A program made the translations under genes and the position numbers. The notes beneath the pieces were generated by a model. That model was not told where the DNA came from, searched no databases, and saw only the letters and a program-made list of their open reading frames with translations. From assembly GCA_010093815.1 (NCBI GenBank), contig ML996568.1: 64,000 nt of DNA. One strand, 5' to 3'. Source of the DNA: Pseudovirgaria hyperparasitica (taxonomy: Eukaryota). This document shows, piece after piece, positions 1 to 64,000 of the stretch. How positions within the stretch are numbered: the stretch's first letter is position 1; each line of letters begins with the position of its first letter.

Positions 1-90
1 CACCCTATATCCCGAATTTCGCTAGATGGCGATGCCCTCTAAAGTGTAGAATTTCCAAAACTTTTGTTTATAATATCAGCTGGACACCGT

Positions 91-319
91 CTAACCCTGG
101 AACGTGTCTCCTAAAGTATTAATGCTCATGGCCATTCCGCGGCCCAAATAGCCATCTGCGTGTGCCTCGAGCCCTTCCATAGGCATCATACTGAGAGGTG
201 ATGCCTGGTTGCTCATCATGTGTTGCTGGTGGTGCTGCGCCAAGCTGTGGTGGCTACTTCGGCGTGATAAGGAACCTGCATCCCAGAATACTTGCTGATG
301 GTGATTGTGATTTTGGTTC

Positions 320-372
<53 letters not shown>

Positions 373-2089
373 TTGATTATGATGGTGATGATGTTGGCTG
401 TGATGGCCCTGAGACTGGTGACTATGTGCCTGGTGGTGGTTCTGCGGGGGATTGTTTTGCGTCAAGTTTGACATATCCTCAACGTCGACATCACCTTCCG
501 CATCCTCGTCATCCCCCTCACCGTCAAAGTCGTTGTTCGCATCGTCATCCATCACGCTGTCTGACGTTGCCGTGGTAGATATCGAGGGGATGATGGATCG
601 TGATGAGGTTTTGGACAAGCTAGTGGAAGAGTTGCTCGTAGATACTGGTCCTGTGGTTGGGCTCACCTGCACCGATGAGTTATTGGTGGATCTACCTTTA
701 GGTATCCTTACAGGCCCGAGCTGTGGGACAGATGATGTTGATAAGGATCGTTGCGCTTGCATTCCATTCGACTTGCTCCGGTTCTCACGGACCACATACC
801 GCCACTTTTCGAGTAGTCGATCGTAGTCCAAGCTCATTGAGTCAACATGCTGTCCATATTGTTTCCTCAGTTCCTTGGCCATGTTTGCGGAAATGCGTGG
901 CATGGCCGGATTTGCCTTGTCCGCGGTTGTAGGCGGGCAATTCCTCTTCAACTCGTCTATTTCCTGCTGTGCAACCTCCAATTTCGTTTGCAGGTCTCTC
1001 TGGGACTCTTGAGCGCGAGCAGAGAACCTTAACAGCTCCAACTGCCAAGCTTCCTGCTTCTGTTTCTCGGTCAATTTCTTCCAATGTGTCCAGGCAGCAG
1101 TCAAATGCGTTTTGACTTTCTGACACTCTACATCAAGGATTGGAGGTGTGGTCAGGGGTGAAGCAGACGCCGGGGTGTTTGGTGCAGTTTGCGTTGATTG
1201 TCCCAGTAAATGCTGACGTTGATAGCTGACTATGCGGTCGCGTGCTAGCTTTTGTAGAGTCTCGTGGTGCCTTTGCCCAGGTGGTTGTACGGACCAAGTG
1301 TCGTCTGCAGTAAAAGGTGTGCTGGAGAAGAGGGTCGGAGGAGTTTTCAACATATGTAGACACAGACCAGGGAAGTTGAGCGAACAGAAGTCGAATTCGA
1401 AGAGGCTAAAATTTCCACTTCGCATGCTAAAACCTTCAGTCAGTATTGAGCTTGCAGAACTTGGGTGATTGGTCATACCTTGCGTCACGGACATTCTGCA
1501 GCAGCTCTTTCAGAGCAAGCTCTGCCGCTTTGCCATTCTCCCATTCCTCGGAGAGCTTTTGTCGCTGCTCGAATTCCGTCTTTTGCTGGACGTGTCTTGA
1601 AACCTCTCGACGTCTTTCGGGCACAGTATTGATAGTGGGACGCGGGGCAAGATTGTTGATCAAGCCAGTGGCTTGCCAATTCAGCTCATTGAATCTGGTA
1701 CGGACCTTCTCATTCGGACCAAGGGTATGGGACGGTGATTCGGCTGTGATGGGCGAACCCTCGTCTCTGGCCGATTCCTGAGGTGTGGGCGCTGCTGTGG
1801 CGGGAGCCGAGTCCTCTTGCCTGGACCAGACGCCGGAAGAAGAATTCCTCACTTGCCGCCTTGTTATGCCTCCTCGTAGCTTCCGAATCTCATCTACATT
1901 ATGTATACCGTCAGGTGGCTTGGCGTTCTTGGGCTTTATGTATAGGTCAAGATGACGGCCGAGCGAGGAGGAGGTAAAGGCTTGACCGCAGTAGGGACAG
2001 TTCTTGTTCTTAGGGGCATAGTACTTTGGGCCAGACGGTTCGGTTTCAGGGCGAGGTGTCGAGGTTGTGGAGTCGCTCATGGTCGACAT
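91..2089 (-). CDS. Uncharacterised fungal protein (~648 aa) with N-terminal Cys/His zinc-finger-like motif, coiled-coil segments and C-terminal polyQ/His tract; exons 2089-1479 and 1426-91
   Basis: ORFs 1436..2386 and 91..1494 join in frame through a 52-nt intron (1478-1427: GTATGA...CTGAC...TTTTAG), giving ...VRDA-S-MRSG.... Motif CPYCGQAFTSSSLGRHLDLYI. Start taken as MSTMSD at 2089. Confidence 0.8.
319..376. repeat. CAG/CAA trinucleotide repeat encoding a polyglutamine tract
   Basis: (GCT/GTT)n run on the + strand, read as a long Q run in the minus-strand ORF. Confidence 0.9.
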
Positions 2090-4661
2090 AAAACCCCCCG
2101 GGGGCCCAGCGAAGGAAGCTTCGGGTTGTAAGCAGAAGCAGAACACAAAAGCGAAACGAGCGTTGCCGCAGGAAGCAGAACAGGAACCGCTGGAAAGCGG
2201 AGCGTAAGGGAAATTAAAGCATAATAATTGTGAGAGGAAGCACCAGTGGAGAAAGAAAAGGAGAGAAGAAACAATTGCAGACGAAAGCAGAAGTAGACTC
2301 GGACGCCTGTTGAAGAGCTGCCAGGGTATACGGGACGGGGAAAAAGGGAGTGAAGCTAGGGGGTCTCGGTAGCGCGTTCCCGTCAACGACCTCGCCCAGG
2401 CTCACTACGCGGCCAATGCTGCAGCGGTCGCTAGATGTACAGTAAGTATTAGCTCCCGTTTCCTGTTTATTCATTTGCTACCTATCATTCATTCATTCAT
2501 TCATTTACAAGAGGCCATCCATTTCCCCTGTCTGGCCTTGGTTCTCGCGGCTACTCAAATGCCTTTTGACAGCCATGCCTTTTTAAGAGTCCTCAGTTCT
2601 GACAATCTGGCAGACCATTGACACCATGAGTCATTTGAATCTACCGCGACGGGAAGACCAAAATACCCGGAGGACAGTTCCGGCATAAGAGACGGTAAGT
2701 ACTTCCGGAATATGTAACTTGCTCGGACCCTCCCGTCTACAGACCGATCGAGTCTGACAAGGACATATATATGTTGCTGCTCCTCATACCACCATGAAAC
2801 CTGTCCCTGGCACTTCATATCTCTTCTTCACTTATCTGATTCAGTCTGTCAACAAGGAGTTCCAGGCTGTAGAGATACAGACCGTCCTCAACACGGTACG
2901 GAGTCTCTTGAAACCGGCTACTATCATTGTACGATGCGGTTCTAGGGAGGCAGACCTTCTGGATGCCAACACATGTCGAGCTCCCATTAGACATTCGTCG
3001 CCACGTTTTCTTCTAGGTCTCTTACCAGTTCAACGTGTAAGACGCGCATTGTGCCATGCTCGTCCTATCTCCGATCGCTTAGCTCGACTAAGCGGTGACT
3101 TAAGCACGAAGCCAAAGCAGAATGAAATGCTCGCGACTTTCCGGAACACCTTCGTGACTAGCTGACGAGTCGTCTAGGTCCTTCCACGCTTTATATGGCG
3201 TCATTGGGCCTGCAATACAATGCAATACGTCGCGTGCGATCCAGCCAGTGGTCGTGCCAGACCGGCAGTTTCAAACAAGCCGAGCAAGAGTTTAGGTGCG
3301 ATTTCAATGCTGCTGATACGTCGATAACCAGTGTAGTCATAATGCCGATGAACTCCCAGCTCCTATTGCAAAGTTCAAATCACGTTGTGCCAGCAGCTCT
3401 TGAAGTGTCCATCTACAGAAGACCTGAAGAACAAGGGGAGAAATTTTATTTTCTTTGTGACGGCCCCTCCTTCAGTCCTGCATGAAGCATGAAGCAGGGA
3501 TAATATCAGCAATAGGCTCTAACTCGTTGGTGACGCGATCAGTCAGAACGTCCGGGAGGCCCACATGTTCGAGAAAAGAGAACTTCTTACGAGTTTGACA
3601 TGGAAATCCATATGAAGGCTGATAAAGATCCTACGGGTGGGGCTTTGATAGCCATAAGATTGCTACTCACACGGCCACAAGCTGAAGCTGCACCCGCAAT
3701 TTTGCAAGCCTCATGAACCGGTATCTCGAGGCATATTTAAAGGGTAAATGATCTATCAGAGAAGACCAAAAAGATTGTGATGTTTGACTGGTCAGATAGG
3801 TCTGTCTCCAAAGCAGAGTTGCCTGGGCACACCAGCACAATACAGCAGACCAAACAAACAAGGACATTATTCGTATGCACAAGTCCTTGCTAAGAAGTGG
3901 AGAGGACGAGGGATCCCTGATATGACTACCTGGATAATTATTTAATTAATTAGTATGAATAGTCAACAGCCAAAGAAAGCAGGATGGCTGGAGAATTTGA
4001 GGACTAAAACGAATAGCGGGCTAAGGTAGCGCCCCCCCTCTCTCCCTGATAGATGACGCTTAATCCCACGACAGGGCTGGGTGACTCTCTACTAACTACA
4101 TGCTGTTCTTGAATATATTGAGAGAGAGAGTGTGTGTGTCTGTATATATATATGTGTGTGTGTAAGTGGCCAGCGATGTTAATTAATTACTCCGACGGTT
4201 TGCTTGGGAGATTGGTTTGTGACCTGTAATTATTACACAGGATCGGTAAAGATCGCTTCCCTCTCTGTCTTTTGCTTCTCTGCCTCCCGCCGCCTCTGCC
4301 CTGCCTGCCTAATACTAACACTATCACTACTACTGCTACTACTCCACACTAACCCTCTTAGCTCGTCGAAACCACCTCCTCCACCACCACTTCAACGCTC
4401 GCCCTATACACACACACGCACACACACATTCACTCTCCCACCCACGCACTCTACCTACCTACCTTGCGCTCGCCTCTGTCCGCCATTCAGCCATTCTGTG
4501 CGTGAAGCTGCCGAGAGACATGTCCAGAGTGTCTTAAAGTCTATTCCTCCATGTCGACCTTCTCATGAGCCTTATTCATTCCGCTTCCCATCGCCTCCAA
4601 GCGAAGCCTTGTCGCTTCGGCGGCCTTTGTGTGACGCCAATCCGCATCCAACACTGCCGCC

Positions 4662-7600
4662 ATGCAGGTTCGTTCACCCCTCTCGACCATATTGCACACT
4701 ACAAGATGACTCTGGCTCTGTACCGCCTCGTCCATTGCCCAATCCCCTCACCAATCAATCCTGTTACGCGCTCTCTTCTCAGCGGCGACTTCACTCCCTT
4801 TCACTTCTTGCTCGGTTCAATGCTGACAGCCTCTCTTCATCTCTCGCAGACTACCAAAACCGAACGAGCCTTAGAGCTCGACCGCCTATATCAAGCCCGC
4901 CGGGGCCATACCCCACAGATATCCATAAGCGATGAAACTCACCATATAACGGAGGCTATCGGGGACATGTACGGGCGTGAAGATGACCACTTTCGAAAGC
5001 GGGACCCTAGACCTTTGAGCTTTGTCAGTTCTCCGCAAGGCGAGAACTTCGAAAGCAATCCGAGCCGAAGCCAGATTCCTCGAACTCCATCGAACGGAGC
5101 ACCGATAAGATCCCCCCTCAGTCCGACGAACACGCGAACTGCATCGACAAATCAAGATAATGGACATCCCTCTCCTCCTTCCCTCAACCGGACCAATTCA
5201 GACACAGCCCAACAACAATTTCCCATCAATGACCTGGACTACGAGTCCAGCCCTGCGGCTGTCGCCCAGGAGCTTAGTAACCTTCAAGCAATACGGCGCA
5301 TGTCAATGGATGTCAATAAGTCTGATCCCGATCTTCCATCGTTTGGTGGTGGCATCTCGATACCTCCGATGGCCCCCTCACATGAAACCGATGAGAACGA
5401 TGCATCGACATTATACTGGGTACCTGCGTCGCTCCACCCAGAGCTTGCGCCGAAGGAGTTCAAGACCTTCATCGAAGAAAGGGTAGAGAAAATGCGAAGG
5501 CGGAACAGCGGAGGTGAGGACAGCCTATCCCCTGACGGCCTTGGACGTTCAGGATCCGGAGGAGGCCTGCGAAGAAAGAAGTCAATGTTGTCGAAACAGA
5601 TCAACAGTGGTACTGATTACAAGGATGGTGCGGATAGACTGGAACGTAAGAAATCCGGTGCGAATCAACTACCAAACGCCCTCGAGAATATTTCGGAGCT
5701 CGAGCATTTGGTCAATGATCCTTCTTCCATAGTGCAACGAACGAGCGGCGATACCTTGCGTAGATCAAATGATTCTGGGGAGCAACCTGACGATATGCCA
5801 ATTCTACCTGCAAAGTTAGGTACCCCTTTGTTGAAGCGATCCATAAGGACAAACTATCGCAGGGGTAGCTTAAGAAAGGGAGAAAGAGTTGGGACGACGC
5901 CTCGTAGACCAGGGTTCAGAGGTGCCGAAACCGATACGGAAGAGTCCCCAGTGTCGTCACCAAGTACCACACACAATCCCGACTTTCCTGGTGCACCGTT
6001 GACTAGGGTACAAACTGAACCCTTGAATCGCCGCCCTTCAGCAGCAGAGAATTTCTCACGGCCTACTAGAAAGCGTTCTCCACCAAACCAAACGCAACCG
6101 TACCAGACTCCTTCGACCGACGATAAAGAAGCTTCAGGCCGACAACAGAAATCTTTCCACTCTAGAATTGCGTCAAACGGACGTACGACTGCAAATTTGC
6201 CCGGCTACGGACCTCAGCAGAAGGTCCCCTCCATTGTAGAGACTCCGCCAGCAGACACGTCGAAAAGCGGTGTCCAGCTTCCGGCGCGATCATCTTCTCA
6301 TGAAATTCCTCCACACTTGAACTCCCAGCAACCACAGCACACACCGCCTCCAGCAGGTCCGCTACCTGCCCGCCCACCGCTCATCAAGCAAGCTTCGAAT
6401 GCAAACAGAGAACCGCCCATCAGAGACAGGCCACCGTCGAAGCCTACCAACCAGACCCTGGAAGATATCATCTCAAAACCCACCCCGCTTCCCGGGAATC
6501 TGAGTACCAGGACTGATACTCTCTCATCCATTCCGTACGATGATAAGAAGTTGGAGAAGAAACCTTCACGGGAAGGGAAGAGTGGTGAAGGAAGTGGCAA
6601 GAAATGGTGGTCTTTCGGTGGTAGCGACGACAAAGAGAAAGACAAGGAAGAAAAGGATCTATCGAAGAAGTCGTCAAAATCGAAATTCACAAAAGCCAAC
6701 ATCGACAAATCTCATGATAATACACGCCTGGACGTTCTTCAAACGTCGATTGATGGCTCTAAAGGTCGCGAGAGCCTCGTTCTGGACCGAGAAAACGTCA
6801 AGTTAGACGAAGAGCGTCGTAAAGACAGCAATCGTAAAGCGTCTGGCAATGAATCAAAGAAAGAGAAGGGGGGCTCGACGTTTCTTTCATCTCTTTTTGG
6901 CAGTACGAAGAGATCTGAGAAGGAGTCTGGCGGTAAAAGAGCGAGCTCTTCAAGGGGAATCTCACCAGAGCCTCCACTTCGAATTCTCAAGCCCGATATC
7001 GATTACAATTGGACACGTTTCTCGATCCTTGAAGAAAGGGCGATCTATCGGATGGCCCATATCAAACTTGCAAATCCTCGTCGCGAGCTTTACTCACAAG
7101 TGTTGCTCAGCAATTTCATGTATTCATACCTTGCGAAAGTCCAGCAGATGCATCCCCAGATGCAGATAGCACAGTCGCCAGCGCAACAGAAGCAGCAGCA
7201 GCAGCAGCAGCAAGCCCAGCAACAGCAAGCCCAACAACAGCAGACGCAGCCAGAGCAGGCCGACCCACAAGGGTCTCAACAACGGCGCCAGACGCAGTCA
7301 CGTCAGAGAGCAGACCAACCTGAGGAGTTCTCCCAGTATCAGCGTTATCAAGAGGTAAGTGTTTCTATCATGGGCTAGATATCCGTTCTTATGATCTCTG
7401 TAGCAGCAAGCGCGCCTTGACACGTCTCCGTCCACGCTGGACACCAGCAATCATGGGCCCCTCAGGCCGGATCCGCCTTCCCCCGCCGACGATCGTGATC
7501 AGCAACGTTCCAATTCCAGACCCTCACGTCAGCAGGAATATGACCGACATCAGAACAGCAACGGATATAGTGTTGCCAGCGGCGATCGATACATGGGCAA

Positions 7601-7685
7601 CCATGGCAGCAGTTCCCAGCAAGGATATTATCAACAAGACCTTTTTGATGATAATGACAACACTAAAGACGACGAAATGTGGTGA
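4662..7685 (+). CDS. zds1: Zds1-like protein (telomere silencing / PP2A-Cdc55 regulator, Zds_C domain), ~930 aa; exons 4662-4667, 4850-7354, 7404-7685
   Basis: C-terminal Zds_C signature DYNWTRFSILEERAIYRMAHIKLANPRRELYSQVLLSNFMYSYL and the conserved YWVPASLHPELAPKEFKTF block. Introns 4668-4849 (GTTCGT...GCTGAC...GCAG) and 7355-7403 (GTAAGT...TAG). Ends DDEMW*. Confidence 0.9.
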
Positions 7686-8744
7686 AACGACTCATTGCGT
7701 ACAACCATGCACACAACCACACCTTTTTGTTGGCTTCGCCCGCGTATCCCATGACCTCATCTTGGTTATACGATGCCCATTCGGAATGGTAGTCCTTGGT
7801 GATTTCAAGTTAAGGAGTATATCCCTCCAATGTTTTGACCCAAGGAGTTCGCAAGACTTCCGACGCAAGGGCAACCCCCAGACTCGCACGCATCCACTAG
7901 ATTCGGACATATGAATTACCTTGCCCAGGTCCTTGTCCCGGCGCACACACGTCCTAGTGACGGTCGCTAGAGAGTTCTGTATCATATCTCCAGATTCGTT
8001 GTCCATTTCTCCTCGAAGCCATGTTCATCCGCTATCATTTCTTCGATTCTGTCATGCACTCGTTATTGGTACGTTGATGGTAGCATCATTCATGATGAAA
8101 GGAGTATTTGGATTACGGCGGTGCATTACACGGTGCGAATGATTACAAATCTCGCAACATGTAGATCATTATTATTAGTGACTCAGCGACTAGTTGACAT
8201 GGCTAGTTAGTCGCGAGTGGCGGTGTTGGAGAGGGATAGAGGGGAAGTAACTATACGCTGGCTATATGCAGCGATCAATCAATTGATTAATACACACGAA
8301 CGTCGACTCGTTCACGACTGATTGAAGTCTTGGGGAATCGATATGTGGGCTAAATGTATTTGAATCAATCGACATGACGCAAACATGAATACCGACATAC
8401 AGGCAGGGTAGGTACGATGCGAACATTGATTGTCCGACAGTCCTCTTCTTGGGAACCAGGTAGAGAAGACTATCCGGAACAAACCTTGGAATAAACCGAC
8501 GACCCTACCTACATACACCAGACATTAATTCTTAACTGTCCTACCGAAAAACCCTAGCGTCCTATACTATATACCCCTATATCAAAACACCAAACACCGC
8601 CGTTCAGTCCCTCCTCACCATCAGCAACCTCCTCGAAATAACCAACCGCTATACCATTACCACCGAACCGCATACCCTGCGCAGGCCTACCTACCTATCC
8701 TATCCATCATCCTTTTCACCCCTCCAATAAACCCCGAAAAAACC

Positions 8745-9307
8745 ATGCATACCACCACTACACCACCACTACCAGACCCAGAACAAGGCATCTTCACGGA
8801 CTCGCAAAGCACACTCGGCGCAGACACGCTTGTTTCCGACCTAGCTGACGAGGTAAGCTGAGGCGAGGTGCTTGCTTGAATGAATGAACGAACGAAGACA
8901 AGCAGTGCTAAATGGAATGGACTAAGCAGCATTCCCACACCCCAGACGACACAGACTCAACCCCAAAATCCACAAATCTTCCAACATTCCCCGCCCTCCT
9001 CTCCGCCCTCCGCGCCGCACACCCCTCCTCCTCCCCAAACCACGACAAAACCACCACCACCACCACCACAACCACCCTCCTCTCCGCCCTCGAGACAGAA
9101 CGCAAAACACTAGACCATGCGCACAGCACGCACGTGGAGATTTGTACTGCGCGCATGGATGCGTACGGGAGGTTGTTGGGGTGGTATAGGGTGGAGTTGG
9201 GGCGTAGGCCGCCGTGGTGGATGGTGTGGGTTATTTGTGGGCTTGCTGGGGTGGTGGTGGGGTTTTTGGGGGTTGGGCTTGTTTTGTGGGGGGTTGGGAG
9301 GGTGTGA
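8745..9307 (+). CDS. Small hypothetical protein (~161 aa) with a single C-terminal transmembrane helix (tail-anchored-like); exons 8745-8852 and 8930-9307
   Basis: ATG in ACCATG context. Donor GTAAGC at 8853 with an in-frame acceptor AAG/CAG at 8926/8929 joining ORF 8912..9307. C-terminal hydrophobic stretch WWMVWVICGLAGVVVGFLGVGLVLWGV. No recognised domain. Confidence 0.5.
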
Positions 9308-9771
9308 GGAGGGGTGAGATGTGAGATGTGAGAGGGGGAAAGGAGTTGGGGGGGAGGAAAGTGAAGGGGGAAAGGGGGGGAGAGGAAGGGGGAGGGAGGG
9401 TGTTTGGATAGGCTGCCGTTTGGTATGTTGAATGAGTGGCTGCTTTAAGGTCTGTCTTGTATGGTATGGGGATAGGTAAATGACTACAGTGCGCATGTGA
9501 GAGATTATTAAATTTCAGTTCGGTTAGACGAGGATTCACGACTGAGTGTTGGAGATTGATTACATGCAATGGAAATCGAATTCAGTTATTTTTCTAATAC
9601 ACACACACTCACACCAGAAACGCCCTTATCATGCTTTGCTTTGCTTGGCTCTGCTTTGCGTCTCAACATTCCATTCCATTTCCATGCCGTTGCGTTTAAT
9701 ATATGACCGATATTACCCCATGTTTCCGGAATTATGCAATAGAATAAATACATTACGGATGATCACTGTTC

Positions 9772-12486
9772 TTACATGACAGCTGCTGCAACAGCGGCAA
9801 CACCCGCTGCATACATCCACCCGTCGACACCCTCCATCTTGGTCGCTGCCCCGGTAAATGCTGGAGGCGTGGGGGTTACTGCCCTGGTTGGTATAGTAGG
9901 AGTTACACGTGTAGACGGAACAAGGCTTGTTGCGCAGACACTGGCCATACTACCGTAGCCCTCGCCAGGCACCATGACGCATGGTGGGGCTGGGCCAGCT
10001 GGTGGTGTTGGGTTAGGACCGACTGCGGGACCTGTCGGCGCTGGACCTGGACCACCTGTAGGTGCAACTTGTGTTGGGGGAGGGGGAACTTCAATCCCCT
10101 GTGAGGATGGAGCTGGGCCAGGTCCTCCCGCGGATGGAGACGGGGGCGGAGGTGGAGTTCCATCTGACGATGGTACAGGTGGAGGAGGAGGAGGAGCACC
10201 AATAGAAGACGGCACTGGTGGTGGTGGTGGTGGTGGTGGAACACCACCAGAAGATGGTACAGGCGGTGGAAGTGGAGTATCCCCAGACGACGGCGCTGCC
10301 GGTGGAGGTGGAGGTGGAGTAACCCCTGAAGATGGCGCTGGTTGTTGAGGTGGTGGAGGTGGAGCACCACCAGAAGATGGCGCTGGTTGTTGAGGCGGTG
10401 GGGGTGGAGCACCCGCAGACGACGGCACCGGTGGCGGCGGATTACCTCCATTTGGTGGACCAGGAGACGGCGATGGCTTCTCGAGTGTGATGACACGCGT
10501 GGATTGGGCAGTCTTTATGATGGTTGTGACCAAGGTCGTGTCAACGCCATTGCTCGCTGGAGGAGCCGGTGGTGGAGGTGGTGGCGGCGCTGGTGATGGC
10601 CCTGGGTTACCAGGTGTTTGATCAATAGTACTTGGAGCGAATGTGAAATCGGGCTGGTCTGTCGAGACAGGACACACAGTAACGCCGATTGAAATCAACG
10701 TGGTCTCTACAATGGTCGAATGAGCCGGACAGTGAACGACGGTAGATGCACAGGCTGTGATAGTATGTACAGATGTGCTGTAGATGGTCGATGTAGTCAG
10801 ATCCGCAGCAGATGGCGCTGGCGTTGGTGCAGGCGTTGGTGCAGGCGTTGGTGCAGGCGTTGGTGCAGACGTTGGTGCCGGCGTTGGTGCAGGTATCGGT
10901 ACTACCGGCGTTTCATTTGTTTCAACTGCCGATGAGGATGCTATACTAGCCGCAGGAGACTGTATGGACGGTATCGCATCGGGTGGAGGTGCTGGTGGAG
11001 CACTGGTTTCAATGAAAGCAGAGGAAGCAATAGACGAAGGAAGGGCAGGCGTCTGATCAGGTAATACTGCTGAAGTGGGTGTCACTGGGCACACAGTGGT
11101 ACCAATAGTTATGACGGAAGTCTGAACAACAGTAGATTGGGCGGGACAGTCGACGACTGTAGGGGCACAGGACGTAATGGTGATTAAAGTCGTGCTAAGA
11201 ATTGTCGAGGTTATGAACTCAGTTGGCGTCGACGTTGGTATTGGGGCCAGTGGGGAGGTCTCGACGACTGAAGACAGTATTGAGGAGACCACACTGCTTT
11301 CACCCGTTGGCGCTGATTGCTCGGTTGGGACGACGACGACGACTGATGTCGGTGTTTCTGCGCATCCACTGGAGCACAGAGTAGTTTTACTTGTGAAACC
11401 AGGCGGTGGCGCTCCTGGGGTAATGTCGTCTGGGCAGTACGTTACGGTCTGCGTGACGACCGAAGTGATATATCCGGTCGGGCACACATCTGTGACTTCC
11501 GTAACGATTGTGGTGACGAGCGTCACGCGACTACTGGAGGGCATGTCTGTTGTTACGGGCGCAGTGGTGATATCAGAGGGAGTGATGACCATGGAGGGCG
11601 TCGGTCCGGCAATTGAGGATTCTGCAGAGGAAACTGCAGATGTAACTATGGGGGTGTTGGGGCCGCCTTCAGAGGAAGGGCCCGTGGATACATCCGTGGG
11701 TGATTCCAGATTTGAAGAAACAAAGCTTTCTGCAGCCGAAGATGGAGTCTCGACTACTGAAGATGGTGTTTCGACGACCGAAGACGGGGTTTCGACGACT
11801 GAAGATGGTGTTTCAACGATTGAAGATGGAGTCTCGACTACTGAAGACGGAGTCTCAACCACCGAAGACGGAGTCTCAACCACTGAAGAAGGTAGAGCGT
11901 CAACAGCTGATGAAGCAGCTGTCGAAGGATTACCGTAGCCACCATCCGGGGGAGGTGGTGTGGCATCTGATGGACTTGGTGTAGGAGTCGGTGTAGGGAC
12001 AGACGGAGTTACAACATCAGAGGTCGGGCCACCATAGCCACCGTCGTCAGGTACATCCGTCGGAGTGGGCGTGGAAGGTGATGGGGTTTCAACGACCGAA
12101 GATGGGCCACCATAGCCACCATCATCTGGCGGCGCCGCGTCTGAGGGCGTCGGACCGGAAGCGGGTGTCGGCGCTGATGAGTCTTCCACGACTGAGGACG
12201 GGCTGCCATACCCACCGTCATCATCTGGAGGGCTGCCATACCCACCGTCATCATCTGGGGGACTGCCGTATCCGCCGTCGTCATCCGGTGGGCTACCATA
12301 TCCATCATCCTCATTTGTCTTCTTGACGATAGAGAGAGACCCTAGGATGTCGTCGTATCCGCCAAACAAGGCATTGCCTGCATGTCTCTCTGCCAGAGAG
12401 TCGACTGATGCACTGACAACGGAAGAGAGAAATAGCGGAGAAATGAAAAGAGAGCCGACACCCAAAACGAATGGAAGCGAGGGCAT
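9772..12486 (-). CDS. Secreted, probably GPI-anchored Pro/Ser/Thr-rich repetitive cell-wall protein (~904 aa)
   Basis: Signal peptide MPSLPFVLGVGSLFISPLFLSSVVSA; DDGGYG, SSVVETP and PAPT repeats; two TIT(S/A)CAxTVVxCPAxST Cys motifs; polyproline region; GPI-like end FTGAATKMEG...YAAGVAAVAAAVM. Confidence 0.85.
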   Translation of the reverse strand: MPSLPFVLGVGSLFISPLFLSSVVSASVDSLAERHAGNALFGGYDDILGSLSIVKKTNEDDGYGSPPDDDGGYGSPPDDDGGYGSPPDDDGGYGSPSSVVEDSSAPTPASGPTPSDAAPPDDGGYGGPSSVVETPSPSTPTPTDVPDDGGYGGPTSDVVTPSVPTPTPTPSPSDATPPPPDGGYGNPSTAASSAVDALPSSVVETPSSVVETPSSVVETPSSIVETPSSVVETPSSVVETPSSVVETPSSAAESFVSSNLESPTDVSTGPSSEGGPNTPIVTSAVSSAESSIAGPTPSMVITPSDITTAPVTTDMPSSSRVTLVTTIVTEVTDVCPTGYITSVVTQTVTYCPDDITPGAPPPGFTSKTTLCSSGCAETPTSVVVVVPTEQSAPTGESSVVSSILSSVVETSPLAPIPTSTPTEFITSTILSTTLITITSCAPTVVDCPAQSTVVQTSVITIGTTVCPVTPTSAVLPDQTPALPSSIASSAFIETSAPPAPPPDAIPSIQSPAASIASSSAVETNETPVVPIPAPTPAPTSAPTPAPTPAPTPAPTPAPSAADLTTSTIYSTSVHTITACASTVVHCPAHSTIVETTLISIGVTVCPVSTDQPDFTFAPSTIDQTPGNPGPSPAPPPPPPPAPPASNGVDTTLVTTIIKTAQSTRVITLEKPSPSPGPPNGGNPPPPVPSSAGAPPPPPQQPAPSSGGAPPPPPQQPAPSSGVTPPPPPPAAPSSGDTPLPPPVPSSGGVPPPPPPPPVPSSIGAPPPPPPVPSSDGTPPPPPSPSAGGPGPAPSSQGIEVPPPPTQVAPTGGPGPAPTGPAVGPNPTPPAGPAPPCVMVPGEGYGSMASVCATSLVPSTRVTPTIPTRAVTPTPPAFTGAATKMEGVDGWMYAAGVAAVAAAVM
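10817..10892. repeat. 12-bp coding tandem repeat (PAPT)n
   Basis: GGCGTTGGTGCA repeated about 6 times with variants. Confidence 0.85.
11737..11890. repeat. 21-bp coding minisatellite (SSVVETP) x ~7
   Basis: Units such as GAAGATGGAGTCTCGACTACT with synonymous variation. Confidence 0.9.
12198..12312. repeat. 30-bp coding minisatellite (DDDGGYGSPP) x ~4
   Basis: GGGCTGCCATACCCACCGTCATCATCTGG-like units. Confidence 0.85.
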
Positions 12487-13690
12487 TGTAAGAACGTGTT
12501 GAAGTAGAAGAAGGCTGGAGTATAAGAGAGAGAGAGAGAGAGAGTATGAAAAGAAAGAGAGAAGGAATAGGAAGAGTGACGAGAAGAGGAACGGAAATGC
12601 GGACGAAGAAATGGAATGTTTGTGAGAATGAGAGAGAGAGACCACCTGGGCCTGCACGACTCTATATTACTTTCCAAAGTGGACGCATACCTACGTATCG
12701 GAGCCTAATTGGTAAACATGTTTGGTTCATCGCCTTAACTGGGCAAACATGTGGATGGACAAAAAGCAGTAATAGGCGCTGAGAGACAGCTCGGTTCCGC
12801 AAGCCGATCGTCGAGAAGCAGAGACTAGGCAAGAGACAGCAAAGCGGCCGCCCAAGGGGGGGTATCATGGCGGCAACATGTGGAGCGTTCTACAGGCTCG
12901 ATGCGAGCGTGAGAGTGGATTCATCGAACACCGGAGAAGTGAAGATGCAGAAGAAGGAGAAGAAGGATGAAACGGAAAAGCGGATAATGGATCAGCTGAA
13001 GTCGAAGCGATGTTGATAAGAAGCCTGTGATTGGTCAAACGACTGTGGAGCCGCCGAGTTCAGCGTTTCGCCGTAGTCACGTGCCCGAGACCTCGTTGGC
13101 CGACACAAAACCGTCTTCCCCTCTCCACTGCATCTTCTTAGCTTGGCGGCTGCATACAGAGAGATACACAGCAACGGCGAACCAGTATCACTGGTGACTG
13201 GCTACATGCTCCCCTCGATTTAGACATTTGAAAGACTAGATCGTCTGGTCGACCAAGAACGAGTGCAAGACTCAGGAAGTTGGAGTTCCGGATGAATTGA
13301 ATCCTTCTTCTTCTGATTACTGGACGAGTCAAATCGTCTAGTACATCCTTCTCAGCCCTTGGACATGTAGAGTTTTAGAAGAAAAGAACACAGACACAGG
13401 CGCCCTGTCACATATAGACTTTCATATATTTATTGGCATAGCACTGGCTACTATTGGCCCTGACCTGCAGATACCCGCCGCCGGCTCCACATGTCGTTCG
13501 TTGTCGTCATCGATCAATGGCACTGCTTCTAAGATATGCCCATGAACATCAAGAAACATACACAAACCTCGTAGCCACATTGATTACTCAAGTCCCATCC
13601 TTGTACCCATCCTAGCATTCTGGCTATCATCTTTACATGATCTTCCGCATTAGTCCCCATCTCCTATCCCCACGCAAATCGCCCTCCATA

Positions 13691-14368
13691 ATGCCAGTCA
13701 CAACCATATCCGCAGAGACCCATGCAAAGTCCTCCTTTGCTCACAAACCCAATCCACACCACACCAATCTCTCGTCTCAGCACGACACGGAGCAGACCAA
13801 CACCTCGACTCCCCACGAGCGCAACCCAGACCACATTCCCCATACCAACCAAACCGAGGATTCATACGTCCTCACCTTACACACCTCGCAGAAGCACCAC
13901 TCCACCATGACTTCACTCCGCAAAACCTACTTCCCCCCACGCATCAACAAGCTCGGCGCTCACATCGCGCTCTTCCGCGCAATCCCCGGCTCCCATCTCC
14001 CCACGATCAAGTCTGACATCCGCTCCCTCACTGCCCATACCAGCTCTTTCCCCATCCGTGCCGACGCCCCATTCCGATTATCACACGGCATCGCGATCGG
14101 AGTAAGCGACGGCGGTCCCGAATCCAAACGGATCCACGCCGAACTGCGAGACCGATGGTATGACGTCCTGAGTAACCAGGATCGAGGCGGGTTCAGGGCG
14201 CATTACACGATCATGAACAAAGTCGACGACGAACAGGCCGTTCGCCAGGCGTGGGACGAGCTATCGGGCGCCTTCAAGGGCAGCGACGGTGTGGTTGAGG
14301 GACTCGCGTTGTGGCGGTATGAGAAGGGGTGGTGGAAGGACCGCGAGGTATTTCGGTTTGCGCATTGA
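13691..14368 (+). CDS. 2H phosphoesterase (2'-5' RNA ligase/LigT superfamily) protein; start at 13691 or 13637
   Basis: Fungal 2H-family pattern YVLTL...LRKTYFPPRINKLGAHIALFRAIP ... LSNQDRGGFRAHYTIMNKV ... GLALWRY. Confidence 0.75.
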   Translation: MPVTTISAETHAKSSFAHKPNPHHTNLSSQHDTEQTNTSTPHERNPDHIPHTNQTEDSYVLTLHTSQKHHSTMTSLRKTYFPPRINKLGAHIALFRAIPGSHLPTIKSDIRSLTAHTSSFPIRADAPFRLSHGIAIGVSDGGPESKRIHAELRDRWYDVLSNQDRGGFRAHYTIMNKVDDEQAVRQAWDELSGAFKGSDGVVEGLALWRYEKGWWKDREVFRFAH

Positions 14369-15438
14369 GGCGACGCGTATATACAATATACGTATCCGAA
14401 GCATTCTTCACACTTGACTCTGGCGAGCAGTTGGTTGGAGCTCTGATCGAAGGGAGCCAATCAATGACACTCAATGCGTCCCGGTCAGCTGAAAACGGCA
14501 ATTATATGCCATCGTCGAAAACAGGGCGATCGGACAGCATGGCCCGTGTCTGGAAAGAGTGGAGCCTTGACGGATCACAGTGATTGGCTGCCTGGTCATA
14601 TTTGTGTCAGAAGCGGCAATTTTCGACCATCGTTGAAAACAGGGCGTTTGGACAAATGGGCAACATGGTCCGTGAGCGGAAAACAGTGGGTCTTTGGCGC
14701 ACCTCTCTCATTGGCTGGCTTGCTGGCTTCAAGGACCGTCCTCCATACTCCTGTCGACGACCATGCGTTCAGACAGAGTTTCTGCAAGTTAGTGTTTACT
14801 CAAGGACCAAGCTTGTAGAAACTACCCGCGAGGCTCTGACCAGTATAGATACATTTTGATCATAGTCTTGTATCAGTGTAAACCTCACTCACAATACCCA
14901 GAAATGACGAAAAGGCGCAACCAAACAAAGGTACATTCCACAACCATACTTCCATTCATCTAACCATCCATCATCATCCTTCTACTACACTCTACTCTCA
15001 CCAAAACAAACGCACCACCAGCCAGCCTTACCATACCAAAACCGAAACCAAACCCAAAACCCAATCCCCTGACTCGCCGCCCCTGCGCGGCTCCGCCCGA
15101 TATCACACCACGCTCACGCCTCTCTATCCCTGCAGACAACGCTCAAAAATCGTATCGCGAAATTTACGATATGTGTGACCCCTTCGCAATGTCACTTTCC
15201 AGCGAGTCAAGTAGTCAGACCCATACCACGTTAGGTGGAGAGCGAAATGCGTCTTACAAGAGTGGTGTGCCTGTGGTGTGCGTGTGGTGTGCGTGTGGTG
15301 TGAGGGTGTATAGGGCCTTCGAGTCTTCGAGTGTGAGAGAAGGTCGGGTAGATAGAATGTCTATATACATACACACATATAAGTATATATACACTGTCAC
15401 AAGTATCTCACACGCCTTATGAAAATACTACACACCCA

Positions 15439-15520
15439 CTCTCTCTCATCTCTCTCTCTCTCATCTCTCTCTCTCATCTCTCTCTCTCTCATCTCTATCA
15501 TCTCTCATATCTCTCTCACC
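15439..15520. repeat. Compound (CT)n/(CATCTCT) microsatellite
   Basis: Direct reading: ctctctcatctctctctctctcatctc... Confidence 0.85.
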
Positions 15521-15565
15521 CCCACAAACCCCTCGCCCAAGAACCCATAAACACACAACCAATCC

Positions 15566-16000
15566 ATGGCCTCCTCCTCCTCCTCCTCCTCCACATCCTC
15601 CTCCTCCCACATTCCCACCCTCCGCCGTCTCCGCGCCTACTTCAAGGAAGACCACCCCTACGGCCGCTACCCAGTGACGCAAAGCGCATATCCCGCAGAC
15701 TATCGCGCCCTGGCGCGACGATTCATGCGGGTGAGCATCATGTATGTGTGTTTCTTTCCTTCTTTCTTTCTTTCTTTCTTCCTTCCTCTTTCTTCCTTAC
15801 TCTTTCAAGAACCCTAGCTCCTGGGGGGCAGCTGTGTGATTCTTGTAAACTGACTTTTGTCCGCCCGGCTGGGCGGGTGGTGAGATAGATATTTCCCTTC
15901 CGCGCTGCTGATTCTTGCCTGGCCGGTGGGCGTGCGATGGGTGGCCATGGGACGGGACGGGAGCAGGGACGAGGGGTTCTGGACTAAGCCAGCGTGGTGA
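15566..16000 (+). CDS. Small hypothetical membrane protein (~95 aa); exons 15566-15741 and 15889-16000
   Basis: Donor GTATGT at 15742, branch ACTGAC near 15849, acceptor TAG at 15888. Splicing gives ...RRFMRVSII-YFPSALLILAWPVGVRWVAM...PAW* with one hydrophobic helix. Confidence 0.6.
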
Positions 16001-16141
16001 TGAATTTTTTACTTTCGCGGGGAGGGAATGTAATTGTTGTATGTATATCATCGATCTAAAAGTTCTATGGAAATTCAGATTTCTTGGCCGCCTACTATTC
16101 TATAAAGATCCTCATGGTAATTTTGGCATTCCATCAAGTGT

Positions 16142-19100
16142 CTAGTAGACCTCCAACACATATCGTCCCTGATCCTTCAGCGTTTCGATTTCTCGCCTGC
16201 TGTTGATCTTCTTCGCGTCCATGCCCTCTGCCCTGCGTTCTTCCTCGACTGCTTCTTGCAAGACCTGCGTCACGTCTGGCACAGGCCATGTCGGGCCACA
16301 CAGATAGAAGCTGCCTTCCTCCTCCAAGTACGCCTTGCGAATATTGCGCAGTGTCTGGCGCATGCGATCCTGAATGTAGATCTTCTGCGGCTGGTCACGC
16401 GAAAAGGCACGGCCGAGCAGCGTGATGACGCCGGCATCTTGGTATGCCTCCCACTCTTCGCCGTACAGATACTCCTCTCGCTGGTGTCGTGAGCCCATGT
16501 AGAGCATGACAGCGCCGATATCGTGGCCCTCTTGCTTCTGCAGCGCGCGCTCCTGTACAAAGGCACGGAACGGCGCGAGACCCGTACCCAGACCGGCCAT
16601 GATGATGGGCGCGGTGGTCTTGGGTGGCAGCTTCATGACAGAAGGCTTGACGGATACAGTGACGGGTGCGCCGACGGGAAGGCTATTGAGGTATCGCGTG
16701 GCTTGTCCGAAGCGGTCGCGGCCCTTGGGATCGACCCAGCCGACGGTAACTATCAATAGTGACACTGAGGTAGGAGTTACGCGCTGAGATGAGGCGATGG
16801 AGTATTCGCGACGTTTCATAGGCGAAACGATACGGACGATGTCGTGGAAAGACGGGTGGGCCGAGTCGAATTCGAGAAGAATGTCCGCGTAGGTCGTGGT
16901 GTCGACTTCGGCACGGCGTTGGAACTCTTGGACACCTTCCTTCGTGCTGCCACCAAGAGACAGAAGTTCATCTTGCTGTGCCTTGTCGGAGGCAAACTCA
17001 GCTAAAGCTTCATAAAAGCGCTTTGGTGGGCGACCGAAGATGTCAACGTTTTGGACAAGTGCTTGATAGATGGTACGGTTTTCAAGCACGTTCGGATCTT
17101 CACGCGAGGGCACTTCAACGACATCCTCGGCATTAAGGCCGTACCATTTGATGAACTCCTCAACTTCAGTCTTATCGTTCTCTGCATGTACACCCAAAGC
17201 TTCACCAATGGCGTACTTGAGACCAGAGTCGCCAAGATCGAACTCGATATGGAAGATGTTGCGATCGTAATCGAGTGGAGTCAGGCGGCGGCGCTCCTTG
17301 ATGTGCGAAACGTATGTCTTGACACCCAGATCTGGGCGTAGTGCCTCTTTAGTCCCGTAAGCCTCCTTGAAAGCAAGACCCTTCGCGACAGTGGCCCAAT
17401 CCTTGAGGAAAGTCTCGGGCTCAGGCTCAATTTTCTCGAAAATTTCAAAACTATTGGAATTGATGTTCGTCGGGAGTGAAGCAATCTCTACGTCTTCTTC
17501 AATAGTCGCCCATGATTCCGGAATGCTGATTTGGTGGATCACCTTGTCAAGGTCTGCAGCTAAAACTTCCAGCATTTCTTGACTTCCATTGATGGCAGCA
17601 AGCTTCTGCTGACCGGCGTTCAATGTGTCGTTTTGGGCTAGACGCAAGAACACCAGTTGCGTTAGATAAGTCTCCAACTTGGCGTCTTCAACGACAAGCT
17701 CACACGCAGTTGGATCATATACAAAGAGATTGATATTCTTGGACACGATCGCTTTGCGTACGACAGCAGGTATCTTTTTCTCGAGGTCCTCGTCTTTCAC
17801 ACCCGGCAGCTTTATAACGAGTGTAGCATTGAGCTTCAGAGTATTCAGAATGTCGAACTCCTGAAGTAGAAGCCCCTCTGCAACGAGAGCAAAATCGGCT
17901 TGATCTATCGAGTAAGACGCTTCGATAGATTTCTGTGACGTGCGAATCTCAGTCTTCGTAACACCACCTTGAACGAGGTTATCGTGACGCGTGCTAATCG
18001 AGACATTGATAGCAGAGTCCTTGGACAGGAGGTTTCCGATGACAATTGGCGCATCCATAGAGGCCGAATTATCGCATTGCCAGAATGAGTATTGTTGGGT
18101 CTCGGAATCAAGTCCGTCTAGTGTGGAGTCAGCAGCGACAGCAAAGCCCTGGTTGCCAGTAGCTTCTTGAAACACTTCTGCCATCAATTTGGGTGACCAA
18201 GTTTGCTCTCTAGAGTATTTTATATCGGCCACCACAATGGGAGCAGGACCACCAAACGTAAAGGTTGTAGCCGCCAGGACGTCAGAATACAGTCGGGAAT
18301 GTGCGTCTACATCGGCAACAACCGTTTCGTTCTCAACCTGACCCAGCACAGCCACATTTTTGACAGTCTTCGGCAGTGCAGCCACGAATTCTTCCTCGAC
18401 GAATGGCCTATACACGCGAACGTTGATCAGACCAACAGTACCGCCTGATTTTGAGAGAGACCTAGCAACCTGTGCGCCAAGCGAGGCCTCGATCGTGCCA
18501 AAGACGACCACAACAGTCTCAGCTTCTTGGTGGCCATAGTACTCAAAGAGTCTGTAGTCAGTGCCCAGTTCATCGTTGAAGGCCTTCAAGAGCTTTACAA
18601 CGCGAGCTTCATTGAACGAGTGCTTCTTTTCAGATCCGTCCACGCTTTTCAATATAGCACTGTAATTGTCGAATAAGCTCTTTTGGCTGAGTACATCAAT
18701 GACGCGTGTGGTCTCGCGCCCGATACTGATACCATCATAGGTGTGGATGGTCGGCATGATGCTAGAGACTAAAGTCGAAAAGAGTGACATGTGCTGGACC
18801 TCGAACACAGAGGCACTGGAAATAAGGCCAAGGCCAAGGTCTTCGGCGATCGCGAATGAGGTTTCATAGTCGGACACAAACCCAGACTTTGAATCAGCGA
18901 CATAGTCGACCGCTGCGACATGTGCGACAAGTGGGTTGGCAACCGAGTACAAGAGAGCCAGTTCATCCAGCGCGGGACGAAGCTGCTGCAGACTTGACGA
19001 GGATGCGACAAGCGTTTGCGGAATATGACGTTTCTTGAGATCGAAATCCTCAGAAAACATGTAGCCCAATGCTATCGACCCTGCGCCTGTACGCGTCTCC

Positions 19101-19402
19101 ATAGCCGAGACGCCTGTAGCGTAGCCGTACGCATTCAACTCCTTCTGGGCAGACCATGTCTTGAGTGCGACGTCGAGATCGAACGTGTCCGGAGAGTAGG
19201 AAAAGATCTTATCGGACAAAGTGTAGGCGACCTGCTGGACGAGAGTCTGAGCAGTGAGGTAGGTAGGACCACTGATTGAAGAGAGAGAGACATCCTGTCC
19301 GAAGGGTAATGTGGTAGACTTTTCGACGAATTGCTTGAGCTCTTTCTCTTGCACCTGTATCGCCTCTGCAGGTCCTGCCGATTGGGTATCTTGCAAATGC
19401 AT
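16142..19402 (-). CDS. MET10: Assimilatory sulfite reductase (NADPH) flavoprotein (alpha) subunit, ~1086 aa, intronless
   Basis: N-terminal PFOR-like region (FEYYGH...VVVVFG...VRVYRPF); FAD-binding RREYSIASS; NADPH-binding MAGLGTGLAPFRAF, AFSRDQPQKIYIQD, FYLCGP; C-terminal GRYVLEVY. Confidence 0.93.
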   Translation of the reverse strand: MHLQDTQSAGPAEAIQVQEKELKQFVEKSTTLPFGQDVSLSSISGPTYLTAQTLVQQVAYTLSDKIFSYSPDTFDLDVALKTWSAQKELNAYGYATGVSAMETRTGAGSIALGYMFSEDFDLKKRHIPQTLVASSSSLQQLRPALDELALLYSVANPLVAHVAAVDYVADSKSGFVSDYETSFAIAEDLGLGLISSASVFEVQHMSLFSTLVSSIMPTIHTYDGISIGRETTRVIDVLSQKSLFDNYSAILKSVDGSEKKHSFNEARVVKLLKAFNDELGTDYRLFEYYGHQEAETVVVVFGTIEASLGAQVARSLSKSGGTVGLINVRVYRPFVEEEFVAALPKTVKNVAVLGQVENETVVADVDAHSRLYSDVLAATTFTFGGPAPIVVADIKYSREQTWSPKLMAEVFQEATGNQGFAVAADSTLDGLDSETQQYSFWQCDNSASMDAPIVIGNLLSKDSAINVSISTRHDNLVQGGVTKTEIRTSQKSIEASYSIDQADFALVAEGLLLQEFDILNTLKLNATLVIKLPGVKDEDLEKKIPAVVRKAIVSKNINLFVYDPTACELVVEDAKLETYLTQLVFLRLAQNDTLNAGQQKLAAINGSQEMLEVLAADLDKVIHQISIPESWATIEEDVEIASLPTNINSNSFEIFEKIEPEPETFLKDWATVAKGLAFKEAYGTKEALRPDLGVKTYVSHIKERRRLTPLDYDRNIFHIEFDLGDSGLKYAIGEALGVHAENDKTEVEEFIKWYGLNAEDVVEVPSREDPNVLENRTIYQALVQNVDIFGRPPKRFYEALAEFASDKAQQDELLSLGGSTKEGVQEFQRRAEVDTTTYADILLEFDSAHPSFHDIVRIVSPMKRREYSIASSQRVTPTSVSLLIVTVGWVDPKGRDRFGQATRYLNSLPVGAPVTVSVKPSVMKLPPKTTAPIIMAGLGTGLAPFRAFVQERALQKQEGHDIGAVMLYMGSRHQREEYLYGEEWEAYQDAGVITLLGRAFSRDQPQKIYIQDRMRQTLRNIRKAYLEEEGSFYLCGPTWPVPDVTQVLQEAVEEERRAEGMDAKKINSRREIETLKDQGRYVLEVY

Positions 19403-20100
19403 GTTGTTTGCGAGATTCCAGGCAAGAAGATTGAAATGAGGACCTGGACGAAGTAGCAAGTGTGGAGGAGGTAACTTCGCCTTCGCGCAAAGAGTCGTGC
19501 ACAGTGGACTAGAAAAGTTTCGGTAGCATCAATAACACCATCACTCTCGATTACCGACTTCGGCAGGACAAGGATCTAAATGTCAAATGCCGACAAAAGC
19601 AGCATTCTCATTGGTTGAAGTCGCTGCATAAGTGCTGCAGGGACGCAAAAAGATGCTAGACCCTTCATCACCTGCGATGGCGTGCTTGTCCCCGACGGCA
19701 TTTTCGGCTCGGCAGAATGTTTAGTCATCCATCTTATATTGGACCTACGTAAGGTAATTAGGGTTCTAGCTAGATGCATCATAGCAAGCCATTTGTCGGA
19801 CTAGCATTGATGGCTATTTAGTCACGCAGGAGTGTTTATTACTTCGATCGCGGAATGATGTTTATCATGCAATCCCTTTCAATAACGTGAAATTGTGCTA
19901 CGCTTGCGATCGGAACATATCGCAAATCTATGATGCTGTCAGGCAGGGGGTATCAGGAATCTATAAGTTCAAGCGATGAAGATGAATAGGAACGCAAAAT
20001 CTGCAACCCTACCCCTAGGTGAGCGAGTAACTGATGTCGTATGTCGTGTATGTTCGCCGGTGAACAGATACGATCGTGTAACTTTAGCATCCTGACCTTT

Positions 20101-22690
20101 TCATCCTCGTTCTCCTGGTGTGGACGGCCTGCGGTCCCTCCATCCGCTATCTCGTCTTCTTTCCTCCGTCAGCTCCACCCTTGGCGAGCTGCTCGGCGCT
20201 GATGCATCCACTGCAAATGAGGACACACCTTTATGGCCGGTACCGCTGCCTCCTTTCGCGTTCGGGGCTGTTGCTCTTCTAAGCAATGGGGAGGGTGCTG
20301 CACGATTATGCTGCTGCGTAGCCATGCCAGATTCACGACCAGACATCGGACCATCCATAGCACTTCTTCGGCCGGCGGTCAGACTCGATTGCGATCCCCA
20401 ATGTTGGTGGTAGGTAGGCGAGGGCGAGGAAGGCGAGTGTCCGTGGTATGGAGTACTCTGAAGTAAACGTGGGCTGTCGCGTGGCAAAGACGTCGGAGAC
20501 GGCGAGAAGCGCGTGTCTGCATCATGAATACCACGGCCACCATCGTAGTACCGATCATCACCAGGGTAGTCTTCGCTGGTGGCGTAGTGTCGATTGTCAT
20601 AATTCTTGTCGTCGTGTGCTTGTGCGAGGTATGCCTCGCCACGGCGCTTTATGGGGCTCTCATCGTATGGATCGAAACCAACACGACGCCGGGCATCACG
20701 ACGAACACGTTGCCGGAGATCAGTATCGCCGCCAGCCCCGACCGTGGACGACTCGGAAAGGAAAAAGGTGAGGAGCTCGTCTGGAATGGCAAGATGAGAT
20801 GTCTGCTGAAATTGCTGTAATGATGTGAGGCGAATGAGCATCTCCAGTAGCGATAGCGAGGTACGAATAATGGGCATAGGCAAGGGGTTGACGGTTGATT
20901 CTTGAGAAGTGTAGGAAGTGTGCTTGTCAGGTGAAAGGATCACTTGCGAGGCGACAGAGTCCTTGCACGGCGTTTGAGGCGTCGGATTTGATGCCGGGGA
21001 ACTGCGGAAGTTGAGTCGAGAAAAAGCAGACATGAGAGTCGGCTCGACGGATGAGCGACGAGACCAAGAGTGCTGGGACGCGGGAGTCCCGGGCTGTGAG
21101 GACGGGATTTCACTTTCGTCCGCATCACCGTCGGAATCTGAGTCTATCGTGTCTTCCGTGTATACTTCAAAGGCGATCCATTCCGGGTCGAGATTAGGAG
21201 GTATTCGTTTCGATTGAACAGATGGGCTTTCTCCTAATAGTGTCTCACTTTGAGGCGTCTGGGGAGCGGGAGATTCTCGGTGCAATTGGGCATCGATTTC
21301 TGATTGCTCGTCCGGGTATTGTGGAGTTGATGGCAGGTCTTGCGGGGGACTTGAAGTGGCATATTCTTCGTATTGGTCTGCCGGAGGTGTCTGGCGTTGC
21401 ATCATTCGACGCGGAGGAATTGCGTTGATGTCCCGTTTAAGTAGGAGGACGGGACTGTTCGTCTCGCTGTCAGTCCCAATATTGAGCAATTTCGATGTGT
21501 CAGCGTAGAATATTTTGGATATCTCGTGTACGGGAATCAACTCGCGTATACCGGGCCTTTCGACACCCTCGTATGGAGCCGCGGGTTCTTCGTCGTCGTG
21601 TACACGACCGTCATCATAGTCTTCTACTATTAGGAGTTGATAAGCATATTCGTATGCTTTGCCGTCGCCAGACATGTTGCCCGCAGTTGCGGACGAGGCA
21701 GAATGCCGTCGACCATTGCGTGAGCACTGTTCTCCTGGGTAGTCATACACCTGATCCAGAGGCACGCGTTGTATCTTCAACCTGGCTTTATGTAAAACCT
21801 CCTGCCAGGTGTACTCTCTGCTACGTTGCTCCTGGGGCACGTGTCCGGCAAACAGCATCCACATCGAGACAATGAAGTCAGGACATATCTGCGCGCCTCG
21901 GGTGGGATTGACAGAGTACTGAGCATCACCTGAAGTGAGTAAGGTACTGGCTTGCAGTAGCCTGGAAGGAGAGATATGATCCGGCATTCTCGTTGTGAAG
22001 TTGACTCCCGAGGTTGCAATTGCTAGATTGATGTCAGGGACTGACCTTTCGATATGCTGAAGAAGATTTTTGATATCCGCAATGATCGATTTCAGCTCCA
22101 TTTGGCTTTGTACTGCAGATTTCGCCCTAGAACTACCTTGCCGTGCCAATTCTTCATCAGCAGCAGCTTTTGATAGGCGGACACCGAGAGTCTGAATGTC
22201 CCAACGCAAAGCTTTCGTCAAAGTAACTGCGGATTCGAGAGTCGTGTTGCCACGAGCTGCCATCATCTCGATCATGTCAATGGATGGAGAGATAATCTGC
22301 CATTGCGGTCAGTGCATGTTGTAGCTATCATCTAGGGTTTATTGACTCTGATTTTGCTTTCCAGACGCATCTGAAGGTTAACCAGCTCTGTCTTATCGCT
22401 GCTGCTCTTGACAGACTATATACAGTTTAGTAAAATGGTAACATTGCATTTCAGCCAAAATCTGTACCTTCAGCAGCCGACCACATTGCTGTATGGCGAA
22501 CCCGCTCGTTATCGTTATGCCAGTTCTGATGGCATAGTTCATAGCCTGCTGGGTCACCTTTGCGCCATGTTAGTATAGGATCATTGCCAAGGTGATGGCA
22601 GTGCCAGCCGCCAGCCCTGGCATCGCGATGGTCCTGGAACCTATTGAAAGGAATGTGCTCATGTCTGACCTTTGAAAGAAGAACCTCCAT
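20101..22690 (-). CDS. YRB30: Fungal RanGTP-binding protein (Yrb30-like), ~791 aa; exons 22690-22670, 22557-22468, 22415-22347, 22296-20101
   Basis: Spliced N-terminus MEVLLSK-VTQQAMNYAIRTGITITSGFAIQQCGRLLK...LESKIR-IISPSIDMIEMMAARGNTTLESA; SPSRLLQAS; SLSLLEMLIRLTSLQQFQQTSHL. All three GT-AG introns keep frame. Confidence 0.85.
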
Positions 22691-23309
22691 CTTGAGCGTA
22701 TGTTGGAGGACTGATATGAGGCCGAGTACGCTCAGGACGCGGAAGATTAGATGGAACAAAGCTATACTGCGTTTTGCAAGCGTCTTCAATGCACGGAATG
22801 CAAATCGCGCCGGAACTCCTTTTGAAATGGCATGGAGCTGGAGGCGAACAAGCTTCTGCGAAGAATAAAGCTGAAGGCGCCCACGTCGGGTGAAAAGATC
22901 ATGCATGCGACAATGTTGTGTACACACGGGGTGTAATGGGGACTAAACGGTCTACTGTGTATATTTAATGTCAAGTCCATCCATGGACCCATGGATTCAT
23001 GTCACGACTAACAGACAAAGCGCGTCCATTGTTTTGTGCAGGAAAAGGGCTTTCACGTGACTGCATAAAGAACATAACTTATGCACAAGTTCCTGCATAG
23101 TGCAGCCTAAGGACTTCCCAGCCTCCCCCGCAGTGCGCAGAGTGTCCCGCGCAGTGAGTCGCCACAATATTTGTGCCCCACCAGACCTTTAGGCTCGAGA
23201 AAATCAGCCCAACTTCTTATAACAACCAGATCTTAGTACAACACCGTCTTCGCATCCAGTCCCTTCATTCATTTCTTTCACTTCGGGAATCACACTATAT
23301 CTCGTCACT

Positions 23310-25490
23310 ATGGCCGACTTGAACTCATGGGAAGAGGACGAGCAGCTCGCTCAGCAGACTCAGCAAAATTTAAACGTGGGAAACCCGCAAACAAACGCTT
23401 TCAGACCAGGAGCCTCTTCCTTCACGCCAGGAGCCCAGTCTTTTACGCCGGGACAGCAGTTCCAGCAATATCCCCAGTATCAACAATACAACTACGGCCA
23501 GCAGACCGGGGGACAACCAGGTTATCCGCAATACCAGCAACAGTATGGTGGTCAGCAGGGGGTCTATTCACAATACAATCAAGCTTACAATCAAAATTAT
23601 AACCAATATGGACAACAGCATCAACAACAGCAGTACGGTGGCTACCAACAGCCACAGCAACCAACACGTGTGATGGCACGGCCACAAGGCAATGACGCTG
23701 CACAATCACCCGCGAACCCATCTACCGAAGCACCCAAAGCGAAGGTCCTCTCGATCGGTGGTGACTCGGCGCCCAAGGCGAAAACACTGTCCATTGGTGC
23801 TGACGGCGGTGCGAAAGTAGAAACTTCAGGAAAGACAAAGGTGCTAAGCATTGGGACGCCCGCAGTGCCCGCAAAAGAGAAGTCTGAGAAGGTGGAAAAG
23901 GCCGAGCAGGCACCGGCGGAAGCAGGGGCTAAAGCTGCTGCAGTTAAGGCTATCGAGAAGACGGGCGAGCCTACCGGAAACGAACCGACGTCTGGGAGGA
24001 CGTCGCCAACTCCTTCGTCGGGTCGTGATAGTCCCACAGGGAAGGAAAAGGCCGCTTTGAAAAAAGAGGCAGATGCCGTCGCGAAAGAGCAGGAAGCGGA
24101 CGTCGATGAAGCGACTCTTGCTGAGATGTACGGCAAGGAGCATGTCAACGTTATCTTCTTGGGACACGTCGATGCTGGAAAGTCGACACTTGGAGGTAGC
24201 ATTCTTTATGCGACCGGCATGGTGGATGAGCGGACCATGGATAAGTACAAGCGGGAGGCTAAAGAGGCGGGCAAAGAAACCTGGTATCTTTCATGGGCAC
24301 TGGATCTGAACAAGGAAGAGCGTGCACAGGGTAAAACTATCGAAGTAGGACGTGGTTTCTTCGAGACAGAGAAGCGAAAGTACTCGGTCTTGGATGCACC
24401 AGGGCATAAAACCTATGTACCAAACATGATTGGTGGTGCATCGCAAGCGGACGTCGGCATCTTGGTCATCTCGGCACGTAAAGGCGAGTATGAGACTGGA
24501 TTCGAAAAAGGCGGACAGACCCGCGAACACGCTATGCTTGCAAAGACACAAGGTGTAAACAAGCTCATTGTGGCCGTAAACAAGATGGACGACGTGACTG
24601 TGGAGTGGAGTGAGGACCGGTTTAAGGAGTGCACAACAAAGCTTGCACTGTACTTGAAGGGTGTGGGTTACAATCCCAAGACTGACATCACATATATGCC
24701 AATATCAGCTCAGGCCACGATTGGTATCAAAGACCGCGTGCCAAAGGAGACTGCGCCCTGGTGGAACGGTCCATCACTGCTCGAATACCTCGACAACATG
24801 CAGACACTAGAGCGAAAGGTCAATGCACCATTCATGATGCCAATAGCTGCCAAATACCGTGATCTCGGGACCATGATTGAGGGCAAAATCGAGTCAGGTG
24901 TCATACAAAAGACGAAGAGTTACCTTATGATGCCTAATCGCGCCACCGTGTCACTTTCAGCGTTATACGGCGAGACTGAAGATGAAATACCACACGCCAC
25001 ATGTGGTGACCAAGTCCGAATCCGAATCCGTGGTGTCGAAGAAGAGGATATTCTACCTGGTTTTGTGCTTTGCTCGCCGAAGCGCCCAGTCCATAATGTC
25101 TCTGCATTCGAGGCACAGATTGTACTCCTTGACATCAAAAGTATTCTGAGCGCAGGATTCAACTGCGTGCTACATGTACACTCAGCAACCGAGGAGATTA
25201 CATTTACGAAACTGTTGCACAAACTTGAGAAGGGCACTGGACGCAAGAGCAAGAAAGCTCCAGGATTCGCCACCAAGGGTATGTCCATCATCGCTCGGTT
25301 GGATATTACTGGTGGAGCAGGCTCGGTGTGTGTTGAGAGATATGAAGAATATCCACAGCTTGGACGATTCACATTGCGTGATCAGGTGAGTGACTTGCGA
25401 TGTACATGATATCGTCAACAGGACTGACCACAATTTCAGGGACAAACAATCGCCATCGGCAAGATCACAAAGCTGATCACCGAGCCTTGA
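23310..25490 (+). CDS. SUP35: Eukaryotic peptide chain release factor GTP-binding subunit eRF3 (Sup35), ~708 aa; exons 23310-25385 and 25440-25490
   Basis: GHVDAGKST, DAPGH and NKMD GTPase motifs; Q/Y/G/N-rich N domain; GRFTLRDQ|GQTIAIGKITKL across intron 25386-25439 (GTGAGT...CTGAC...CAG). Confidence 0.97.
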
Positions 25491-25878
25491 ATCATGGAGA
25501 CTTGGTTATGATACACCATTGCATGTCTCGAGTAAGGGCTCATTGAAGCATAGAGGTTGGAGACCATGCATGAATATGGAGCATGTTCAGGAGTACTCGT
25601 CATGCCTTTTTTGGGGTATGATCAGGTTAAGATAGACAAGTTTCAAAAAATAGTCAAACATATTTTGAGCGTCATCGGCGTTACATGGGTTGATATTGAG
25701 CTTGCAAGCAGGAAGCTGAGCAGCGTATCGTGCCGTGCACAGACAAAGCAGATAACAGATATGATCTGAATATATTCAAAAAGATTTCACGCTAACTCGG
25801 GGGTATAGAACGCCAACCTAATGCTAATACCAACACGCCGTTACCATGCGTCCAGAAGCCCAAGCAGCACTTATTCAA

Positions 25879-26898
25879 TCATTCTGACTCGTAAGCCACG
25901 AGCGCGGATGCTGTCATCTCCTTGTCTGATTCCTGGTTGCTCGTAGAGACGAGAGACTTCTTGATTCCCAAGAACGGCCTTACTGGCTTGGGAGTTTTGC
26001 TGATTCGGAAAGGATCCAGTGCCGCACGTGTATTTCCCTGTAGCTGTTTCTGAAGCTTGACTTTCCTCCCAGCAGCCTCTTTCTTTGCCTTCGTGAGACC
26101 AATCATAACACCTTCTTTCGCATCCGAATCAGCCAAGGCGAATAGAGGTTTCGCAGCAAGGTCTTCGCCATCCGCAGCGCCAAACTCAATAAGCCCCGCG
26201 CGCGCACGATCACCCTCCGTCTCATCCACAATCTCAAACTCCTCTCCAAACCCATACCTATCCCGTATCCTCCCCCGCTCCTCCTCCTGCCCAGCCCTCA
26301 CCTTCCGATCCTTCCTAAACCCGCTCCTCAGCCTCTTACTCGCCGCATACGGATCCTTCCAGTCCTTCTCCCGCGCAGCATACAACTCCTCCACCCTCTC
26401 CCTACTCTCCCGCACCTTCGCCTTCTCCTCCACCTTGCCCTCCAAGCTCGCAAACGCATCGCTCCGCCTCTTCGCCCGCTCCTCCTCGCTCAGAAACCTG
26501 CCCTCACCTACCCCTCCCTCTTCATCATCAGCAGAAGCAGCAGCAGCCCCATAATCCCGCTTCCGGCCGCCCTCGTACACCACATAGTCTGCCCTGCCCG
26601 GATCCGTACGGATCTCGACCGCGCCCCCGCACACGCTGTGCTTCATGCGGAAGCTCCAGATCGGCGTGGAGAAGTACATGCCGATCTTCTTCTTTTCGGC
26701 ATTGAAGCGTACGCCTTGTGGGATGATGGTTTCGGCGGGGCAGTGCGCGCACCAGACGTGGAAGGGCATCTCGAAGCGGACGATTTGCGAGCCGGCTGGG
26801 GTGCGCTTTTGGGTGGTCTTGAGGGTTGAGGAGGAGTTGAAGCGGGGCGGGGAGGTGGTGGAGGGCGGGTAGTACCGGCCCATGTTGAAGCCCTGCAT
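25879..26898 (-). CDS. Saf4/Yju2 (CWC16/CCDC130) family splicing factor, 339 aa, intronless
   Basis: MQGFNMGRYYPP start; VRFEMPFHVWCAHC; GVRFNAEKKKIGMYFSTPIWSFRMKHSVC; IRTDP; coiled-coil middle. Confidence 0.9.
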   Translation of the reverse strand: MQGFNMGRYYPPSTTSPPRFNSSSTLKTTQKRTPAGSQIVRFEMPFHVWCAHCPAETIIPQGVRFNAEKKKIGMYFSTPIWSFRMKHSVCGGAVEIRTDPGRADYVVYEGGRKRDYGAAAASADDEEGGVGEGRFLSEEERAKRRSDAFASLEGKVEEKAKVRESRERVEELYAAREKDWKDPYAASKRLRSGFRKDRKVRAGQEEERGRIRDRYGFGEEFEIVDETEGDRARAGLIEFGAADGEDLAAKPLFALADSDAKEGVMIGLTKAKKEAAGRKVKLQKQLQGNTRAALDPFRISKTPKPVRPFLGIKKSLVSTSNQESDKEMTASALVAYESE

Positions 26899-27454
26899 TG
26901 CGGCGGTTTGGGACGCGCAGGGCGTGGGAATGTTAGGGTGTGTTTACGCGGTTGTGGGTTGTTGTGTTGAAGAAGTGTCGGCGGCGTAATGGAGTTGTAG
27001 AATTCCAGGTTGGTGCTTAGAAGGGTCCACGCCAAGCTATCTATCTAGCCAATCAAATTTGTTTTAGTGGCACTAGTGCCCTTGTAGTCAAGCCTTAGTC
27101 GAGGAATGGTTATCAATACTGCAGAAAGATTATACTGAAATTGTCATCGACATTGCTAAGCTATACACGTAACTATACTGATAATATTGCATTGAATGAT
27201 ATGGCCTATTGTGTTCCTGCTATGTCCCAGGCTTGCTCGATTCAGAGATTCTTGAGCCAGACTTATATCAGGCATGCCTCCAGTCATGAAGAAGAGGAGA
27301 GTGTCGGCCAGCCAAACGCCCCTTGAAATACCCAGATCCCGAAGCCAGTTCTCCTGAATAAAACACCGGAGCCTATTGCGGCTAGACAAAACCAATGAAA
27401 ATTGCTTATACGCTATAGAATGCTGGGACTCGTATGTGACCCCAAAAGACGACT

Positions 27455-28012
27455 TCAGATCTCGTCCATGTTTCCCGTTGGCTCTTCATCGCCGGACTCG
27501 TAGCTCCCGACAGAGCTCATCTCGTCGTCCTCCCCGCTATCCTCGTCGGCCTCATCAGCAGCATCTTTGGAGGCGTATTTGACCACATATTCCTTGACTT
27601 TCGCGTCGTAGCTCTTTGGCTCTCGCATGAGCAAAGCCGCTGCTTCGCCGTTGAGTGGATCCGTCGGATTTGGGTAACGAAGGAGTTGAGGCAGGAAGAC
27701 TTCGAAGATATTGACCATGTCGTACATGGGCGACCATGTTTGGTTGATAACATCGAGACAGACAGAGCCGGACAGCTCATCAATGTTGGGATGGAATATA
27801 CGGTTTACGAAGCCAATACTGGGACTCTTGTATGGGTACTGGTCAGGTAGTTCAACATGGATCTTCCAGAGACCACCTTGGAATGGTGTCTCTTCAGGAC
27901 CCTTGAACCGAACGTAGAACTCTTGCATGTTGTCATTGACCAGAGTTACCTCATAGTCGCTCATTAGCATCTTCATGACATCTGTCTCGATCCGACGCTT
28001 CGGACTGCTCAT
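27455..28012 (-). CDS. UBC8: Ubiquitin-conjugating enzyme E2 Ubc8/UBE2H (GID complex E2), 185 aa, intronless
   Basis: [54 protein letters not shown] with the catalytic Cys; acidic tail. Confidence 0.96.
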
Positions 28013-29183
28013 CTTGCCGCCTCTAATATGTTTCGTGTCTGGCTGGCTCGATGGATTACAAGGACGGAAGTAAAGACGTGATCGATATCGAAGGAGGCTC
28101 TTCTACAGTATATCCCTCTCTGGCTCTGGCCGGCTTCAGAGACTTCGTAAGTTAGGTATTCTCCTGCTGGTGGCGCTGTGTTGAGGTCAAATGAGTACCG
28201 TGATCGGAAAATGGCTGCTTAGGAAAGCTTCGTTGCGATCTAGGCTCCAGGAGGCTGTGAGTGCTGTGGCTAAGGCAGTTTGTAGCTGGCGAAGAAGTCA
28301 AGCAGGACAAGGACAGATGTGGTGGATTGAGTATGTGATAGATAGAAGAGCTGTAGGAGTCAGAGTGCTTGAAACGTGGATGATGGACACGGCGGGCTGC
28401 GGGTATGGTCTACCTAGCTGGTCAGGGAAGTCGTCACGCAAGCAAGGAGGCACGGGCAGATCGATGTTAACGCCGTCTCTCTGTCGGTCATACTGTCGGT
28501 GCGCAGTGGGGAAGAGACAGGAGACCGCATGACCGTACATCACGTGGAGCAATCGGATAAGGACTCTAATTACTGTTCTTGTTACGGAACATACTGACAG
28601 ATGATTCGCAGGTCTGATTTGCGCATTGAAGCCCGACAATGGCAGCTAAAGGTCCCGCCGCAGTTTCATGAGGATCTTGGGAGGGGCCGGGATGAGGGGG
28701 ATAATTATAAGGCATCCAGGCGATAAGGCCAAATATAAGGCAGCTATGTGCTAATGCGTGCGCGTGTTGTCGCGTTGCTGGGAAACGCAACTTGGCGGCA
28801 GCTGCCTAGAACAGAACTCTGTATACTGGGACGGACGAGCGACCACACACTGCATCACCAACATATATCTAGCTATTCCTAGGTCTACAGCGCATTCTGG
28901 CTGAACGGTATGTGATTCACAGCTCTTTTGCTGCCTTCTACCATACAATTCCTCATTGCAATGATCGATCCTAATTGCGTCACCCCAATATAGGCATCGT
29001 AAATTCCAGCCTACCGGGGGCCCTTTTCGTCCGCGAAATACTCTGCACTCGCCAGAAAAGCCCCGATTTCCGTCTCCACGGTATCCTGTCCGGCTGTCGG
29101 TCGAGTTTCATCACTCCGAAAGCAGCACAAGCAGCGACACTTGCATCAGTACCACAACTTCGCGGAACAATCACAGAAAGAGG

Positions 29184-32100
29184 ATGGCGAACGATCCGAG
29201 GCAGAAGAGCAATGTGCCTCTTCAACCATCATCGTCGACAAATCTCAACGCTCGTGTGGAGACACCAGAATTTGGCAAGACCAGTCCGATACGCAATCCT
29301 CTCAACAGGGCGAACAACTACAACCACGTTTTCAATGTTCCAAAACCTGGACAGCCACGGGCAGAGCACCACCGTGCTCATCCGCCAGCACAAAAGGCAC
29401 CAACTACCCCAGAAAGCCCGTTCACACCCGAGGCGAGCAGTACACCGTGGAATCGGGCTGCGCCGCGACCACTGGGCGCAGACGTGCCAACAATGTCTTG
29501 GGATTCGATGAAATTCCCGGACGTGATGGAAATACCACGCCCAGCAAACTTCCCAATAGCCCCTAAAGCGAAGCCCGTGCCTATATCAAGACCAACGAAT
29601 CCTGCACAGTATGATTCGGTTCGGATCATCCCCATGCATCCCGTTCATGCTTCTTCGCAGATTCCTGTCGATTTGACGCACAGGGACGAAGATGACAGTT
29701 TTGATCCCAACGCAGCTCTGCAGGATGATCGATTTGGTGCCCCTGATCCGTTGATGTACGTTGATGCCGCGAAAGCGAGTGAAAACATCAAGGCTTTGCT
29801 GGAGGGTGCTTTTGAGAATGATGATGATGATCAGCCCAAGATGCGACTACGAAAGAGGAAGCAAGCAACGAAAAAGACAGACGAGCTGGAATCGCTTGCC
29901 AACAAGCTGAACGCCCTGAAGGTCAAGGCAGAGTCACAAAAAGACGAAGCCGATGAAGAAGAGGACGAGGAAGATGACGGATCGGTCGAGGGCCTGAAGG
30001 TCAAATTGCTTCCGCATCAAGTTGCCGGTGTTACTTGGATGCTAGACAAAGAGGCCGGCGTACGCAAGAAGAACGGGGTCCTTCCTAAAGGCGGCATTCT
30101 GGCCGATGACATGGGTCTTGGTAAAACGATACAGTCACTTGCCCTCATCTTACAGAATCCCAGGCCATCAGAAGAGGAGCTTTCAAAAGACCCCAAACGC
30201 AAGATTGCTCAGGACGTAGCCAAATGCACACTAGTGGTAGCACCGCTTGCGCTAATCAAGCAATGGGAATCAGAAATCAAGACCAAAATCCAATCTGGAT
30301 ATGAACTTAAAGTCCTTGTCCATCACGGCCCTTCTAGGACGAAGCGCGCTGCGGAGCTCAAGAAATACGATGTCGTAGTCACGACTTATCAAATTATGGC
30401 ATCAGAACATGCAAATAGCGAGGCGGATGGCAAAGGCATTCAAACTGGCTGCTTCGGCGTCAACTGGTATCGTATCATCTTGGACGAAGCGCATACTATC
30501 AAGAATCGGAACGCAAAAATGACGCAGGCCTGCTACGCTTTGAGATCGCATTACCGATGGTGTCTCACTGGAACCCCAATGCAGAATAATCTTGATGAAC
30601 TCCAGTCTCTCATCCGATTCCTTCGCATTAAGCCATATAACGAGATGGTCGCTTGGAAGGATCAGATTACCGGCCCCATGAAGAACGGACGTGGAGGACT
30701 CGCGATGAAGCGGCTTAATTTCTTTTTGAAAGCCTTCATGAAACGTCGAACGAAGGATGTTTTGAAGGAGGAAGGCGCTCTGGTTCCAGGCGGCAAGGTC
30801 AAAGAAGGTGATGACACACCTAAGTTCAAGATCGTAGAGCGCAAAGTTGAAATAGTTGTTTGCAAGCTGAATGGTAGTGAGAGGCGTTTCTACGATCGCC
30901 TGGCCGATCGTGCAGAAAGTCGACTCAAAGAGATGATGGGTGCGGAGAAGCAGGACTATATTGGTGCTTTGGTTCTACTTCTTCGACTGCGCCAGGCCTG
31001 CAATCATCCAGAGTTGATGACGTACTCGCTGAAAAGAGATAAGGATGCTCTGACTACCGGCTCCAAGCCTGATAATCAATCAGCCCAAGGCTCAACTAAG
31101 GATGACTTGGACGACCTTGCCAATATGCTTGGAGGTCTTGCAGTCGAAACTAAGCAATGTGACGTGTGTCAAGTGGATATGTCGAAAGATGAGACCGCTT
31201 CTGGAGCAGTGCGCTGCACAGACTGCGAGAGCGACCTTAAAGCTCAGAGGAGACAGCATAAAAAGAAGAAGCGGGATTTGAAGAAGTCGAAGAAAACTCC
31301 AGAAGATTGTACTGGCAACGACATCGCTGGCAGTGAAGACGAAGACGAGGCTGAAGATGCAGCTGTTAGTAAGAGCTCTGGCGCCAAAACAAACCGACGA
31401 CGTCGAGTTGTTACTGACAGCGATGACGATGACGATGAAGGCGAGTGGATTGTCCCTGAGAGCGACCGACAGAAAATAGATCTAGGCAAAGCCGGTGGAA
31501 CCGACGATGAAGACGCAGAAGGAGGTGGTGATACGCTTGGCTCAGTTGACTCTGTGAGCGATGAATCCGGAGAAGAGGACGATTCCTTCATCTCGCAAGA
31601 CAGCGCCATAAAACACAAAGCACATACAGCTAACGAGGAAGAAGCGTCAGACAATCAAAGCGGCAGTGAGGATGATGACAACGATTCGTCCACAACTGAC
31701 GATTCCGATGAGTCTGTGGTGGCATACCAAGGCAAGAAGAGTATGCACATTGAAGCGTCAAGTAAGATTCGTGAGCTTCTTGCGATCCTGCACAGGGAGT
31801 CCCCTTCACACAAAGTCATTGTCTTCTCACAGTTCACTTCTATGCTCGACCTCATTGAACCATTCCTACGGCGGGACCGTTTCAATTTCGCACGTTACGA
31901 CGGTGGTATGCGTAACGATCTGCGCGAGGCTAGTCTAGAAAAGCTTCGCAACGATGAGCGTACAAGAGTTCTGCTTTGCAGTTTGAAATGTGGAAGCTTG
32001 GGCCTCAACTTGACTGCAGCAAGCAGAGTTGTCATTGTCGAGCCTTTCTGGAATCCCTTTGTTGAAGAACAAGCTATCGACCGAGTACACCGTCTGAATC

Positions 32101-32468
32101 AAACAGTAGATGTGTTAGTATACCGCTTAACCGTTGACAAAACGGTCGAGGAGCGCATTATCGAGTTGCAGGAATCCAAGCGTAAACTTGCGGCAGCTGC
32201 AATAGAAGGTGGTAGCAAGAAGGGTATTAACAAGCTCGACATGAAGGACATTATGAATCTTTTCAGACATGATGCACATCATGACGCTTCACACGAAGAT
32301 CCTAGAAACCAGGAATACCTTGTTCCGACGAAAGTGTTGAGCCAAGCTGAAGATGGAACCCAGTATGGCCATAGTACTGGAAGGGGTATCACACCTCCGA
32401 GGTTGAACGCGGCCAAGGACAAAGGCAAGACGAGGATGGCAGAGCATCCAGTCTATGGCAGGCGCTGA
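29184..32468 (+). CDS. SNF2-family ATP-dependent helicase/ATPase (Ris1/Uls1/Rad5-16-like), 1094 aa, intronless
   Basis: GGILADDMGLGKT (Walker A), IILDEAH (Walker B), CLTGTPMQN, LRLRQACNHP, VIVFSQF, GSLGLNLT, QAIDRVHRLNQ. Confidence 0.93.
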   Translation: MANDPRQKSNVPLQPSSSTNLNARVETPEFGKTSPIRNPLNRANNYNHVFNVPKPGQPRAEHHRAHPPAQKAPTTPESPFTPEASSTPWNRAAPRPLGADVPTMSWDSMKFPDVMEIPRPANFPIAPKAKPVPISRPTNPAQYDSVRIIPMHPVHASSQIPVDLTHRDEDDSFDPNAALQDDRFGAPDPLMYVDAAKASENIKALLEGAFENDDDDQPKMRLRKRKQATKKTDELESLANKLNALKVKAESQKDEADEEEDEEDDGSVEGLKVKLLPHQVAGVTWMLDKEAGVRKKNGVLPKGGILADDMGLGKTIQSLALILQNPRPSEEELSKDPKRKIAQDVAKCTLVVAPLALIKQWESEIKTKIQSGYELKVLVHHGPSRTKRAAELKKYDVVVTTYQIMASEHANSEADGKGIQTGCFGVNWYRIILDEAHTIKNRNAKMTQACYALRSHYRWCLTGTPMQNNLDELQSLIRFLRIKPYNEMVAWKDQITGPMKNGRGGLAMKRLNFFLKAFMKRRTKDVLKEEGALVPGGKVKEGDDTPKFKIVERKVEIVVCKLNGSERRFYDRLADRAESRLKEMMGAEKQDYIGALVLLLRLRQACNHPELMTYSLKRDKDALTTGSKPDNQSAQGSTKDDLDDLANMLGGLAVETKQCDVCQVDMSKDETASGAVRCTDCESDLKAQRRQHKKKKRDLKKSKKTPEDCTGNDIAGSEDEDEAEDAAVSKSSGAKTNRRRRVVTDSDDDDDEGEWIVPESDRQKIDLGKAGGTDDEDAEGGGDTLGSVDSVSDESGEEDDSFISQDSAIKHKAHTANEEEASDNQSGSEDDDNDSSTTDDSDESVVAYQGKKSMHIEASSKIRELLAILHRESPSHKVIVFSQFTSMLDLIEPFLRRDRFNFARYDGGMRNDLREASLEKLRNDERTRVLLCSLKCGSLGLNLTAASRVVIVEPFWNPFVEEQAIDRVHRLNQTVDVLVYRLTVDKTVEERIIELQESKRKLAAAAIEGGSKKGINKLDMKDIMNLFRHDAHHDASHEDPRNQEYLVPTKVLSQAEDGTQYGHSTGRGITPPRLNAAKDKGKTRMAEHPVYGRR

Positions 32469-33116
32469 AAATGGAAATGTTGGTGATGATTGGGTATGAG
32501 CTCGCGATTTCTTTTGCATGGCCTCGGCGCTGTTGGATGTGGGATGATACCTCGATTTTTTTATATGGTGGGTTCATAAGGCCATTATACTATATACCTG
32601 TTCCATAATCTGTTTTATGATCAGTCGATCCGCCGTCGACTTAATGTTTTTATGATACAAAACCATGACACAGCCCCCAAGCTCGTCTAATCTCTTTACC
32701 CTGTATCGACACAGGAACAGAACGCCAAGGCCTAGATGCGGAACGAGCCCGTCTTCTACCATCCTAGTGTCATATAAGTGCTGTTGGTGGTGTTTATAGA
32801 AAATGGGCGCTATTCTAGTTCTCCCTGAAGGTCCCTTTCCATTCTACCCCGCCTGTCTTATCTGCCGGGTGCCGATCAACAATCGACCATATCGAAATCC
32901 ATATGATACGAAAGCAATCTTCTCTGGTCGACGTTCGGGATATTTCCGTCCAACAGCATAGGAGCCCGGAAGCGGAAGCGTCCCTCATCTCTCCTCGGCT
33001 GAGTGGAAGAATGCAATGAATAACTAGTCGAGGAGGAGTCGCACCTTGTTGATTGTTGATTGTTCTTGCTACAAACACCAGTGATCACATCGTCTCTAGT
33101 CCATATACTGTCAACC

Positions 33117-34243
33117 ATGTCAAAGAACGTAAAGGTCGCCATCACACAGCATGAGCCGGTATGGTTGGACCTTCAAGGCACAGTTGCGAAGACGTGCGCG
33201 CTCATCAAAGAAGCCGCTGCCGGAGGCGCCAAACTTATAGGTACCCATATCTCAACTTAAGCTATCTGCTTCAGACGTCTAACAGCATGCAGCGTTCCCG
33301 GAGATGTGGGTTCCTGGATACCCAGCTTGGATCTGGTATGTCACGTGGCCATCTCAAATATCATACACTCACCCATATCCATGGCTAACAGGCTTGACAG
33401 GTCGCGCCCGGTCGACTTCGAGCTCGGCACGCGCTACGTCGATAATTCCCTGACTGTAGACAGCGCCGAGATGCGCAAGATTTGCAGCGCTGCACAGGAG
33501 AATGCCATCAGTGTCGCCCTAGGCTTTTCCGAAAGAGACGGTGATTCGCTATACATCTCCCAGGCGCTGATCTCCGAGGAGGGCAAGATCACCTCGAAAA
33601 GACGCAAGATGAAGCCGACGCATATGGAGCGTACTATCTTTGGTGATGCGACGACGGATTGCTTAAGTGACGTTGTTGATACGAAGGACGTGGGGAAGGT
33701 GGGATGTCTGTCGTGCTGGGAGCACATCCAGCCGCTGCTCAAGTACCATATGATTGCACAGAAGGAACAGATTCATGTTGCGGCGTGGCCGCCGCTAGAT
33801 GGCTTCGTTGATGGCTCGCCAGGGTTTTACTCCATGAGTGCTGAAGGTAAGAGCCCGTGTTCCCCCTTGGATTGAATCTTCAATCTCACCATCTAGGATG
33901 CCTCAATCTCTCCCAAAGCTACGCCATGGAATCGCAAGCCTTCGTCCTACATTGCACGTCCGCGCTGAGCGAGAAGGGGACTGAGCTTATGGGAACAAAG
34001 GGTGCTCCCATCATGGGCACCGCGATTGCAGGCAGCTCGGCGTTGATTGGACCTGATGGGCGTGTTCTGTCTGCGCCGAATTCTGAGCCGGAGACGCTCC
34101 TCTTTGCGGAGATTGATCTTGGGTTGGTTACGAAGACGAAGACGTTGGCAGATGCGTCGGGACATTACAGTCGGCCAGATTTGCTTTGGCTTGGTGTTGA
34201 TGTCGGGCCTAAGAAGATTGTGAGATCGACAAAGACGACGTGA
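33117..34243 (+). CDS. Nitrilase (carbon-nitrogen hydrolase superfamily), ~319 aa; exons 33117-33240, 33293-33335, 33401-33846, 33897-34243
   Basis: Catalytic triad motifs [11 protein letters not shown] (Glu), [11 protein letters not shown] (Lys), LSCWEH (Cys); C-terminal [12 protein letters not shown]. Three GT-AG introns restore frame. Confidence 0.92.
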
Positions 34244-34753
34244 GGACAGGTTTTTTGTTTTGTTTTTTGAGGACGTGGCTTTTTTCTGTAGCGATTATAT
34301 ATGGTCTTATGATTAGAGAGAAAGACGTTGATATGTTCATTACAGTCTTGTATCATTTTCCGACGGCCGAGGTACCCCTGCTGTATCCTAACCGCTTTTG
34401 TTGTAGCTCGTCGTGTTCGCCACTCACTTGAACGCCAGAGGCAGAGGTGCTTGGCCTTTAGAGTCTAGAACGCGAACACTTCTCGGTGCGTATGGCCCCT
34501 GTTATCTTATTGATGCAGAATATGGCTCTCGATTATGGATCAAATGACAGAAGAAGTTCAGACGTGTCCCCACGTCAAAGTATGCGGCATGCGACTGACA
34601 TGAACTGACAGAAAGTCATTTCACTGTCGTTATCGAATCTTCCACAATATCCGCCTCTCGAACCCACGGATCTCTGCCTCGATACCCCTCCCAATTGCTG
34701 ATCGTCATGCATGGCTGAAAGGTTGTGCCCATCATTGCTTGTTGAACTCTGCC

Positions 34754-37750
34754 ATGGTCACAGAAGTAGAGCCTACGCGACTGGCCCCTCGCGTTCAATT
34801 CGTTCCAAGCGCAGAAACTCGCCTCCCTTTGCCGAGACAAGACTCCCCACCTCAGCGTCCTGCAGATGTAGGGCCGATCCTCGACCCTGACAACTACAAT
34901 CTACCTCTTGATTCTTGGACTGAAGACTATCACTTCAAGTATTACCCGGAGAAAGAGCACAAGAATGCACCTTCACCTGAGCCACAAAGTCCTCCTGAGT
35001 TCAAAGATGCATATCTCTCGCCAGTCCTTGCCCGGAATGAGAGACTGCGTCTGACCATATTATGGTACTACACTCGAGGACTTGAGGGTGATAAGGATTT
35101 GTTATTGAGGATCCAAGAAAAAGTCCGCCTGGTCAGAGAGATCATAGGCTGGGAGTTTGCATTGACAGGGCTTCTTGACAACGATGTGTACACCCGGATT
35201 GCTGCCGTTGGGCTACCACTTGCTATACTCCCGCGCAGAGAGAGCACATGTGCGCACACCATTAATCAAGACGGACTGTTTATGCTTACGAATATGGACG
35301 AGGACTGGCGCTTTCAGAAGTCTCCGCATGTCCAGATAGGAGGCCTTCGTTCGTATGCTGGATGTGCTCTCAAGATCGAGACTGAGTTCGGCGAGAAAGT
35401 TGCACTGGGGTCGCTGTGCGTGGCCTCTAATACTCCACAAGCACCTTTGTCACCTACCAAACAGGCGGCACTGGACAGCTTTGCTGATATGATTACGGCG
35501 GAGCTCGTTCACGCTGCGAAACTACGACGGCAGCGAGACCGTCATCATATGTCTGATCTGATTGCAAGGCTAGAAGGGAAACTGTTTCTTAACTGCGATG
35601 CTGAAACGCTCGTGTTAGATACCTTGAGGGAGAAATACCCTCACGCAGTCGTGAGCCTGCAGCAGTCTGGATCCGATCAGGTTGCATTGTCTGGTCGCGA
35701 TGCCATACCGTACACCGACGTCGTGGACGGGGTTTATGAAGATACAGAATACCTGGAGTCGATTATTGCAACCTCAAACCACACATCTCTTTCAAGCCAA
35801 AGAACAGTCCGAGCAATCGTACGGAAGTGTCAGCAATTCCAGACTCCAACATACATGATCGTGGCCTCGAATGATGTTCAATTCGTTTTCGATGATGTCG
35901 ACTCTGGGTTCGTGGAGCGATGTGCGCTTGCTTTCAGTACGTATCGACAGGAACAAGATCTTAACAAGGCACTGAAAGCAAAGGATATATTCCTCCGTGG
36001 CATCACACACCAGCTGAGAACACCAATTCATGGCGTCCTTGGGTCTGTAGAGCTTCTGGCTGAAGAATTGAAGGCGCGCAAACTTTTGAGTGATCAAATT
36101 GAGCAATTGCAAGCGCCATTGCAGGAGTTCGATGCTTCTCCGTTCATTCGTACCATCAAGTCCTCCGGCCGTGACCTAATGACTATCGTCGATAGCATGC
36201 TCAAACTAAACCGATGGGACGATGTGAGTCACAAACCGACGGTGGTCAGTCTTTCAGAGCTCCGAGAGATGGAAGTAGCCATCCTGTCGGACATCGCCCA
36301 AACTTTTCAAGAGGAGGCTATGACCGGCAAATGCGTCTTCTATCTTAACCAACTTCAACAACAATGTGCTACTTTGACTATAGATCTTGTGTTACTTAAA
36401 GACTGCCTACAACATCTGGTCATGAACGCGATACAGAACACTCAGAGCGGACTGATCAATGTCACCATATCGTCCTCTCCTGACTGTCAAAGTCTCATTG
36501 TCGATGTCGAAGATACTGGCTGTGGCATTCCCCAACAAGACCACACTAGAATCTTCGAGCCTTACGAGAAGATCGACCCTCACAGCAAAGGTATCGGCCT
36601 TGGCTTGACTCTTGCTTCGAAACTTGCAAATCTTATGGACGGTACCGTAAGTCTTGTGCAGTCAACAGTAGGCAAAGGCTCGCATTTCCGCATGCATTTC
36701 CGAAATCCTCGATTCGCCCCTGAAGTAAATCAGAATACGCCTCTCATCCGAACGCTTCGACATCTCCCCTCCGTCTATTCCCTACACTCTTCTTCAGGTG
36801 TTGTTAGCCAGCTTTCAGATCACTTTGCTCAGTATCTGCGAAGCAGAGGACTCGAGCATTCTACCAAGTCTAACGACTCATTGGCTATCATAGATTATAC
36901 CGAGGACGCCGACAGCTTTGAATCGATTGTCAAGTCTCTCGATCCGATGCAGGTCGCAGTGTGTCTTGTACCATCTGGGAGAAGATATGAACACCTGGAA
37001 CGTATACCCGACGCACGAAGGGTCGTCATACTAAGAGGCCCATATACGTCCAACCAACTGGACTGCACGCTATCCAATGTAGACTCCCTCCTCGCTCCGC
37101 CCTTGGAAACACAAAACGAGACAGTCGTCGAGGGACAGACCGATACTCAAAGAGTGGTGATCACGACCCCATCCTCCGTCGTCTGCTTACAAGAAGAGCA
37201 TAAACCTCCTCCCGCACAGCACATCAATAGCCCAAACGCCATCACCGAAGTCACCATACAGGCCACCATCAACATCCGCTCCACTCCCCCCTCTTTCAGC
37301 CCTCCTCTTTCACCCCGAGAAACAGCTGAAGCCCCCTTTGCCCTCCTCGTCGACGACAACAGCGTCAATCTGCAGATCATATCCATGTATTGCAAAAAGC
37401 GCAAGATCCCCTACGTCACCGCAATCAACGGCGAAAAAGCCGTCGCCGCATTCTCAAATCCACGTCTCCCATCGCCGTATCAACATCGACGCGTCAACCT
37501 GATCTTGATGGACCTGCAAATGCCTGTCAAGGACGGCATCGACGCAACACGCGAGATCCGTGCTCTTGAGAAACAGCTTGGATTGCCGAGAAGCGTCGTT
37601 CTTATGGTCACGGGCCAGGATAGTCCCGTGGACAGGGTGCGCTCTGCTGAAGCGGGTGCGGACGGGTTCTTTGTCAAACCTGTTGCTATGAAGGCCTTGG
37701 ATCAGGGTATAAAAGGCCATTTCCCAGAATTTGGTGGTGCGGGCGTGTGA
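34754..37750 (+). CDS. Hybrid sensor histidine kinase (GAF - HisKA - HATPase_c - receiver), ~998 aa, intronless
   Basis: GAF (RESTCAHTI...DWRFQKSPHV...LRSYAG); H-box GITHQLRTPIHG; N box LVMNAIQNT; G1 DTGCGIP; F IFEPY; G2 GIGLGL; receiver LLVDDN...LMDLQMPVKDG...VTG...VKP. Confidence 0.92.
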   Translation: MVTEVEPTRLAPRVQFVPSAETRLPLPRQDSPPQRPADVGPILDPDNYNLPLDSWTEDYHFKYYPEKEHKNAPSPEPQSPPEFKDAYLSPVLARNERLRLTILWYYTRGLEGDKDLLLRIQEKVRLVREIIGWEFALTGLLDNDVYTRIAAVGLPLAILPRRESTCAHTINQDGLFMLTNMDEDWRFQKSPHVQIGGLRSYAGCALKIETEFGEKVALGSLCVASNTPQAPLSPTKQAALDSFADMITAELVHAAKLRRQRDRHHMSDLIARLEGKLFLNCDAETLVLDTLREKYPHAVVSLQQSGSDQVALSGRDAIPYTDVVDGVYEDTEYLESIIATSNHTSLSSQRTVRAIVRKCQQFQTPTYMIVASNDVQFVFDDVDSGFVERCALAFSTYRQEQDLNKALKAKDIFLRGITHQLRTPIHGVLGSVELLAEELKARKLLSDQIEQLQAPLQEFDASPFIRTIKSSGRDLMTIVDSMLKLNRWDDVSHKPTVVSLSELREMEVAILSDIAQTFQEEAMTGKCVFYLNQLQQQCATLTIDLVLLKDCLQHLVMNAIQNTQSGLINVTISSSPDCQSLIVDVEDTGCGIPQQDHTRIFEPYEKIDPHSKGIGLGLTLASKLANLMDGTVSLVQSTVGKGSHFRMHFRNPRFAPEVNQNTPLIRTLRHLPSVYSLHSSSGVVSQLSDHFAQYLRSRGLEHSTKSNDSLAIIDYTEDADSFESIVKSLDPMQVAVCLVPSGRRYEHLERIPDARRVVILRGPYTSNQLDCTLSNVDSLLAPPLETQNETVVEGQTDTQRVVITTPSSVVCLQEEHKPPPAQHINSPNAITEVTIQATINIRSTPPSFSPPLSPRETAEAPFALLVDDNSVNLQIISMYCKKRKIPYVTAINGEKAVAAFSNPRLPSPYQHRRVNLILMDLQMPVKDGIDATREIRALEKQLGLPRSVVLMVTGQDSPVDRVRSAEAGADGFFVKPVAMKALDQGIKGHFPEFGGAGV

Positions 37751-38527
37751 TGGTTAGGGAGCAAGGTATAGAGACGCGTACTAGACGAGTGCGTTATACC
37801 CGTCTCATTGTTTGGCATTGGCGCGGCTTCTTGATCGTATTCTGTTTATTCATGCATAGCGTGGTGCTTGGCGTATATGTTGAGAACTGTAGTATGTTGC
37901 TTGAGGCTGTAATCTCGATTCATCTATACTTGTCATGTGGACGGAGTTCACAAGCTCTCGATAGACCTTTCAAAAAAGGTGGTGGATTAATAGTGCTATC
38001 CTCGTCATCGCTCTACACTTTCTTACTACTCTACTTTTCCACAGTAAATAGTGCATATACCCATTTTCTTCTCTATCGTACTGGCGTATTGCTGCTACAT
38101 GCACAGCGAATTCAAGCAGACTCATAAGCTCGAGACGTGTAGATTTTTGCTTCATTGGCACACCAGTATCATCATACTTTCTGCCCGAACCAGGCAGCTG
38201 CTATCATGTCTGTCCGTCGAGAGGAGATATACCGCAGAGCAGAAAAGACTCGCACGGGAAGTTTCATGTCGATGGAATGTACACAAGACCCAACAAGCCG
38301 TCGATAAGGCAGCAGTTGTAGAGTAGATTTGAAATGCGAAACTCGCGAGACCAGAGGGGGAGCAATCATACACCATAACCCAAACGTGATATATACCCAC
38401 ACCCCCAACGCAAGCGTAAAAGGACCCCACAAAACGCCCTTGCAAAGCAGGCTTAAAGTGAAAAGCACACCGAACGATGCCTCGACACGAAACAAAGTAT
38501 GCCTTGCAATCACCATCATCATCATCA

Positions 38528-39879
38528 TCACTCCCAATCGTCCTCGTCGCTTTCCTCGGCGACAACCTCTGTCTTCGTTTCCTTGGGACTGCCGTGCGCT
38601 CGACTTGTTGCACCGCTGACGACGTCGTACGAGGCGTCGCTGTCGGCTTGGGAGTGTTGATCACCGGATTTTCTGGGCTCGCTGGGCTTGAGAAGGGTGT
38701 TGTCTTTTTCGTCTGTGCGGAGGGTCTCTTTGGAGGCGGACAGGGGTTGGGTTTTGTTTGGGGTGGAGGATTCGTTGTCGTTGTCGTCGTCGTCTGAGTC
38801 TTCGTCCCATGCGACGTCTTCGTCTGGGGTGTTGGCTGAGGCTACGGAGGGTTAGTCAAGTGACGGTGAGCGTCAGGCATATGTGTGGATGAGGCATACC
38901 TTTGAGCATCTCTTTCCGTCTCTGCTCCTCGCTCTCAATGACGTGTCGCAGGAAGTAGTAGCGCGTCCAGAATTCGGAGTATTCGACCTTTTCCGGGACA
39001 AGCTTCTCCATTGCCCTTCTCAGGTCCTCGTATTTCTCCAGGTCCTTCGAGATCGTTTCGGTGTGCGCCTTGATATCGAATGTCTCGCCCCAAGGCACCC
39101 ATTGCGGACTGACTGGGTCTTTCAGAAAGCTGTCGAGACTCGAGTGTATGACGTGAAGTTGTGCGTCGAAGCGAGTGGTATGGATGACGCGTCGGCCCTC
39201 TGCATCTTTGCTTTCAAATAGAACCTTCGAGTTGTCCGCTCCTTCGGACGTGTCTGGCGGCGCGACGACGACTGCTTCGCGGAGGTAATTCCGGATATTG
39301 CTCCCGAATTTCAGGAGGGCTTCGTCTGCGGCATCTTCGGCCTTTTCAATGTCTTTCAGTCGCTTTTGCGCCTCACTCCGGAATCGCGATAGTAAGCCGC
39401 CGGCCTCCTTGAGAATATCAGCCGGTAGAGAGTCTGGTCTGGCTGGGTGTGTCTCTAATGCCTCCTTTTGTTTCTGTGGCGCCGCCGGACTCGCTGCGGA
39501 CTCGCCGTCGGCAGGTTGCTGGATTGATAGTCCTCGAGTTCGGCCGATGATTGATGTGAGGCCTTGCGTGGCCTGTTCACTCGCGGTGGAGTACTGCTTT
39601 TGGGCGCCCTCGTAGTATTGTTCACCCTGTTTTGGGAAGGTTAGACGATGATGATAGAGCGCAATTATGGATGGCAGCACATACCTGCTTCTTCACGTTT
39701 CCCCACAGCCCGCCTAGTCGTGCTGCCCAAGGACTGCTAGATATGGCCTTGTAGGCTTCCTGGACATCGTTATTGAACGTGCCAGGCGGTGGCCCCACTG
39801 CAGCGGTCGTCGAATCTCCCTGCTGTTCTTGATCGTCGGGAAAAGACTCCTTCTGGACACTATCGTATGCTACGTCCAT
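38528..39879 (-). CDS. BSD domain-containing protein (Dos2-like), ~411 aa; exons 39879-39685, 39626-38900, 38841-38528
   Basis: [36 protein letters not shown] (BSD FW motif); acidic C-terminus ending DEDDWE*. Two GTATG-AG introns in frame. Confidence 0.88.
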
Positions 39880-40196
39880 CTTGTTTCGCTTCAAAGAATG
39901 TCGAATAATATGGCTATGCCCTCGGAAGGTGTGCACATAGGTAGAGTAGGGAGTGGAGTCTTGTTGACAAGGATTGAAGCCGTTGCTCTCCCGAGGCGTA
40001 TGCGGGACCCTGAGCCAACGCACCAATCAGCGCGGACCAATGACGCTGCTAACAAGAAGGTAGCGCGAACTCGGGACATTTTACCACATTCAGCATTTAT
40101 GGATCTCAAACGTAACTCGAGCAAACTTTGTGTTATATTAGTGTTCAATCTGCATCTGTTGTTCAACTAGTTGTATCATCGAATTCTCTTTGCATC

Positions 40197-41326
40197 ATGC
40201 CAGATAACCATGTTGATCGTGACGGTCTGCTCGATCGCCAGATACCAGAGATGATACTCTCGGATGGTGCAGCATCGTCTTTGACAGCTCCTCCTCCTCC
40301 CATTCCACATTACTTGAGTGCTGCAGGACGAGCACAGTATCGTTTTGCAGTCGAAGGCAATGCCATCAGTATGTGAAATGCATATGGTAAAGCCGCAAAG
40401 ACTTTGACGGTTCGCGTCAATCTAATGCTATCTTGCAGTTACCGGAGGTGCAGGAACATTAGCTCTTGAGGCTGCTCGGGCTCTATGCGAGCATGGTCTG
40501 GCGGGTCTAGCCCTGTTTGATATAAACCCAACGCAGTCTCAAGATCACATTGACAAGCTGAAGGAAGATTTTCCGTCTGTCAAGATTATGACCAAGTCTG
40601 TCAATGTCACGGTTGTAGATGAGATTAGTGCTGCCGTAGCAGACGTTAGACAGACTTTGGGCAGTGTCGATATTTTGTGCTGCTTTGCTGGTGTTGTAGG
40701 ATGTACACATGCCATGGATATGAGTCCGGAGGAGTGGCGGCGTACCATTGATATCAACTCAACGGGCTCGTTTCTCTCTGCTCAAGCTGTTGCAAGGTAA
40801 AGTACAATACATACCTTTGGGGTCATACATATTGACAAGTCAGGGTCATGCAGGACCAAGGCACAGGAGGAGTGATTGTGTTCATCGCATGTTGGTTCCT
40901 CTGTCTCCTTTTTTCCATGTATGCATACTGACTTTGCCAAGCTATGTCCGGCCACAGAGTGAACTATCCTCAGCCGCAGAGCGCTTACAATGTTTCGAAA
41001 GCATCTCTTATCCACTTGAAGTCATGTCTTGCGGCAGAGTGGGCGCGTTACGGCATTCGGGTCAACTCCATCTCTCCTGGCTATATGGACACGATCTTAA
41101 ACGAAGGCCCCGGACTGGAAGAGGCTCGGAAGATATGGGCTGAAAGAAATCCTATGGGCAGGATGGGATCTCCTCAGGAGCTTTGCGGACCTTTGGTATT
41201 GCTATGCTCCAATGCTGGGACATATATCAACGGAACTGATTTGCTTGTCGATGGTAAAATGGCCCAGCAGATTCAACTATACATGTCGACTAACGTGGTA
41301 CTACAGGTGGTCAGACCGTATTCTGA
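40197..41326 (+). CDS. Short-chain dehydrogenase/reductase (D-arabinitol 2-dehydrogenase / sorbose reductase-like), ~302 aa; exons 40197-40368, 40439-40796, 40844-40890, 40942-41253, 41307-41326
   Basis: ITGGAGTLA cofactor loop; IASMSGHRVNYPQPQSAYNVSK (S...YxxxK); RVNSISPGYMDT; LLVDGG. Four GT-AG introns keep frame. Confidence 0.88.
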
Positions 41327-43184
41327 GAAGCACGTCTGGGTTTGTTAGATCGCAGGTTCCTACATTACTCAAGATTGTACCTTACATAGCTTTCAGAGTT
41401 CCACACAAAATAGACAGTCGAATTTAAGATACAGACCGACGCCGACCTGAATGTTGGGTAGTGCCGCTCATGGCCTTCAACGGTTGCTCTCCTTTCGTAT
41501 CACCTGCTACGTAAGTAGTAGGGAATGTGCTTTCGACAGAGATATCCGGTCCGGTAGTAGACTCTGCCGTCGACCCATTCATGGATATCATGGGGTCGCT
41601 TGTTTGAATCAAGGCCATCTTAAGCTCTTATTCCGGACTGTAGATAGCTGAAATGTCTTTCTCAGGTGGTAACTCCTAATATCGATGGGATAAGCCATGT
41701 GGTACATCTACCACGTGCCTCTCTTGACTAGAATCAGCATATTTTGGATTGCGGCGGGAAACCATTCGCAGCATCCTGATCCACAACTTGATCCTCTATC
41801 GCCACCAGCGGTAGAAGTTATGGATTATGCTTATAATCTGGCTAAAGTTTTTACTTGCATCGAAGAGAACGCGAAGACATTGCGCCATTTGCAACGGTAG
41901 ACTACGGAGGCGAAACAGCTATGACCTGTGTAAGTCGTGATGAAGAAGAGACACGAATGGTAATATGAGATCGACAGTAAATCAGTCCAGATGACCAGAT
42001 CTTGACACCAGAAAGAAAGACGACATGTTCAATCAAACACTATGAAACAACGCCACGAGAACTTAGCCAGAGGAACCAGCATAAAGTTTCAATGCATAAT
42101 ATCCGCTATACGAAAGGAACAGTCCTTTTCTGGACTAGGAGAGGATCATCGACATAGAATAGCTAACAGACCCTCCAAGAGCTTTCGGTCTCAAAAGACA
42201 AAAATCACCGGAACCTAACGAGCAGAACCCACGCTTTTCATAACACACACATCTCAACACCAGTCGACAAAATCGGTGTCCTAGTCAAGCCCAGATCCTA
42301 CATTGCTAAATATAGAAGCCGGGGAATCCTCCACCACCCGCTACGGCGCTACCGAAGCGATATATTATGATGTAGATGTACATACAAATGCCCCCTACCG
42401 ATCCTTCGTCGCACGACGCGCCACACCAGCCCCAGTGTAGTTGCGATACTCTGAAACCAGACCTCGAAAGAGATCCTGAAACATGCGTGAACTCCGATAC
42501 AATCCCGTCCCGTCCGTCTCGCCAATCTTCGCTTCTGTCAGCCCCTTTACCGTGGTGATACGCACGCAGCACGCGATAATAACAAATACTCATAAACCAT
42601 AATAATCACTTCCCTAAATCTCCTTCTCCTCCTTCTCCTCCACAAAACAATGGTACATACAATTACAGATTCCATATCCCGGTCGAGTCTAACCCAAAAA
42701 AAGTCCCCACACGCGGTCTGAAATCCGAACCTAAAAATCTGGGTCTAAATCTCCCGGCCCCACCCTACGTACCGTAACTCACTCACTAACTCCCTCCCTC
42801 CTTCCATCCCTCACGCACAGCAACTCACAGACAGCATCATCATCAAACCTCTCCTATCCTCTCATCCCTCTATCCACAATGCCATCCATCCATCCACGAC
42901 ATCCCCACCGCCCCGCCAAAGACCCACGTAAACAACCAAAGAAACACTCTTTTTTTTCCTTTCCCAACGGAGAACGGAGAAAGCCGGGCGGGAACATGCA
43001 TGCATACGTAACCACTCGATCGGGTCCTCAGGGGAGAGGAGAGGAGAGAGAGGAGTGGAGGAGTTACAGCAATATATATCCTTTTTTTTTCTTCTCTCAA
43101 TGCTCGTGGTTTGCTAGATTGTCGCATGCATGCTCCTTTTGTCGCGTTTCGGATAATTGTGCTAATTATATGCCGTGCCGTATG

Positions 43185-43651
43185 CTACATACATACATAC
43201 ATACATACATACATGCGTACATGCTCAGCCGCAGAATACCCGGCATGATGATGAGAACAACAATAACAATAACAACAATATTAATTGACCATGCACTATA
43301 ACCTCCAAACACCCTCAACACACACAAAACCCACACACGCCGCAAAACACACATATCTACCTCCCTCCCTCCCCCCGCGCACATGCCCAGCAGCCTCTCA
43401 ACCTCGTATCCAGCCACAGCCATATTCCAAGTCCCCCATCCAGCGTAGCGCAGTGGGGCTCCCTCCCCCCCCCACCCGCCGGGACTTTTCTACGTTCGTG
43501 GCTTCTGGTGGATGTGGTTGTGGCTTCTAGTGGCTTGCTACGTAGATCGGAGTGTGGGTGTTAGACCTTAGGGCTGAAAGAAGGGAAGAAAAACGAAAGA
43601 AGAATAATGTGCATGTATGCATGTATGCATGCATGGTCTGGCTAGAAGAGG

Positions 43652-43684
<33 letters not shown>

Positions 43685-44145
43685 TCAAGCGAGAAACGAA
43701 CAGGGGGGACTGCCTGGGGTGTTGGGTTAGCTAGGGAAGGGGTTAGAAGTCGTGCGAGGGCATGGAGGTACAGTATGTACTGTTGTATGTAGGCGTGAGG
43801 CGTTGGCTTGTGTATTCATGGGTCGTGGTGTGTGTGTGCGTTGTGTGGGTGATACAATCGGCATCCATCTCATCTGTGAGATCTTAGATTCTGTGTGACG
43901 GACGGGCATCCATGACTCGTGTTTGCTCGTGTTGTGCCCTTGTTTTAGGACTTTTAGGTTTCGTGTTTTGCTTTTGCTTTTTTTTTCTCGCCGCGTGCCT
44001 GCCGTTCGTGGATCTGGATCTGGATCTGAATCTGAATCTGGCATTTTGTACGAGAATTGTGGGGTTTTTTCTCGTGTGTGTTGATGATGATGATGCTGCT
44101 GCTGTCTGTTCATGATGATGATGATGACGATGACGACAATGATGA
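43185..44145. repeat. Cluster of simple-sequence repeats: (TACA)n ~43186-43213, (GAGAGT)n ~43653-43684, (GATCTG/AATCTG)n ~44011-44040, (GAT)n ~44083-44145
   Basis: Direct reading of tandem repeats in a gene-free interval. Confidence 0.8.
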
Positions 44146-45306
44146 ACAAGTAAACCACAACACTCGAGTATCCATGGCGAAAATAGGACAATCCGTAGTT
44201 AAAACGTCAGCTTTCAGTCGGTCGAGCTAAGCAATCCACCCAGCAATCCCCCATTGGCTACCAACACAAGCAGTATAATCCCTCTGAGAGGAAGCGAAAA
44301 ATAGCCAGCTTAGACGGTAGGGCTATTATTGCCTGCCAGCCTTACGGCCGTATATCAATCCTGCCCTGCCCTGCCAACAACATCCATCCAGGATCCATCC
44401 AGCATCATCATCATCAAAAAGCCGCCCCATGAATGATCACCCAGGTCCCCGCACGTGCTTTGCTGACGCTCTAATACCGCTCTATTACCGCCTTACCGCC
44501 CCCAATTCCCCAATCCCAATCATGACGGCTGCAGTCATTGGTAATTAATGCTCTTTGCCGGTTTGACAAGGCGCCGTTTCTTCCTCCTCCCGCTCAGGTA
44601 TGTGTCTGTGTGCATGCGTGTGCGGTTGTCGGTCGGTTGTCCCACAAACCACCAAAAGGGCTGTGATTGCTGGAAGACCTGTTTTGAGTAATTGGACAGT
44701 GGGGATTGGTGCTGACCTTGCACGTGCATAATAATGATGATGCCTTGCCTTGCTGTGTAGCTAAATGACGCAGTTGGCAGGGAAGATAGCAAATGTCACC
44801 CGATCGTAGTGTAGTGTACTGGTGAAAGAGTACTAGTACTAGTATTGAGTCTGTAAAGTAAGATTATACAATTCTTTGTGGGCCTGGGCCTGCCTGGGTG
44901 CTATGGTATAGTTGTATGACTTCTGAGCTACATGTACGCAAGTCGCTTGCGCCGGTGGGGTATATATCGAACCATGCGCCGCCATCATCCTGCATGCCGT
45001 GAGACAATTGGCCTATTATAAAATAAAATAAAAGAGATGAGCTGAGCAGTACGGCGCGCAAGGACAACGGTAACGAAGCTTGCCGACGCATGTTTCCAAT
45101 ATACAATCGCCATGAACGCCCCGCTTTGGATATAATAAACAGTGATAGGCTCCGTTCGTAAAGCCGCCGATGATCAACATGGTGTGCTGATGCTGGCGCG
45201 CGTGTCTCTTTCGATCGTAGAATGCATGATCCCGCTCGTGTGCAAATGCTGTCAGGAAATCGTTTACTGGCGTTCCAGGTACTGAGCAACAGCAACTACA
45301 ATCCCC

Positions 45307-47372
45307 TCAAGTGTTGCTGATGATGACTCGTGCACCCTCTTTCCCAAGTACACCTCGCTCCCGAGCTTTGGGGCTCCGTTCCCGCCCCTTTTTCCGGTTG
45401 AGAAATCCGAGCATACCAGTCGGTCGTTGATCAGTCGAGGCCTCATTCTTTGGAGAGATCATGGCACTACTCTGGTTAGCCATCTCAGACCATGAACCTG
45501 TCTCGTTGAGGACGACTTGCACTCCTCCACCCATTGATGTACTACGCGTGCTGCCACGCTGTCTATTGATGGGTCTTGAGTATAATTGTTGCGACTTCTC
45601 TGCAGCTTTATCCGGGAAATAGTCCCTCTTTTCTTCTCGATCACGTGCATAGTCCGATCTGCCTCGAGTCGATCTTTGCGAGGTTGGCGAACCACTAGAG
45701 AGATGGCCGTGTGTTGGAATTGGAGGCGAACCATTGGGGCTTTGCGTGCGCGCGCGGTCCTTATGGGACGAGGTAGGACGAAGTCTTTCGGAGCCTTCTG
45801 ACGTCTTGGATGCAGAATACTCATGCACAGGCGATGGTACCTGAGTCGGTGGGTTACTATGGTTGCCGCTGCCGTTCCCGCTTCCATTGCCTTCCACAAC
45901 GACTGGTGCACGATCTGCACCCACGGTTGTATAGTTGAAAGGTTCAAATAATGATTCAATCATTTTGTGCAGCTCTTCGGCTCGAATTTCTTGTGCCGTG
46001 GCATCATCTTTGAGTTGCTCTCTGGGCTTTTGTCTCCGGGCGCGTGCTTCTAGAGGGGCTTCCTCCAGGAGCAGCTCTTCTAGATCATATGTAGCGTCGA
46101 AATTAGTCTTTTCGCTAGACGGGAGAAACACTGGTTCGTATTCTTTGCGCTCCAGAGCGTCAAAGTCCAACTCCCGGAAGAAGGGATTGTCAGCAAAACT
46201 TTCAAAGCTGATAGCTCCTATGCGCTTCTTGCGGTCTTTCTCCAGCAAGGAGCTGATCGCATGCAAGCATGGCATGGATACAGGAGGATTTGTGACCGGG
46301 TAGGTTGGCTCGCCCTTTTGAATTTTGGCAGATAATTGTTCGTGGTTACATGCTTCGAACGGGCGCTTCAGAGGGAGTATGTTAGCACATGACTTCATGA
46401 TGAGCACAACTGACGAACCTTATTGTATATGCACTCGTAAAAGAGCACACCCAAAGACCACCAATCTACCTCGCAGGAGTAGCCCTTTCCTTGGTACACT
46501 TCTGGAGCAAGGTATGCAAGAGTACCAGACTTGCTTGTGAGTGGTTTGGCAGGTGTGAAGTCGGATGCAACATTCTAATTTGTGTTAGCATGGTGTGTAT
46601 TCAATGGAAAAGTGGAACGCACGAAGTCTGCCAGATGCACATGTCCATCAGAATCCAATAGTACATTGTCAGGCTTGATATCGCGATGCACTATGCCTTG
46701 CTTATGAATGTAACGAATAGCACATCCAAGCTCAGCTATCCAAAATCGTACGGCATCTTCAGTGAATGTTTTTCGTGAAATATGAAATCGCAAATCACCG
46801 CCATTCATCAGATCGACTACAATATACCTGGAGACTTTGTTAGTTGACATTCTGGAATCGGTGTTAGTGCCATACAAGTACTCGATGTCCTGGAAACTGT
46901 AGCGCAAATTACACAGGAACGGATGATTGAGGTGTTCCAGCATCCGTCTCTCTCGTATTATGTTCCGTACGCTCTCAGACCGTACAACTGTTCCACTCCG
47001 TTAGCTTCTATGTATTCTTTTGCTTCATAGCGGGCTCTGGCAGCAACTCCCGTCCGAAAGGCACGGTAAGGAGTGCAGGAAGGACTGACCTTCATCTTTA
47101 CGAATGTATTTGAGAGCGAATGTGAGACCAGTATCTTTGCGTTCTACGATACGGACTTTACCAAAAGCACCTTTTCCGACGACGCGGAGAAGACGAAAGT
47201 GGTTCAAGTTCACTGTGGAGAGAAGGAGGGTTAGCAAGCGTTCCCAAGGATGACTTCTGGTAGAAGGAAGAGCGAAGCAGAGGCAGCAAAGGATGGGATG
47301 GATTGTGCATGGACTTGTGGCGGACATACCTTCATCTGTGAAGACCACGGGCTTCCCGTTGGAATTACCCAT
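45307..47372 (-). CDS. AGC/YANK (STK32-like) serine/threonine protein kinase, ~565 aa; exons 47372-47330, 47212-47090, 46987-46876, 46827-46623, 46574-46419, 46365-45307
   Basis: MGNSNGK start (possible myristoylation); [23 protein letters not shown] (the DFN typical of YANK kinases); [29 protein letters not shown]. Confidence 0.92.
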
Positions 47373-47803
47373 TGCGTATCTACTGAAATAGATTGGTTCA
47401 AGTGTATTTAGATTGACATGAATGCCAAGCCGAGTATTCTGATCAACGACACCAAGCTGGAGTCGTGGAAAGAGATATGTGCCGGAAGCGAGGAGTGACG
47501 TTGAGGATCGAACAGGGTGGGAAGGACAAGGCGAGATATCGGTAGATTGGCGATCAATCAGACGGGTGTACAGACGAGGAGGGATAGGACCGTATCGAAC
47601 GATGCGTGTGCGGAAGATAGAAGGGAATTAGACGAAGGCTTCTTCTATGCTGGATCTGGGCGAAAGGAATAGGAATGGTAATTAAGGGCGTTGAAGGAAG
47701 CCCGAGTATAGTGGGAGAGTGAAAGAGGAGCGAGTTGATAGCAGAGGAGGCTGAAGCTGGATAGCGGTAGGTAATTAGATGGGTGGGTAGAGCAGGTATA
47801 GGG

Positions 47804-47916
47804 AGAGAGAGAGAGAGAGAGTGAGTGAGTGACAGAGTGACAGCCTTAAGTGAGTGGTGCCAGGTGCGCGAATGAGTAAGTAAGTGAGTGAGTGAGTGAG
47901 TGAGTGAGTGAGTGAG
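47804..47916. repeat. (GA)n and (GTGA)n microsatellites upstream of the kinase
   Basis: gagagagagagagagag and gtgagtgagtgagtgag runs. Confidence 0.85.
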
Positions 47917-49757
47917 GGGCCAGAGGGTGGTAATAATAACAATTGAGCCCTGGCCATGGGGTCAGACAGTGGTAGTCAGTGGAAGTCAGTAATAGTCAGG
48001 CTGCGAATTTAGCATTTTTAGCTGGCCTAGTGCCCGCTAACACGCAAAATAAGTCGCGGAAATGTTCTCGAAAGCCGCCAACAAGCTTCCACCAGCGCTA
48101 TAAGGTTGGCTGGTCGCTCTCCTATCGCCTTTCTCCACACACAATCCACCCCAATCCACACTACCAAAACGCCTTACACTACCACACACACACACACTCT
48201 CTCTCTCTCTCCCGCCACCATCTTTCTGCCCTATATGGCGGCCCTACGTGAACAAATTACGGATTACTACCATGTTCAACAGTTCTCTGGAAATTCTTCT
48301 GCAACGTGCCGAATAGAACCACAATCGCCTACCCCTTTCTCTCGTGGCCCTCCCTCCCCTTACCGCTGGTCTGTTGGCCTGTCACTGCGGTCATTCCAAG
48401 GGGAACTCCGGCTTGCTGCATGCATACCGCATCATGCATCAGTCGCCAAGCTGCGCAAATGCTTCCACCCCGCTAATCTGTTTCCCCTTCTTCACGCGTT
48501 GTTGGAATTAAAAAGAAAGGCTTGTCCACTGCCGGATCCCAAGTAGGTGCTTCAAAGTATCGTTCATCAAACAGTCGTTTGTCGTTGTCCGGCTTGCTCG
48601 CGAGTCTGAAGCATTCGATTCACACAGTGTTGGCGGCATGACGCCGCAAACCTTGTCGATTGTCATCGCCACCACTCTCCCCCTTGTGCAGGCCCTGCGA
48701 AAACAAACCCCTGATGCCGACAAGAGCATTGGCCGTATGATGCGCGTTCCCACGTGTCCTAACTCTTGTCGGCCTCGGACGTATGCGCAATGCGGAAGTT
48801 TCATCTTCGCAAAGCAATGGGTCTGCGCTGACGCAGGATCTCTGAGAAATTGAAGTGGTTAAAAATAGCGACATGGCGCTCATCGGACGTCTTGAGCTAG
48901 AGTCACGCGTCGGTCACGTTCTGTGTTTTGTCTGGGTTTAGTCTCCTTTTCTGTCAAAATAGGAGAAAGTGAAGCTTGCGACATGCATTTGCAAGCCCAC
49001 CGCTGTTTCGTGTCTGACGTCGCCACGGTCCAGGTTGATTATTATTACAGTCACTTTTGCCAGCCTTCATTCGCAGCTATTCGTTACTCCGTCTGACAAT
49101 CTTAACAACTTGCATATCAATACGACTGCACTATAGATGCGACCTGGCTGCTATAGTCAAAGCTCGCTCTTTCGCGAGTCACGACAAATCCTCTGTTAGC
49201 CATCACATGAACAAAGCGCAAGAATAGAGTTTCGGCTCCCACAACTCACTGTGCCTCGAGTGAACAAGCCTCCTAAAGGACCCAGAACATCCAGCAGACG
49301 TACTGATCGCCTGTTCTACGGCCTATCGTATCCTTGATCCTCGTCTGATCGAAATTATTATGACTGCGTTCGGCTAACAGGCCTGAGCTACATGTGCACT
49401 CATGCTTGGCGCCTCAAGCTGAAATTCACTATAGCTACTAAGGTCCAAGTCTGAGCTTACGAGCTAACTGCTGCGTCTAGAACCCTCAACTGTCACGCCC
49501 TATATACGTTAGGCAAACTCAAGGATCTCTAGGATAAACCTTGATGTGCCAATGTCATTGTACTCTGCTCCATGGCGTCTCAAACTCGAATCATTGTCAC
49601 ACTGTCGTCGGCATCTAGATTCTTCCTTGAGTCGGCATCGGTACTGCTTAGAACCTCATGGCCAGATTTATTTCCCCACGATACACCGACTTTGCGTCGG
49701 AGAAATCGTTGGGCTGATGTGCACTCCCATGTGGCTTATAATGAATCAGCCTTCCCA

Positions 49758-50887
49758 TCAATCAAACTTTTCTCCGACCAGATTCTCGCTCAACGTCCAG
49801 AGCCTCTCCGCAAATGTGGGGTCCACGGCATGGGGTGGAAACGACGAATCGACATTACATGCTGCGAGCACAGCACCATTGCTATCCGCAAGGCTTGGAT
49901 CAAACGCACCCAAAAGATAGCTGGCTGAACCTTGCTGTACGCTTTTGGGAGGAACCCAGTCCGGGTTCGGGCTTCCATTTGGCATGAGCCATCCACGATC
50001 TATCATTTCTTGTAATGATATTTCTCTTGCAAGTCTTGTTCCACCACAACCTCAACAACAAAGTCAGCGAAGAAAGCACACTTAGAACCTTGAGCATGCG
50101 ACATTCTCACCTCCTGGGTCGACACCAAACGAGCGAAGGCCCACTTTGCCGTACTTCCTCGCCAACGCGACTGAAAAGAGGAGATTCGCAGATTTTGATT
50201 GTCCATATGCGAGAAATTTCTCGTACTCCTTGCCCATACCGAAATTTGGATCCTCAAATCGTACCCCTCCTGCACGAGAACCGGCACTGCTGACGTTAAC
50301 TACTGAAGCACCTCCATTCGACTTAAGCAAGGCCGGCATGATCAGATTCGTAAACGTAAAGTGGCCTAGATGATTGACACCGAACTGCAACTCGTGACCA
50401 TCCTCAGTTGTCTGGAATGTGGGAGTAGCCATGACTGCCGCATTGTTGATGAGCGCATCGACAACCGGCGTCATATCGAGCAGCTCAGCTGCGGCCTTAC
50501 GAACCATTTTTTGACTTGCCAAGTCGAGTTGCAGTGCTCTGATACTGTCCGTCTGTCCCAGGGGCTCTAGTTCTTGGATGACGGCCTGTATGTTCGAATG
50601 CGTTCGACTTGCGAGAACCAATAACTTTGGGGACTTTTTGAATATTGCTCGAGCAGCGTCGGCACCAATTCCACCAGGCCCAATACCGGTTATTACAACT
50701 GATACAAGTTAGTAGCCACCATCGTGAAGTAAATTGTGAGTCTACACATGCCTACTTTATCTTTGATACGATCTGCGAAAACATTCGCTATCTCATCTGA
50801 CGTAGTTTCCCAATTGAAGCGACCTTTCAAATCCTTCTCACGCCAGGTGGACGCGGCAGCCGCCTTCTCACCGTCCGTCAAAGACAT
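49758..50887 (-). CDS. Short-chain dehydrogenase/reductase (retinol dehydrogenase/WWOX-like group), ~338 aa; exons 50887-50752, 50698-50111, 50050-49758
   Basis: VVITGIGPGGIG; LINNAAVM; ELQFGVNHLGHF; NVSS; YGQSKSAN (YxxxK); KSVQQGSAS; AERLWTLSENLVGEKF. Model needs a GC donor at 50751 and a GAG acceptor at 50051. Confidence 0.85.
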
Positions 50888-51841
50888 GGTTGCTCATATG
50901 TAGTGACCTGTCCTGAACGCCGTGGCGACGTCGCTGTTGCACGAGATGGGGATTCTCCTGAGGAGCGCGCAGACTCAAACGTTCTAGTCTTGTTCAAATC
51001 AACGAAAGCTACAATACACTCAATAGGAACAGCATCGCTTTATATACATCGCAGACGGCCGCTGCACGCTACGCCCGGCCTAGACAAAGTAATACGTGGT
51101 AGAATAGAGCCACCGGTTGGGCTCGTCCAAGTTTTCGTCTATACTTGCATCATCTCTGCCTCCAACAGTCCTACAATCTATGGCGCCGGCAAGCACACGC
51201 TCCGGGTCGTGCTCGCGTTCGCGCTCACGCTAGGTATTGTAGCTACCAAGCCGTTGTCGTAAGGCGTCCCTGTGACCCTTTCCTTAGTGACCCCTAAGCA
51301 ACGGTGCAGTGCGTCTGTGCGAAGCGGCCTCCTGATTTCACATGTGCAGTCTTTGTGTTGTTCATCAGTCGAAGAGATAGCAATGACCTGTGGTCTCGGC
51401 AGTGTATTATAGAGGAGCGTAGTCGAGTCTACTGTTGCTGACTCGATGCATCGCCAACATGCACATTTCACAGATCAACAGGGGACGCTCCACCGCATCG
51501 GGTCTAGTTTGAGAATATCTGAGCACGGATATCTCCGGCCTAACCCCACGCCCAATAACAGGTATTGACCCCACTGCACCCGTGAAAGGACAGTCCACTC
51601 TGCGTCATTTCATGCGCGACCACCGTATTCAGTAGATAGGCGGCAGCATCTATGTGAACAGGTGTAAGCATTTATCGTGTTTCCTACTTCAATCATGCTC
51701 TCTCGATGATATCCTTCTCTGTCATTCTGTTCACACTCAGCATCGCTGTTCTCATACGCTTCGCCGGTAGGCATCAGCACCGTTGACGTAGCGAATCTGC
51801 TAACACTTAGTATAGCTCAACTATACACACAAACCCACATT

Positions 51842-52773
51842 ATGCGTCGTGGCCCTCGTTTCGTGAATCTACAAAATAACGGGCCTCGCAATTTACAGAC
51901 CGCACCATCCACCAGCGACGACTACGCGTCCGGTCCGTCTCCAAGCGACGTCCGCCTCGTCCGTGCATACCTCAAGCACCTGTCACTCCCCACCGAACTC
52001 GTACTCTCCATCCTTGACGAAGCAGACTATCGCCCCCTCCTTATAGCTCACCGAAACGAGAAAGTGGCACTATACTCCCACGTTTCCCGTAGCGGTAACG
52101 AAGGCGCAGCTCTGTACCTGACGTCTCCTGTCATCCCGGTTGGGCTCAAGAGAGCTGGAATCACACATGTTCCCAAGAAGATAACGTACCGGATATCAAG
52201 TCATGACCAGGGCTACTGCAGCGAGCCTGGTCTTGCAGGAACGTATAATGGGCATACCTGGTTCGAAGCGACTATTCTTCGCCCTCGGTCTGACACTGAT
52301 ACGGGTCCCGGGAGTGTTGGAATAAACTACCAACCGCTGGAAAGACAATTTCCCCGCCAGCCCTTGCCATCTTGGAAAAATCCCGGGGATGCAGCAGAAA
52401 GTATCCAGTCCTATGGTTGGGATTTCATTCTCGATGAGGATGGCAATGCCATATCTTGGCGCGTACAAAACAATTTGAGTGCCACTAGGTCGGATGTGGA
52501 ACACGAGATTACATGGGAGAAAGGGCAAGAAGTCGAGATTATTGACCCAAGTACTAATGACTTTAACGGAAGAGGGAATGGCCAGGGCTTCTTTGACATC
52601 CTAAGAGAAGGTGATCGAATTGCCTTGTGGGCTCGTGCTTTGGTACGTTGCTTTTAATCCCTCTCTTCCCTCATCCACGCTCTATAGCACAAGCTGACAA
52701 TCTGCAGTATCCTGGCTGGATCAATCACATCAAGGAAGCCAGCATCGAGATTACATATGACGAGCATCAGTGA
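51842..52773 (+). CDS. Conserved-looking fungal hypothetical protein (~288 aa) with F-box-like LPxEL start and SHDQG/WFEA/WARA-YPGW motifs; exons 51842-52642 and 52708-52773
   Basis: LSLPTELVLSILDEADY; ISSHDQGY; TWFEA; LREGDRIALWARAL|YPGWINHI across intron GTACGT...GCTGAC...CAG. Confidence 0.75.
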
Positions 52774-52870
52774 AATTCTCAAAACCAGCCTACATATTCC
52801 GCTTTGGCAATTGAATGGTGAGATTCAGTAGTCTCCTACGATTGGGCAGACGAGCATATACAACTGTAAA

Positions 52871-53331
52871 GCTCTGTGGGAATATGGTAGATTAGACGTG
52901 ACAAAGTTGCTTGACGGTCTTAACTCGTCTAGCTACGCTCTATATATATATAAGCCTAGCACTCGATAAGATTTGAGTAATGGGGATGACATACTAGAAA
53001 TCCCGATGTGGGATTTCATCCCTATTATTTAGATCTTTTTAAGCGCTAGGCTTATATACATAGAGTGTAGCTAGACTAGATAGGACCGTTAATCAACTTT
53101 GCCACGTCTAAATCTACCAACAGAGCATCTATGACACACCCACGTGATGTCGACACACGTGCTTTGTGGGAACTTCGGTAGATTTGATGTGGTAAAGTTG
53201 ATTGACGTATCTAAGTAGTCTAAATATCAACTATATATACAAGCCTAGTGCTGTGGTCATATAGTTGGTATATAGACTAGATAGATACGCCAATCAACTT
53301 TGTCACGTCAAATCGACCGAAGTTCCCACAG
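52871..53331. repeat. Compound inverted-repeat (double foldback) element: two tandem related hairpins, possible MITE relic or hairpin-RNA locus
   Basis: Hairpin 1 arms ~52885-52963 and ~53042-53119; hairpin 2 arms 53165-53236 and 53259-53330. All four arms share a GGTAGATT(T/A)GA(C/T)GTG..AAAGTTG-like core. Confidence 0.9.
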
Positions 53332-55263
53332 CCTTCATCCTTGATCGACCCGCAGCAGGAATATCGGATGGTAATTAATCACCCCAATTCGAACACCACA
53401 TTCCCCTCGCGCCACAGTTGTACGGCAGGAGAACTTGTGCGTCACCTGTGTGACTGGTCTAGCAGATTATTTTCGACTCAAAAAACAATATCCGCTTACA
53501 TGGTTGTACAAACATTGGTCCATCTTAGGTACCGTGATGAATATGAAAGATCTGCCCATTTCTCAACACCCGGTACCACTGACGTCTTCTTGGACGTCTC
53601 GTCATCAGGGCGTTGCATTGTCGTCGGTATAAGATGCAGCGGCCGCTATAAAACCTACAATAATTGAGTATGAGTATCACGGGATTATCAGAGTAGTAGG
53701 CCAGAGCAGCGTGCTCATTTGAAAACAAGCAAGTAATTTGGCATACATAATCACACGTCTTGCGTTATATACAGCTGATTTTATCGTGTCAACGACGGGG
53801 GGTGGGGGTAGAGCGGGGAAGGGGAGTAGTAAAGGTATGTATTGGGGGCATGATGGGATAGAATGCAAAACTTGTAGCGATGTATATATATATATATATA
53901 TGAGACCAAACTCTGAGAGCATATCGTCTTTGGTCGACTTTGAGCATTGATATGTGTGCAGTGGTGGGTGGTGCGCTGGTATATATATATACATATATTG
54001 CAGTGAGAATCGTGAGATGTGTGGGTTAGTTAGTCAGGCAGGCAGGCAGATATGACGTCTACTTAATAGAGTATATCAATATTCTACTGAGTTTTGTACG
54101 AGGTTTGTATTAGAGGTAGTAGGTAAGGGGGTTAGCGTAATTACTGGTAGTTCTGTTCTCTAGGCTTCAAGTCCTGTGGCGCGTGTGTGTGTGGGATGAC
54201 AGGAGTATATATATATATATATATACCACCTTTTTATTTGTGTTCGAGTTTTGTGTGTTTTGGTGCGGTTTGTGGCATCGTCAGGTGGGGAGGAGGTGGG
54301 AAGATGAGGTGAGGTGAGGTGAGAGACGTGTGATGAGGGTGGGTTGCGTGCTTTGGAAACCTCGGACTTGCTGCTGGGATCGTGGCTGTTGTTGTTGCTA
54401 ATTATATTGTAATATAATACGATGGCATGCTCTCGTGGGTACAGCTGCTGCTTTTTCTAATGCTGTCTGTAGGTCATCCTCGTCCTCGTTCATCTTTGCG
54501 TCTATCTCTGCGGACTGTTCTTCAACCTTTGCGACAGCGCCCTCCCCGCCCAGTCCCCAAGACATAAAACCAGGAACGTGGTATATCTGGCTGGCACTGG
54601 CGACGTGCTTGCGACCAGGAGCGGCGAGTGCTGCATCGGATGCTCCACCGATGAACAATAAGTCGGGAGTATCCTGACAGATACGGCAGTGTCGAATATT
54701 GCTCATCTGAGAGAACTCGACTGACTGTGTCTGGTATCCATCACTTCGCAACGGTTTCCGATTTTTGCTACGCGCTGGTTGGTGGAGAAGCCAGAGGTGT
54801 GGTGGTCGAGAGCTCGAGCATTGGGAAGCCAAACGAGCCTATTTTTGGAAGCGTGGTGAGTGTGTACTCCTGGAAGGCCTTACTTGTTAATGCTCTGACT
54901 GTATGGTAGGATGGAGTATTTTCTCTGGTAATTGGACATATTGGGTTGTGCATGGAGATCTGCGCTCTGAGGTGTGAGTAGTCTAGGAGATGATCTGCTT
55001 GAGAGGAAGCTTTGACTGACTTTGGTGTAGGGCGTTATTGACGGCGTTTCTCCAGAATGGCTCTGGTGTCGCATGGTCGGAGGAGTTTGGATGGTGATAT
55101 AGACCTGGAAATTGTGGGTACTATGGCCGTAGGGCTCTAGGTCTCGGTGTAAGTTTCCCAGATGTACATAACCATGTCGAACATTTTTCGCTTTGTATCG
55201 AGGTCTTAGTCTCTTTATTCGTGTCTAGATAGATCGTATGTGTTGCTGGGTGATATCCCATGA

Positions 55264-56954
55264 TCAAGTCGCACTCAGTGCAGGCCGGGGTTGCCTTGTG
55301 CTCACAGCGATTCTCTCAAGGACACCGTCATCAATGATAATACTACAGTCAAGTAGACGATCCGTCAAGTATTTGTCGAAACGCTTTGGGACATACGTCG
55401 CGGTCACGAGCATTGCCAGTGGCCAGCAAAGAAGGCTCGCGTTTGTCACTGTGACTGCTTCCTTGAAAGACGTAGGTGCTTTGGCCATGAGTGGCATGTC
55501 TGTGGCGACAGGCCGCGAGCCGATAAGACCGAGCATGTAGGGTACGCTAAGGCAGAGTTCTTCATAAAGGCGACTGATCCGGGAATTGATGGTCTTGACT
55601 AGATCATGTTGATCGAAGCCCTGGGATCGAGAGAGTGCAGAGAGCACTTTGATCATGATGTCGTTTGTGATGAGCCGTATGACGCGGTACCGATTCCACA
55701 TGCCTGCGTGACCGACTGTTGGGTATATATGGGCCATGTCGCCAAAGATGCGGTCTTTGGTCTCGGCCTGTCCATCGTGCTCTGTTGCATATGTGCTGTA
55801 CCAGTTCTCCATGGGCAGATCCAACGCCCACATGGCCAACGTATCTTCAAGAGCCTGAGCTTCACTCAGGAGAACGCGGATGCTGTCCATCTTTTCGCAG
55901 CTGTCCGACAAGGCAGGCTTGGTAGAGTCGAGATTCAACGCCAGGTTCTGGCTTCTGAGCTTTGCGGCAATGACAAGACAACGGTCAAATTCCAGGGCAA
56001 TGCCCTCTTCGCCAAATTGAGCCCCATCTCGCAATAACATTGGAACGGGCATGCTTCTGAGAAGCAGTGTCCGCAGGAGTTGTCGACGCACAAGCTTGTC
56101 AATCTGGAGGCTGACGCTCGTACGATCACTGTGCTGCCGTCGCAGCTTCAGTAAAGAAATGGCACCGTCGTGATGGGCGAAGCTTCTACTGGCTAATCTG
56201 CGAATATTGTCTTCAAGCAGTGCTTGCTTCCTGTCCATCATACAGTTCTCGTAGAAGGACAACAACATGGCGGAGAGTACTACATCATCATTCGTGGCGT
56301 CCTGCGGACTTCGGAGCGCGGTATTGGTCCTGGCCAACGCCTCCGCGTAGAATGCCATGCCGGCAGATAGAGCAGCTTGATTCTGGCGAGCTCTTCCAAA
56401 TATAGCATGGGCAACAGCAGATACTGCTCGTTCCAGTATCGAAACATTCGACGAGAGTATCCACCCAGCGAACGCAAACCGCATATGACCTTGTACCATT
56501 TCAGGCATGCCATGAGGAGTCTCGTGATGCCGCGAAAAGTAGGCGATGGCTTGATCTTCTAGAGGTACATTCAACGCCGGTAGGATCGAATAGTTGTCAA
56601 GATCCATGACAACAGAGTCGACGGGCGTCGTAGAAGAGGTCTCGAAGATCACCAGATCCTTTCCTAAATTTGGCTGCTCGACTTGCTGTTCTACTTGCTT
56701 CTCTACAATGGAACTGCCTTTGACGTTAGGTCCACGAGGCCGCTTCCGCCGCCCGACAGCGTATTCATTTTCATTCAAGAACAGAAAGCTGTTCTGTACA
56801 CCGTCACACTTGACTTTGGCCTTTTGACATCGATTGCATATTGGCTGAGCGCCGTCGCACTGGGTCATGAGTTTAGTATAGAGACATCCCCATATATCAA
56901 ACAACTTACCTTCACCCGACGTTTACGACAAGTCCCACAGCCACGGGACGCCAT
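55264..56954 (-). CDS. Zn(II)2Cys6 fungal transcription factor, ~546 aa; exons 56954-56910 and 56859-55264
   Basis: GCGTCRKRRVK|CDGAQPICNRCQKAKVKC binuclear cluster split by intron GTAAGT...CAG; fungal TF middle region (MLLSFYE, HHDGA, WNRYR, SVPY, LLCWPL). Confidence 0.92.
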
Positions 56955-57278
56955 GACATTGTGATTCCGATGCAGTGGAGTGGCTAAGGCACGAGACGGG
57001 AATGTTGTGAGTGGTGGATGGGTTGGATCGTCATGACAAGCCTCAATGCTTAAGCATGGTTGCCTGGTCCGAGCTTTGGAGCTTACTATCGGGTACACAG
57101 TAGTTCGTTAATTCTATACATTGCATCTATCTATGTCATCTTCTCCTCAAACATCATGGAATACCTCCGATAAGAAAACCGTCTACTACACGCTCGAGGC
57201 GACTCCTGGCATCCGGAAAAGTCCATATAACACCATCGCCATCAGGTTCCGGCAACCCCGGCGGTGGCAGCGACAGGC

Positions 57279-58414
57279 TCAAGAGTGCCCAGCGATAGGC
57301 TTAGCAACATATGGCTCTTCGAGATATCTGACCTCGTCATCAGTCAGCTGCAGATTGCCTATGGCACAGGCCTCATCCATGCGGTCCTGCCTCGTACTAG
57401 ACAGTCCGACAATCGGGATTGTACCCTTTGCCTTGTGCCACGCAAGACCAACTTGACTCATCTTCCAGCCCTTCTTTTCCGCAACCTCCTGAACCCTCTT
57501 CACAATCTGCACATCTGCATCAGTCGCTCCACCACCCATCACCTTGTTCTGTGCGCTTCTGCCTGACTCTTCATCAAGCGGCTTCGCCAGCATACCGCCG
57601 GACAACGGGCTCCACGGCAGGATACCGACACCGGTCTCGTTGCAGAACTTGTTCATCTCGCGCTCTTCCTCTCGGTACAGGAGACTGTAGCGGTTCTGCA
57701 TGCTGATGAACTTGGTCCATCCGTTCTTCTCCGCAATGAACTGCATGCGTGCGAATTGATATGCCCACATGGAGCTGGCACCAATGTAGCGCACTTTGCC
57801 GAGCTGGACAAGATCGTGGAGCGCTTTCATGGTCTCTTCGGGCTGGACCGTGGGGTCGTATCTGTGGATCTGGAGCAGGTCGATGTACGTCGTACCGAGG
57901 CGTTTGAGGGATGCGTCAACGGCGTTGAAGATTGCGGTGCGAGAGAGACCGCCTTGGTTGGTGTAGTCTTTGCTTGCTTGTAGCTGTCCTTCGTACATCC
58001 AGTTGAAGATGTCCGGCGTCTCTGGGACAGTTCCCATGATCTTGCCCAGGATGGTCACTTTGGAGCGCGGAATATCGAACGTTTTGAGCGCTTTGCCGAC
58101 GACTGCTTCGTTCATACCGCTCGAGTAGACATTTGCCGTGTCCCACGTCGTCAGACCTGTGAAAAGTAAGCCACGTACTTTCGAGACCATTTGCTGATTT
58201 GTAACGTACCTCTGTCGTAAGCTGCCTTCAGGACCTGGAGGCCCTCTTCCTCATCCATCACCCAGTTTAGCCATTGTTTGCTGCCGATACCCATCGTTCC
58301 GAGGATGGGGCGAGAGACACGAAGCCCAGACTTGCCAACTTGGACATACTGGACTCGAGTTGCGTCCAGACTTTTCTGGAGTGAGTCCGGAACTGGTGGT
58401 GCATGGTGTGCCAT
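57279..58414 (-). CDS. Aldo/keto reductase (aryl-alcohol dehydrogenase-like), ~360 aa; exons 58414-58210 and 58156-57279
   Basis: GKSGLRVSRPILGTM; WDTANVYSSG (Asp, Tyr); SLKRLGTTYIDLLQIHRYD; GKVRYIGASSM; PWSPLSGG. Confidence 0.93.
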
Positions 58415-60104
58415 TGCGTGTGTCTGTGAATGGTTTTCAGTTGTATGTGCGATTGGCCGAAGGCTTCAGTCGTTGATCAGGAGGTAGGTAACAAGAAGTC
58501 TCAAGATGAATGTTGTTTCCATTCAACCTGATGTCCTCTCATACTTTTATATCTCTCGTCGACACCTATGATGTCGACGGCTGCTCCTGCAACAGTCGAT
58601 CTCCTACTCATCAACCAAGCCACAAACACTACATACTGTGACACTTTTGCCCAACAAGGCATTACAATCGACGTGGTCCGAGCAAAGATGCTTAAGCAGG
58701 ACAGCCCGATCAGTACAATCCTCACTTCTCATTGGTCAGACTCAACCGACCGCTATGGACTTAACGAATACACCCAAAGCCCTCGCCGTCGCTAACCGCA
58801 TATGGCGAAACTCACGAACACCACGTGCATCCTAAATCCGTGCCACCAAATTCCCACTGCTGGGATATTCGCAATCGGTGTCCTTTGACAGTTGTAGAGC
58901 TGACCAATAGAAAGATCATTTGAGATTCCCATTGTTGCATATCTGTTTAAGCAGGTTATGATTGATAAGCACAATGCAGCCTTGGAGTGAAATATTATTG
59001 TTAGAACTTCGTGCGAGGGTGCGCGGACGAATGTTTTGGTCCACATTTCATTCTCTATGGTCCCAATTTCCTCATTCATCTCGTGTGCTTGTTGATATCG
59101 TGTCGCCCTGTAGCGATGGCGCTGCATACATCCCTCTGACTCACATCCAACCTTGCTCGTCTAGACTTTGTAGAGGCTGCTGACCAATGCTTAGGTAGGA
59201 TTGCTACTGTTTTACAAGGTGCAAGATGAGGACGTCCGAACGATAGGCAGGATCTTAATACGTTTGATGCGAAAGGCAGGATCTAATCGTAACGAAGAGG
59301 TAGCACATACAACCGACTATACAGCAAGGTAACAAGAACAGGCACACCCTGCAAAGAAATATCCACCTCGTCATAAAGCGCCGAGAGCTACGCACAACCT
59401 GTCCAGAAAACCCTAGCATTATGGTGAGAAGACACAATGACATCTGGAGTTGCGCAGTGAATTCACCAAGTGCGACTAGCATGAATCGACGCAAATACAT
59501 ACCCATCGAAGCGACATTTTTGCTATCCAAAAAGTGTAAAAAAAACCGTTCCGCAGAAATGCAAATTACGCGGGATGTTTATCCCACTAGGTGTAGGGCT
59601 GAATATTGTGTCATGCCGGAAGCAAGCAGATATCGAGGCGGTCCGGATATGCGCTTACCCCGGACACATCCCTGCCGGTGTGGATTAGTAGCTCAGGGCG
59701 GGTGTCACACAACATCATGGTGCGCTTGCGGACCTTGTGTAGACCTAGATTCAGCTAATTATGGATGGGCTACATCCATCTACAATGAATGACTAATTAG
59801 ACTAGAGACGTCGGAATCTTGAGAAGGAACAGAGAGATACAGAGCGCCCCGCGTGCCGGGTATCAAATAGCTTTTAGCAGCGCCGCTCCCGCGCTCCAAT
59901 GAGTGACTTGCGCTAACTTACGGCGTCATGAGCCAAGCCTAAGAGCTTCGAATCGATCGCGATGTGATGCGGCGGAAGCTGAGTTGTACGTATAATATGC
60001 CCGAGGTACTCTACTCTGTGCCTCAGGTCGATCTTTCTCCTCCTACCTTCTCCAGCTCCTGCACACCAGCATCTCGAAGCAATCCGTCTCTCGCCCGTCT
60101 AAGC

Positions 60105-60640
60105 ATGTCTCGCAACATCGGCCTCACCAGCTCCAGCCTCTTCCAACTCCTCCCAGTCACCGCAACATGGTCACTCCCGTTTACGCTCTATTCCCTCCTC
60201 CTCTCCGGCCGTGTGGTCAAGATCCGCGTCGACAATGAACAGTGAGACCTCCTCTACGCATCACCATGTCTCACTCATGCTAACAGCCGCACAGATGGTC
60301 GGGCGACCGCCTGCAATCCATCCCCATCTCGTCGTCCTCTGCGTCTCTGCAGTCTGACCCTCTGCACCAATGCATTTCGGCACACAGGAATTTCCTCGAG
60401 AACGTGCCGTACGCCCTCATTCTCGCCGGGCTAGCGGAGATTAATGGTGCCGACAAGAAGTATCCGAGCATGGCGATGGCAACGCTTTTTGCATTGAGGA
60501 TTGCGCATAGTGAGGCTGGCTTGTTGGGCAAGGACGCGATAGCGAACGGGAGACCGGTGGGGTATTTTGGCACGCAGGCTTGGTTGGCGGGAGTCGCTGC
60601 GTATTCAGCATACTTAGTACGTGGATACTGGGGGTATTAG
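60105..60640 (+). CDS. MAPEG family membrane protein (glutathione metabolism, YecN-like), ~160 aa; exons 60105-60241 and 60295-60640
   Basis: AHRNFLENVPYALILAGLAEING and LRIAHSEAGL motifs; hydrophobic helices; intron GTGAGA...GCTAAC...CAG. Confidence 0.85.
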
Positions 60641-60720
60641 ATGAATAACGGACGATAGGAGCATGGCGAGATGGAACAGCAACTGGTTGTGGCAATATTA
60701 TAGCCCTGAATCTGTTGCTT

Positions 60721-60745
60721 CACACACACACACACACACACACAC
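60721..60745. repeat. (CA)n microsatellite between convergent genes
   Basis: cacacacacacacacacacacacac. Confidence 0.9.
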
Positions 60746-60787
60746 CCTTAGTGCACAACACTCGCACGACCAGCAGTCCCATGCTCT

Positions 60788-61276
60788 TTACAACCCCATG
60801 ATCGCCTTTTTCTCATAATGCCACCCGGCAGCCGTAATGGCCAGCACGACCGCACTCACGCCTGCCTGAGGGAAGAACCACTTCGACGCCGGCGGATCCA
60901 CGGCCGCAACCTCTGGATACACCCACGCCATGAGCTGCGTGACCCAGTACAACGAGCCGCACACGACCGCGAAGCGTAGCTGGTGCAGCCTCATTTCGCG
61001 ACTCAGAGCCAGCGCCTCTTCCTCGTGCCCCGCCGTGCTATCTCTACTTTTTGCTGCCTTCTTCACGGCCAGCAGTGGTGATGGTGATGCGTGGGTGTAG
61101 TAGAATGTGAGCAGCCCCAGGACTAGACCCATGGCCATGGTCTGGGCGTTGTGGAATTTGGCGTGTGGCAGCCAGAGCGGGTTGTAGATGTGTGTGGCGT
61201 TCCAGTCGGCGATGTAGCAGCCTGTGCTTGTTATGATTGCGGTGGTGGTGAGGAGGGCGCGGCCGAGGGTGGACAT
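60788..61276 (-). CDS. Small multi-pass membrane protein, DUF6640-like, 162 aa, intronless
   Basis: ADWNATHIYNPLWLPHAKFHNAQTMAMG motif and about four hydrophobic segments. Family label is from memory. Confidence 0.75.
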   Translation of the reverse strand: MSTLGRALLTTTAIITSTGCYIADWNATHIYNPLWLPHAKFHNAQTMAMGLVLGLLTFYYTHASPSPLLAVKKAAKSRDSTAGHEEEALALSREMRLHQLRFAVVCGSLYWVTQLMAWVYPEVAAVDPPASKWFFPQAGVSAVVLAITAAGWHYEKKAIMGL

Positions 61277-61303
61277 TGTGGATGGGTACGGTGGAGGGTT
61301 GGT

Positions 61304-61306
<3 letters not shown>

Positions 61307-61340
<34 letters not shown>
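61307..61340. repeat. (GA)n microsatellite in the 5' region of the DUF6640-like gene
   Basis: Long agagag run. Confidence 0.9.
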
Positions 61341-61343
<3 letters not shown>

Positions 61344-62486
61344 AGATGCGATATTATGGGATGGGATAGTTAGTTGAATGGTGTTTCGGACAGTTCGATT
61401 ATGGCCATATTACGGGCTCGGCGTTGGCAGACACGCGTCGGTGTTAAGGCGGCCGAGGGCTTGCAGAGTTCGGCATTATATCCGTGCGGAAGGCGGAAGC
61501 AGATTCGCAAATGCTTGATAACACTATATAATACCAGTAATACCAAATGATAATTACCAGTAATACTGTTGTACCAAGCGATACCTAAGAACGGCATTGG
61601 CTCTTCCCGCTCCCGTCTTCTCGGCTTTGGCTCGGCAGGGAGAGAGATGCTGCTACGTCATCCGGGTTTGGCCTGACTAAGTAGGTAACATCGTAACTTA
61701 CATACACGGCTAGGATGACAGTAAGCGGAAGAGGCTTTATTATATAACATAGACAAACACTGACCATAGCAGATGCGACGTTCAGACTTGAATGAGTTTC
61801 ATTATCAACAGTCTATCAATTGCAGACCGATTGTCTCAGCCTTAGGCAAGAATGTCGTCACATTTTAGAGTTCCCTAAAGCTTAGCCCTGCATGCAATAG
61901 CGCACAGAGCGAGATGGATTGGTTTATTGGGTCGAATCTTCCTTGGCCCACGCTTTAAGCACTTGGATAGACACGCACAGAGCCATGTTGTTCCTTGGTT
62001 GTTGTTTGTATTGTGCCAAAACACGAGAACAAAATGTTGGAAGAACAAGATTTGATTGCGGAGATAGGCTTTTATCTGCAGCTCATCCATGCATATATCT
62101 AATCATCCATGCTGCTTTCGTGCCATCCATGCTTCTCTCCCCCCCGGAAGAGCAGGCCGAATCTCTGGTGTCGCTGTATTAGCGCGGCGCCGCCCTGAAG
62201 CAGTCTCGAGCCAGCATGGATCTTTTCTCGTCACGGCCTCTGCCGCTCAGTAATTAACAGTAATCATTCAATAATCCCCATTCCTCAATAATCCGCTTTG
62301 TCTCACTCCAATATTCTTCACTCTTTCTATCGTGAAAAATCCATTCACTGGATTCGATGCGTTGATTGAACTCTGAGCTTACCAGCTCTTCGCCATTCCG
62401 TCATCGCTCCCTGATCTTTTGTTGTCTTACCGTCCGACGAGCCCTCTTTTCTTTGACCTGATCCTGCGTAAACGTCCCCAACAACC

Positions 62487-64000
62487 ATGGCCGATGGGGA
62501 TCGCGTTCATCGTGTCATTGGTCCACATACAACCACGACAACGACCACGACCACCACCTCCATTCCTCTCAATAACAATAATACCAACTCTCGCGCTGTA
62601 AACCGGACCGGCAATTCACAAACAGACCTCTCAACCTCCACTTCTACCGAAGCATTTCCGTCTCTCACTCCACAACCTTCTGCCACTCCAGCTCCTCAAC
62701 CACTGCGCGATCCTCTTCCTGCACCTCGACATGCTCGTCGTCATCTGCTGCGACGCGCCCCGAGTATTGGCATTCGCAGACTTGACCAGCCTGCTGTAAA
62801 TATTCAGGACTATGCACAGCTTGATGGCGTCCAAGAGACCGATTATGGCAGGCGAAGAAGCAGCTCAGAGCCACAGAGGCCACAACACTTGACAATTCCA
62901 CAACCTGCGCTTGCAAGACAGCGGACTGTGGAGAATGGCCCTCGTATGCCTACGGTAGCAGAAGGTGCGTCCTTGGGACAGACGGACACGAATACGCAAT
63001 ACGCTGCAGTCAACCAAGGTGTCTCCGGAAATGGACCTAGTGTTACTATTGAGGATACAGATATAGGGAGGAGTAGATCCAATACGGCGGGGAATGGTGG
63101 CCGATCGTTCTTCGGATTCAGGCGCGGAGCTAAAAAGGAGAAGGCTGCCACGGACGAGGACGATCGTTACGAACACGACGTTGTCGACATGCTCGATGTC
63201 ATTGGTACGCAGAAAGTGATGCGGTAACCACATAGTACTAACAACTCGTAGATCCTGAAGTTTCGACCTTATCAACTCTCACAAATGTTCAGAACTCTCT
63301 CTTTGTACCTGATCTCGGACGTTTAGTCAACAGGCGACCCACGTATACACTTAGACGACGAGCAACAGCCGCAACAGATCCAGAAACAGACACTGATGAC
63401 GACCGAAAACCGGTCAGGCCGGACTACGCGGACACTCTTGGCCGCACTGTTTCACGTATCATGTATCCGAACGAGCAAGATCAGCAAGAAGATCAGACCA
63501 CTCTTGGACCAAACTTGACACGAACACACACGTCAGCATCAATATCTTCCCAACTCACCGACTCCCACTATGCCGTCTTACCACATGGTGTCGATCTTGA
63601 AGGATGGAGTCAAGATGACAAGGATCAGCTCAATGATCGCGTGAGGCACATGCTTCATTCCCGTAGATCAAAGTTCAAACGATCCATGAAAGGTTTTGGG
63701 CAATACGTCCGAAGACGTGAGTATGTACTCCACTGGTGTAGAGCTTTACTAATGCACATTGTAGCTTTGGGATTTCTGGTCACTTTGTACGCAACACTTA
63801 TTACTCTATTTGGTCTAGCGTGGGTTCTGTTCTTGATTGGCTGGATCTATGTTCCGGACAATCAAGTCTATGTTGTCCATATCATCGACAGCGTTCTTGT
63901 AGCTCTTTTTGCTATCATGGGAGATGGGCTGGCACCCTTCCGCGCCGTCGACACGTACCATATGATCTTCATCGCTCACTATCATCATCTGACCTGGAAA
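62487..64000 (+). CDS. Integral membrane protein, DUF2985-like; runs off the window end; exons 62487-63204, 63252-63716, 63765->64000
   Basis: DMLDVI|DPEVSTLSTLTNVQNSLFVPDLG; HYAVLPHG; RHMLHSRRSKFKRSMKGFGQYVRR|PLGFLVTLYATLITLFGLAWVLFLIGWI. Two canonical introns. Confidence 0.8.

Follow-up and report, generated by a model that had tools for sequence, protein, structure and literature searches.

Introduction

Solo LTRs of Ty3/Gypsy retrotransposons ordinarily stand singly and are bounded by a direct target-site duplication (TSD). Transposon sequence can also be arranged as inverted repeats. In the budding yeast Naumovozyma castellii, many palindromic siRNA loci were reportedly traced by Drinnenberg in 2009 to Ty fragments. 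Palindromic loci supply 74.1% of the siRNA reads of this yeast, as stated in excerpts of bioRxiv 10.1101/2019.12.12.873604. Mu killer of maize is an inverted transposon duplication whose read-through transcription from an adjacent host gene yields a hairpin, and PMC3440606 describes ~4 kb of DNA-transposon transposase and TIR sequence with proven silencing of MuDR. Regarding the origin of such structures, polymerase template switching is presented, in portions of two sources, as a one-step source of hairpins and inverted repeats (bioRxiv 10.1101/2023.04.19.537475; PMC13100816).

The locus described here lies in a filamentous ascomycete, Pseudovirgaria hyperparasitica, and consists of four LTR relics that form two head-to-head palindromes, unlike ordinary solo LTRs. 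In common with Ty3/Gypsy LTRs, its family has TG..CA ends, a purine tract (PPT), a PBS-like site, a TSD and, in the linked element, the domain order PR-RT-RH-IN; by these features we class it as a Gypsy LTR relic and not as a MITE. It resembles Mu killer in its inverted transposon sequence and in read-through from a host gene, which here comes from one sample with the strand inferred. In contrast to Mu killer, it has two short stems of retrotransposon LTR, 68-78% identical to the LTR of the open-frame family member, and is known from sequence and contigs. The N. castellii loci, in the excerpts cited, are likewise endogenous fungal inverted repeats with hairpin transcripts; they belong to a budding yeast with a non-canonical Dicer and have demonstrated siRNAs, whereas the present locus most likely sits in the UTR of a coding gene and is represented by contigs only. 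Hairpins and miRNAs that are ascribed to template switching in the portions of bioRxiv 10.1101/2023.04.19.537475 and PMC13100816 are also one-step inverted repeats expressed through a host gene, but the arms here are 70-120 nt long and the substrate is a solo LTR. Among the titles and opening lines of abstracts searched, we found no solo LTRs arranged head-to-head as hairpins in the 3' UTR of a fungal gene, and the passages of PMC7175516 likewise contain no such solo-LTR hairpin case.

Results

Two long hairpins made of four homologous arms

The window is the whole 64,000-nt stretch of DNA that was analysed (C4:868001-932000 of the 35.4-Mb genome G000). The element at 52871..53331 consists of four homologous arms in the orientation -,+,-,+, which bears out the homology proposed in the preliminary description. 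Its parts are as follows.

52871..52874, plus strand: 4-nt flank of arm A1, with its inverted repeat at 53123-53126
52875..53006, minus strand: arm A1, near-complete LTR of subfamily I, antisense in the host RNA
53007..53122, plus strand: arm A2, LTR of subfamily I, head-to-head with A1
53127..53160, no strand assigned: spacer of unique sequence, a weak palindrome containing a short, imperfect tandem repeat, no genome match elsewhere
53165..53256, minus strand: arm A3, the last 92 nt (3' end) of an LTR of subfamily II, with the arm's extra 22 nt being the hairpin 2 loop
53259..53330, plus strand: arm A4, the last 72 nt (3' end) of an LTR of subfamily II, facing A3 head-to-head
53331..53334, plus strand: GCCT, a near-direct repeat of GCTT at 53161-53164 (3 of 4 match)

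The two arms of hairpin 2 (53165-53236 and 53259-53330) are 72 nt each with a gap of 22 nt and are 88% complementary (63/72 identical), exactly as counted before. Hairpin 1 is a single stem that occupies 52871-53126, with 108 predicted pairs on the plus strand and a 5-nt apex. The stem had been recognised earlier, but its arms are longer than the ~79 nt then given, and the supposed self-complementary loop is the remainder of the stem. Arm A2 has lost 9 nt near its 5' end and 7 nt in its 3' end.

The foldback is far beyond chance. When both strands were folded, the plus strand reached -263.3 kcal/mol (z -28.8) and the minus strand -243.6 kcal/mol (z -22.5), and on neither strand did any of 100 shuffles fold equally well or better. 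Two local hairpins and one nested four-arm structure had been offered as alternatives. The nested structure was rejected as less stable: when forced through its outer 8 pairs, the fold was 5.2 kcal/mol worse and still contained both local hairpins, and arms paired across hairpins carry 12-15 non-transition mismatches against 4-7 within hairpins. As for coding potential, the earlier statement that there is no meaningful open reading frame stands for frames of at least 80 aa inside the element, but the first 50 nt of a 128-aa stop-to-stop frame, starting at 53281, do fall within it. In a search of the element against Rfam, the 6 matches at E<=5 were all well under the gathering score, the best being MIR860 with 41 of 89 bits. 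Similarly, the absence of a clear TSD holds around the whole unit but not for hairpin 2 alone, which is flanked by GCTT and GCCT. These two 4-mers probably represent the decayed TSD of a solo LTR that was turned into hairpin 2, a weak match of 3/4 bases.

The arms are relics of a resident Ty3/Gypsy LTR

A search of the organism's own genome with the element gave at least 42 matches at E<=10, spread over many contigs, from which 38 segments at 33 loci were extracted, four of them being the arms themselves; all copy counts are lower bounds. Aligned together, the copies define an LTR unit of ~132 nt that begins with TG, ends with CA and has a short inverted repeat at its termini. The 3' copies have a purine tract immediately before them, and immediately after the 5' copies comes TCT(G/A)GTAGC, a motif called PBS-like by position, with no priming tRNA matched. 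Of 13 insertions tested, 10 have a 4-bp TSD and none has one of 5 bp. The 3' LTR end is kept in A1, A3 and A4 and the 5' end in A2. By this homology each arm is identified as an LTR relic, left by the ~132-nt repeat of a Ty3/Gypsy family resident in the genome, and the element reads LTR(-) LTR(+) spacer LTR(-) LTR(+).

The family assignment comes from contig C36, on which a gag-like frame of 448 aa and a pol frame of 1451 aa lie between two LTR copies spaced 9.1 kb apart. Pfam matches in the pol frame are protease at 84-170, RVT_1 at 335-495, RNase H at 567-693 and integrase at 795-966. The order PR-RT-RH-IN is that of Ty3/Gypsy pol, and the C36 element is placed there because of it. This copy (L031, G000:C36:47681-56884) is full-length with both frames open and LTRs that are 99% identical; its flanks do not form a TSD, and no chromodomain is present among the Pfam matches.

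These results bear on the proposal that the element belongs to a new MITE or foldback family. The terminal inverted repeats of hairpin 2 and its 3-of-4 direct flank are what such a DNA transposon would have. However, the terminal repeat belongs to the end of the LTR itself, all homologues are retroelement LTRs, the dispersed unit is a single Gypsy-order LTR, and the palindrome occurs at only 1 of the 33 LTR-bearing loci found, with no second copy of the 166-nt palindrome among them (a lower bound). We give a MITE or foldback DNA transposon almost no credence. Of the 33 loci, only this one has LTRs in both orientations, and none of the 32 others has a foldback pair. A self-comparison of 265,799 bases in 43 partly overlapping sequences likewise revealed no other LTR hairpin; a candidate on C23 (L068) was dismissed as AT-rich noise (z +0.88), and the other 6 self-matches outside the element, one of them a duplicate view, are palindromes of 47-91 nt, none of which overlaps an LTR copy.

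The richness of the arms in TAG and CTA, once tentatively attributed to RIP, mostly has another source. The LTR of the open-frame C36 copy is at least as rich in TpA (TpA/ApT 1.40, against 1.0-1.45 in the arms), and its GC content of 0.36 is close to the 0.37-0.40 of the arms, while strongly decayed copies go down to 0.16-0.30. Judged by composition, the arms inherited their TA richness from the LTR.

Several other features of the family were observed. Across the 33 loci there are 0 tRNA genes, which gives no sign of tRNA-gene targeting. Two copies, at L033:7439-7502 (C26) and L036:988-1051 (C55), have only the 3' 61 nt of the LTR in common with a different upstream part, and probably belong to a related family with a common U5 end. 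Five pairs of LTRs with matching TSDs lie 14-68 kb apart (L053/L022, L057/L009, L060/L015, L062/L025 and L064/L034), a spacing that suggests nested insertions within old elements.

Hairpins 1 and 2 derive from two different LTR subfamilies

The preliminary description had read the unit as a duplicated hairpin, and its grouping of the four arms was fixed before any tree was made. In a tree of the four arms and 30 other copies (4 short or strongly decayed segments of the 38 were left out), A1 and A2 fall in a clade with 97/86 support together with 5 of the 30 other copies (subfamily I), and A3 and A4 in a clade with 97/88 support together with 1 of the 30 (subfamily II). A single clade of all four arms is rejected (p-AU 0.000126, with one further, identical copy left out of the comparison). 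On this phylogeny hairpins 1 and 2 are not copies of each other, and the reading as a duplicated hairpin is not supported.

How the partners within each hairpin arose is less clear-cut. A1 and A2 differ at 21/114 positions (18%), and the closest copy to A1 is A2; A3 and A4 differ at 9/72 (12.5%) and are mutually closest. The terminal ACA and 4 flank bases are common to A1 and A2 in inverted rather than direct order, and no TSD was found at the apex of hairpin 1. Since insertion at the same site would leave a direct repeat, the inverted flank favours, without proving, a local inverted duplication within each hairpin of two neighbouring solo LTRs, whose longer arms A1 and A3 stand in tandem. The GCTT/GCCT bounds of hairpin 2 are what one would see had an inverted copy of the 3' part of a solo LTR taken the place of its 5' part. 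A test of equal age for the two hairpins gave no rejection (21/114 versus 9/72, p 0.31).

The alternative is an insertion hotspot, in which integration or recombination took place four separate times, twice for each subfamily and in opposed orientation, and the products were later trimmed by deletion. A1 and A2 have no private substitution in common, and A2 is nearer to the unlinked fragment L005 (13/88) than to A1; A3 and A4 do not form a clade in the best tree, although such a clade is not rejected (p-AU 0.14). Two opposed insertions therefore remain a candidate. In addition, on C9 (L007:1501-1873, G000:C9:656965-657337) two tandem LTRs of different subfamilies have CATG before, between and after them, an arrangement best explained by two insertions at exactly one site, so LTR stacking does occur in this Gypsy family. 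The hotspot is nevertheless improbable to us: it predicts a direct TSD where A1 and A2 have inverted flanks and none at the apex, and both pairs are matched by subfamily, one of them to a subfamily found in only 1 of the 30 other copies.

One of the C9 LTRs also carries an extra segment of ~100 nt that was found nowhere else and whose 3' junction bases are common to arm A3. Of 5 copies whose LTR 5' end was folded as DNA, 4 gave a weak hairpin (-3.4 to -5.8 kcal/mol), and this predicted mini-hairpin could aid foldback.

Both hairpins most likely lie in the 3' UTR of a host gene

The element starts 97 nt past the stop codon of a gene on the plus strand, whose spliced frame gives the C-terminus of an identical database protein, P0001, labelled an F-box-containing hypothetical protein of Pseudovirgaria hyperparasitica. 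Pfam gave no match on the host protein, and the search for orthologues yielded 2 other proteins, at 33-34% identity. The gene is organised as follows.

51767..51815, plus strand: intron 1 (GT..AG), skipped in the X3 and X4 contigs and retained in X1 and X2
51842..52642, plus strand: principal coding part, for an F-box-like hypothetical protein whose annotated form P0001 (317 aa) begins further upstream
52643..52707, plus strand: intron 2 (GT..AG), skipped in X3 and X4
52708..52773, plus strand: last coding exon, with its TGA stop at 52771-52773
52774..53798, plus strand: inferred 3' UTR with both hairpins, from X3 record 17; strand from intron orientation, 53798 being the limit of the contig

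X1 and X2 are DNA runs, in which both introns are retained. X3 and X4 are from one sample of one study and of unrecorded kind, so that their RNA origin is read from the spliced joints alone; their contigs carry no strand, end or expression-level information. Record 17 of X3 is a spliced contig of 2051 nt that covers 51634-53798 with 0 differences and crosses both hairpins unbroken. In X4 the same region is found in two overlapping pieces, with the contig break at 53008-53036. Because one spliced contig spans the host gene and both hairpins, the hairpins most likely lie in the 3' UTR of the host mRNA, which answers the earlier question of whether the UTR of the 51842 gene reaches the element. 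Beyond it, 53799-54129 has little or no cover in X3 and X4, but this stretch holds skipped repeats. An apparent C>G variant at 53051 was discarded, the row being from a contig of another LTR copy. A check for an empty site found S2 identical to the window across 2051 nt, and of 62 pattern matches to the host locus in metagenome contigs none was confirmed.

When the whole 1025-nt UTR was folded, both stems persisted, with partner-arm pairing at 101/130 and 64/72 positions. Such stems could act in cis, lowering or gating the host mRNA through Dicer cleavage, decay or nuclear retention. Inverted Alu pairs in animal UTRs have a comparable effect, and here the short distance to the stop codon, the stability of the stems in the full UTR and the presence of RNAi genes all fit. 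However, the spliced X3 contig runs through both stems intact, and the arms have indels and the divergence of relics; we hold a cis-acting function, too, to be improbable.

A second LTR relic near a gene was seen at L005:1487-1583 (G000:C2:941833-941929), where a subfamily I fragment ends ~20 nt before an ATG and is contained in a 10-kb X3 contig. The frame downstream is presumably the start of a polyketide synthase, and the relic probably lies in its 5' UTR.

Small-RNA potential of the stems

Filamentous ascomycetes usually have two Dicers. The present genome has three Piwi matches, three strong Dicer_dimer matches and one weak fourth with a stop (C2, C28, C16 and C7), so the stems could be diced, and Dicer would probably cut some of the hairpin RNA. 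That the spliced contig of the 51842 gene crosses the element also helps the earlier suggestion of a small-RNA precursor. One form of this idea is a domesticated silencer similar to Mu killer, in which read-through dsRNA would be diced into anti-Gypsy siRNAs and the two hairpins would record the invasions of two subfamilies. The silencer agrees with the presence of foldbacks from both subfamilies within a single UTR when 0 of 32 other loci have one, and with the state of the remaining members found in the two subfamilies, which are solo, partial or AT-rich.

Comparison of the element's 21-mers with the 3' LTR of C36 gave one exact match out of 444 and four with one mismatch. The exact match is the following.

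52967..52987, plus strand: the only 21-mer exact to the C36 LTR, antisense, starting with T, and nearly on the unbroken 22-bp helix 52968-52989

Fungal Argonaute prefers a 5' U, and the partner arm of the site has C>T changes that give G-U pairs. Against this, an exact run of 21 is expected by chance at 2-4% per arm, and the unlinked copy L063 also has one.

The sense strand folds better than its complement (-263 versus -244), and its mismatches are G-U rather than A-C by 13:5 (one-sided p 0.048, two-sided 0.096). Split by direction on the plus strand, the excess is mostly C>T (9:2, p 0.065) and less A>G (4:3). The G-U excess is therefore a weak sign of selection, as C>T on the plus strand would also be given by sense-strand deamination or one-strand RIP. 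In addition, one X3 contig of 9033 nt matches the C36 element at its loose ends, with a C36-like contig also in X4, so the Gypsy family is not fully silent in that sample. Taken with the single exact 21-mer, this makes the silencer unlikely in our view, if still a serious candidate.

Discussion

Among TE-derived transcribed hairpins, this foldback is a rearrangement of ordinary parts, real and unusual. We lean slightly towards reading it as a by-product of template switching in a host 3' UTR, with incidental dsRNA, that is tolerated rather than maintained as a silencer. This reading fits the arms, which have drifted like unselected relics: their divergence from each other (18% and 12.5%) compares with 15-22% to unlinked relatives, and hairpin 1 has indels of 7, 9, 2 and 1 nt. 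Against it stands the coincidence of two foldbacks in one transcribed 460-nt spot, when the other 32 LTR loci have none. This shared spot is not easily accounted for by neutrality, but a single complex event would account for it without selection.

The by-product reading implies the following series of steps. Two solo LTRs of two older subfamilies would have stood in tandem ~40 nt apart behind the host gene, as the pair on C9 does elsewhere. Each LTR may then have been copied back onto itself by polymerase template switching, helped perhaps by the terminal inverted repeat and the 5' mini-hairpin; for the 52871..53331 element we infer such switching. In hairpin 1, copying would have taken in the entire LTR plus 4 nt of flank. 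In hairpin 2, the 5' part of the LTR would have been replaced, with the return at the terminal repeat and the TSD left behind. As equal age of the hairpins is not rejected, a single multi-switch event could have produced both. The arrangement, now most likely within the host 3' UTR, is predicted to fold into dsRNA stems of ~108 and ~74 pairs.

A bolder version of the silencer would make the locus an RNAi memory, an anti-retrotransposon hairpin-RNA locus built in a 3' UTR from successive LTR subfamilies, which would act on solo LTRs too short for RIP and whose 21-mer at 52967-52987 could still hit the open-frame Gypsy copy. We find this distinctly unlikely.

If the element is neutral, it is a clear case of solo LTRs turning into long transcribed hairpins in one step, and such hairpins are raw material for TE-derived small-RNA genes. 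If siRNAs are made from it, the locus would stand as Mu killer's counterpart in a fungus and bear on how RNA silencing of a retrotransposon can start from a single-copy, Pol II-transcribed locus.
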